A stretch of DNA of 63,784 nt, the filler included, from Choristocarpus tenellus KU-1152 (Eukaryota > Protista > Phaeophyceae): the NCBI GenBank assembly GCA_964200185.2. It is 12 parts of 12 records of this genome, joined end to end, with 100 filler letters (N's around TTAATTAATTAA, not from the genome) between each part and the next. Parts side by side here need not be neighbours in the genome. Positions count along the whole stretch, not along the records: positions 31,854 to 40,571 come from CAXNAD020004409.1; 11 more parts are not named here. The stretch is one strand, 5' to 3'. The stretch's first letter is position 1; every line of letters begins with the position of its first letter. The notes beneath the pieces are model-generated. The model did not search any database. It was given only the letters and a program-made list of their open reading frames with translations, and was not told the DNA's origin. Of the stretch, positions 1-63,784 are shown piece after piece. Made by a program: the position numbers and the translations under genes.

Positions 1-179
1 GTTTAAAGTATCTGGGGGGGGGGGAGTCTACACCAGGGTATCCATTCGGGGCCTGACTAGGAAAAGTGCACTTACATTATCCATCCGACGTATGCAACCA
101 AATCACACAAGAATTGTGACATGGAAAAATGGGTCCCGAATGGACAGCCCCCAACCCCCCTCCCCAAATACTTCCAGCC
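1..179 (+). mobile_element. MITE-like family A copy (~178 bp)
   Basis: Ends gtttaaagtatctgggg...ccccaaatacttccagcc; internal sequence aligns with copies at 43436, 45434, 52020, 53225 and 56633; no coding capacity. Confidence 0.85.
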
Positions 180-616
180 TCCATGAGAATTTATTTTTTA
201 TTTGTATGAGAAATGAATGTCACGGTTTCAATTCAAGGACTTCATTACCATGTCACCAGGGGGAGGGAGAGATCTTGTATCATGTCCACGTTTCTCACTT
301 GAGTCAGTCAGAGAGACCCAACTGATTTTTTGATGGAAGGATTTTTTTTATTTGCTTTGTTGGCTGTGGAATACTCTTTCCAATTGACCTACCACCTCAT
401 CATTTTAATGCCTGTTCTTTAGTCTAAATGTTTCTGGTCTCAGAAACACAACCTCTGAAACAGAGTAGTAGTAATAGTAGTAGTAGATAGGTTTTGAAAA
501 AATTATCTCTTTTTTTAAACCCCCCCCCTCCCCCACCCCAACACCAAATCAGATTAATCGTTCCCCGTTGGCTTACCTAAATTCAACCCCACTCTTTCAT
601 CATGACAACCATCCAG

Positions 617-1237
617 GCTGGATGGAATTGGACCCTCTAAGCTGGTTGCAGCCATCAAGCCGGTGTCCCAACAGCCCATCCTGTATGTCACAAGCCAGTT
701 GGGTATGCTTCGAATGATGAAGAAGTTCGATCTTGACTTCTCAAAGGTGAGGGTGAGAGGGGTTTTGACAGGATATGGAAGGCAGGATGTCTTGGGTCGT
801 GCATCCATCGCATAGTAACAACACTACATGTGTGGGGGGCATTGTGGTGGTTGAAAGGCTAACTATTTGTGTATCCTTTTTTTTTACACTACTTTGGTGA
901 GACACATGTTTGTCCATAGCCCTGGCCCTTTTTGAGTGCAGATATTGAACAAGAAATAGGAGTTGCAGAAGGAGGGATGTCTTATCCTTCCAAATTCCTC
1001 CTTCTCAAGATCCCGGCCTCTCCGTAAGAATATCATTAACATGTATCCACTGGGGAGCATAGGAGGTTACACAATACAGGCATTGGACTTCGGATAAAAT
1101 TTGTGAAGTTAGCCTTGTTCCTATTGGTTGAGTTGTTACTGTTTGCATTGCATCCCTTACCTCTCAATACCAATACTCAAAGTTCACAAGTTCTATTGCT
1201 CTTCGCCACCTGAGAAAAAAATCATTGTCTCTTCCCT

Positions 1238-1282
<45 letters not shown>

Positions 1283-1417
1283 ACCACACTCCCCCCCCCC
1301 CTCTTCTTGGCGGCGCCCCCGGTAGCGCCCCGTGGATCGTCTCGAGCGACAGTGGTGNNNNNNNNNNCGGCCTACGCCTTTCTGGGGTGGCGGGGGTTTC
1401 CCCGTCTTCCCTTCCCC

Positions 1418-1448
<31 letters not shown>

Positions 1449-2055
1449 ATCCAATCCCCGGTGGCAAATAACATCTCTTCCACAGTCTTTTGGTGAGGGA
1501 CCTCCCAGCGAGACCTTAGGTATGCGCTTCAAGGGATACTGCTGGATTTTCACAGATTCCCTTATTGATAAACTTAGGGGCATACGGGCGAGGAAGGAAG
1601 TTCTCGAACAGGACAGCGAAGCCAAGAACAGTAGCGGTAGCCCTAACCCCATATCGAACAGCACTCATCCTGCAAAAAAGAGTAAACAAGGTATTATTAT
1701 TAATAATAATAATAATAATGAAGAATCTGTGAGTGCCGCCTCTGAGAAGAATGAAGTGGAAGACGACTTCCTCGGGTGGGGGCAGGGATTGAAGGGCAAC
1801 GGCAACGGCAACAACGATGGTGGCGACTACGCTAGCGATTTTTTTGGCGATTTGTCGGAGGAAGGTGTACCTCTGCTGAAGGAGTCGAGTCCGTATTCCG
1901 CCGGTGTGGAGAGGAAGCTGAACGAGGCCAGTCAAAGGCACAAGGATGGTGTTTGTAGAGAGGTGGCAGGCTTTACCCACAGTCGAGACCTGTTGAGGCA
2001 GTTGCAGCGGGAGTGGCTGCCTGCGATTGCGGCGGAGGAGCTGACGCCTAGCTAG
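617..2055 (+). CDS. Unknown protein, last two exons (5' part missing)
   Basis: Exon 617-746 (cag|...AAG|gtgagg; LDGIGPSKLVAAIKPVSQQPILYVTSQLGMLRMMKKFDLDFSK) splices in phase 0 to 1486-2055 (ccacag|; SFGEGPPSETLGMRFKGYCWIFTDSLIDKLRG...AAEELTPS*). The poly-Pro start of the listed ORF is an intronic C homopolymer. Confidence 0.6.
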
Positions 2056-4229
2056 TTTTATCAACAATAACAACAAGAAAAAGAAAAAAACTGTTGCTCC
2101 GTCGCTTCAACGTGTGTTGTCCGTACTGGACCCGTAGTTTGGGTAGGAACTGGCTATTTATTGCATGACTGCTGCTGCTTCTGTGGCTGGTGGTGGTGGT
2201 GGTGGTGCTATGCTCAGACAGGTGTTTGATGTCGTTTTCTGAACTCTTTCATTTTTGCTGCTGCAATAATAATAATAATAATTGGGTGTGGCAAGAAAGG
2301 AAAGAATTAGGATACTTTTTTATAGTGCGGGTGTGTGTGTGTGTGGCAAAGAATAAAAATAAAAATGTATTATTTTTTTTCTGTGTTGATGAATAATGTA
2401 TGACAAGTGTGTTGTGATTGTTTTGTTTTTTTTGCGTTTTGGTATTGGGTTTTGAGTCAATCAGACTACAACGTTACCTCATCGTGTCGAGAGGTTTGTG
2501 TTTTCAATGACATAATGGTGGTGGGGTGTTGCATTTCCTGGCTCAGACACCTTGCTTTTTGTGTTGTATCAAGGAATGGGTGAGGTTTTATCTCCTTGAC
2601 TAGGCGTGCTAGATCCACTGCTGGACCTCACGCCTTGGTTAGAATAGGAAAACCAAGTCAGAAGGGCACGCACAGGAAACTTTTATTTAATATCCTGTTG
2701 CTTCACTGTTGGTGGAGTCTGTTAATTAAGTTGATCAGAACGTTTTAAGGGGGGGGGGGGGGGAGGAGGGGGAAGACAGGTTTTTGTGGGGGGGGTGGTG
2801 GGGAATTTGTGTTGGNNNNNNNNNNACACAGGAAACTTTTTTTTATTTTCCTTTTGCTTCATTGTTGGGGGAGTGTGTTAATTAGGTTGTTGAGAATGTT
2901 TTAGGGGGGGGGGGGGGAGGAGGAGGAGGAAGACAGGTTTCTGTTGGGTGTGTTGTAGAGAATTTGTGTTTGCAATGAAGCAAGCGTCATGGGTAGGAGA
3001 GCAACTCATGATCATCTCTGAGGCTTCAGCCTGAGGAGTGCCACAGGTGAAAGGCGGTGTCAATTGAGCCGGTCATAGTGCGTGATTTGGGGGGGAAGTG
3101 GACTCAATTTGGTACTTTGCTTTTGTGTTTTGATCTGATGCGGCAGAGCTGTACTCACTGTGTGTTGGCACATCATATTTGACACCATGATGAGCGTGGT
3201 ATTTATCTTTTTGTTAAAACAGAGGGAGGCGTGTCCGTGTAGTCTATAGACCCACTTGTAGGAGACTTACCACCGCAGTCATCTGTGCCCGAGTTTGTTT
3301 CCTATTGGGAAGTCAATATGAGTGCGATTTTCATTTTTTTCTTCTTCTTTTTCTTCTTCTTAATCTTGTTTATTATTTTTTGGTTCTGATTTTTTTTTTT
3401 TTTTTTTTTTTTTCGTTAGGGTTTTGGGTTAAAATGATTTTTGTTTTACTTTCTTTTAAATTGGGAAATAACCAGGCTCTGCGTAAGGGTTACGGATAAA
3501 AATGTTATGTGTTTGACTTCTTGCTCTCGCTCAACGGGGTTGGGGGCATTGAAGGGAGGATAGATGTAATTTCTCAAGAGCCAGCCGGACGCGAGTGTTT
3601 TTGTGTATCTTGATTCTTGAGAAGATTCTTCTTTGCTAGTTGTGGTGGCATGACCATGCATGCGCACACATGGTTAGCAAAGGTCGGGCTATATCTTGGT
3701 CTGATTTGTGTTCTGATTCTACAGCGCTGTCTCATCTATTTGGGGGGGATTTTACATGGGTCCTTTGTGGTGGAAGAAGTAATAGTAGCAGTAGTAGTAG
3801 TAGTAGTAAAATCTTGTAGTGTGTATGTGTGTGTTGTATGTTTTCTGAAGGTCTGATTCCTTGAAAGTATAAAAAGAGAGTTGGTGCAGTTGATCAACAG
3901 GATGGTACTACTTGTAGGTTTTAATGCCCCTGTGATCTTTTTATCTGATTTTGTGAGGGGATGTGATGGTGTGCTTATTTATTTGCCTTAGTCCACCTGT
4001 TGTACGGGTTAGAGTGGTTCTTGGAGTTTTTTCATTGTTTTTATTTCCCGTCATTAACAAAAAACAAATATATTGTCAACAGTTTCATTCTTAGTCATAC
4101 TGTATATGGAGAACTTAACCGAAACCCTATTCAAAAGGATTTTTTAACTCTTTTTTTGTGCTTGGTCTTCTATCCATACCTTTCATTTATTCCTTGACAT
4201 TGAATATTATTATTATTATTATTGATTCT

Positions 4230-4570
4230 AACACCATTCAGAACACGTTTAGGTGAGTAGGTTGGCAGCTAATTTTCTAGATACTCTAAAACACCATCAT
4301 TTCGAGTGTGGCAGATTGTCTTTTACTGGAAAACAAACATCAAGAGCACGTTTTTGGAGGCGTTATTACCAACGGCGAACAGTGCATGCAGTCGCTAAAA
4401 ATGAAGTTGCCAAATTGGTGGAGTGATGAAATTGGATTGTAGACATGGGTATAACCCTAACCCTAATACCTTGTAGCAAGTCCTGTCTGCCGATAAAATA
4501 GTATCAACTACCTCAAGAGAGACCTCTCCATCTTGACCCACGAGATGTTGTGCCTGATGGATTGCCAACA
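4230..4570 (+). repeat. Dispersed repeat F, homologous (inverted) to ~40855-41250
   Basis: Colinear reverse-complement blocks, e.g. gctaattttctagatactctaaaacaccatca vs tgatggtgttttagaggtctagaaaattagc, and tgatgaaattggattgtagaca vs tgtctacagtatgatttcatc. Confidence 0.7.
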
Positions 4571-4682
4571 CTTAATGGCATGTCCAACACTACCTACTCT
4601 TCACAAGGAGCCTGCTGGCGATCACCCCCCCCCCCCCCCCACTCTGACACTTCCCCGTGGGGGAAGACCCCTTAGGGCCTTC

Positions 4683-4782
4683 NNNNNNNNNNNNNNNNNN
4701 NNNNNNNNNNNNNNNNNNNNNNNNNNTTAATTAATTAANNNNNNNNNNNNNNNNNNNNNNNNNNNNNNNNNNNNNNNNNNNN
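4683..4782. other. Artificial contig linker N44-TTAATTAATTAA-N44 (first of 11)
   Basis: Same 100-nt linker with stops in all six frames also at 7865-7964, 11850-11949, 14474-14573, 22888-22987, 28523-28622, 31754-31853, 40572-40671, 46481-46580, 50039-50138 and 56822-56921. Confidence 0.97.
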
Positions 4783-4858
4783 CCACACCCACCGCGCCCC
4801 CACGCCAGGCACGAAAAAAGAGACCAAAAAAAAAGGGAGGGAGGGGGAGGGAAGGGTA

Positions 4859-4898
<40 letters not shown>

Positions 4899-5515
4899 AA
4901 GGGGGGTCACACAGAATTCTTCAGAGCCATGTGGAGGAAAAATCCACCCGCCTGTAGATGGCGCTGATGCCTATAAAGGGCTCTTGAGATACTCTGACAG
5001 TCAAAAGGTCCAATGAGGATGGTGAATATCAGGTCAGCAGATGAAGGTATACCCTTTATCGATCAGAATGCTTCGAAAACCCTCGCGAGAAAGCTAGGTT
5101 CATTCAGCCCGGCGTAGAATGAATCCTCAAAAAAAGAAAACGAGTCAAAATTTTCGCAGCTGAAAAAAAAAAATTGCAGTTGACAAAAATAAATAAAAAC
5201 AAACACGATTACAAACAGTAGAGCTACTCACGAACATAACGAGAAACGCCTCTCTGCGTGCGAACACACAACAAACAAAAAAAAAAGAAGAGAGAACCGA
5301 GAGTGCATGAACTGCGCTTCCATCGATAAGACACAAGCCAAAAATAACTAAAATAAAAATAACTTATATAAAAATAACTAACTCACTCAAGCCACTACGG
5401 TTCGAGCAGTGGGGGATGCCCTCAGCACATCATACCGACCTAACAAACTGCACCAATTTAAATTCCAACCAATCCAGCATCCTTTCACTCCCCCCCTGCC
5501 CCCACCACACCTCAC

Positions 5516-7278
5516 CGCCAGAGTGCTCTTCCCAGAACCAGGGCCGCCCGCCACAGCAACCCACAGCTGTCCACCACGCCCCTTACCCGTAAACCCTGCT
5601 CTGATCTTATCTCGCAGGTCCCTGGCAAGGGTCTCATAAACGCCTTCCATCTTCTCATCGCACCTAGGGATAGCATTAGGGACTCCGCTGCCCCCCAACT
5701 CACTCCCTCGCAATTCCACGTCGTTGGAAGCCTTTCCGTTGCTGATTACACCACGGACCTCAACGACACGCTGCTGAGGTCCACACCCGCCTGTTAATGG
5801 TGTAGATATCCCTTTCCCGTCCTCCAAGCACGCCGCCACCTCATGCACCGGAAGCCTTGCCTCTGTCTCGGTAGTCGCCGTTGTCTCCTCTCTCCTTGCC
5901 AAGACCCTGTCCAATCTTTTCGATGCACCCTCGGAGGCAGGCGTAGGCGCAGGCGAAGGCGACGCCGCGATCTCCTCGTTCTTACAGGTCTCCTCTGATG
6001 CATACTCCCCAGCATCGTTCCCATCGCTTGTGCCCCCCACTGCCCCAGTCCCACGCCAGGTCAATTCCACAAGTAAGGGATAATGAAGGTCTGGGTCGTA
6101 GTCAACCCCACCACAGTACTCTTGATGCATGTTCCACACCTTGCCGTCATACTCTCGCCGCAAAAGAGCCTCCAGCTCTCTACCAAACCTTCCCCTGTAC
6201 TGCCCTTCCCCTTCCGCCACCCTCACCGTCTCAGAGGAACAATCAACAACTTGGTTGCTTTCGTCGATACGAGCAGGCACCATGGAAGGCGTAGCCGATG
6301 AGACGGCATCAGGAGCGGGCATTGCAGGCGCAGATGACAGCGCAAGGCCCGAGGAGGACGAAGGGAAGGCCGTTTGGTTGAGGAGAGGGGTATGTGGCAG
6401 AGAGGAGACCCTAGATAAGAACAAGTCTACAGTACCTCCTCGCTGAGGCTGTATCAATACAACTCGTCCAGAGGGTGAGAGTAGAGCAGCAATTGTCGCC
6501 AACAGGTCTATGTGGAACTCCTGGCAAAGAGAGGTCGAATGATGGGATTCAGGGGTACGGTGGGGGGGGGGAGTGAGGCTCTTGAACATTCATATATAGA
6601 ATATTCATGGAAACAACAGTGGGTTCAAAACGACACCCTTCATGCTGCCTTACACAGGTGACAGCAAGAGACAACTAAAGGTACCATAGACAGTGGAAGG
6701 TATAACCTTGGAGGGATTGTCATTCTCTGCGACATCTCGGCCTCGCATCCTACTCAATCTGTCAATAGATATCATCCTACTCAATATTTCTCGTCTTTTT
6801 TAAGCAGGCTCTAAACTGTAAGTCTACTTTTTTTTCTTTTCTTTTTCTTTTCTTTTCTAAGGTATTGGTGTTACGCCTTCAAATGAAATACGAAAACCTA
6901 CTACCCCCCACACTGCACTCCACGAATGGTTCACTCCTCGACATACTGGCAGCTCAAATATCAGAGACGTTTCCATCACAAACCCCACCCCACCAGCACT
7001 GACTGGTCGAGTAGCCGCTCTGGGCACATCTAGTAAAACTGCTGACTACTTCACAGTTGCTAATGAAAGTTTCAAAACGTGTACGGCGAATCCCGCTGCT
7101 TCTGACCTTCATAACTGTTGTGTGAACACCAACAGCACATTCATCATGTCGATACATCCTACACTTCACCACAACGTGAGTAGTGTTTAGGACACCAACT
7201 CCGCCCACTGATCCAGAAACTAGAGAGGCAGCGGAAGCTCACTCCACCACATCAATCAAACCACCACAAACTCGGAAA

Positions 7279-7309
<31 letters not shown>

Positions 7310-7458
7310 CACCCACACAAAACCCACAACACCAACAACAAGGGCGGAGAAGGAGAGAGAAGAGCACGGGGCGGGCNNNNNNNNNNCACTGAACCAGAAA
7401 GGAGGGAGGCAGCGGACGACCCCCCCACCACAACAATCAAACCACCAAAAAAAAAAAA

Positions 7459-7489
<31 letters not shown>

Positions 7490-7802
7490 CACACACACAA
7501 TGCCTACAACGCCTACAACAAAGCCGACACAATTGTACCACTAACACACAGCAGGCATCCAAATCAACGCCACTAACCTTTCTAGTAACATCCGGCGGCA
7601 TGATTGGCTAACCCCAGTCACAACCCTAAGTGGCACCTACAGTACACATTCCGCTGTACTCACAAGGACGACAAATACAGTGTAGCACCATGAAACCGAT
7701 AACGGATCAGGCGTTATCTAAGGTATAAGGTATATATCACACACTAACCTTGAAGAAGAGGCAGTCCGCACCAATGATCAGATCAAACCCACAGCGACAA
7801 CC
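5516..7802 (-). CDS. CAMKMT: Calmodulin-lysine N-methyltransferase-like domain fused to Yfh7/YggC-like P-loop kinase (partial, two exons)
   Basis: Exon ~7802-7749 (GCRCGFDLIIGADCLFFK|gttagt) splices in phase 0 to exon 6520-5516 (cag|EFHIDLLATIAALLSPSGRVVLIQPQRGGTVDLF...YDGKVWNMHQEY...YDPDLHYPLLVELT...MEGVYETLARDLRDKI...LWVAVAGGPGSGKSTLA|gtgagg). ADCLFF, P-x-RG-x-T and HYPLL are CaM-KMT motifs; GGPGSGKST is Walker A. Confidence 0.85.
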
Positions 7803-7803
7803 C

Positions 7804-7860
<57 letters not shown>

Positions 7861-10050
7861 GCACNNNNNNNNNNNNNNNNNNNNNNNNNNNNNNNNNNNN
7901 NNNNNNNNTTAATTAATTAANNNNNNNNNNNNNNNNNNNNNNNNNNNNNNNNNNNNNNNNNNNNCATGACGCACAAAATAGGTTAAAATTGGATATATAC
8001 TTACTCCGGAATATATCCCATGACACGTCCCCCCCTCCCTCCCCCCCTCCCCCCCTCCCGTCCAAAGAAGCGGGATCATTACTATGAGTAGTGCATCGTT
8101 GTACATTTTTTATTTTATTTTTGTGGCTGTTGGACACTACCTGAATTGTTGCTTCTCTGACAATCAGAATCCTGATCCATGTTTTAAAAGCCATCACAAC
8201 ATGCTGTTACCGTGCTTGGTATCAACTTTGAGTACACAGAGTGTGTATGTGAGGGAAACATATTGTACACGAGAATCAATTGGTTTGTCAGGGTATGTCC
8301 TAGATCTGCTGCCTACGATGCTATCCTTTGGTTGATTTTTTTTTTAGAGTTTCTGCTTAGTCTTTTTTTATTCTAAAACGTCCTACTATTACTCCACCAG
8401 TACAAAATGTGGGGGCTGCACAGAGGTGTGGGAACTAAGACACAGCCAATTAAAAAGTACTGGCTGTTTGGTGATCTCCTCGGTGATGGTGGGGGAAGTA
8501 CATTGGATCTCCTTCAGGGAACCTTTCCACGCTGCTGCTTAGTATTTTTTTTCCCCACAAAGGTTTCGTTTGTTAGTTGTGATTTGGTCCAATATCATGA
8601 GCAAGAGATTCTGTGCTTCTGTTATTGTGGTAGACAATTCGATGATTGCAACACACCAGAAAAATTCGCGGTTCCATGATATGATGCTGAGTTCGTAATA
8701 TTTTTTTAGCAGTCAGTATCGCGTACCCTGCGTCAGCAATCGTTCCACCCACCACGTCACCCACGTAAGATTGTTGCATACTGCCGTTTTGGGTGGTAGG
8801 TGATGGCTGTGGTGCAGACGTTTGTTGTGGATGTGTTGGACAGAGGGAGAGGGATACACACATCTACATATAAGAGATAGAACAACGCATGTATATTCAC
8901 ATTGGTGAGGGACCCACCATTAAGTCCACATGAAGTCTGTGACACCTGGATGTGGAGTGTATATGTGTGTGGTGCCATGAAAGAGGGAACCAATCTCTCC
9001 TTTCTGGGCAACGGCCTACCCTATTAAGTAGTAGAACGCTGAGCATCACGGTCACACTTCCCCTGCATACATACTTTAAGCAAGGATGTAGTGATCCACA
9101 CACATGTTTCCTGTTTCAAGGTGTCTAACCTCTATTGCCTTTTCGGCAGGACTATTTCGGTACTTTTGACCTCTTGCTTTTCAATTGCATTCAGGAGAGT
9201 GTGTGATAGTTTCACATGTACCAACCACTGCTAGGGCATCATTCTCTCACATACATGTTGTAATGCTGTACCACACATGTGCTCATTTTGTCAGGGGAGA
9301 AATGGGGTGCGTGAAGTTCTGAAGAACCACGCTTGAAGTACTTCACATGGACAGATATGTTGCTATTGCCACACTGAATCGTTTTCCTTGTACATGTATG
9401 GATATCATACCTACTCAGTTCTTACCATATTACATTTGGCTAGGTGCTATTTACACCACATGATGTGCAGCTTCCTCAAATTGCACCTCCTCCCCTTGCC
9501 CAATTAGTCGAGAAATCGGTGGCCCAATATAAAATAGAAATCGTCAAAAAATGGAAAAACCCTTACGAAGTACGTGGGGGTGGTTCCCCAAGCGGAAGGG
9601 GTTTTCACTCAAGGACCAAGAGAAATGATAAATCGGTTGTCAATGATAAAAAAATACATGGAAGTGGGGGGTCGCTATAGTGCAACTAAGGGTGCAGTGC
9701 GCCAAGAATGCACCACATACACAACATCCCTACATGGTATCACCAACCACCCATGTAGAGGGCATGTGTGAAGGCTGTTTCTACCTTAACTAATGATACT
9801 CACGCATAATTGCTTGACAAGTTTGGCGAAGCAAATCGTGTTACACAGACAGAGTTTCCGTTCTTGTTGCTTGAATTTCCTCTTTTGTTCTCATTGCGGG
9901 TGCATCCACAGCACCATGATACAATGCAATAATCACATATGAGCCAATATATCAATAGCAAAAGAAAGTGAGGAAGAACCTTCGCTCAAGTACATCATAA
10001 GGTGTGAGGGAATGATAATCACAAAGCCTTCATTTTCTTCTCCTTTTACA

Positions 10051-10312
10051 GAGTCAAAGTAAACGAGAGGTACCCAGGGTTGCATTTTGAGGATGCTGCT
10101 AAATATGTCCAAACGTTGACGAGTCTCTGTCAATTGCGCGTAGGGTATTTTCCGAATTGTGTCGCAAAGTTGTAACCGATGAAGAAATCAACCCTCTCAA
10201 GTCAAACTTAGATCTTCATCCCCAGAAAGATGGGAGAATGGAACAGGATTGAAAAGCTGTCCAGTAATGCAAAATCGGCCAAAAACTGAGTACCTCGTGT
10301 TTACTCTGACTC
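10051..10312 (+). mobile_element. MITE-like family C copy (262 bp)
   Basis: TIRs gagtcaaagtaaacgagaggtac...gtacctcgtgtttactctgactc; homologue at 41513-41762. Confidence 0.75.
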
Positions 10313-11809
10313 TTGATTTAAGAATGTAGTTTGGATGAGGGAATTGATGATCTCAAAACTTCATTTTTTTCTCTTTTTACTTTATAGTATGTAATATGGA
10401 GTATTTATTAATCGTAATAGTAGCAGTAGTTGTACTGCTACTACTAGTAGTAGTAGATATAGTAGATAAGTGTGCTTTTGCCCTCTTTCTGTTCCTCTGA
10501 ACTAGAACTTCCACTTGCAAAAGAGGAAAGGAGAAAGAGGAAAGACACACCTTTTAAAAAAACATCTCCACTCAATTCTTTGAAAGGATTGGCTCACAGC
10601 TTATTCATTGGCTCAAGTAGTACCGATAAAACTTACTGCATGATGCTCAGGTTTCGGAGCATACAACCAGGCGCAAATTAGAGTTTCATTATGCTATAGT
10701 CTATATATCCTCCGAAGAGGAAATAAAAAACACAGATGAAAATATATGTACGTCATGATGAGGCATGCAGCACCTGTCTCCTGTGATGTTATAATTTGCA
10801 CAGACTTGAGAGCATTAAACCACACGTCAGCACCGAACACATGACGTTCCCTATTTTCACACTCCTGCCCACCTTGTCCAGCCTGTCTGTGGCTTGACAA
10901 ATTCAACATCTTACTTCAACAAAATTTACCATCACATCCTTACCACCTTATCAACCACAGTAATAACAATTGTATGCAAACATACAGTCTTCCCTTGGTA
11001 ACATTCAATTCGACCTTTCAAAAAGCAAAATACGGTCTTGCTGCTCCCTTTATTCGTGGTTACATGATTGCTTACAAGAACTCAGTCCCTAATCTACTTT
11101 ATTTTTTTCTACAGATATATCTCACCTCCCTTTGGCGGGAGAAAAACAAAAAGAAGGGAAATCCTCAAGGTGGAGGTTAGATGCTGGTCTTCTTCTAAAC
11201 ACAAAGCAACAGGAATAGTCAGACAAAACAGAAACATGACATCTTAATTTCCCTCATTTCTTCCTACAGAACATACTTCTGTCAATTGTGTGGATCATCG
11301 CTCGCCAAAAAATATTGTGCTCTTCTTGAGGTCTAATCACTCAACAAGGTAAACACATACTTCAAGGGCAAACTACGGTCCACCTTGATAACATAATGAC
11401 ATCCCCTCTACGCTGTTGTCATTCCCTTCCTGACTACATCCCACTATCCCTTGGTTGATATTCGGTTGAAAGTAGTAGTAACCTCTTCGACTTCATCACT
11501 TGCCGACCAAAGGTTCAGAAAATGAAAATCTCTATGATTCTCCTCGTGATGGACCCAGCATTTCAGGCTTGTTTCCTTCTCCTGACCTCTTAATCAACAT
11601 TGTCCGATGGAACGTGCATTTGGTACTGCAGGAGTCCCACTGGTAGCTCCATTGACCGCTGCTTCTTCGAGATCACAAATTTTCTGGACCGGCAGGAAAC
11701 TTATCCATCGTACCACTAAAGAAGCCATTGATGGCTTCAGGGCTACAACCCTCCTGACAAGGGCAAATGCGTAGTTGGAGGTAGTATCAATTGTATGGGG
11801 CGGGAGATA

Positions 11810-11849
11810 GGCTCAAAGTTCCTGGGAGGGGGGGGCGGCTGTCCATTTG
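11810..11849 (-). mobile_element. Family A end truncated by contig break (also 22847-22887, 28488-28522, 46451-46480)
   Basis: ggctcaaagttcctgggagggggggcggctgtccatttg immediately before the linker. Confidence 0.8.
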
Positions 11850-12346
11850 NNNNNNNNNNNNNNNNNNNNNNNNNNNNNNNNNNNNNNNNNNNNTTAATTA
11901 ATTAANNNNNNNNNNNNNNNNNNNNNNNNNNNNNNNNNNNNNNNNNNNNTTCGGGGGGGGGGGGGGGGTGGTGGGTTGTCGTTGAGTTTCAAGAGTCACT
12001 CCTGTGCCCGCCTTGTGATACGTTAATGTGCTTTGAGCATTGTTGTAGAGAGGGCTTTCTGAGAGCAATGTGTTGCATATCATTCCTAATCTTCTCCTCT
12101 ACAGTTACAATTCCTAAAAAGGCGAAGGGGGAGGCTCAACTGCATTCCAGCCTTGGGCATGGTGGATAACTGCGTAAGGCTTAGCTTGTCGTTCAACCTC
12201 CAGAGGGCAAAGGTTGATCACCCACTTAGGTTCTTTCATATATATATATATATATATATTCGTAACAGCCGAGCTGTTTTTTAACAGGGGACACATGATC
12301 ACTCACAAACAAACATTGTGGAATGGAATGTAACGGAATGTAACAG

Positions 12347-12514
12347 GAGGGTCAGGATTACTTGGCAGCCATGGCGGCGGCAGCAAACTATGCGTGGGTG
12401 AATCGATCCACGATGACTTTCCTCACCAGGCAGGCGTTTGCCAAGCAGTTCAAGTCCTCCCCTGATGACCTGGATATGCATGTGGTGTACGATGTCTCTC
12501 ATAATATTGCCAAG
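12347..12514 (+). CDS. RTCB: RNA-splicing ligase RtcB, single internal exon
   Basis: aacag|[56 protein letters not shown]|gtgtgg; 168 nt, phase 0/0; contains the conserved YDVSHNIAK motif of eukaryotic RTCB. Confidence 0.96.
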
Positions 12515-12689
12515 GTGTGGCGTTTCAACGTATTTTTAACGAAAGACTTGTACTTGAAAGTATTTGTGCACCAGACAGTTCATGTATGTATGTATGTATG
12601 TATGTATTATGAGTGTGTGTTTGTGTATCTATGTATTACGTGTTATGTATATATGTGCATGTGAGGGCAAGTGTGGTGATGTTAACGCA

Positions 12690-12792
12690 GGTGATGGTTT
12701 TCATTAGTGTGAGGGGGAGAGATGAATACAAGGTGTTGATGTGATTGGTTTTCATTAGTGGGGGAGATGAATACAATGTGTTGATGTGATTT
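12690..12792. repeat. Intronic tandem duplication (~49-bp unit, 2 copies)
   Basis: gtga(t)tggttttcattagtg...gggagatgaatacaa(g/t)gtgttgat repeated twice. Confidence 0.8.
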
Positions 12793-14794
12793 GTGGGGAA
12801 AGTAGCCAGCATTTTTTTTTTTCTGGGTTTGTAACTGATTTTGTAACTGTCTCGCCAGTTGTTCTCACCGGTTGTAAGTAATTGTATTCCACACTTTGTT
12901 GTTTTTAATTGTAACTGACACTACACTGTTGCCGTAGTTTTTGATAAATAATGCCATCAGCCCGTCTTTGTTCTTCAAATTTCATTTTTTTTTTTAATCA
13001 AAATTGGCACTCATGTTATAGTGTGCTCTTGTGTTGATAGAAGGTGCCCTTCACATCAAAACTACTTTTTAGTTATTTGATGCAATTGGCGGTTGGAACG
13101 AGCCGCTCACACCCAGTAGATAAGCAAACAGGATTGGTCAGTCTCGAGTTCATTTCTTGGTAGGTCCAGCCTGTACCAATCAAGTGATAGTAGGGGAAAA
13201 AAAATCAACTACAGTATTTTTTTTTAATTTTGCTACTAATTAATGTACTCTTAGGTAGTTTATACTTGATATATTAGTATTATTTACTTCTATTAGTAGT
13301 ATTCATTTTATTCTATTACCAGTATTTATTGACTTCTATTACTAGTATTCAATTCTAAATCCTGTATGTGTGTAGGAATTAACAGTATCTGAAGAGGATC
13401 TTGGGAGCTCGATGGGGTGCATGAGCAGTGAGAAGAATCTATCTTGGCAAAGGGTTGGAGGTGGTCCATTGTGCAATCTATTTATTTATCTCTAAAATTT
13501 CTCTCACACATGGTACTTGTTGGATATTGCTACTCCTTTGGGATATTGCACCACCTTTGGATTATCGAGTATGGCCTTGAATGGCGTCCTCTGGGATGGA
13601 GGAGGTATGAGGTATGAAATATGATACATGAGATGTTTCAGAGATGCAGTTAATGTGCATGTAAGTATATATATATATATATACTTGCAAGGTCCATACC
13701 ACTGTTACTCATCCAGTAATAAGAATTAGTGCTGATATTCTTGTTTTGAACAAACAGTGGCCCTAGAAAGGCGACGTGCCATGCAGTAAAAGCGGGTTTT
13801 ATTATAGAACAGTAAGGCTTTTGTCTGGTTTTTCGCACTGCTACTGTGAATCTAGAACACTCTGAAAAATTTCCTGTACGGGATTGGAGCAGAAGAGGTG
13901 TCAGATTGGGAGCAAGGGGAGGGGGGGGAGGGGGGAACCCCTTCAAAAACCTATCACAGATACGGTGTGAGAGCTACCTGCAACGCAGAGTGTAGGGACT
14001 GCTTGTCCCAGAGATGACTTGGATCTCAAGTTCATTGGTCTCTATCCCTCTCCAAGACCACAGATCAAACAGTCTTTGAGGTAGTCCCCAACCCTTGTTG
14101 AGATGGATCTATCTGATTTGGTTGATTTGGTCGGTAGGGAAGTGCAGGGTGCTTGCTTCGATTTTTTTTTTTTTAATGTGACACAAGAGGCGTCTTTTTG
14201 TGGTTCAACTATTATTGTGGTATGCAACAGGCTACTCTTTAGTGTGTACAATGGTGGTTTGATTTATGTATTTATTTTTATTGTGCCATATGGAGGGTCC
14301 CTTATGCTACACTATGGGAGAAGTTTTATATAGTATGATGTGATAAAATATTTTGTTCATCAAAACACGATAAAATATAAAACACTGCACTTACATAATG
14401 CGTAGTCCCCCCCCCCCCGAGTGTGAAGTAAAACCTATTCTATACATTTACACCCACCTCCCACCCCTCCCCCNNNNNNNNNNNNNNNNNNNNNNNNNNN
14501 NNNNNNNNNNNNNNNNNTTAATTAATTAANNNNNNNNNNNNNNNNNNNNNNNNNNNNNNNNNNNNNNNNNNNNGAGAAAGATTTTTATACCCTTTTCTTC
14601 GCCCCCACCCTCCCCCCCCAAAAAAAAGGGCCCCCCCCCCCCCCCCCCCCCCCCCCCTTCTACACCCCTTTCCTTCCCTGCCCCAGCCGGCTCACTGTAC
14701 TTGTTGCTAAAATCCTGCTTCTGTACCCATGTTCTGGTCACCTCATGCTGCAAGAATCCCTTACCTTGGTGCTCTGATATTCTGACATTCTCAG

Positions 14795-17700
14795 GTGGGG
14801 CGCCACTTCAGTGGAAACCCCCCTTCAACACCTACATACGGTGGCCCCACCTCAAAAATAGCTGGGACGCATGGGTGGGGAGGTGGTGGGGGAGGACAGG
14901 GTAGCGGTTTGATTCTGCATGGACTGGAAGGTTCCGGAATGTCAGATCGTGAGCTCTTTAGCACGTCCTCGGTGAGGTATTACTAAACAAAAACAAAAAA
15001 TTCATGTGATTTTTGACACGGGGTCTGGAGTGAGATGATTTTGTTCCTAATTGCTGTACCCACTCCCTGGAGGTGAATTGCTTGGTCTCATATGGAGTTT
15101 GTCAGTGCCAATAAAGTCGCGTTTATTTTTTTTTTCCATTTCTAGGGTTAGGGTTAGAAGGGTAATGCAAACACTTGAGTTAAATTATCTTAGAGGGTAC
15201 AGCTGCGTCCTTTTGTCGGCCAAACTCCAATGTTGCGATTTTTATGTAATTTCAGCTATCATAGTACCTCTAAGATACTTTCACTCACTTCGATATGGGG
15301 GTTCCTTGGTGAAGGAGGGGGATAGCCTCTCCGAGGAAAGAAAGTGCTAGGAAAAGAGACTCTGTACATGCAATATAGCCTGTTGAAGAGAATACTGTTT
15401 GCTCACAGCTGGCAGGCATGCAGTGGCGGGTGGAGGGACTCTGAGTGATTCAGGGGAATCCTTGTCCTGCTGCAGAGTGCTCCTATTGGGTGTGGCTTGT
15501 ATGCCTTGACTGCAGCTTCCAATAATATACAGATTTGAGCTCTCTCGCCAGTGTTGTAGAACTAACCTATACCAGTACTGTATGCCATGTATGTGTACTT
15601 GCTTATCTCTGCTGTACCACTTTCAAACATAAACACATGGTGTGTCTCGCCCAAACAGCAATTAATACAGTACAGACCATGTATGTACACTTACTTGTGC
15701 AAGAAACAGACCCATGAGTTCTGTGTTTGGTGCCTGCATGTTATTCCTCTAGGCACCTAAAAGCTACCAGCTACGAGCAAGGCGTTCAGACTGCATCAAC
15801 CCCGACAATCACTGTTGTTCTGACCCCTTCCTGAAGCGTGTATGGCCCTGGTGCAAACATAACTGCAGCTGCATCACCATTTGAACCAGCAGGACACAAC
15901 AAGCCCTCCTCTGAGCACACTGTCGAAATCTCCTTCGCTGACCCTGCTCCTCCCCTCCTAATTTCCATGCCTGGCAGGTGCATGCCCTCATTTTGGTCTT
16001 GCAGGCACACATGGGTCGAAAAGACATAGTCAGGGCAGCCATGCGGTCGGGGGCAAACCTCATTCGAATTCCTGTTGTGGTGAGCCAAGTCGCCTAGTTC
16101 CGACACCCATACTCAAACCTATCCCTGACCCTAATCCCTAATCCCAACATTGGGTGTCTGACCCTTTGTATTGTTTTTGTGTTGCAATTCTCCTCGCAAG
16201 CTCTTTATTCTTGCTCTTGTAGTGAATGCATCTACCTTAGTTTTTGGCAATGTTTCCGCCCTCCCCTCCCCATTGCTGCCTCTTCTCCTCTAACCATCAC
16301 CACCATCGTGTCGGGGGTATGCAAACTGTGGTAATAATGGTGATCATTCTACTATTTTGTCTGGAGTGTGTGTGACCAAATACCGGACGATGAAGACAAC
16401 CAACCACTAGCGCTATTTTTTTTATTTTTGTCCTACCAAGCTTTCTATCTCCTGGGGCAGGCGGTGGATGTGATCTTATTTATATTTATTGTCGTACAAG
16501 TATCTATGTCTCTTGGAACAAGTATGGTCTCTGTTACAAGCAACGCCTTGAAATGTCAGCATGGCATACAGTCTCACTGCTAACCCCTAACCCCCTCTCC
16601 TTTTCCGTGTTCCAGTACTATTCCACACATCTCACCAAGGTTTCCCTATCATTTCTGGGTATGGTGCACTCTCCCTTACCCAGTTTCCCTTATGCAGATC
16701 TAAGCTCTTACTGTAATCCCTTCACTCACAATCATACCACATCACACATATCTGTTGCCAACTCTTACCTACTCCCCCTATGACCACCTTGTCCTGTGAC
16801 CCACTGCCCTGAAGGCTCAGGCACTGGCCTCAGAGGTGGTGGCCCTGCCCACCGTTCTCCATTGCATGTCCCTGCATGGGACTAGCAGGGGCATAACTGA
16901 CTCTGCAGTGACTGTGGCATGTGTGTTGCTGTCCCTGGCCTTCGAGGGCAAGCAGTCTGTGGTCTACGAGATGGACAATGGTGGAGGAAACTTGAGGGTT
17001 AGTGCATACTTTGGAGGCCATATTATTTTGTAATGTTTAGAGGACATACTACAGCTTTGTTGCTACGTTGCTTTGAATTGATGTACGTTGAAGTAGTATG
17101 TTTTGGTGTTTGAAGATATGGAGCATTTCTTGCTCAATAGAGTACAACAAGAGTCACCCAAGATGATTATACCAATCTTTCCTCTTTATAATGATTAAGC
17201 TAGTAGATGTTTAGTTATATTATATCTTCCCCCTGTGGTTTAAAGGTATGCATCAAGCTGTGATCTTGGTGTGGTATACGTCCTCTCACAAACAATGCAC
17301 TCTTATGCATAGCCAATCCCATGATATGAATCACCAAAACTTCATTCTTGTAGAGCCGTACCAGCCACTGTCTACTCAATAACAATGACCTCGATTCAAA
17401 GGTCATGCCGGCTACTTGACAAAAAGTAAAGATGAGATAGTATCTGTTGTGTCTCTTTCAGTTCTGCAGTAAGAGCCTTTCCAGTATCATCAGCCACCCT
17501 GTTTCTTCATCCCTCTTTGTTATACCGTCCTGTTCAATTTGTTCCTCCTCCTTGGCCTATGCTGCTTCCACACCTAGTCTTTCTTTCCTCCTCAACCCCA
17601 TCCCATTCCTGTGGTCTCATCAATTCCATTCCCAGGCCAAATATGGCACTGGAGATGGAGGAGTGAGTCGGGCATTGGTGACAACATTGGGGGGAGGGGA

Positions 17701-20700
17701 CAATATTAGGGGGGGTGGATCCCAACCTGGGACTGGATCCAGATTAGTATCGGGAGATGAAGGAAGTGGAACTGGAACTGTGACAGGTGCAGGGGCAGGG
17801 GGAGGGGCAGGAACCCTGAGGCAGGGAAATCTATCTGTGCTTGGGATGGGAGCAGGTGAACGGAAGAAGGGGGGGGTTGGGGCCAGTATGTACCCCCGCA
17901 AGTCTAGCAAAGCTGCTAGTTCTCCTGGGTCGCCTGGTTTTGGGGTCAGCTTCGCATACATGTCTTTACCTGGGATGCTCGGAGGTGGGGGAGCTAATAT
18001 CAAGGCCAGAGCTCGGAGTCAGGCTAAGGTCTCATCATCTCAACCTCAGATGCAACTGCAGCAGCGGGATAGGGAAGGTGTTGCGGGAGGAGGAGAAAAT
18101 TATGATCCAGGTGGCTGGAACAGCAGCATGCAGGCACTTTGTGTGATGCTACGTGCTCGACGCCGCGATCCAGAGTCTTCAGGACTAATTTTTCTGGCCT
18201 TGGAGGTGTGCGTGGATGAGTGGGCATGCTCATGCTCAAATATGTGTCCAGAGGCAACAAGAGTTAAAGCTGCTGCTGCTTCCACAACGGCTGCCCCTGA
18301 GCTCATTGCTAGCTCTGCCACCATCAATCTGACTCTTCCACAACCAGGAGCCCCTGGTAGAGAGGCGGCAGAAGTGGGCGAGGGACCAGGGTCAGAGGTT
18401 ATGGCAGGGGCAGGGGCAGCAACAGAGACTGGGGTTGCAATGGCTCCGGCTCATGCAACTGGTCTTCTAGAGGTTGCTAAGAGCAGTGGTGCTGGTGGAG
18501 GTTGCCCGGGGGGAGAAGGAGATGCTTCCTCTATTGCCCTCAGGCATACCCTCGAGATTACTAGCATGGCTGACAGGGTCAGCACTGGAGTAGGAGAGGG
18601 AGTGGTGGGGACAAGGAGAGTCCACGGGTGGTCAGCACCTGGGGTGGAGAAAGATTCTGCATTGAAAGCCAGAGAACGCATGCTGGAAGGGGTGCAAGAG
18701 GCTCTGAAGGCATCCCTTGTGTGGGCACAAGCAGTTCCACTGGGCAGGGCACGATTGGGCAATCTCCGGTCTGGAACCCGGGTGGGAGTTGGTTTGGGGG
18801 TTGGGGCACGAGTGTCTGGAGGGGAATCTACAAGGACTGGGAGTAGAACTGGGATTGTGGGTGGTGGAGGGGGTTGCGGGATCTCTCCATGGCAGGCCCA
18901 AGGTGGTGGTGGACAGGGGGTCATTGTTGGGGTTGGAGCTCTCAGTATTTCAATGGCAAAGGCAGTGGAACGATTAACAAGGTTAGTGTTTGATCCTGGG
19001 TTGGGAAGCAATTCTAGGAATCAAGCACCTATCCGGCCAACTCCCATTCCTCTTCTCTAATGCACACACTGCTAATACTCAAGATGCTCTAAACACATTA
19101 TTTATGAAAAAACTATTTTATATTAGTCTGTCTGGTCAATTCCCGTTCTCCCCCTTCCACTCTCCAGCAGATAACTCGTCTCCCTTTATTTTTCCCCATT
19201 GCCTTACCTCTAATCTGCTCCTCCGCCCAGATAACAACTTCAACCTCCCTGACTTTGCCTCCCAGGTTGTTGAAGAGAGGGCTAACAGAGATGGGGTTTG
19301 GCCGTGGCAGTGGCGCGGTGGTTCTAGAGGGAGCAGTTTCTGCCAAGGCTTTCGAAGCGGATGTATGTGAAGTCCTAAGCAGCCTTAAGGAGATGCAATT
19401 ACCCAGCACCACCAAAGAGGTGTGGTAGGGGGGGGCAGGTGATAACGTGATGTTATGTCCAGGGAGGGTGGATGGGGGCTCACTTGGCAACAATGGGTGG
19501 GAGAGGCATGGAAACTGGAAGGTTAAGGTGTCGTAGGGCGATGATGCATTTTGTACTAAAATGTGGAAAAACATTTAATGCTAAGGTTCTGCAAACCATG
19601 TTCTGGGGCTCACGACTCTTGCCTACTTCTGCTTCTTCCTCCTTGTGACGACTCTTGCCTATAGTATGCTATTTTATGGAGAATTCCCCCCCCCTCCTTT
19701 TGAGTAAAAGTATCTTAGAGGGTATGGGTTTTGTCCTGTTTGTCCATTTGGGGCTTGGCTTCCCATGGGTTCTTTTTATGACATTTTGCTACTTCAAAAT
19801 GTTTAGGAGTAGGTAAAGTATGTTTGTTATTAAAAGGTGTGTCCAGAACATGGATATTGACACTTCCTAACACAACAGCCAAAATTATATCAAAATCGCA
19901 ACATTGGATTTTGGCCCCCAAATGGACGCGGCTCTACCCTCTAAGTTACTTTGACTCTTTTTCTTGAACTACAATTAAACTGTCAAGTGTTTCACCAGTC
20001 AGAGTATCATCACATGGCAAGAGATCACTGCCTGCATTGCATACAAAAGTTGGGCTGTAGTAGTGTGTGCACCTGGACCTCTACGCACTTGGGTGTGCAA
20101 CAAGCTGATCCCCAATAGAAGATATCCCTTTGTCCCTGCCCTCCCTAAACCTGTACTGATGCTCCAGAGGTACATGGCCAAAGACGTGCCTACAAAAAAT
20201 TGAGGCCGGCCCCTTCTTCTAGGTAATGGATCGATTTTGAGGTACTACTAGAGATGTTACCCTTTCACCGATCAACCCCATCCTTGTTTTATCCTCAAGT
20301 GATGCCACTGTTAGCGATGATGAATAAAAATTGATTTGAGGAGGTGGGGGATATCTTGGGAAAGGTCGCATCCAATATGCTCAATTCAGCCTGTTCACCA
20401 TCCAATTTGTGCCAATATTGACAACTCATAATCACCCCCTACTCCCTCAAAATGTTGGCACGATTCTCCCTTCATATCCATCTCCTTCTAACTCTTTCCT
20501 CCTCACTCCAGTCCTCCGAAATAAATCAGCCTCTTTACACTACATTGTGATAATCGCAACTAATTTTTTTTATGAGTGTTATTCTTGTCCTTCATTTGTG
20601 AGCTCTGGTATAACTCAAAGTCAGCACAACTTCAAATCAAAACCCGACCCCAAAATCTGATGCTAGCCCTAACCCAAAACCAATATACACCTCCTCAAAC

Positions 20701-21999
20701 TCTGGTTTCTATGAGCTCCTAACTCTTTCTTCCCCTCTCTCCTCCCTTTATCCTCTTCTTTCACTGTCCCTGCTTCACATCCACCTACCCATCCCTCCAA
20801 TGCCATGCCCTCAAGCACCTGGCTAACCCCAAGCCTTATATCTACATATGAATACCGGTCCCACTCAAGTGCATCCTTGCAATAATGACAGAACCCAACG
20901 CAACTATGACACAGCTTCACTCCTTCCCCCCCCCCTCCCTTCTCTTTCACTACAGCTGCTTGAGGAAACTATGCGTGCATTCCTCCCAGAAGGCCCAGTC
21001 AAAAACCTTGTGCTTCCTGACAAGTCTGTAGCTGAATCCCCCACCGACGGTGGCACAACTTCTATCTCTTTCACCTCTTCATATGGAGCCGGTGCAAGAG
21101 CAACAGCAAATGGGATTGGAAATGTCAAGTCTACTGTGGATCGTCAGTTACAGGGCCCTCCTGGAATGACCAAGAACCGTGGAGGAGGGATTGGAGGGGG
21201 AGGGGGAGGGGGAGGGGTTGGGGGGAGCAACAGTGGTAGCCGTTTAGGCTTGAACAATATCTCTTCCTCCTCCAATTCCAGGCCGCGCCGACTGTCCTTG
21301 GTGAGGGGTACTGGGGTTGGGAATGGTATTGTTGGTTCTCCTGACTGCTGGGGCAGTGGGGGGGCACGTGAGCCGTTCTCATGTGACTACAACAGGGCTG
21401 GTGGCGGGAACTATCCCAAGGTAGTGGGTTCAGCAGCAGGGGAAGGGGTTTACTTGGCAAGGGGAAAGGGCGAAGGGTGGGGGATGGGTCTGGTGATGTC
21501 CAGTCCCAAAGAGCTTGAGCCCATTTTTGCACCTCCTCCACCAGGTGCACAACAAACAGATAGTGACCTCCTCCTTCCCTGGGAGGAAGGCATTCAAGGG
21601 GATGGGAGTAAGGCAGGACAAGGGGGATCAGTCAGGTCAACAGAGGTGACTGGCACCAGTGCTGGAGCTTGTGCCAATCCTGGTGCAGGGGACGGATGTG
21701 GTGGTACAGGTGGAAGTGGGTGTGGACCTGGAAATGGGACCTGTGGAGAAGATGAGATGGTCGCTGGTCCAGGTGGGGTAGGTTGTGAGTCTGGGGCAGG
21801 GGTTGGAACAGGAGTTGGTGAACGTCTGTGGCTTGTGTATGAGGGGTGGTCTGCAGCAGGTAGGGGTGTGATCAGCCGGGTGACCGCGCCTGATCCGTAC
21901 TGGGTTGGCCGGGCTGCGCCTGGGGCTACTTGCCTGTACAGCCACAGCCTGGAGTTTGATTCTGCCTTTGAGGGGGCCAATCTGCTACGAGCGGTCCAG
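14795..21999 (+). CDS. Cytosolic carboxypeptidase (CCP1/AGTPBP1-like tubulin deglutamylase), N-terminal part; catalytic exons beyond contig
   Basis: Phase-consistent exons 14795-14971, 16005-16079, 16815-16997, 17636-18981, 19266-19419 and 20956-21999 (~993 codons), ending SLEFDSAFEGANLLRAVQ, a variant of the M14D CCP L-x-F-x-S-x-FESGNL motif. Confidence 0.78.
15177..15286 (+). mobile_element. MITE-like family B, internally deleted copy, TSD ACTT
   Basis: actt|gagttaaattatcttagagggtac...gtacctctaagatactttcactc|actt. Confidence 0.8.
19702..19957 (-). mobile_element. MITE-like family B copy (256 bp), TSD TTTT
   Basis: TIRs gagtaaaagtatcttagagggta...taccctctaagttactttgactc; aligns with 49355-49612 and 49711-49969. 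Confidence 0.85.
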
Positions 22000-23602
22000 G
22001 TGAGGACTATCATTACACCTGGATAGGTGGATAGAGTAGATGTATACCACACACATATATATATATGGGATGTTTGAGGGGGAAATAGACAGCAGCACTG
22101 AGGTATAGTTCAGGTAAAAGAGTAGAAAAGGCCTGACTATGATGGGGGGTTTCTGGGTTTCTGGGTCAGATTAGTGATACAGAAATACTTCTTGTGGACA
22201 CTAGTGAATCTTATTGACCAAGGGGAAGTTAGTTTGTTGCTGCAATAGAGTCATGCACGAATGATTTGAGGTGAAGGAAGGCCTGGAATGGGTGTGTACT
22301 AGGATTTATTGATTGTGATTTGGGACATGGTCTGGACATTACGGCAGTCTCCTAACAGGGCTGATACAGTTGGAGAGGCTTCCATTAGACAAGGAAGTAC
22401 AGGAGGAGCTCTCTTACTTTCTCATTTTTTAAATTTTATTTCTAGTTTGATCCCCCAGCTCCTTCTCATTGTTTCTTTGGTCTTTGTGAGTTGTGTGGTT
22501 ATGTGTTTTGATGCGATTCGCCTTCCTACAAAAAAAAATAGGACGTAATATGCAAAAGGTCTGTGTATAAGAATGTTACGAAGACGTTCTGGATGAAAAC
22601 CTCTAGGCTTAGCCTTCCTGCTCACTCACTTAGCACATTCTGCAGTAGTAAAATGCTGTTTCCAAATCAACTCACCTTTTCGACTTCTCAACATTCAAAC
22701 CTGATAGTTCAGGTACATGAAGGTGAACTTTAGCCTTAGTTACTCCAACGTTCCTGGGCTTAAGAACTCAGTCTGAACATCTCTTTGTGATGCCTTTGAG
22801 ATTTTGGGTCAGGGTGAGGGTCAGGGCTAGGGTTAGGGTTGGGTAGGGCTCAAAGTATCTGGGAGGGGGTGGCGGCTGTCCATTTGGNNNNNNNNNNNNN
22901 NNNNNNNNNNNNNNNNNNNNNNNNNNNNNNNTTAATTAATTAANNNNNNNNNNNNNNNNNNNNNNNNNNNNNNNNNNNNNNNNNNNNCCCCCCCCCCCCC
23001 CCCCCCCCCCCCCCACATCTCCTTTTTCTCTTCAATGCGAATGAGACGAGCACCTACTACGAACAGCACACAACAACAGAAGATACAGAGCTGCTTTGAA
23101 TCATTTAACCTCGTGAGGACAAATGTTTACACGTGTGATCTAACCATCAAAGGAACACTAAGAAAGAGCTGGTGTGAGACTTTCCTTTTAAGCAGTGAGA
23201 CTCTCAATCACCAACCAGCCCCCGCCCTCTCCCCTACACACAGGCAATCAATGTGCACAAGGTGTGTATCAACAATTAACTAGTCCAACCTAGGCGTGCT
23301 ACCCAAAATTGAGAACTTAGCTATTCCCAATATGAACCTCTCTTGTCCAAGTTTAGTTTCTTCTGTTCATTGTAACATGTCTAACACACACCAAGCAACA
23401 ACACAGTGCCTGTACTGTATCGACAGGACACAGAGCAACTGTGAAAAAGTAAATGATAACTATATCATCCCATCGTTTTACTTTCTCTATCTTTGTTGTG
23501 CCTTGCATATCTGCAGTGCATACAAATGAAGGGAACAAATAACAAACTGTTTACTGAGGTATCAAATCGCTTAGTAGATATTTAAATGAAAACACAGGGT
23601 TC

Positions 23603-26529
23603 TCAGTAGTAGGGGAAGCCCTTGCCGGTGAGCGCAGCCTGGGTAACTAGACCAGAGAAGGCCAGCATTGCAAGACGGCAGTGGGTGATCTCCCTGAGTT
23701 CAAAAAGTGCCTGGAATGGGTTGGGGAGTGGGAAGAGCAAGGGGTTAACACATGTTGAAATTGACCACACAAAATGGTCTCTGAATCACTCCTTCAATCA
23801 AATGGTTCAACAAGGGTATTGCTCCCACATCTAACATAACTCCGTGCTACCATTCTTGGGGCATGCATGTGACACGTCGAATATATTTGACCACAGCATA
23901 AGGGAACATTATCTACTAAACAAGGGCCCCTTGTCCACTGTTTCTTATCCCAAATATTGGAGGAGCTATTAAAACATAACATCTCAAGTCCTGGGCTAGG
24001 ATACCGATATGCATAATATTCAAATATTTTCAACTCCATACTAAACAAAATACATCTACAGTTTATGCCTACAATGGGCACCCACTACCATCATATGGCA
24101 CATAACATGCAAATTAGATTCACCAACTTTAGTCACTACACCAATAGAAGCTCATCAACTATCTATGCACAGGAAGATGGGAAAAGAGACATACACACTA
24201 CCAAGAACTAAAGCACCACATGAACAAATCTCACCTTCTTCTTAGGGTTCTGCAAGACCTTCTGGGGGTCAAGTCCGAACTCTCCAGGTGCTCTCCCTGA
24301 CCCCTGGAGCATCTGAATGATGGCTACACCACTCACGCTTTCAAGGAAAGTGATGAACATGAAGATCTGTGCCATGGCACCTGTCTTCACGGCAGCGTCA
24401 TGTGCCTCAAGGGCAGATACCTACACAGCAGGCACAGACCAAAAAACAAGTGCACAGTGGCTATTTACAATTAAGCAGTTGATCTGTTTTTCCCCACAAT
24501 ATTAATACCAATGACCACACCCAGAAATACTGGGAAAGCTACATCTTAAACCACCAAAAAGACCTAACCTGTAAGTGTTCCATTATCTGCTAATTGTCAC
24601 AGGTAACATTGTTTAATGAAAAGACATCCAGAAAAGGGCATTGGTAAGGATAGCTTGCATATGAAAAATGAATGTACTCAAAGGTCAAAATGCACTCTAC
24701 AAGTGTGGACAGAGTGCTCCAAAAACGTGTGCCAGCAACAAGTCAACCCCATGGCAGCACGCTCTTGTGATTGCCTTGAGTCTTACAAAGCTTACACTAC
24801 AAGGCTCCATCCCTTCATACATGTTCAGTCATGAAGTACAAGATGGGATGAGGTGCACCATCCACTGCTGTATATTTACATTGCTCTAATCCAAGCTCCA
24901 CCTTAAGTCCAACAGATCACACAAACACTTCTCCATCACCTCAACTCAGTAGCTTAATAGGCACCCACCTGGTGCATGTCCCCTGGAAGGACAAAGCCAA
25001 GGTCTGTCGCGATCCACCCCACAATGGCCAGCTGGCAGATACGACCGTGCTTCAGCTCAGCCTCACGAAGGAAGTCCAAAGGGATCCATGAGGAGAATCC
25101 AAAGGGGTCAAAGCCCACATCACCTTATCCAACACATAGCAACAGGCAATGGGAGCATGGGCCCATTGACGAATATGTTACGTACGGAAATGAAGTCCTA
25201 TTTAAATCTTGTTCAGAGTCGTATCATCTATGCCTTTCCAAAGGCTTTAAACTCGACCCTTTATGTCAAAAATCCAAATATCAAGCGGTTCGTCCATTAG
25301 TGGATACACTGGCAGAGCAAAGCACGAAAGTAATAATTTTAGATGAAAGATGGCAACAACGCAGCGAGAGTCCTATAATTCTCGCCCTGGTAGCACTGGC
25401 TGTAGGGCAATCTAATATTGCAACATTTATTTCCAAGTTTCGGTATTGGAGCTTCTGGCGAGTAGTCAGTGGATGCGACTCCCCCTTCATTCGCGAACAG
25501 AAACAGGAACATAAGAGTCCTGGTTCATTGAGGAATCATAAGTAAACTTATGCCGTGACTCACCTGCCATGGTGCCGTCGAGGGCGGGTGGCTGAGGCAT
25601 GAAAGGAATTGACTTAGATTTGGCAGCAGCCTCCGACATAGCCATCTGCACGTACGCGAGCAGAGCAGGGGGTAGCAGTCGTGTTAACTATTGCGTACTC
25701 GAATGCAGTATGGGCAGGTTCAAAACGGATAGAAAGGATTGGTTTCCATGTGACTGCCAAGAGAAGCAGAAACGACATTCTGCGCGGTATACTGACTGTC
25801 CTATTCCCGCTATACCCATGATAGAAGAATTATCAGTAGGATTCCAGCGAGGAACTGGACAGAATGTGGATAAAGGTGTATGGAACATCATACATCATTT
25901 AAAGAAACACAACTAGCTCAGTCACAACTCTCTCACTCTCATTATGTTTGAGCTTCGAAATATTGAATCAGAGTGGGTGAAAAGTGCCCGAAATTTTGCG
26001 TATGAAATAGTTTCGATCAAATCCTGATCCTCAACTGAAGAAGAGATTGTTCAATAGTGGTACGGGGGTCTAGCATGTTTTACCTACGGCTAGGATCATA
26101 CCCAAAGATTTCTTCATTAAGATACATTACAATGCCGAGCACCAGTAACTTTGACCAGAGTGGGTGTAGTCGATGAAGTATCTTCTAGAGGAAATAGCAA
26201 GCTTTCCACAGCAGTGCATTCTACCTTTACTGACCATCTTCGTGTCATTATTGCTGATGGCTTCTCGGGATCATGAAAGACAACGGAGAGTTTTTACTCA
26301 GTCCAACAGTACATAACCACTTCCCTCCTCTCCTCAATGTTTCCGCGCTCGGCTAGACAACATAGAAGGTTCCAATACCAGTTGAGTGCGAACCCATGCT
26401 CTTGGAGCATTGCTGGAAGAAGTATGATCTCACCCCGGTAGAGGTGGTGGGCCGTGCGATAGGGTTTGGCACCATGAAAGCAGATGCCGATGCACACAGA
26501 AGGGTAGCGATGGCCATAGTCTTCTCCAT
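23603..26529 (-). CDS. LHCR: Fucoxanthin-chlorophyll a/c light-harvesting protein, LHCR-type, complete (208 aa, 5 exons)
   Basis: Exons 26529-26434, 25645-25564, 25123-24969, 24420-24235 and 23710-23603 with GT-AG ends and matching phases: [21 protein letters not shown]...[28 protein letters not shown]...[15 protein letters not shown]...GEFGLDP...[32 protein letters not shown]. Confidence 0.96.
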
Positions 26530-27269
26530 GTTTAGCGGAAAGGTTGCAATAGTCTGTTCTAATGAGTTATCGAAGTCTGCAAGGTCCAAGTGCTTAATAG
26601 GTTGACCTGGATTGAGTACACAATGACGTCTTAGGAATGTGGAATTTGCTAAGTTACATCACTCTCGGTTAGGTATATTTATCTTGATTTTAATATTGGA
26701 TCCTGCCCATTACAAACGTTCATGTTTCTCTCTTTTTCGAAGATACACATTCAATGTCGGTTATTGGTTGGATGGGGTAAAGTAACGTCACTATCAAACA
26801 CCAACTGAAAATGCACCAAAATCCCGTTTCTCCATATACAGGTGTTTAATGTGAGGAAATTGCGATCGATTGCACCTTTCTAAGTTACTCCCGGTCCTAC
26901 TTTTGTACATTTTTCTTCGAACTACTTAAAACCTACCTGCAACAGGGTGGGAATTTGTAGAACATAAAATGCATAGAGAACGGAGTGCCCGAGTGTTTTG
27001 CCTGTAAGGATGGTCGCATGGGAAACGATGAAGTCGTGCAGTTTAGTATTGACCTATCGTCATGTCGCATACCCCCAAACGTTTGACCTGCAGTACGCTC
27101 ATTGGGGGATGTGAGTGCCACATCACCCACCTTATTCACTCAGAAAGAGAGGGTCGACTCGCTCTAAGTAGGTCTGCGAGATCAATGTGTAGATTTTTTT
27201 ATCAGTGAAAGTACATTTGTTGGTCACTACTGGGGATTGTAATCTCTCGATGGGACATATGTAGCCCAT

Positions 27270-27529
27270 GAGCCAAATCAATTGAGAGGTAGGTACGTAT
27301 GGACCCTTCTGCATCCAAAGCTATCTTTCTTACCCTGTGCAATACTCTATTGCATTGCTTTAGATGCACAATAGTGTACGTCAAGTTTATGTTCCCCCTG
27401 TTCGCACACAAAGTGACACCACAATCAAGCAAAAACACTTTCTCCAATTGTACAAATTAGTGTCTTTTGGTCCTTTCTTGGGATCCTTAAAATGCAACTC
27501 TGCCTTCCTACCTCTTAATTGGTTGACTC
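27270..27529 (-). mobile_element. MITE-like family D copy (260 bp)
   Basis: TIRs gagccaaatcaattgagaggtagg...cctacctcttaattggttgactc; flanks ccat/cgat; inverted homologue at 42195-42437. Confidence 0.75.
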
Positions 27530-28729
27530 CGATACGGAAGTACACTATGACATTTTCTACACTCAAAAGCATAACCGAATCACATGATGCGAAAGTAGTT
27601 GAGGCCAGCATCATCCGGTGGTAGGCGACTAAGAGTCGTGGTTGACTCACACGAAATGAGTGAGGTCAGAATAACCAGGTTAGGGGGCACGACATCACCC
27701 TGGGCACCACACCCTATATCTTCACGCTCATCAATATTGTTCCCCACTCAACGGTGCATGGAATATTTACGACTTTCTGCTGAAAAAACAAGGACTGTCG
27801 CGATCTTGGTTACCAGACGAGAGAGCAATGTTGACGAGATGAAGGGCAAGAGAAACCCCAAAACAAGCCACAATGCTAAGATGTAGCCGATTGAAGTCAT
27901 TAGTTGCTCCATGATGATATGTGAAGTTCCGGCCAACGGTACCAGCTGTATTGCATTGTGATGTCTACAGGCTCCCCTCCCAAACACGGTGTGACCTCCA
28001 GTCGTAAAATAATGTTTTTGACAATTGAGTAAACACGATGCGACACTATGTTCCTCCAGCTGTTACCAACGCCTTCCTGCTCACCAAGTTCTCCGCATTA
28101 TTCAACTTTAACTCCATGTGCATATTTCTTCGCCGCCCCCCTTGTGGTGTTTGTGTGAGGCCAAAGGGTATTATGTGGGAATTTCCATTGTAGACCTTGT
28201 GTTTAATAGGCAAACGAGCAGATTTCGGTAAACACAACGTGTGGGGAAGGACAAACCTTTGCACAGGTGCATCAAGGAGTGGAGCATGAGAATGATCAAT
28301 AACAAAAGTAAAGGCGAGACAACCACAGTTGGGCAAGTTCAATTTTTGTTATTGTTGCTGTTTCTATATCAATTAGTGTATAATATAAAGGGGGCAAGCA
28401 CTCAAAAACGTGGTGCCATCTCTCCCTCTGTTAATCCACCATGATCCTGGGCATATCTTTCAATAAGGAGGAGGCAGGGATACTAGAGACCTAAAGTATC
28501 TGGAGGGGGGGGGGATCTACACNNNNNNNNNNNNNNNNNNNNNNNNNNNNNNNNNNNNNNNNNNNNTTAATTAATTAANNNNNNNNNNNNNNNNNNNNNN
28601 NNNNNNNNNNNNNNNNNNNNNNACCCACACAAGCCCTCCCCCCCCCAAAAAAAAAAAAAATGACAGGAAAGAAAAAAAGAAGAAAACAGCAAAAAAATAA
28701 ATCACAGTCAGAAAAGGTCTCTTTTTCAC

Positions 28730-28809
28730 CTTGAGCTCACTGAGAGCAGGGTCATCTGGGGCGCACAGAACCAGAGTGCTAATAGGCTGCATCCGTTTGG
28801 TGACAGTCC
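28730..28809 (-). CDS. Probable exon of an unidentified gene (TVTKRMQPISTLVLCAPDDPALSELK)
   Basis: ctag| acceptor and AAG|gtgaaa donor around an open, protein-like frame; rest of gene beyond the linker. Confidence 0.4.
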
Positions 28810-29858
28810 CTAGATTAATCCTGACAAAAGGTGGAAGGAATAACGCAGAATACATTGAATACACGAAGTGTGGGATATATGAAGATGAAAAGTCTCGTGG
28901 AAGAAGTTAGAATTAAGCATTCCCCAGTGTACACTTGGCAGGCTTATGGCTATTGACTGCATCGCGTCGAAAATACCGTTTAGGAAACTGTTACATTTTC
29001 TTTTTACATTTTCCCTCTTTTCTTTGTTTGTAGGCACAAAAACAATGAGTTGATACGCTATTTTTTCCCCTAGGCCTGATACCAACAGGGAGGAAAAAGA
29101 CTTAGGATGCGACTTTGCTCGGGCAAGTATTGATTGAAGGCAGTCTTTGTGGTGAAGTCTATGTTGTATGTTGGTCTACATGGACAGGGAAATATTGAAT
29201 GAGTCCGTTTTCATTCATGGTGTGAAGGAAGCGTTGGCCAAATCCATTACCTACTCCGTATTCCACACATTCTACCTCTTTCTGCTACACTGTATCCTTG
29301 TCCGCCATTGAGTACCCACCTCTGCCCCAGTCTCCTCAAAGTCTCAATCCCACAAGCCTCCACTACAATATGCTTGCGTCCATTCACCATTCTGCTCTGC
29401 ACCACTCCAGCTGCCCCAAGATCTTCCTTCCTTATCCTTACCTTCCCACCCTTCGGTCCACTTCTTGCTCTGACATTATTGCCTGTCTCATGTTGGCCGC
29501 AACCTACACAAGAGTCGCTCATCCAAGCCCCAACTACTTGTGCTCCAGTGATCTGTTACACCAAGGGACATATGACACAAGGGTGTTGTAGGGTTAGAGG
29601 AATTCCCAGAGGTGACATATGCAGCATGTTAAATCATTGAGATACACCAATACTCCACTAGCAAAGACAATCAGCTATCTGCCCCAGTGGTATCTCAACG
29701 ATTTAACACAGACTGTTTTGCACATTGCAAATCCATATACCTGGGTAGAGTACCAGAAGACTGCAAGCTCTCTAGGGCAGTTTCGTTCATTTATGTGCAT
29801 TGATATGCGGTACATCTTTAGAGGACAGAAACACGAAATTTGGATGCAACACGGGGGA

Positions 29859-31161
29859 TCATCTTCTGCTGCCCCCTGAGTAATTGATATTGTAGGCCTC
29901 CTTGGGTAACAAAATGCCTAGTTCTTCCCATCTTTGCCTGACCCTGAGCCGAACGTTCAATCCCTCATTCGGCATCGCTCCCTAATCACAAAACACATTT
30001 CCAGTTTGGACCATGTAAATTGCACCCTCGGCCCCATATATACCCTCATCTTCTACTTGTGCCCCTATCCTGTCAAATTCTAATTATCATTGCGCTTTCT
30101 GAGACTAAACCATGCCCGCTGGGTCAGTTTGCACCAAGTATTCCAGAATACTATGTAGTACCTGCTGGATAGCACCAATATTACGCAGTGAGAGACGCTC
30201 CAGTGGCAGCACTCCCCTTTCTGATAGGCGCTTCTGAAGGTGGGGGTGGATCAGTCTCTGACATCCAACCACGCCTACCCCTAGGTCAAGTATATCATTA
30301 CCCAGAGCATCTAGCTCCTGCAGCTCTCTCTCACGTGCAGTCCACTCAACCTCGGCCCCACTGACATCTGTTCTAGGTGGGGAGAAAAGGCAACTGTAGT
30401 TAGACAAATTGAGGCATGGGGGTCTCAGTTGTGGGCCTTATGCTTACACTTTTGTGTGGATAAAGGCATTAGCATGAAAGAGGGTGGGTAAAGTAATGTC
30501 TTGGTGTACAAGCACGAGTCAGTAATACATACGTACAAAGCAGTTGATACAACGAGGAGTACTGATGTCATGTCAGAACCATAGGATGTGTCAGGCGCCA
30601 TGCCAACAAGGTAATCACATACTCCTTGTATTCTGAGGGAGGAGGACAACCGCAGTTTGGGATAATAATCCAGTCAGTGTGTATTTGTGTATGTCTGTTA
30701 ACAACCCTAGAAGTGTGTGAGGCGATGGTCCTCCATCAAGGGCGGGGCAAGTGAATGGAATGTTGAGGAATGGGGATGAAGATATTAGGTAGGGGGTTGG
30801 TTGTCTGCACAAGGCTCATTGTAAGGTAGGGAGAGAGCAAACATGCCCATGAGTACAGCACAGCCACATGTATGCCTACCCTGAGCTATGTGTGACTAAA
30901 CGATTCGCAAACCTTGTGGGAATAACCTCTGTGTTTACACCCATTGACACCTATATGCTGACTGTGATTGCCCCACAAGTGCAACAAGACATGCACAGCC
31001 ATTCAAACCAAACAATAATCAATCCTTAGACCTTTCTACCTATGGGCCTGCTGTCCTGTAATATTTTCGAGCTTGGTATCAATGTCAAAGAAAAAATCTT
31101 GGTCCTTCAAGACAGACACTCCTCGGTCACTATTGTCTGATTTGCAGCAGGGCCTTTCGCC
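29859..31161 (-). CDS. Unknown protein, last four exons
   Basis: Exons 31161-31040, 30632-30537, 30372-30162 and 29981-29859 splice with matching phases: GERPCCKSD...AHR-IQGVCDYLVG...STAL-TDVSGAEVEW...GAIQQ-GAMPNEGLNVRLRVRQRWEELGILLPKEAYNINYSGGSRR*. Confidence 0.7.
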
Positions 31162-31899
31162 CTACAAGAATGTTGTTCGTTCAACTGTTCTCAAAGTCAA
31201 ACTTGTCTCGACCAATACATTACCATCCTCCAAACAGTAGTTTTGGCGTTAATTTGGTCATGCTATCAACAACAACTTTGGACGAGATTCTCCTCCTTGC
31301 AGCGCTGAAAATCTGTTGATGTGCTCTGTTTAGATTTCTCATTTTTCCTTGGGGTGATACTCTAACTAATGCCTTTCTGCAACATTGCAATAAAGGCTAC
31401 CTGTTGCTCTGTCAACATAATGTCCATACTATCAAGTATTAAAAGGAGTTTCCTCCTTCATTCGCAATCATCTCCTACTCAGCTGGATCTCCAACTCAGT
31501 CAGTTTGAAATATTATGGGGGAAGGGGCGGAGGCAGGAGCAATGTCCTCAAAAGCCAAGGTAACCTAATGATATCTGGGTTTCGGGTTTCGCAGAACCAC
31601 TGACTGTAGTGGAGTTGATTTTCTTTCAGATAAATGGTATAGTTATCCCCAACCTAACCCCCAGCATGAGCACTCTCAAGCACACAGGCACACCCACTGT
31701 ATGTATTGAATGCCACTACTTGCACCACAACATAGGCATGCACAAAGCTCAATNNNNNNNNNNNNNNNNNNNNNNNNNNNNNNNNNNNNNNNNNNNNTTA
31801 ATTAATTAANNNNNNNNNNNNNNNNNNNNNNNNNNNNNNNNNNNNNNNNNNNNACGTTCGGTGTCAGCTTGATGTTGAGCTCAGTCAATGTCTCACTTC

Positions 31900-34200
31900 T
31901 CGCTTTATCAAAAGAGGTACATCAAAAAGGAACGCCTGTAACACCACTACACGTCGTGAGTCCTGAATACGCCCAATTATTACAGCATGGGAAGAATGAG
32001 GGGATCGGGGTTCGGACGTAGCAAAAAAGAATTGAGCCCATTACGGTCAGGATGAGGTGCTACTCAATTATCGGGAATTGGTGGTGATGGAGATACACTA
32101 TAGTGGTGTACACCCCACTACCAACATCACCAATATGCGCAGACATCCCACAGAGGTGGCTCCTCTCTTTGGTCGTTAGGTATTTTTCGCACTTGATGTC
32201 TACAGATGCCTTGGACTGTACACTGTCCCTTACCAAGGGAAAGACTTCCAGCACTACTCAGTTAGGCTGGGCCAGGAATCGCCTCCATCTCCAGCATAAA
32301 GCTGTCACAGCCGCTGTTATTGTGCGGTGGATGTTACCGCTATTCAATCTGGACGCCGAACACCCACTTCCAGTGAGTGGATTCTTCTCTTGCCCTTGTC
32401 TTCCGCGTGGAAGGCTGTTTGCCCTGGTACAAGGGTAATTTGACTCTATAGTGAAAGGACATGACCCATTGTTCTCTCACATTAGGGAAATGCTGATAAC
32501 GCCCTGAGAAGAGGCCTGTTATTTGAGAAAAAATGAGTAAATTTTATCTCAGAAGAACCTTGTTCCTTGAGGATTGAAAAGGCTACCACCTAAAGTCTCG
32601 CGGACTCTTAGAAGAGTCTTCTTCCTTTTCCAAGGTCCTGTACCAGAATCACTTACCTAGTCGACTTGTGCTGAAGGTCCCCGTGGCTTCTCTAGCCAAG
32701 TAAATTAGTGTTTTTATTACCCATGAAGATTGTACCTGAGCCAATCATAGTAGTTATACTGAGAGAATCTGTCCTATCACGTATTTGATAAGGTCGCTAT
32801 ATTTCTTCTCTCTCTCTTCTGTTTTTGTTGCCAACAACGGGGAGTGCAATATTTACTGTTGTGACGTTATAGAAAATCCGTGTATCAAGTTGCAGAGGTC
32901 TGATGATTTTTTTTGCTTTTCAATTCTATATGTTGTGATCTCTTGCACCATTAACAGTACTATGATTACGTTTCCTCTTCAAAGGTTTCAGGGACCTCGT
33001 CAGTCCACCATTTTGAAGATAATAGTCAGACTTGGGATTCCATCGTATCTATTGATCCAAAGTGGTCCTGAAGGCCAAGGACCTGGGACTGGTGATCACT
33101 GGCTCAGATAAAACCGAGTCAAGTTCAGCCTCCTAGCACTGTCTGGGCGTGCCGTTCTTCAGTCAAATTACACTATCAAAGATTTTTATTCAAGGAAGCA
33201 GTAAACCTTCCCTAAAACATAAAATCCTGTCAGATAAAGTTGTGATGCTTAGCATTTTCGGCACTTCATGGAGGTTCTTCTTGTGTGACCCCTGTGTACC
33301 CAGTACATGTTCTTCCTCTCACGATTTACGACTCCTGCCTTACCATTATGTTTTGAATCTTTGCCAGCAATGAGCAACCCTGATTCCGAACTTGAAGGCA
33401 TGGCACAGGTCCTTCAGGATGAGTTGGGAATTCTCATCACAGTCTTGTCCATTCAAAGCGGCAACGTGCACCTTCCGTCTAAGGAGGAAGATATTAGGGC
33501 ATTCCGCAGTCTTGGTTTCTAGATAGGGATTGTCACGAATGCTCGCCGCATTTTGCAACACTGACAATAGACCGGTTTGTGAATTCCACTTGCTGCGCTG
33601 GACTTACTCCCACATACTTAAGTTGCCTTCGTCTTTTCCAGGCATATTGGATCTTTCAACTATTCTTCTTCCAGTGTTTGTACCTAATATGATACCCCTG
33701 TCGATCCTCGTCACGCCTTGAAAATTCGATGGATATTGATAGAAATTCTCTGACTCCGTTAGTACGCTGGGTCAAGAATTCTCTTTTTGTCAATACACCG
33801 GATGAAAATATATTTTTCTCAACGCAACTCATAGTTGGTCTGATCAAACCAGGGACTGAATCTCCACAAAATCCCTGTCCTATAACGTCCGAAACCTAAT
33901 TCAAGAATTGTTAATCTCGCTTGCTTGTAGTGGTGTGAGATGTGGCTCCTTACCACAGTAGGGTCGATGAACTTGGTATAATTTTCTCCTCCAAATTGAA
34001 GAGTTGGTCTCAGATCAGAGAAGATGCGAGAATATATTCCACCACCAGACAATCTCCCACCTTTTTCGTCCTATAAGATAACCTCTTACCCTCAAACAAA
34101 ACATTTGCATTAAAAATGGTAATGTTTGATGTTGCACCGTAATGGTGATTCACCCCAAAATACAATTGTCCCCACCATTGCCACTGGAAGCAGTTAATGG
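31900..34200 (-). mobile_element. Possible heavily decayed LTR-retrotransposon (Ty3/gypsy-like pol) remnant
   Basis: Coding-like composition with many stops and no splice structure; weak RNase H-like fragments (FLAQPN..., KCEKYLTTKERSHL). Weak inference. Confidence 0.25.
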
Positions 34201-35194
34201 AGAACATTCCTACCATTTTGCTTTCCTCACGAATTCTGGATTATTAATATCATTCTTATTTATTCTATGTTTCCATTCCACCCATTCTACTCCTCCCCAC
34301 TGTACCACTTCTTCTAACCAACCAGTGCGAACCCCCTTCGCGACTGATTTCCAGTCACCAACCCCATCTGATGACAAACCAGTGTGACCCCTTCGCCACT
34401 GATTCCCAGTCACCACCATTTTCCACTCCATCCCGCCCTTCAACATTACCCAAACCAACACCGCTCACCACTCCACCTCACCATTCAAGAATACTCTCCC
34501 CCACAACACTTTCCACCACTTTCCGTTTCCCCACACCATTCAACACCACCTAACCCCCCAACACTTTCCAACACTTTCCACTCCCTCACACCACACTCAA
34601 CACCACTCCACAATCATCCAAGAACACCCCGTCATCATCCACTTTATACCTTGCCTTTGAACTAGAAGACATCTACCCCGCTCAAGCTTGACTTCCCCCC
34701 CCAATTCCCCAGCATCCCAGTTGGTCGTGAGCAATCGAAAGGGTGGGTGGGAGGGAGAGATCGATCAGAGATTGTCTTGTTCTAGCCCTTCTTGTCACAT
34801 ACCACCAGCCTCAGGTTTTTCCTTAAGTTCTGACCACTTCTTCCTACCTCGTGCTTCCATCTATCACACATTTCTTTGAACTTCTCTCTTACCTTCTCTG
34901 ACTCCTACTACCCATTCAGTACTCAACTCTTCGTCCACCCTGGTCAAAAATGGACGCCGGCACCCCCCCCCCCCCCACCCCCCCCCCCCCCCGTTCCTCA
35001 CAGCTACTTCACCCTCCTCAATACCATTGTCTCCCGCTCCACNNNNNNNNCCCCCCCCAAATACTTTGACCCCCCTTTGAAATATTTTTTTTAAAACCCT
35101 AGTCAACCCTCTCTTCCCTGTACGTCATTCCTACCAGAATTCTCCTGTCCAAAAAACTCAGATTACTTCATAAACTTCCCCCTTTTCGACAGCG

Positions 35195-35310
35195 TGATAG
35201 TCATATTTCAACCAAGGTATACCTTTAAGATGACCCCCACCTCGAGGATGCACTTCAAGGTCTATTGCTCATACGACATCTGCTTTGCATGTTGAAAGTA
35301 ATATTTGCTT
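35195..35310 (+). repeat. Dispersed repeat G, homologous to ~43862-43978
   Basis: gtgatagtcatatttcaaccaaggtatacctttaagatg...gtctattgctcatac vs gtgatagccaccttccgaccaaggtatacctttaaaatg...gtctgttgcctcatac. Confidence 0.65.
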
Positions 35311-36689
35311 CAAGAAAAAACAGGTGGTTTGAGGGGACCTCGCAAACCCCCCTCATTCACTTTTTTGCTTGTCCACCCTTTCCTGAGTGATCTTGGAAGG
35401 GATTGCTCAACCTGCCGTAGTTGTCGTTCATGTAAACATCAACTCTCTCTCAATATGTAACGAGTTGACAACCCGACCAAAAATGATCCATGCCTCCTCT
35501 CATAAACCATATCTTAAAACTACTTGAGTTGAGCGGTTCAAACAGAATGAGAGCAGAACACTACCTTTTGCTTTTCGCATCACGCCATCAAAGCCACTAC
35601 TGTTCAAACTGGATTCAACGATGTAACCTGTGTCGAACTTCTGGAGTGTGTGATTTATCACAAATACTATTGCGATCAACCTGTGCACCCCGCAACTCCT
35701 TCTGTACGATTTTCCACAGCTAGTTACTACGGTGAAAGAATGCCAAGTTTAACACTGACCCTGCAATTATCAATAATACATACAAGGATAGCTACCACGC
35801 GTTTCAGGTGTTCTACAAATTTGTTACCACAACACCTTCATTCACCTGATCAAATTTGTCTAACCAAAATTTCAACCTGCTTTTAAGAGCACATTTGGCC
35901 CTGTGGAATGACTTAGGTTGTAGTACCCAACCGATTGTTTGAAAATACACCTCTAACGCAAAAGACATGCAAACTAAGTAAATAACTCACCACCATTGGT
36001 ATCCCAACAATGACAACAATTTCGACCCGTTAATTATAGTCTTCCTCACCCCCTCACTCCACCATACTTCCTACTACTACTACTCACAACAACAAAGGAT
36101 ATATATATATATACCCAACAATTTTAATGTATGGTCTAATTTGGATATAGTACGGGACGATCAAAGCAATAACCAGAAAATAGATAGGAGTTGTTGTGTT
36201 TATCTCTGATTTTTTGATGCTATGGAGATGAAACCCCATCCATCTGTCTTACCCATCTCTAGTTTTACTTTCATTAACAAAAGAACTTGTCTTTAAAAGA
36301 AACCTAGATACAGTGGGTAGGATAGTTTGTTTGGAGTTTCCACCTCAAAAACTCAAACACCCATACATGAGAAAGTTAACACTTTGGTGTTCATCATCTG
36401 AATTTTCAGATCAAATGACAGAACAACAACATAGACAAACCACCTTTTACTACTGTTCTAAGTGTTCATTGTCGTTGGTTATCTCGGTATCATTTTACAA
36501 AGTCAGTCATTAACAAAAAAAAATGATACCATCAAATATAGAACAGTATGTGGGGAGATGGAAACGGAGTATTCCAGAATTTTATCATTTTAGGTAGTGA
36601 CCAGTATGACGCTATGGATTTACCTCAATTAGGACAAGAAATCGCAATATTTAATATATATATATATACTATAACTAAATTTTATTATT

Positions 36690-36870
36690 ATGACCTCTGA
36701 TATTTTGTAGATGTATCAGTGGGGAAACAAATATCCTTTCACATCATTCAGATGAGTTAGGGGAAAACCAATGATTCAATATCAGAACTACCGCAAAAAA
36801 CGAATGTAATATATGTATTACTATATGTTATGACTTTGATATTTTGGAGATGTGTGAGGGAAGAAAATCA
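36690..36870 (+). repeat. Short dispersed motif E (~45 bp), clustered copies
   Basis: Consensus atgccctctgacattttgcagatgtgtcagggggaaaccaat; copies at ~36690, 36830, 42594 (+) and 42852, 52671, 52790 (-). Confidence 0.7.
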
Positions 36871-37709
36871 TATATTGTTGTCTCTTTCCCCACACTCTCA
36901 CAAATAGAAAGGACTATAATCGATCTCTTTTATTACTATGACTAATCTATCACATTAATAACTATTTGATTGTGGGTAATTGAAATTTGAATCATATTGT
37001 TGTAAAATAGGGAACAACAAGAACCAAGAAACATATCTTATGGAAGTGTAATATTGTAGAACTATAATCATATAATAAAATAAAAGCCTTCTTGATATGA
37101 GGAAATATCATAACATTTATAGTTTTTCTCAAATATATTTGATGCATTGATTGATGGGTTGAAGACGTTAGATAGTAGAATTAAATATTGGATCATAATT
37201 CCTTATAGATTACAAGAATATTCTAATCGCTATTTGTGGTCAATATAATCAGTGAAATGTGTAGAACATATTATTGAGAATTTGTATGATCAAATTTTAT
37301 TGGTTCTCCTCTCCGGACCTTTTTAAGTAATCACATTTGTATCGTTGATAATATATTAACATTATAATCTAATACTAATAAATCATAGAGTTTTTGTGAG
37401 AACTCCCTCACAGATAATTTTTCCGATGGTATACGGTACAATTACCTGAGAGAGGAATGGCATGGAATTGGAAGAGCCGTTGGTTTTTTCAATAAGAGAT
37501 GAGGGAACACTTGACCAAGAGGTCGTCTCTGCAATGTGTATGGATTCTACCTCCAACCCTCTTTCCGTTCTGCCTTAGCTCTTGACACACAAGAGCCCTT
37601 GAAGTGACCTTCTGGTCGACGGACGCCACTCACAGAACCGGTAAGCAGTGAGGGAGAAAGGTTCCATACCCCCCTCCTGTTGACCGTCCATGAGGTGTTG
37701 TCCCCACGA

Positions 37710-40111
37710 ATGGGCCTAAGCAAGGGAGAGAGTCGTAGAACAGAGACCATGCCGAGTTTCATCAAGATGTTCACTGCACAGCAGAGCAGCAAGCTAAACA
37801 ATACGCACCAAGGCAACCAAAGACCCCCCAAGTCATCGGATCGTACTGATTTTTCTAAAGATCCTCTCGCCCGTGCCCGGAACGAGCTCCCAGGGAGGTG
37901 AGAGGCCACGGCCTGCTCGACCTATCCTCCCTGAAATCATCTACCTATCGCCGTCATAATCAACATTTTGTGATGTGATCAATTTAACATGACCTCCTAC
38001 CCTCCCGAAACTCTCATCAGGAGAACCCCCGAAGCGGCTCGTTCCCTCGAACGTGCACCTTTTCACGCCCAGTCACAGACGGACCTCGTCGGCTACATAG
38101 AAGACACCGGAGGACGTGAAACAGATAATATGCCAAAGCAGGTGAGCGGCGGGGCTAGAATGTAACGTGAGATATGAACACGCCAACTTTGTGCGTGCCT
38201 GCTGCCTACAGCTTTTATGGTCCCTTGTCGTTGTCTCGAAGCCGTTGAGCTTGAGGGAAGACCAGTGACAGGTAGAATGCTAGCTGTCACACATTTCAAC
38301 TTCCTCCCCAGTTCCTGCACATCACTCGTTCGATACATAGTCACGCACTTTGTAGTACTGCACTAACTGAATGCTGATTTCCACCTGCGTCGCCTGGCTG
38401 GCCTCAGTCATCTCATCTTCAGTCATCTCATTTCCAGCCATCTTCTCTTCATAAAGACGTGAACGTACGAAAGGACGTCGCTATGCCACAGAAGGAGAAA
38501 GATCCTGGACTTGACGATGGGCTGGACATTTTGAGGCAAACGCCGGAAAACACGATAGGTCGAACTCTGGTGGTCTCGGGCGAAGTACGTTTCGATAATC
38601 TTCTTCGAATTGATGGTGTTTTCGAGGTGGGTGGGTAGCTTCGCCTGATTTGGGAATATGAGTTCCAGCATTCCAAGGGCTATATCGCCCAGCTAGACAT
38701 CTCCATGTGTATTCACATGATTGTTCAGTGGTTCGAATTTAGAAGCTTAAGGTGATACCTATGTGTGGAGTTCGTTCTCTCATTTCTGATGGTATCTCAT
38801 TTCGTTCTGATAGCCAAGGTAAGCTGCTGCACAAGTGGTTTCGACTGTGACACCAACAAATATGTTGATACTGGTGTGACATGAGCGGAGAAGAAATGAC
38901 TGTCTCAGATATCTTTTTCAGTGATTCTCTCTCATATCAATGATATATATAAACAAAGCTTGCAGTATCACCTACACCCTCGTTTTATCGTTTCAAACAG
39001 TGACCGAAAGGGGTGATTGTGCTGAGCTATCTTTGACAGCGTCTTTCACTCCGACTTACTTCTGCTGCCATCCATTTCCCAGAAATCTGTTGAACCTTTT
39101 TGATTTTGTGTTGTGATCAAGATTGAATCTTCGCATCTATTACTCAGTTCATGATAAACACAACACGGTTGATCCTTCAGACTGGATGAACACCTGCAAT
39201 TATCTAGCACTGGAAAACATTTGCTAGATCATTTTCGGAGAGAACATCTGAACGTGTCGACGTTGCTTTTGAACTTACATTCGGCTTACATGTGGTTGCA
39301 CGGTAAATCATGTGGTTACGCGGTAAATCAAATGCTCGAGGCCACATCAAAACTAGATCCAGCTTGTGAATGGAAATGATACAGTGAAAAAGTCCTGTGC
39401 CTCTACTTTTTTGGTTCAAAAATAACAAAAAACGCCGAGCACAAAGTGTATGCCATCGCAACAATTGTTTTTGATTCACACGAAATACACGGGAACACTA
39501 AAAAGTCCGTATTACTGTTGAGGTGCGACACAAGGCACATACACGTCCCGTTGTAATTTTTTTGTGGATGGTCTGTGGGCTCGATATTCTTCTACGGCCC
39601 CCTGTTGTTCCTCTCTGTTCCTCACGTCTCCCGCCAACTGTATATAGTGAATAAATAGTGCTAACTGCCCCTTTTGTCTATTGCGATTGCCTTGACAAAC
39701 CTTTGTTCACGCCTGTTGTAAATTAGTTTCCCTTGCGACCTTGACGGTTTTCCCCTCGATTACTTTTTTCTTTGTAGTGTGTAGATTGTGCTCTTAGCTT
39801 AGAGTAGTGTTCAATGGGGTGCTTGTTGATGTGGTGAATGTGCAATGGGCGTCTTTTGAGAGAGATTGTGCTGCCGGTGATTGATTGGAGTGCTTTTATG
39901 GTGGGGTTTTGTGTATATTTATTTTATTGTACATGTATTTTATATGCATGCCATTTGAGAAACCGTTCTTTTCCACTGTTCTCTACGCTGGTACTTCATC
40001 GCGATAAAAAAATATTGTTCTTTTTTTCAGGGTGAGCTTATTGGTGTTGGCAGCAACCTGATCATTGGTCCAACTGCAAAGGTGACCAGCAATCTTACAG
40101 GGCTTGAAGAG
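37710..40111 (+). CDS. Bactofilin-domain (polymer-forming cytoskeletal, DUF583/CcmA-like) protein, first four exons
   Basis: Exons 37710 (or 37749)-37897, 38021-38141, 38438-38626 and 40031-40111, GT-AG and in phase. Spliced product includes ENTIGRTLVVSGEVRFDNLLRIDGVFE|GELIGVGSNLIIGPTAKVTSNLTGLEE, matching the bactofilin beta-helix pattern. Confidence 0.85.
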
Positions 40112-40671
40112 GTAAGGTGTACTGGATTTTGGATAAAAATCAATCGACGCGGGGATTGTTACGTTCCAGTCATTGCTGCATTGATAGACATCACCAGGTT
40201 TTCTTGGAGATTACATTAATAGACATGAATCAGTGTTGAAACATTCGAGATATCTGTGACTGTGTGTGTGTGTGTGTAGTGTGTGTGTGTTACACATTTT
40301 TTTTTTATGGGCACAACTTGCGGGACAGAATTCATTTAAAAAATATATTTGGGTGGGATCAACTTCGATGAAAAAAATATTTTTTCTAGATTTTGTGCTC
40401 AACAGAAAACATCTATTGCTCCCCATTCATTGTAGAAATCACAACGAACCCTTTCCTCTGTTGCAGCTTCATCTATAACCTGTTTTATCATCCCAACCGA
40501 ACCTTACGTGATCATGAAGCCCTGCATCCTTTTTTTTTCTTATGTGTCAATGTACACAACCCCCCCCCTGCNNNNNNNNNNNNNNNNNNNNNNNNNNNNN
40601 NNNNNNNNNNNNNNNTTAATTAATTAANNNNNNNNNNNNNNNNNNNNNNNNNNNNNNNNNNNNNNNNNNNN

Positions 40672-40811
40672 GACACACCTTTAAATAACATACACATTTT
40701 ACCCACTCCGATACATTTTGGAGAAGGAAAATGTTATACAAAGCCCATGGGAAGCCAAGCCCCAAATGGACAAACATGGCAAAACTCGTACCTTCTAAGA
40801 TACTTTCACTC
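40672..40811 (+). mobile_element. Family B right half at contig start
   Basis: ...aagccccaaatggacaaacatggcaaaactcgtaccttctaagatactttcactc. Confidence 0.8.
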
Positions 40812-41512
40812 AACTGGTTCCTCGTGAAGGGTAGGTCCTGTTGGATCTTTCATTACCAGCAATCCATCAAGGCTCGGCCCTGGCATAGGTCAAAGTGGAG
40901 AGGCCTTCATCACCTCTCCAGCATTCTTGGGAGCCATCCCCTTCCCCTACACCTATTTTATTATGGTAGTTGGTACAATCTGATAGGCAAGCATGATCTA
41001 CAAGTACGTATTGACACCTCTGTCTACAGTATGATTTCATCCCTCCATAGTTTAGGAAACCTCTTTTCCAGGGAGTGTACGCACTGATGCTGTTGCTAAT
41101 TACGCCTCTAAAAACCTGTTATTGAGATAATTTTAGCTAGCGTAGCAATCTGTAACAGTCACTAAATTGATGGTGTTTTAGAGGTCTAGAAAATTAGCTT
41201 CTGAGGCTGATTGTCACGTCTACTCGCCAAGTTCATGTTGTGAATGGTTGTAAATAGTATGGGGGGTTGGTCTGAGAGCAGGTCGATCGACATGTACCTG
41301 AAGGACAGTATTCTACGGTTTATTATGTGGTGGTATCATGCCACTAACAAAGACCAGTCCTTTAGCAGTTTGTTTGCTGGTGGTTTGAGTAAATGATAGG
41401 TAGATGAGCTTTGGAAAGAAAGGTGGAGTATGCTCTTGAGGTGAAGGGTTTGAGGTCGTGTGCATCACGTGTAGTTTGAGTTTTTATTGTGTCTGTTGCG
41501 AGAAATGATCGC

Positions 41513-41762
41513 AAGTGAAAGTAACCGAGAGGTACCCAGGGTTGCATTTTAAGGATGCTGACAATCATACGTGTAAATGCTTGTAGGAAGTTTTCTGAAT
41601 TCTGTAGAAATATTTTAAACAATGGGAAACTTAACAGTCTGAAGTGAAACGTCGAAAGTCATTCATATCCCCCTAGAAATACGGGTGAATTGCGAAAGAT
41701 TGAAAACTGGCTTTTGAATGCGAAACGACCAAGACCTGGGTACCCATCGTTTACTTTGGCTC
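41513..41762 (+). mobile_element. MITE-like family C copy (250 bp)
   Basis: aagtgaaagtaaccgagaggtacccagggttgcattttaaggatgctg...cctgggtacccatcgtttactttggctc; colinear with 10051-10312. Confidence 0.75.
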
Positions 41763-42194
41763 AGTAAGTAGGTTTTGAAATTAAAGAAGTGAATTATCAG
41801 CGACACTGGAATATTGGGTGGTCAAGTTTTAGCAGGGTAGTAGGTTCCTGCAGTAAGGTTTCTATCTGTATATGTTAGGTTTGATGAGGAGAGGTGCTGA
41901 GGGTAGATGAGTAAACTTATCGGAAGCATTTGTAACGATGGATTGGAGTAGCAGAGGGGAAATCATGCCTAGGTTTGTGATATATGGTCAACATGGTATA
42001 TGCCACACCCCCTATCATTCTGAGGATTGATCGGCAATTATCTTGGTGGTGCTAAAAACACCTGCACTGCCTGTAACTCACTATAATAATTACGATAATT
42101 AATTGGAGAGTGTACATGTCAATTTTTCATAAAGGTTGTTAGAATTTGAGTTGCCCCGAGATGAAAGGAGTGGGATATAAAATGTGGTGGCGAA

Positions 42195-42437
42195 GAGCCA
42201 AACCAATTGAGAGGTAGGCAGGGTTGCAGTTTAAGATCCGGAGAATGGACCAAAATACGCCAATTTGTACAATTGCTGAAAGGGTCTTCTCCTAATTAAT
42301 TGTGGTGTCGCTTTGTGTGTAAAAAGGGGGAATGTCACATAGAGCGATTAAATAAAGTGTAGTGCATAATAGGGTGAGAAAGATTGCTTAGAATCCAAAA
42401 TGACCCAAACCTGCCTATCTCTCGATTGGTTTGGCCC
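42195..42437 (+). mobile_element. MITE-like family D copy (243 bp)
   Basis: gagccaaaccaattgagaggtaggcagg...cctgcctatctctcgattggtttggccc; reverse complement aligns with 27270-27529. Confidence 0.75.
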
Positions 42438-43435
42438 TTAACGTGTATGAGAGCAATAATACTGCTGGTATTGGTAATGAATTGTGTGTGAAGAAGCAAA
42501 TTGATAGTTATCGTCATGTGAGACATTTGTACTATATTCATCATAATAATAAATTGTCTTACAGCAAGAGAAACCAAAATAGGTTATACTATTATGCCCT
42601 CTGACATTTTGCAGATGTGTCAGGGGGGAAACCAATGAAAACTATGCATGTCGTTATTAGCAATAGGTTATTGTTGCTACTAAAAAAATAGTATTCGTGA
42701 AGTATTATATTTCTACGTAGTATGACAAAAGGTCGCAGGAGTTTGAGAGATGGTATCTACTCTGTACATCCTGATGAAGATGATTATGTTTAGTATTAAT
42801 ACTACCAATGAATATATAATTTACATCTCGAACTATACTTGTGATACTCCTTTGGTTTTCCCCTAACCTATCTGCAAGATGTCAAGAGGGCATGATAATA
42901 TACATGAATATATAATGATGAACTTCATCTTCCGATTCTACAACATGCAGTAACTGCTGAACTGGCGATCTCCAGACTGGGTCATACGTTTCAAACTGGA
43001 AACTCCAGGTAGATGAACTTGGAGAGGCTTGAGGGGTTCGTGGGATTCTCCCCTAACTTCTAGTTGGCGTTTATGTAGTGTTGCTACAAAGTGTCAGTGA
43101 AAGTTTTCCTTCTTCTTCTGTCGTTTTTTTGTTTATTATTTTACATACATACGCTGTAACTGTGATTGGTGCTTACGGTATTCCTCTCCTCTTCTTGATT
43201 TGGTGGTATCCTTCACGTTGATGTATTCTATTACTGTGTTGTCTTCTTTCCTTTGTGTATGGTGTCTATCCCATGGTTCTGGAAACCGAGAAACATTAGT
43301 ACCCTCTCGAGGTGATGGACCCACTGGATGTGCCAACCACCTCTACTCTTGTTCATTTCAAACACACAGTATCACACTATTAAAAACTGGATTTTTTTTT
43401 TTCCAAAGTATGTGTCTAAGATGCTGAACCTTACT

Positions 43436-43612
43436 AGCTCGAAGTATCTGGGAGGGGTGGCGGCTGTCCATTTGGGGCCTATTTTTCCATGTCGCGATTT
43501 TTGGGTGATTTGGTTGCATGCGTCAGATGGATAATGTAAGTTCACTTCTCCTGGTCAGGGCCTGAATGGACACCCTGGTGTAGACCCCCGCCCCCCCCAG
43601 ATACTCTGAGCC
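43436..43612 (-). mobile_element. Family A full copy, 3-bp TSD ACT
   Basis: act|agctcgaagtatctggg...cccagatactctgagcc|act. Confidence 0.88.
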
Positions 43613-44475
43613 ACTCTTTAGTTGAGATATGTTGACAATTGTGTTATATAGCGATAGATTCCATTGTCGATCACAGAATTATGTCCTTCCTCACCCCCTC
43701 ACTCAAATCACACCGCTTTGTCGCAAGGGACGGACGGCCACCCGCCTATTTCTTACCATCTAACTCAGGTATATTGGATCTAAGCGATGTCTTAGAAGTA
43801 GAGAAGTTATCATATTCTACTGTAATAATAGGAGTTAGAAATGGATAATAAATTTGAGATGTGTGTGATAGCCACCTTCCGACCAAGGTATACCTTTAAA
43901 ATGCCCTTTGTTGAGAAGATACACCTCAACGTCTGTTGCCTCATACCCATCAGCATTTGTTTCTTGAAGTAAATATCGGGTGGTTTAAGTTGTTAAAAAA
44001 AAACCTTATTCACTCCACTCCTGTTGTTGGCAATTTCTCGTTTTGCAACTTCAACGTTACACATACTAATACTTCGGAGTATGAATTATCAAGAATACTC
44101 TATAATCACAACTACTGGCAGTAACTGAAAACCGTATTTCTTGTCGAAGACTTTCTGTGTGGTGGGCTGAGACCAGAAAGCAATAGGGAGTACAACAACC
44201 CCACTCTACACTTTCGTGTTTCCTAGAAGCGAGGCGCGTCCGTTCCTCGATTTCCGAGCAAAAAAGTGCTTTTGGTGCAAGACAATTATCCGACCTAGAG
44301 TTGGAACCAAGCAATCAACGATCGGCCATCATTTCCTTCATATCCATAGAAGTGTCGACAAACCCAGACCTACCCCATGCCTAATGTTCAAAAAGATTCT
44401 CCGAGGGAATCCTCGACCCGTGTAGGAAAAACAAACAGCATCGCCCAGGCCTCACTTCGATTGAGCTTGTCGAAG

Positions 44476-46129
44476 ATGATGTCTAGCAAGAAGACCGATG
44501 CCAACATCGATCCCTCGTCTGAGGATGGGACGGGTCGGGTACGATATTGATCAGCTATTCATTCGGCAGTCAAACTGTCACCTTCCCCCAAGCTAAACCC
44601 TCTCAATAAATATTTTTGCAAGTGATTTTCAGAACCTCATGTACTCGTTGGAAAATGGAGATCAAGGCGAAGTCCCGTAGAGGTTGTTTAAGGTGGAAGA
44701 GTGGATCTGCTTGTGAAGTAGCCCGTCCCATACTCTCTGCCCGCTTTTCTCCACCCTCTTCACTCATATCTTCACTACTCCATATTTTAATCATTCAAGC
44801 ATATCTCATGGACAGGGGCACAAACCTACAGAAGATGAATTAATTGAGAAATCGGCCAGGGCAAGAAGTGCACGACGCCGTAGTTCCTTGCTGCAGATGG
44901 GCGTAGCAAACGCTGGTATCAAGGACGTAGCGAAGGAAGTGCTCATGCAGGAGGTGGCTGCCGAAGTAACTGCCGAAAATCCAATCCAGAAATTGCAACA
45001 ACTCCTGACTAAGGTGAAGAACGAAAAGTTGAGTGTTTGTTCAAGGGTGTCTGTGATGACGCACTATCTCATTTCACCCTTAAAATTTGCTCCCCTTTCT
45101 TTCTCTTTTCACTTGATGTTATGTTCTCTAGGCGAAACGACCTACCCTCCAACCTTGCAGCCAAGTAAGCAAGCACCAAACACCTACCTCCACCGATCCC
45201 CTTGCTGACATACGGTGACACGGATTCTTTCTTGCCTAAAATATCTACTCCATTGAGTTGCCCAGGCGAAAGAGAGAGGCATGTCGGCAGAGGAGCTGTT
45301 CGAACATTTTGCTCCAGTGGGCAAGGCAAGGGTTTTTAATTTCTTGCTATCAAATGCAATGAGGTTTTATCGATGCATACAGTTATCCTTCCTAGTCTCA
45401 CATGTTGCAAATTCACCGGATTCCCAAATTACTGGCTCAAAGTATCTGGGGTGTGTGTGGCCGCTGTCCATTTGGGACCAACATATTTACGTCACGATTT
45501 TTGGGTGATTTGGTTGCATATGTTGGATGGATGATATAAGTGCACTTTTCCTGGTTATGGCCCAGATTGACACCCTGGTGCAGACCCCCCCCCACCCCTT
45601 AGATACTTTGGGTCTGCCTTGTAAGTGCTGTTGACTGGATACTGAGATCATTCTGTTTGGATGTCGATCAGCAAATACAAACTGACCTTGGGGTAAAAAA
45701 AGAAGTATACCAATCTTTCCACCCCACACGGTGTCAAAGTCATGGTCTCTCCCTCTAGTAGCAATGAGGTCAAGACCTAATCGACTGTCTCTGCTTTCTC
45801 GGCAATATCTAAACCTTTTGGCTCGATCCACTAAACCTCAGCTTTGATATCATCCACGTTGTTCATCCCTACTGAATAGACATAATACTCTCTGCCCTGT
45901 TCCCCATTGCTACCTCTACCTGCATATATTAGACTTCAATCACTCCAGCAATGTTTGAGACCGCCCTGCAAAAGCTGGGGAAGGAAGCATTCCAGTTCAA
46001 CAGCTTGGAGTTGGAGCATGTTGTCAACACCTTTGACTCGGACGAGAACGGTACCATTGAGATGTGTGAATTCATGGAGTTTTGCCTCAGTATCCCTTCC
46101 CTTCCGTGGAAAGCAGAGAGGGCCAGGAG
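44476..46129 (+). CDS. EF-hand calcium-binding protein, partial (4 exons)
   Basis: Exons 44476-44538 (5' boundary uncertain), 44897-45013, 45266-45325 and 45933-46129 in phase; EF-hand loop DSDENGTIEMCE in ...HVVNTFDSDENGTIEMCEFMEFCLSIPSLPWKAERAR. Confidence 0.8.
45434..45614 (-). mobile_element. Family A copy in an intron of the EF-hand gene
   Basis: ggctcaaagtatctggg...cttagatactttgggtc. Confidence 0.85.
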
Positions 46130-46303
46130 GTGCGTGATTGAACAGGAAGATTATTGTAACCTTTCAGTAACGATTTGGATTGAAGCAGTGTCACACCTTG
46201 GACATTCTTTGTGATACCATTGCTCTCTCAACCAAGGCGGTTTGCATTGGATACTAGAATTATGCACCAAGTACGGGTATTTTAGTAGTACGTTTTGGGA
46301 TCA

Positions 46304-46450
46304 GAGAGAAAGCACTTGGGAGGGTAGGGCCGCGTCCGTTTGGGGTCCAAAATCTAATGTTGCGATTTTGATGTAATTTGACTATCAAGTTTGGTAGGAA
46401 GTGTCAATATCCTTGCTCCTGATGCATCTTTCATAGTCGTACACATTTTA
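46304..46450 (+). mobile_element. Family B left half, interrupted by a family A end at 46451
   Basis: B sequence (gagggtagggccgcgtccgtttgggg...acacatttta) switches directly to gggtcaaagtatctggggg. Confidence 0.75.
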
Positions 46451-46624
46451 GGGTCAAAGTATCTGGGGGGGGGGGGGGGGNNNNNNNNNNNNNNNNNNNN
46501 NNNNNNNNNNNNNNNNNNNNNNNNTTAATTAATTAANNNNNNNNNNNNNNNNNNNNNNNNNNNNNNNNNNNNNNNNNNNNCCCCTTTCCCCCTCTTTGCA
46601 TCTCTTGTGAATTTCTCGTTCCAG

Positions 46625-47270
46625 GAATGGGAGTTTGCAAAGATTGAGCGCATTCCTGGGTATGGCAGTCTCACCATGTGATTCACAGCTTGTCTGCAAC
46701 ACACAGGTTCCATGTGATTATCATAGAACCTGTCGACGTGCATACAAGATAGAATACACTTCTGCACTCCTTTGGTTTGTTAGCTTGTGTGATGCATTTT
46801 ATCATCTTCATGTGGTTCAGAGGTCCCATCACCGTGAGGCGTTCTGCAGCCTTGAGAGGGTCGTGGGTAGGTGGCTTTAGGTGTGAAATCAAGGAAGACA
46901 TGATGTGAGATGCAAGGCGTGGTGTGCAGTGGAGCTTTTTTTTCTGAGGGGCGGTTCTGTGTACTGGGGTCAGGAAGAAGTGGCATTAAGTGTCGTTAAA
47001 GCTGCTTCTTCCATACATCCACGTTGGAAGGCCTGCGTACTCGAGCAAACAACGAGCGGATGCTCGAGACTCCTTGCCTGTGTGCAGCTCATGTTCTGTG
47101 TGACCTCTTTTGGTGTGTACAAGCAGCGCCTGGGGGGAACTTTAACTGACATTTTGACCGAAGTTGGGGACAAGTTTTCTGGTAGGGAACTAGCTGCCAA
47201 TGCTATTGCTGTTGAACTTCAAGCGGGGTTGGGCGGGTGGAACCATCGGACGAATTGCTGCATCTGCTAG
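46625..47270 (+). CDS. Unknown protein, last three exons, C-terminus ...TNCCIC*
   Basis: Exons 46625-46659, 46821-46866 and 47088-47270 splice in phase: EWEFAKIERIPG-GPITVRRSAALRGSW-LMFCVTSFGVYKQRLGGTLTDILTEVGDKFSGRELAANAIAVELQAGLGGWNHRTNCCIC*. Confidence 0.65.
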
Positions 47271-49354
47271 GCACTGTCAGGAAAACATAGCTGTTGATGC
47301 GTATGGCGTTTCCTTTTTGGATAGATCATAAGGGTGTGTTGTGCGGATATATAGGTGTCCAGGAGTGGTAATGAATGTGTTGGTGTTTGTGTGCTGTGTG
47401 TGTTATTCTAAAGTGCTAAGTGGTCCTTTGTAGTCATTCCGGGCTCTCTACACCTGTGCAAGGTTTCGTCCATAGACTGCTGAACAAGGGGGGTGGTGGT
47501 GATGCTCTCCCAGCATGGTTGTTCACCATCCCCACCACCACCATATGGCTACACATGCCTTTTTGTGCGTGTTTCCCAAAATTCTGGGATATCGGTTGCC
47601 TGCAATACACCATGCTGAAATGTGTTGGAAGGAATGTAGTGCTACATACAGGTGTGTTGGCATACACATGAAAGGCAGAGTGAACTCAAGGTACAGATAC
47701 TTGTCTACAAGCAGGAACAATTACGGTTTACGTACTATGGAAACAAATTCGTGACTACTTACGTGCAGTACGAATCGGTATATGTAGAGTGTCGTCATAG
47801 TCATGCTCTGATTGGATAGTATCATGAGATGGGACAGTTACGACCAGGTGGGGATACTGTACTATAACTATGAGTCTACTTAAATAGCCTGTTTCATTAA
47901 GCAGTACCATCGGAGTGTGAAGGATAATGGTCAGGTTTTGCAACTTCGCCTTCAAACTATGATCTTTCGTTGTTGTGGTAGTTCAGTGAAAAGTTGGAAA
48001 CTTGCACTTTTTGATTGGTGCCTTCAACAAAAATACTGCTATTAACAACACGATTGGTTGGAGATAAGACGTCCATTTGTGACCTGCATGTACTTCACTC
48101 CTGAGTGCAGGGGTACCAAACGGAATTGGGCACAAATTCTCTTTACACATTTTCCGTTCCAATGGTGGTTGCATGCATGTAGGGGTAAAGAGGCTCATTG
48201 AAGACAAAGGGATGGTATACAACAAGAGGATCAATATTTCCTGTGCCCTGAAATACTTGTTGGACCTCTAAAGCAATGATTGTAGTACCACACGACAAAT
48301 TGTCGCGAGGACATTTTACTAGCTAGTTGCAAGGTAGGATTCTATCCTACTCCTAGGACTTCAGTAGTGTGTGTGGATAATCTTAGGGAAATGGAGTAAA
48401 CGGTGAATAGCGTTTGCTTCCTTTAGAATGGCATGCACTATATAGTGAGAAAGGTTATCTGTACAGAAGAAGTCTTAAAAAGACTATTTGTTCTTGTGAG
48501 AGGTCGTAATGACTGCTACCAGTGATGGGTGGTAGGTGCCGTACGTGACATGCAGCAGGTAGTTGTATAGCCAAGATGATCGGTAACAATCTGATTCCTT
48601 TGAAGACCATCATTATTGTTTAAATTTATCGCTGAATATGTAACAGGAGCAACCAGTAGTGTCGTATATTATGAAAGTAACGAGTTAACATGTCTGAAGA
48701 ACCTGCATGTTCATCTCAAAAATAAAAGTAATAAAAAGCTCCTTCAACATACTGTTGGGACCTAGATATCCCATACTTTGCCCTAAATAAGCTCATAGTC
48801 CTGAGTATATATTACATACGTACAAGAAACCTACCAGTGCATGTAGTATGATTCACTTTGTTGATAACATTGTCGTTCGAAAAGGAATGATAGAGAGCAC
48901 TAGAACAACAAGTTCGTGTGTTCTCGATTCAGGCTGTGTTTAGTGACATAATAATGACAAGCAGCCAGAAACCAATTCAAAAAAAGAGTATATAGCACTA
49001 CATGTGTATTGTAGGTATCAAACAGCTGATCACCAAAATTGAGGATGGAGCTTTTTATTGATGATGAGCGAGACCAGGAACGGTGCGCGGAAAGTGCACA
49101 TATGTTTTTTTTTGTAAATGTTGCGGCACTTTTGGAGGGTCCCGCTACGAATGGGAATCCATCCCAACGAAGGTGGTAGTAGGACAGTGTGTGGGGGGTG
49201 GCAACGATTTCGTTTGATCGTCGCGTACATGTATGCCCTGCGTTGGCTTGCTTGCTTGAAAAATTAGTGCGGTCGGTGGAGTCGTTTGACTGTCAATGGT
49301 GGAGGTGGTAGAAAATAATGGTACTTCGAAGTAGTTTTTTTCGGGGCGGCGTTT

Positions 49355-49612
49355 GAGTGGAAGTATCTTAGAGGGTGCGAGTTTTGTCTTGTTTGTCCAT
49401 TTAGGGCTTGGCTTCTCATGTCTTTTCTAATGACATTTTCCTACTCCAAAATATTTCGGAGTAGGCAAAATATGTACGCTATGAATGGTGTGTCCAGAAT
49501 ATGGATATTTACACTTCCTAGCAAACACGATAGCCAAAATTGCACCAAAATCACAACATTGGAATTTGGTTCCCAAATGGACGCGACTCCACCCTCTAAG
49601 ATACTTTTACTT
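49355..49612 (-). mobile_element. Family B copy (258 bp)
   Basis: gagtggaagtatcttagaggg...accctctaagatacttttactt. Confidence 0.85.
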
Positions 49613-49645
49613 TTTCATTGTCATTATGGATGGCTGACTGACTGA

Positions 49646-50038
49646 GGCTCAGAGTATCTGGGAGGGGGTGGCGGATGTCCATTTGGGGTCAATTTTTTCA
49701 TCTTGCGATTGAGCCAAAGTATCTTAGAGGGTAGAGCCGCGTCCATTTGGGGATCAATATCCAATGTTGCGATTTTGGTATAATTTTGGCTACTGTGTTT
49801 ATTAGGAAGTATCTATATCCTTGCTCCGGACACACCTTTCCTTAACGTATACATTTTACCTACTCCAAAATGTTTTGGAGTAGGAAAATGTCATAAAAAA
49901 CCCTGAGGGAAGTCAAGCCCCAAATGGACAAACAGAGCAAAACTCGTACCCTCTAAGATACTTTCACTCGATTTTTGGGTGACTTTGTTGCATACGTCGG
50001 ATGGATAAGTAAGTGCACTTTTCCTGATTTTGTCCCAA
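49646..50038 (-). mobile_element. Family A copy carrying a nested family B element (49711-49969, TSD GATT)
   Basis: A sequence ...tcttgc-gatt|GAGCCAAAG...TTTCACTC|gatt-tttgggtgac; the uninterrupted A copy at 43491 reads gtcgcgatttttgggtga. Confidence 0.92.
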
Positions 50039-50166
50039 NNNNNNNNNNNNNNNNNNNNNNNNNNNNNNNNNNNNNNNNNNNNTTAATTAATTAANNNNNN
50101 NNNNNNNNNNNNNNNNNNNNNNNNNNNNNNNNNNNNNNCCTCCTCCCCAAGATACTTTGAGCCTGA

Positions 50167-51450
50167 GCATAAAGCATGCCACAACAGGCGTTACTCAATT
50201 GTTACCCCACTCCCTGTTCCTACTCCTCTTCTGATCTGGTATTTCTCGCAAAAATATCCTTAGAGATAACCAGGTCAGCATTGAACTCCTGAAATACTAT
50301 GCTTAGCACTGCAGTGAAGAAGATGTTGAACAGGATGGGGGCAATAGCACACCCTTGGTGAAGGTACTTGCATGACCTCAAACCAGTCCATATACTCTCC
50401 ACCATCAATGTAGACGCATGACTGCATTCAATTATCGAACTGAGGGATGACAGAGATCACCTTCTCAATTAATCCGAAATTGTCAAGCACAACCCACAGA
50501 AGATCGCAGGCAATCGATTCATATGCTTTCTGTAGGTTGATGAGATATCTGAACTGAGGCATATGTTTCCCTGTCCGGGCTCCTGGAGGGCACCTAGGGC
50601 GCACATTGTATCCACTGTGAAGGCTCGGGACCGTAAATTATACTATTCCTTTTGAAGTATGTTCTCCCATTCCAGTTACACTCCCGGCCATTAGTGAGAT
50701 GTGTCTGATGTTACTACAATTTGCCCAATAGTCCTTCTTGTTGAACACCTTGTTGATTTGACCCTTCTAAACCCTGGACAAACCTTCCTGGTCGCACACA
50801 GCGCCACGATCCTGTGGAAAGTCTAGAGGGAAATAATGTCCTCATTGAGCCCAACTCTCAGAATCTACCTAATGTGAAATCTTTTTATCTCTTTGCCTTC
50901 CCTTTTGCCATTGCCCAGCTTGCCTCAGCGTTGGTGTATCCATTGATGCCATGCAAGTGGATCTTTCGTCCAGGGGTCCAGTACAGTTGGGGTTGAGGTT
51001 GACATGACTTGTCATTTTGGAGGACCTCAAAGTCGTGCCTCCACCATTTCTTGATGGATCCTTGCTCTCTCATTAGTGTGCCAAATTCCTCACATATGTA
51101 TTGGGAATGACCCTGTCTGACCCTCTCTACAGCAAACCCTTTCAGGTGTTGGTAAGTTCCAGCTTGATCTCTCATGGAAAATGTGATCTTCCATTTTCCT
51201 TGAGTAGGAGTCTGTAAATCCCTGCAAGGTGGATGCCCTGGCTTATTTGAGTCGTTTGCCAGCCTCCCTCAACGCCTTTTTGGAGATGGCAGTTGGGGAG
51301 TCTGTGCTTGTTACTGTCACGCTAGTACCTATTTCTCTCAAGTCTCCAATAAAATCGAGTGGGTTTGATCACTTGCAAAGCAGCCTCTTGGCATCAAAAT
51401 TGCTATGGGTGTGTGGCAGCATTTCCAAAGCATCTTCTAACAAATGGGCT
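50167..51450 (-). mobile_element. Degenerate non-LTR retrotransposon (RTE-like) reverse transcriptase fragment
   Basis: Minus-strand pieces QYICEEFGTLMREQGSIKKWWRHDF, LINLQKAYESIACDLLWVVLDNFG, QFDN*MQSCVYIDGGEYMDWFEV and (after a frameshift) HQGCAIAPILFNIFFTAVL match RT motifs FIDLxKAYDS and GLRQGCxLAPxLFNIF. Confidence 0.87.
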
Positions 51451-52019
51451 ACGAACTAACCTTCTCTGCTTTTGACATCTGTTGCTACACCAGTTGTGTC
51501 ATATACTCAAGATGAACTACCAATGAGTCCTTATTACAACATGAATTCATATCGTGTTTTCCAAGGGAGATATTAACCCTATTATAATGATAAAGCCAAG
51601 GGGAGTAGGTACATTCGCAAGAGGTGACAAATGTCCTCCCAGAGTCGTTGTGCCTGATGTTGACATGCTGGTGTTGTCATCAAATCGATCTCCAACTAAT
51701 GGGATCTGATTACTCCGACTGTGCTGCACTACTACTTCACCATGAGTACAAATACATACAAAAGTTACAAAGATCATGTATAGTGTGCGAGTTCATATCT
51801 TAAGGTTACGCCAGTGTTTCAAAAATAGGAGTCGTTCACCTAGCGGGCCACTGACCAACTCGGAAAGGCGGAAGTTTCTCCCTTTTGACAACTTGAAAAT
51901 CAGCGGTTGGCAGAGCGGTATGATGTTGGGCATTTTCCTCAAACGGTTAAAGTAATTCTGCACATAGCGTCACCTCTCTTTCTTAGTTGTACGGTATTAC
52001 CAACTAACCTGAAACCCAA

Positions 52020-52203
52020 GGCTCAAAGTATCTGGGGGGGAAGGGGGGGATTACGCCAGGGTGTGTCCTTTCGGGCCCTGACCAGGAAAGGTGCACTTAC
52101 ATTATCAATTCGACACATGCAACCAAATCACCCGAAAATTGTGACATACAAAAAAATGGCCCCCAAATGGACAGCCACCACCCCCCTTAGATACTTTGAG
52201 GCC
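52020..52203 (+). mobile_element. Family A copy in one copy of a local duplication
   Basis: ccaa|ggctcaaagtatc...gatactttgaggc|ccaa; empty paralogous site at 52321-52387. Confidence 0.88.
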
Positions 52204-53224
52204 CAATTTATTTAAACTATCAGATAAAACTACGAAGCTTTTCCCAAGATTTGAGCCTATGACGATTGCTGGTAATTGCTAGGAATTATTCTCCAATATC
52301 CATAGTAGTTGTTGACAGTCTCTTTCTTAGTTGTGCCATGTTACCAACTAACCTGAAACCCAAATTAATTGAAATATCGGATTAAACTTCTAAGTACAAT
52401 ACAAAAAAAAAAATATCGACACTTTATCCCAGTCAATTTTGGGTCAAGTCCATTCTCAATGAAAAGCTCCATCCTCAATTTTTGAAATCGGCTGTTGATT
52501 GCTGGTAGTTAGGAGTAGGTAGGTTGGAAGCACAGGAAGGCAGTAGTACAATATTGATAGTGGTGAAGGAACAAATAGATTAGTGTTTTTCACATTTATA
52601 GCGTTTTATAGTATTTTTCACTTTTAGGATATTTTATTTCTTTAGGGCTTATACTGACATATAGATACTTTTCATTTGTTTCCCCCTGACACATCTGTAA
52701 AATGTCAGAGGGAATAATAATAATATTACTGGTAGTTATGACAACTGTTACGTTTTTACCGTTTATTTTGACACGCGAATAGTTTTTGTTGATTTTTCCC
52801 TTACGCATCTGCAAAATGTCAGAGGGCATAATAATATAAATTGCTGGTAGTTGCTAGGAATTTATACTCCAGTATCCCCGTTTTTTGTTGAAAAATGGGA
52901 AAATAGTACAATAGTCTAGTATCGTTTTGAATGGACCTTGCCTATTCGCTCACACTAAAAATAAAACTAGACATGGTTGGTCCATATATTACATGGAATT
53001 GGGTACGTCATCTCTAGAGGGGTGACAAAATCAGACATGAGGAAAAAAGAGTAAGAAAGTAGGGTGAGGGAGTCGATGGAGAAGGATCTGTATGATGGTT
53101 TCGAAATTGATGCAATGTTGAGCAGGAAGTACTAGATAGAATAAGGAACATACCTGTTCGCCCACATGCAAGGCCAAGGTTGTAGCTTTCTCCTTGCATG
53201 GGACATATTATGGGTAAGGAGTTT

Positions 53225-53398
53225 GGCTCAAAGTATCTGGGGGGGGGTGGTGGCTGTCCATTCAGGGCCCATTTTTCTATGTCACGATTTTTGGGTGATT
53301 TGGTTGCATGTGTCAGATAATGTCAGTAAACTTCTCCTAATCAGGACCTGAAAGGGCAACCCGGTGTAGAACCCCCCCCCCCGCAGATACATTGAGTC
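53225..53398 (-). mobile_element. Family A copy, TSD TTT
   Basis: ttt|ggctcaaagtatctgg...cagatacattgagtc|ttt. Confidence 0.85.
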
Positions 53399-53953
53399 TT
53401 TTTGACTGTTGACTTGAGAATTAATATCTTAACCCCAAACCTATCTCCTGAAGTAATTTGGGATTTTCAGCAAAAATAAGTTGATGAATAGTCCAGCCAT
53501 ACCTGCATAGTTGATGCTGCCCTGCTAAGTATCATCATACCATGCCTTGACTGGAATCAAGAGTTAACGATATTTTCAGTACAAGGTGTTCTTGGGTGTC
53601 CAAAGATAACGTTTGGGGATAGTTTTCATACTGAAAGGCCCTGTCGAAAATCTTATTCCTACTGTATGACCGGGAACATGGGTGAAACGACTGGTGACGA
53701 AGTTTCTCATCTCACTTCTTCTCGCCAAGTACTTCACTCTACTTTCCAATCTCTCTATTAGCTGAGTGTTTCCTGCTCCACCTTTGAGCATCAACACACT
53801 GCCTTGTACTAAAACTGAACATAGTTTCTTACACCTGGCATCCTGCATGCTTCAAGAAAACGGACCTGACGAAAGCCTTTTGATTATTTGTTTTGATCAG
53901 TGACTTACCAGAGCTCTACATGCACCCATGTCATGTGTCTGATTGTCCCACAG

Positions 53954-54272
53954 ACGTTCACTTGGAGAAGAAGCTGGCAATGAAGAGGAAGGAGACAAAG
54001 AGGATGCACTCGGGGTGAGCATGATACACCTCGATTTAAAGCTTGACGAAAGTGTAGCTGCTGCTGCCACAAGGCTTTTATCTAGAGATGCAGCGGTAGC
54101 AATGGCTCACCATATTGCAAGTGGGGGATCCCTAAAAAAACCAAACACTTGGTGGAGGTCAGTTATACAAATCGGCCGAGGTAAAGGTCTAGCAGTACTA
54201 TTTTTTTCAACTACTGTTGCACTGCTTCTTGTAGGAGTACTGGCAGAAGCACTGGGTACAAGAATATGGTAA
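53954..54272 (+). CDS. Terminal exon of an unknown, possibly tail-anchored membrane protein
   Basis: cccacag| acceptor; RSLGEEAGNEEEGDKED...GKGLAVLFFSTTVALLLVGVLAEALGTRIW* has a C-terminal hydrophobic segment. Confidence 0.55.
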
Positions 54273-56632
54273 CCATGGTTGGTGTGCAGATCCACCTTCG
54301 GCAAAAAGGAGAGTAACACAACGATGGGACCAGAAGGGATCTGCAAGACAAAGGAAGCAACAAAATGGATGGTGTGGAGAGGATACATGAGAGATTGTAA
54401 AACGACCAAAGATAGCATGGGAGACATTGGTGGTTCATTGAGCGTTTATAACTTGCAGCATATTGTTTGTTATCTGTTCATGTTAGTATCAAATAGTGAG
54501 GAATGAGTTTGTGGACCTATAATCAGAAATAGGCAGGTGCGACCTTTACAAATAGATCATGAGTAGTAGGTAAGGCAGTAGTTTGATACACACAAATTTA
54601 AAACTATTTTTTCCAGGCAGGAGACACTAAAATAAAAATTGCAGCAGTAAGATGTAGGCAACCCTTACTTGAGTCAATGCACTATTGTATTAGTCTAAGT
54701 AAACATCCTGTTTTAGATTTCGTGTTGGGGTTCTTTGACGTTCGGTTAGGGTTTGACTAGGGTTGGTTTGGTGACTGGCCAGGTGACTTGTAGGTTATGC
54801 ATCGACCCCTTCCTTGTACAACAGCACAATTGCCACCACTTCGTTCCCAACACTGACTGAGTGTCAGTTTTCCTCAGTACTGGTTGCCACCTGGAAAAGT
54901 TATAGTCTTGGTTTCGACAGGCCCATATATTAATCAAGTCCATCGGCTATATATATCCTACACCTCCCCTAAGAATTTTGATCCTGCACTGTACTCCAGT
55001 GCTTTCTTAACTGCTATCTGCGGGTTTTCTGGTGCACATGGACAATGTTCATTTGCCCAAGAATTTAACACTTGGGGAACTTGTAGTTAAGAAACTGAAC
55101 GGAAATATTTCAGGACAGGAGGAAGACTGGGGGTGGTGCCTTGAAGATGACCTGGAGTGTTTCGATAACCCAGAAAAAATTGGGGTTTAGGTGCAATGCA
55201 GAAGAACCAAAGTGATGGTACAAGAGGTGTGTGGAGGATGAATCCGAATGCTTCACTATGAACAGACTTTTGGGTATTCTAGGTAAACCGAAGCAGGTAC
55301 AACTTGCCAGGAGAAGTAGGTACAGTTGTTGGACACATGTGACAGTACCTACGGAGCTAGTTCGGTCAAATAATGCCTCTTTGTTCTGGTGGTATATGTG
55401 TTGCTGCTAGGTGTTCAGGAGTTACTCTGTTTTCTGATGTGTAACTAGAGTGGATATAGGCCCCTCCTTGGACTAGTTGGTCCTTGGTGCTTCGTATTTG
55501 TGTCGATCTATTTGTAATGCTTAGTTTCCTTTCTACAGTTTTCTATACGAGTGGTGCATTCTAATATCCCTCATAGCTCAGTGAGTGATGGACAGTGTTC
55601 CCTGCCTCATTTTCCCGAGTTTGAAACCCCTCAAATCCATATTTCCTTTCAGAGAAACCTGATTTCAATTATTCAAAAGTCCACTCGCCATGTACTGCAG
55701 ATTGCACGCATGTGCTATCTATCTGCCCTCCCTACACCACAACAAAAAACGTGTAAACCCCAAAACAAGATGGCAGGGCTTCATTATTGAACTACACAGA
55801 GACAGTTCCAGCATCAGACTCGGGGGAGGGGAAAGAGCTACAAGGAAAGGAATGGCTGAACCCAACACACAAGAAGTACGGCATAAATGGAAACAGCTCT
55901 TATTTGTGGTACAAGAGTTAGTTGCATTAGGTAGTAGGAGAAGGAATGTGGGGTAGAGTTTCTGGCCATAGGTCCGGATAATGTGCAGCAGCCCAAGTCA
56001 TAAATAATAGTCATAAATTACGATATGAAATGAAATATAATCAATGTCTTTGCATTATTAGTCTGAGGGGTCCTAAATCTGTGGCGAAAAGGTGAAAGGA
56101 AAAGCACTATCACAATACTTGAGAAAACCCAAACCTGCAAAATACTAACTGAAATATGGTATGAAATTTGTAGAAAGAAGATAAAGAGCAGAAAAACTCA
56201 GTGTGGATAAGAAGGGTAGCCAAGAGGAGCTCAGGCATATCGCACTAGCGACCAATGGCGCATCATTTGGATTGAAGAGTTGTCATCTCAAGGCCGAAGT
56301 GCTCTATTTTCTGCTGTTGAGTGGTATGGCTGTACAATGTGGATATTCAGGACAGGCTACTACACCCAGCTTCGTATCCATCCATGCAAGTTTCTCCAGT
56401 GCCTCAGGTTTGGTAAATGGAAATATACGGATCACCCATTCTTGGTGGTGGCTGCTTTTTGAGGGGCATATTGGGCGCATGGATGATGATTGGTTGCTTG
56501 ATGTGTTTTGGGAATATACAGCTGTTCTTAAAAAAATGAAGAGGAAGATGGGGGAACAGGAGAAAATCTGGTAGTGATGCCTCAAGATGACCTTGATTGT
56601 TTTGGTATTTCCACAGAAAGGTGTGTTTTACT

Positions 56633-56812
56633 GGGTAAAAGTATCTGGAGGGGAGTGGCGGCTGTCCATTTGGGGTCCATTTTTTCATATCGCAATCTTT
56701 GTGTGATTTGGTTTCATACGTCGGATGGATAAGTAAATGCACTTTTCCTGATTTTGGTCCAAATGGACATCCTGGTGTAGACTCTCCCCCCCCCCCCCAC
56801 ACAATTTGAAAC
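56633..56812 (-). mobile_element. Family A copy at contig end
   Basis: gggtaaaagtatctggaggggagtggcggctgtccatttgggg...aatggacatcctggtgtagactc. Confidence 0.85.
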
Positions 56813-56983
56813 AACTTTCAANNNNNNNNNNNNNNNNNNNNNNNNNNNNNNNNNNNNNNNNNNNNTTAATTAATTAANNNNNNNNNNNNNNNNNNNNNNN
56901 NNNNNNNNNNNNNNNNNNNNNTTTTTTTTTTTTTTTGCCACGCGCCACCACCCCCCCCCTCCCCCCCCCCCCCCCCCGCGGGT

Positions 56984-57036
<53 letters not shown>

Positions 57037-59417
57037 CTGCTAGTCCTGATCACGAGGAATTTCAGATAGACGGCACCCATAGAGTTGAATTCTTCTGAGG
57101 GATGTCACTTTTTTGGGGGGGCCGGGGCTGCTCTGTCGTCTCTCCAGGCCCCGCTATTGTAATGGCGGGGAATTCGTTGACTAGGGTAGTACCAGCAGGT
57201 ACCTTGCAGGGTTAGGGTTTGGCCTACTGTTCGTGTACCATATATATATATATATGTATATATTTGTGTTTCAGTGCCTGGAATCCTTTCGAAGAAGTGA
57301 GATCAGACTTCGGCCTGGTCAAACTCTTGAATAGGAGGAGGCCACTTCCTGCAGGCAGTCTTAGAAGCGATGTTTACAAGTGTCCCGATGTATGCATAAA
57401 CTGCCGCCTTTCTCAGACTGAATACATATATATATGGAGGCGTCAACTTCCGCCTTTCGAATCGACACCCGGGAGGAATGGAGGTCTCAATATAATATGG
57501 AGGCGTTAATATATATGACTTGTTGATAAAAAGTCGGATATTGGAACGTCATTGTAACGGCCTAAGAAATCAGCAATGCAATCCACAGTTGCATTGCTGA
57601 TACTGCATAAATTTTTTTCAATTTGACCAACGCTAGATATATATATATATATATACTCGACAGCTGGACAGCTGTCGCCTACTACTTGTTGATGTCAAAC
57701 TGAAAATCGGAATTAGAAATCGTCCAAGCATAGCCTGAGACAAGCGACATCACGTGCATGGATTTGGCACTTTCAAGTGACACTTCTAGATCGCCTTCAA
57801 GAAGCCATCCAAGCAAGTAAGAAAAAAAATCTCTGCTCATAAACATTTCGGACTCAAACGCCACAAAACATACGAATTTACTCAACTTGAAACGAAGTCT
57901 TGGTTACACACACCCGTCTGCGCATACGACAGCGGTTCCCCATGATCCTAAGCCAGATCATATTGTTGTGCCCGATTGATAAGGTAATCATTTTATTCTC
58001 CGCACATATAATAATAAATATATTCTCACCAAAAGTGCTGTTTCCACATCACCTGAGTGAGTGAGGCATTGGCAAGACGACCAGAGCCTTTCTCGGAATT
58101 TTCTTAGGCTGTCTGATGAGAATTAGAGTAACGTGTGAAATTTCATGTAGGGTTAGGGTTCATGTATTACCGCTTTTTTCGCCGGACGAGTTGGGAATTG
58201 ATGCGAAACCGCATGGGAGAAAGCATTTTCAGAAAACATTTTCAAGGAATTTTCAAGGAATTGGGTCAAGGTTAGGTCAATTGAGAAAGCTTTCATTAAA
58301 CCCCTCCTATACAGAGCCAACATTTGCTGTGTCAAACGGAGGGGATGGTAGTTCTGGGACAAAACAATACTAACAGGGGTTACCAAGTGCCACCCTCAAG
58401 CTACTCTGCTCACAAACAACATGAGTCTACCTTGACTGGAAGGGCGATGTGTGTGGGGAGATGTGCCCCCACCACTTTGCCTCAAATCTGATTAATTTCA
58501 GTTAGGGCACTGCAAATCATGTGCAATACTGGTAAATTCTATTTAAAAAAATATGTTTTAACAACGCGTGGGGGTTACGTTTGCCTCACAGGCTAGAAAG
58601 GATTACCACAATTTGCTCCTTAATGAAGTGCAAAAATGAGAGATAATCTAAGACCTTGGCATCATAGCAGATGAATAAATTTAGTAGGGAGTAGCAATGC
58701 AAAAAATGTAGGGTTGTAATGGATGCAATTCAACTCTCCGCACCCTTCAATTTACTCCGTCAATTTTCTCATGTTAGGTAGATTCAGCTTCGCCATTCAT
58801 GCGTATATAGAGGGGCGTGAAGAACACCAATCTTCACAACCCATCCCCCTTCAAAAAAACTTCTGCAGGTGAAGAAGCTAGACATAACCCTCACATCCAG
58901 AGCACCGTCTGATAGGAGCTTATGAGCACACGAGTGGAATCACAGGCATCTCAATTCTGTTTAATAAAGTTATGTTGACAAGTTTTAGACATTTGCCTGG
59001 AACGTCTGTCTGACTCAAGACAAACCACTCTTATCCTACACCACAGAAGTGTGCTTGCTAAGGTACACAAGGTGGAACGGTGCAACGTTATCACGGGGAA
59101 GCAACATGTCCCGTGGTAGATACGAAATGAATCGAAATGGAGGCGATTTTTGAATATGGAGTTTGGCTCGCCATGCACCCTGGGAAGCGAACCCGCTGAG
59201 ATTTGAGTTGGGATATGAAATAGTGCGGAAAGAATTAAGGACTGTGGCAAAACTTAGCCTTGAAGTGACCAGCAGGTGAAACGAGAAAGACAATATGAGA
59301 TCCAAGTAATGGATGCTCCGCAGCTTGTGTTTGGGGGATTGACATATCGATATAATAAGCGGTAGTCCTATGCAGTGATGGTGTGACACACTACAAACGC
59401 CAAAAAATAGGGCTCAC

Positions 59418-59795
59418 CTTGGTAGTCATATGCCCCGCAGCTCTGATTGAGAGCCTTGTAGTCAATTTGTGAGTCGTCTGACCTAAAGCTCCCAAGGCTA
59501 GCCTCAAACGGGGGTGTCTGGAGGCATCTGAAGTGTGGAGGGTTGCTAGGAATGTTGAGGGACGATAGAGGGCATCGATGCTGCACACAATTCACCACTT
59601 AAAATGGGTCGAGCACAGAACTAGCGAAAAAAATACTAGACAAATAGAAGATAGGAGTTGGTGGGGGGATAATCGGTGATACGCCCACTAAACGGAACGC
59701 AAGAGCAGGACACCTGATTTGAGTCGTTTTGCCATCGGTTTGGAAGCGGTTTTTATGGCCAGCGAGATCAGCTTGAATGTTGGAATCGCAACCAT
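59418..59795 (-). CDS. OPA3: OPA3-like mitochondrial protein, first two exons
   Basis: Exon 59795-59714 (MVAIPTFKLISLAIKTASKPMAKRLKS) and exon 59527-59418 (DASRHPRLRLALGALGQTTHKLTTRLSIRAAGHMTTK|gtgagc); P-x-x-KL-x-x-L-x-I-[KR]-x-x-SKP-x-A-x-R-x-K is the OPA3 N-terminal signature. Confidence 0.85.
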
Positions 59796-61324
59796 GTTGC
59801 TGCAAACATAAACCTACCACACACCAGCACACCCCGACACACCCTGACTTCCCTTCCCCTCACTGAGCTGTGCATAGCCTGCCAGCAGGTGAGTAAGTGC
59901 CTTGGTTGAGCATAGTGAGGGATCAAGAGGAGATATCAAAAAGCCTCCGAAAGACATAAACAACTCCCCCATCTTGACAAACTAAGGCACGTGTAAACCT
60001 GAATATCCTCAACGAGTAAGGAACCCGTGTGAGGGCACCGAAATGTGCAATTGGGGTAATCAATATCTCCTAGATTAAAATTGAGTGGACCGACCCACTT
60101 TCTGGACATTCTATCCTACTAGACCTAAAGAATGTGTCTGCAAACTACTTCACTCCTCGCTACCATTCTTTGTGTTGTGGGAGTTGGGGCCCGGACAGGC
60201 ACCATCCCTGGGGCAAGAACTCCTCTCACAGAGTATGAAACGCCCCGATATGGAAGGTAAGGTTGTAGTGAGACCTGTAGTGCGTGAACCAGCTTAATCT
60301 TGCTCAGCTCCTTCCCACATGACAAGGACGACCATCAATGGTTGTTGAGGCAAAGAAAACATGTCCCTGAACTATTTCAGGCCAATGCCAATGCACTCCT
60401 TGAATTGAGAATATAAAAACAGTGAGAAATAGTGGGGTACTGCACTGCTGTATTGGCAGTTCGCAACTCTTTTCTGTCTGGGTTGTGAATGGGGTCCATG
60501 CCATGTTTGTGTTCCTACTGTGCTCTACACAATTCACCTTCATCTACGGGTTCGTGCTAACAAACGTGGTACATGTGGGATTGTTCACCTAATTGGAGCG
60601 TTCGCCGCACTTAACGTTTTGTCGCAAACGTCCTTGTCACCTGCCACCAGTCACTGGGCGACAGGTTGGTCGCCACATAGCAGTGTTGATGCTGACTCTG
60701 TCACCATGGCTAGTTCCATTGACTCAACCAGGTGCACAGAATGCAGCGACAGTATCTCTTGGCCACTGATATCATCTTCCGAGCATCTGTCACAAAATGT
60801 ACAACACGACTGGGTCTGCAACAGAGACATGGCAATCTGGGACCAACGACAACACCCTAGGCAAGGGTACTCGCATCCTGGTTCCACTCGAAATGCACCC
60901 CCTCCTTGCTAAACATCACGACTTCCCCTTGGTCGTTGCTATTATGCGGTCCTTCAAGGAGCTCCCTGACAGGATGACATTCATGCCGTACTATCCTCTC
61001 CATAGAACCAGAGCAGATTCTATCCTTACCTTCCTCCCCCTGAATGTTTCAGCTGTAGCGCCATCCGCACTCACCCGGAATAGCAAACATGGTCGAGAGT
61101 TTTGTGGATGGAGGGATCCTGTCCCTTCTTGTCCCCCCTTGTATTCGCTTGACTGATTCAACTCCTTGTCTTAAACGCTCCCAAGCAACAACCCTGCATA
61201 CATCCAAGTCCATCCCTGTCGGAAAGCTTGCCAAAACCAAGACCCTCACGCATCTAATCGCCACGTCTGGAAAAGCCTTGAACAAATGCCTCTCTAATAA
61301 AATGCATTTTTGCGAAAACGACAG

Positions 61325-61765
61325 GAGTAGTCTGTGGATAATGCCAACCAGGTCAAGGCCCAGCTCGGAGGGAAAGGAGAGAAAGGCTTATCCCTATATC
61401 CCTTCTCTCAGGGGGTGCAACCAGGTCAACTTGGATCTCAGGTCACAAAAGGCTGGTGAGTGCGCTTCCTGGCATTCTTTTTTTATCTTAGAATGTTGAA
61501 TTGTGACTGTTACATGATGCAGTTTTTTTTTTTTTTTTTTTTTTTTTTCTCTTCGCTCTGTTCTGAAAGCCGGGGGATCATGGCAAGATGAACATAGTAA
61601 AAAATAAGAAACAGTTTTGTCTGTTTTGTCAGTTCAAGCCGCTGCCCTTCATCAGTCTTGCGCCTGTATGTTACTGCCACTATTTTTACAATTTTCTACT
61701 AGATAAATATATATATATATATATATATTATTATTTCTACTACTATTTTTGCAATCACCACTACA

Positions 61766-61801
<36 letters not shown>

Positions 61802-62431
61802 CAATAGATGTTTTCTGTTCTCACCGTGGACCTCGGCGTGACCCAGCAACTTCGGGTTGTAGGGTTAGGGTTAGGGTTAGGGTTAGGGTGAGTGATATCG
61901 TGAGGGTATGACCTTGGAGTCCAGGTTTTCACTTTCCCTAACCCTGCGATTTTCCAAGTACAGGTTTGACATTGTGTGCACTTGTAATGCATTTTCTGAC
62001 TATGAGGGAGAAAGGATCAAGTAGATGGCGTGATTGCCCTTCATGTGCCCCTACTGCAGCAGATATTTCAATATATATATATATATATATTTTACCCTAG
62101 TGCTGCGCTGAGGGGCGTGTATTACGTCTTTTGGATAGGGTTAGGGTAAGGATCAAGAATTAGGGCAAACCCTAGGTATGGTCTCTGTAACCTATGCCTC
62201 GAAAGAGGTGTTGGTATTGTTTGTTATCGTATTAATTTTTTTTATTGTTTTTTTACTCACCACCGAACTTCATAAAATTAGGGTTAGGGTTGGATCTGTG
62301 GCTTGTAGTTGCTACCCTACCCCCAAGCTGCACTGTGGTCAGTTAACAGTAAGGTTTGTTGGTGAGGTGTCTTCATGGTTGCACCAGTGGCTTTTAATGT
62401 ACCCAACATTTGGTGGTGTCTATAGCCTAAG

Positions 62432-62463
<32 letters not shown>

Positions 62464-63469
62464 TTGAAATAAACAAGAATCAATAGCACTTGGTATGCTT
62501 TTCATCCCACTTGTTAAATATATATTTCTATTTTTTCTCTCCTATCTCATTCATACTTGATACAGATCTCTTCCTCAATTTTATTTTACGGAATAATTTT
62601 TCCTTTTTTTTTTTCTTTTTTTTCTCAGTGTGCGTGTGAAATGCTTTTTTTCAGTATATTTTAAAAATGTATATTTTTTCAGTCTCAGGGTAGGTAGATA
62701 CTAAAAAAGATACAAAAGGTGTGTGTAAGTAGTATCACTGTTTTTTATTATATTAAAAAAAAAAAATTTCAGTCTCAGGGTAGGTACTAAAAAAGATACA
62801 AAATGTGTGTGTATGTAAATATCACTGTTTTTTATTATATTTAAAAAAATAAATATTTTTTTCAGTCTCAGGGTAGGTACTAAAAAGATACAAAAGGTGT
62901 AAGTAATATCACTGTTTTTATTATATTTAAAAATAAATAAATATATTTTTCAGTCTCAGTGTACGTACTAAAAAGATACAAAAGGTGTGTGTAAGTAATA
63001 TCACTGTTTATTATATTTAAAAATAAATAAATGTATTTTTCAGTCTCAGTGTATGTACTAAAAAGATACAAAAGGTGTGTGTAAGTAAATATCACTGTTT
63101 TTTATTATATTAAAAAAAATATATATATATATATATTTTTCAATTTCAGTGTACGTACTAAAAAAAATACAAAAGGTGTGTGTAAGTAATATCACTGTTT
63201 TTTATTATATTAAAAAAAAATATATATATATATATATTTCAGTTTCAGTGTACGTACTAAAAAAAATACAAAAGGCGTGTGTAATACCACTGTTTTTTAT
63301 TATATTTAATATATATATATACATATATATTACTGTTTTTTTTCAGTCAGGCGTTGCGGCGGGTGGAGCTATGCCCGGACCATGGTCTCCGGGCACAATA
63401 CGGACGTGGCTACAGGGGACAGTGGCGCCACAGAGCACAGCGCAGAAGGAGAGGCAGGCTACAGTAGTG
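61325..63469 (+). CDS. Probable exons of an unidentified gene (61325 or 61331-61455; 63351-63469)
   Basis: GC-richer islands with strong donors (CTG|gtgagt, GTG|gtgagg) and AG acceptors; two phase-compatible frames, so the product is uncertain. Confidence 0.4.
61859..61890 (+). repeat. Interstitial telomere-like (TTAGGG)n
   Basis: gtagggttagggttagggttagggttagggtg; shorter or degenerate tracts at ~15143, 16117 (-), 22808-22846, 62137, 62278 and 63500-63560. Confidence 0.85.
62672..63346 (+). repeat. AT-rich minisatellite, ~90-100-bp unit, ~7 copies
   Basis: Unit ttttcagtctcag(g/t)gta(g/c)gtactaaaaagatacaaaaggtgtgtgtaagtaatatcactgtttttattatatttaaaaa; unit anchors at ~62680, 62770, 62863, 62951, 63041, 63141 and 63240. 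Confidence 0.92.
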
Positions 63470-63784
63470 GTGAGGCTTTTTTGTTCTCTAAGAAGTTGCT
63501 TAGGGTTAGGGTTAACATCATTATACTCCGGTGTTGTAACTTAGGGTTAGGGTTAGGGTTAACATCATTATACTCCGCTTTGTGGACTTGGAGAGGCAAT
63601 ATCAGGGAGGCTTTTGTAACGGATTTTCTTGTTAGGGTCAGGTCAGTCAGGGTTATTTATATATCTCTCGACCTGAAGGGTGATGTTGTTGTGATGTCTC
63701 CGTGGTTGTGATCCTATCGTAACCACCGCCTTCCAGTTTAACGTGCGATGTGATTGAACGAGCATCCCCGCCACCGCCCCCCCC

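Follow-up and report, generated by a model that had tools for sequence, protein, structure and literature searches.

Evidence for a spliced and transcribed bactofilin gene of the brown-algal clade in Choristocarpus tenellus

Choristocarpus tenellus KU-1152 very probably possesses a eukaryotic nuclear bactofilin gene that is spliced and transcribed and that belongs to the brown-algal clade of this family. The window that we analysed is a stretch of 63,784 nucleotides, filler included, assembled from 12 parts of the genome (GCA_964200185.2), and the 5′ two-thirds of the gene are located on one of these parts, the piece at positions 31,854–40,571 (CAXNAD020004409.1). The exons seen on the piece encode an N-terminal motif, a hydrophilic tail of ∼134 residues and then the first 56 residues of the bactofilin domain; we assign what remains of the domain, together with the C-terminal tail, to further exons past the end of the contig.

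The coding parts of the four exons (Table 1) add up to 149 + 121 + 219 + 81 = 570 nt, corresponding to 190 in-phase codons and no stop, as determined by arithmetic and by translation of each exon separately; searches with the gene's own sequence used single exons. Every donor carries GT and every acceptor AG, the latter preceded by pyrimidine-rich tracts. The four phase-consistent GT-AG exons proposed in an earlier note on this DNA are thus borne out, and the peptides quoted there for the boundary between exons 3 and 4 were found exactly at the expected places: ...TIGRTLVVSGEVRFDNLLRIDGVFE closes exon 3 at 38626, and GELIGVGSNLIIGPTAKVTSNL opens exon 4 at 40031. Intron 3 is full of stops, and a continuous bacterial-style open reading frame is absent from the locus, the domain being interrupted by 1404 nt, which agrees with the earlier statement that an ORF track misses it. 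Exon 3 is composite: its first 44 residues complete the tail and its last 29 start the domain (TPENTIGRTL...RIDGVFE).

Table 1. Features of the Choristocarpus tenellus bactofilin locus, in window coordinates.
Feature	Position	Strand	Remarks
Transcribed leader (5′ UTR of exon 1)	37524..37748	+	X3 contigs 11 and 12 span 37524-37895
N-terminal motif M-P-S-F-I-K-M-F-T	37749..37775	+	Hydrophobic doublet, then basic residue; candidate membrane-targeting sequence
Exon 1, coding part	37749..37897	+	149 nt = 49 codons + 2 nt
Intron 1	37898..38020	+	123 nt, GT..AG, donor GTGAGA
Exon 2	38021..38141	+	121 nt; within hydrophilic tail
Intron 2	38142..38407	+	266 nt, GT..AG, donor GTGAGC; joint in X3 contig 13
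Exon 3	38408..38626	+	219 nt = 73 codons
Intron 3	38627..40030	+	1404 nt, GT..AG, phase 0, donor GTGGGT; inside beta-helix domain
Exon 4	40031..40111	+	81 nt = 27 codons; bactofilin domain goes on
Intron 4, start only	40112..40571	+	Donor GTAAGG; contig ends within

The start codon of the MPSFIK product is found in an ACC-ATG context. A further in-frame ATG is located upstream at 37710 (MGLSKGESRRTET...); its product would open with MGLSKG, and its use would put the MPSFIK motif 13 residues in. Of the span 37710–40111 originally assigned to the gene, the downstream end stands, since the donor at 40111 is used (see below), and the upstream end is only this additional in-frame ATG, with MPSFIK beginning at 37749. 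The leader also contains three upstream open reading frames, at 37534, 37540 and 37690, of 14, 12 and 9 codons, respectively.

A tandem repeat with a 15-nt unit (TCAGTCATCTCATCT, 3.2 copies) lies across the acceptor of exon 3 at 38404–38451 on the plus strand and creates three in-frame AG acceptors spaced 15 nt apart, with corresponding exon starts at 38408, 38423 and 38438. The cDNA-like X3 contig uses the first of these, 38407/38408. Two other placements were dropped: the acceptor 38456/38457 is out of phase, and both it and 38437/38438 disagree with the X3 contigs, which join at 38407/38408. Use of the other acceptors in the repeat could give rise to proteins that differ by 5 or 10 residues.

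To assess splicing, we used three public runs of one study (X1, X2 and X3) that contain the stretch, none of which is recorded as RNA. The contigs of X1 and X2 are colinear with the genomic sequence, and the DNA-like contigs of X1 include one of 5143 nt that is colinear with the piece (the longest record of this run is 245 kb). X3 was taken as cDNA-like on two grounds: its contigs skip GT..AG introns, and there is an approximately 100-fold difference in depth between exons and the retained intron, with exon contigs at ∼1000–1800 compared with 14.7 for the single contig that retains intron 3. Joints were assessed by a rule of 31 letters per side, and two X3 joints have shorter sides. The joint 37897/38021 (GT..AG) is carried by an X3 contig that extends 31 letters to one side, and the joint 38141/38408 (GT..AG) by contig 13, which has a 119-letter side. 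The joint 38626/40031, the junction singled out for checking in the earlier note, is present in a 57-nt X3 contig with 27 and 30 letters per side, slightly below the rule; we trust it because the exons on either side are exactly colinear with the family profile and because an intron occupies the same position in Discosporangium.

The transcript also continues beyond the last exon on the piece. A 278-nt X3 contig follows the window as far as 40113 and then continues with 193 other letters; together with the shared GT, these open in frame with VYVLGILVGN (first 30 letters), where relatives have VYVEGILIGD. This continuation demonstrates splicing from the donor at 40111 into a fifth exon located beyond the piece. 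Recovery of the 3′ exons was therefore partial: the start of exon 5 was obtained from the transcript, and a tblastn search of the 460 nt left on the piece did not detect this exon. At the other end of the locus, one X3 contig carries 29 letters ahead of 37524 that match nowhere else in the piece; this loose end may come from an additional 5′ exon outside the piece, from a leader or from faulty assembly.

A weakly supported alternative joint, 37640/38021, is present in a single X3 contig (depth ∼1234), with a GT..AG intron, the donor GTAAGC and a 28-letter side. This joint skips 37641–38020 on the plus strand and thereby removes the in-frame starts at 37710, 37749 and 37767; in the resulting form, stops terminate the frames opened by the upstream ATGs, and an in-frame ATG is next encountered at 38130. 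If real, this isoform would, tentatively, encode a protein lacking the N-terminal motif or represent a non-coding variant.

Assignment of the gene to the bactofilin family was obtained by way of its relatives. None of the exons alone matched Pfam (at E-values up to 10) or NCBIfam, which we attribute to the shortness of the pieces, and phmmer found no match for exon 3 among PDB sequences. Against 1.8 billion representative proteins, the same exon yielded 24 phmmer matches, most of them short genomic fragments ending in ...LLRIDGHFE and two of them full-length proteins: P0006 from Discosporangium mesarthrocarpum (239 residues) and P0019 from EukProt (294 residues). These two score 68.3 and 61.1 bits, respectively, against the Pfam Bactofilin family PF04519 (cut-off 27.9). 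A search started from the Discosporangium protein retrieved further orthologues, in Laminaria, Pylaiella, Ectocarpus, Scytosiphon and Hapterophycus; each of them carries PF04519 and is deposited as 'unnamed protein product'. Over the domain start, exon 3 is 66% identical to the Discosporangium protein (tblastn), and exon 4 is 74–78% identical to brown-algal proteins and at most 56% identical to any other match. The photosynthetic stramenopile named as host in the earlier note fits with these closest relatives.

A family profile (A2) built from nine domains was next compared with the single exons using hhalign. Exon 3 aligned with columns 1–34 (probability 98.5%, E = 3.7e-15) and exon 4 with columns 35–60 (probability 96.9%, E = 1.3e-10). 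Because the two column ranges are adjacent, nothing is missing or doubled at the joint between these exons. In the PDB, this profile in turn found the bactofilins TtBac (6RIA, E = 3e-11) and BacA (2N3D, E = 1e-6). The block LLRIDGxFEG is near-invariant in an alignment of 57 sequences, and the residue aligned to Phe105 of TtBac, which is part of the polymerization interface, is a conserved hydrophobic leucine in the family profile. The reading of the locus as an intron-containing bactofilin gene is thus upheld, its exons being colinear with a family in which full-length proteins exceed the PF04519 threshold.

Intron positions within the domain are shared with Discosporangium, the only genus for which gene structure was compared. 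In the Discosporangium gene (L001), one intron follows ...GHFE (gag|GT) and another ...GLRE (gag|GT); both are of phase 0, and the window gene has introns at both of these positions and in this phase. The next Discosporangium exon opens with gtgtatgtggag, encoding VYVE, and the C. tenellus transcript continues at this point with gtgtatgtgttg. A bacterial contaminant, or a recently transferred and unspliced bacterial reading frame with an artefactual exon model on top of it, would be conceivable for a family that is overwhelmingly prokaryotic and whose closest bacterial relatives here, the Chlamydiales, live inside protists. Yet the shared introns, the X3 contigs that skip introns at GT..AG and the 1404 nt with many stops in place of a continuous reading frame together exclude contamination or such a recent transfer, and the DNA-like X1 contigs, including the 5143-nt one, follow the piece without a break in colinearity. 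We consider the chance of a bacterial origin of this kind to be vanishingly small, and the judgement in the earlier note that contamination is unlikely can be put more firmly. A decaying or truncated pseudogene copy, transcribed but non-functional, might be suspected from a gene that is only partly visible, that has a number of upstream ATGs and that may form an isoform in which the start is skipped. This explanation is very improbable: the frame is open through all four exons, the domain residues are conserved, the transcript runs on into an in-frame fifth exon that matches the family, and exon contigs exceed the contig with intron 3 in depth by a factor of ∼100. A spliced and transcribed nuclear gene accommodates these data best.

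The fold of the domain was examined in an AlphaFold model of the Discosporangium relative. In this model, residues 80–190 have pLDDT values of 95–98, and both tails are of low confidence. The model superimposes onto the TtBac filament subunit (6RIB) with a TM score of 0.92 and an rmsd of 1.2 Å, and onto BacA with a TM score of 0.80; the next structural matches are unrelated proteins. The structure prediction called for in the earlier note, carried out on this relative, hence returned the bactofilin beta-helix, the family fold being a right-handed helix with some six windings. Transferred to C. tenellus, the 56 domain residues encoded on the piece would form roughly two and a half of these windings, and the polymerization interface at the C-terminal end belongs to the ∼40% of the domain that falls outside the window. 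Intron 3, located after ...DGVFE, corresponds to residues 113/114 of the Discosporangium protein and cuts a predicted beta-strand, so that the domain is indeed split by an intron, as had been noticed at the outset.

The part of the protein preceding the domain is of a different character. The exon 1 product opens with MPSFIKMF and is hydrophilic beyond these first eight residues; the ensuing tail has GRAVY values of −1.0 to −1.2, consists to 72–76% of polar, charged, glycine or proline residues and is probably disordered. With its ∼134 residues, it agrees with the long hydrophilic linker that had been described after the start. In bactofilins, the membrane-targeting motif is a hydrophobic doublet, often accompanied by a basic residue, at the extreme N-terminus (bioRxiv 10.1101/617639), and in TtBac this motif mediates membrane binding (Deng et al. 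2019, bioRxiv 10.1101/617639). If translation starts at 37749, the residues Phe-Ile-Lys fit this pattern, making them a candidate membrane anchor by sequence match. The N-terminus differs in detail among the sequences compared, reading MKFLRRESERG in brown algae, MFRRPGKNPL in Chlamydiales and MPSFIKMF in the window, and oomycete-type relatives are devoid of an N-terminal hydrophobic motif. The EukProt homologue P0030 carries an extension (residues 1–147) with a hydrophobic stretch in front of a conserved MKFLRG start; this extension either reflects an error in the gene model or serves as a targeting sequence.

By analogy with the solved bactofilins and with PiBac of Phytophthora infestans, the beta-helix domains of the algal protein would stack end to end to form nucleotide-independent, non-polar filaments. 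The N-terminal motif may tether such filaments to a membrane on its cytosolic side, this side being proposed because the N-terminus is unlike a signal peptide, and the long tails might serve as spacers or interaction regions. Polymerization, membrane binding and a cellular role of the algal protein are accordingly put forward here by analogy with characterized family members. The protein may alternatively possess a true bactofilin fold without being a membrane-bound filament, acting instead as a non-polymerizing beta-helix adaptor or a soluble scaffold in which the N-terminal motif is incidental. Several observations lend this alternative some weight. Polymerization among eukaryotes has been seen for the oomycete protein only, the Ectocarpus homologue having resisted expression; the N-termini of the window and of brown algae share just the hydrophobic-plus-basic pattern, which oomycete-type relatives do not carry at all; and tails of at least 130 residues are unusual among bacterial bactofilins. 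Against it stand the strong conservation of the domain, epitomized by the near-invariant LLRIDGxFEG block across the 57 aligned sequences, the conserved leucine at the interface position of TtBac Phe105 and the close fit of the Discosporangium model to a TtBac filament subunit. We regard a bactofilin fold that does not serve as a membrane-bound filament as rather unlikely.

The named bacterial sequences closest to the algal proteins come from Chlamydiae. All five named bacterial matches to the algal profile (among the best 120) are from Chlamydiales or Chlamydiia metagenome-assembled genomes, namely P0077, P0088, P0096, P0118 and P0135. A scan of prokaryotic reference genomes for LLRIDG[HER]FE returned one locus, in a Chlamydiales metagenome-assembled genome (L002:601-915); resting on one peptide pattern and one locus, it is weak evidence on the bacterial donor. 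Like the algal proteins, the Chlamydiales bactofilins (P0077, P0096, P0118, P0135 and L002), which are the best-scoring named bacterial relatives, contain the LLRIDGxFEG block, and their N-terminal MFRR resembles the MKFLRR of brown algae; identity is ∼40%. In a quick tree, the brown-algal clade was supported (96) and grouped with one EukProt and one MMETSP sequence, Tribonema and the oomycete Lagenidium fell into a second group, and all named Chlamydiae into a third. On the bacterial side this tree comprised Chlamydiae as the sole phylum, and it establishes neither a particular donor nor a single stramenopile origin.

Within this sampling, these similarities may point to a chlamydial-type source for the algal bactofilins. 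A more elaborate scenario would derive the brown-alga-type proteins from a chlamydial-type gene acquired before the divergence of brown algae and their nearest relatives, with the bacterial membrane anchor retained (as MFRR in Chlamydiales, MKFLRR in brown algae and MPSFIK in the window), and with the 37640/38021 splice generating an anchor-less isoform. We consider this combination of events unlikely; if it were true, the splice would constitute a switch between membrane-bound and free filaments.

The locus is neither the first eukaryotic nor the first algal bactofilin. Bactofilins of stramenopiles and ascomycetes, including Ectocarpus D7G0L1 and with a patchy occurrence in pelagophytes, were reported by Deng et al. 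(2019, bioRxiv 10.1101/617639), who propose horizontal transfer from prokaryotes; in the same study, expression of D7G0L1 was attempted unsuccessfully, and PiBac is the sole eukaryotic bactofilin with demonstrated filaments (bioRxiv 10.1101/617639). The halofilin paper of 2024 restates the eukaryotic occurrence, functional studies being confined to bacteria (PMC11459167). In Tribonema, one protein already bears the annotation 'polymer-forming cytoskeletal-domain-containing'. The novelty attached to the gene in the earlier note was consequently overstated, given the stramenopile cluster published in 2019 and the brown-algal orthologues that are already annotated, albeit as unnamed proteins.

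Comparison with known family members nonetheless defines the position of the gene well. It shares with the brown-algal proteins (P0006; P0025–P0029; D7G0L1) the sequence identities given above for exons 3 and 4, a candidate hydrophobic-plus-basic motif at the N-terminus, a long hydrophilic tail and a single bactofilin domain, and with the Discosporangium gene the positions and phases of the introns within the domain. Unlike the domain, the tail sequences are unrelated to those of the brown-algal proteins, and MPSFIKMF stands against their MKFLRRESERG; the overall divergence is about that between Discosporangium and other brown algae, so that the source may belong outside the core brown algae. 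PiBac (PITG_07992 / D0N980), whose mRNA increases around sporulation, is likewise a stramenopile nuclear bactofilin, consisting of one PF04519 domain and disordered tails, but its group, represented by Lagenidium P0038, is separate from the brown-algal clade in the tree and has no N-terminal hydrophobic motif. With TtBac (6RIA/6RIB) and BacA (2N3D), the family of the window gene has in common the domain profile, the fold as modelled for the Discosporangium relative and the presumed logic of the N-terminal motif. Bacterial bactofilins comprise 100–200 residues with short tails and no introns, whereas the algal gene has a ∼134-residue tail and at least four introns. The locus leaves existing knowledge of the bactofilin family unchanged; it adds an algal member with splicing evidence, with introns conserved in an early-branching brown alga and with a candidate membrane anchor, and is thereby reasonably well suited to exploring the role of a bacterial-type filament in a eukaryotic cell.

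The remainder of the piece yielded few additional features. An Rfam search of the piece returned no match, and the larger upstream open reading frames have no match in Pfam. A strongly C-rich tract at 34250–35250, with a GC skew down to −0.76 and open reading frames that likewise lack a Pfam match, holds a 55-nt repeat (34499–34606), a poly-C run (34963–34992) and an assembly gap of N (35043–35050). Within intron 4, a (TG)14 microsatellite is located at 40261–40290, and the public contigs break there.
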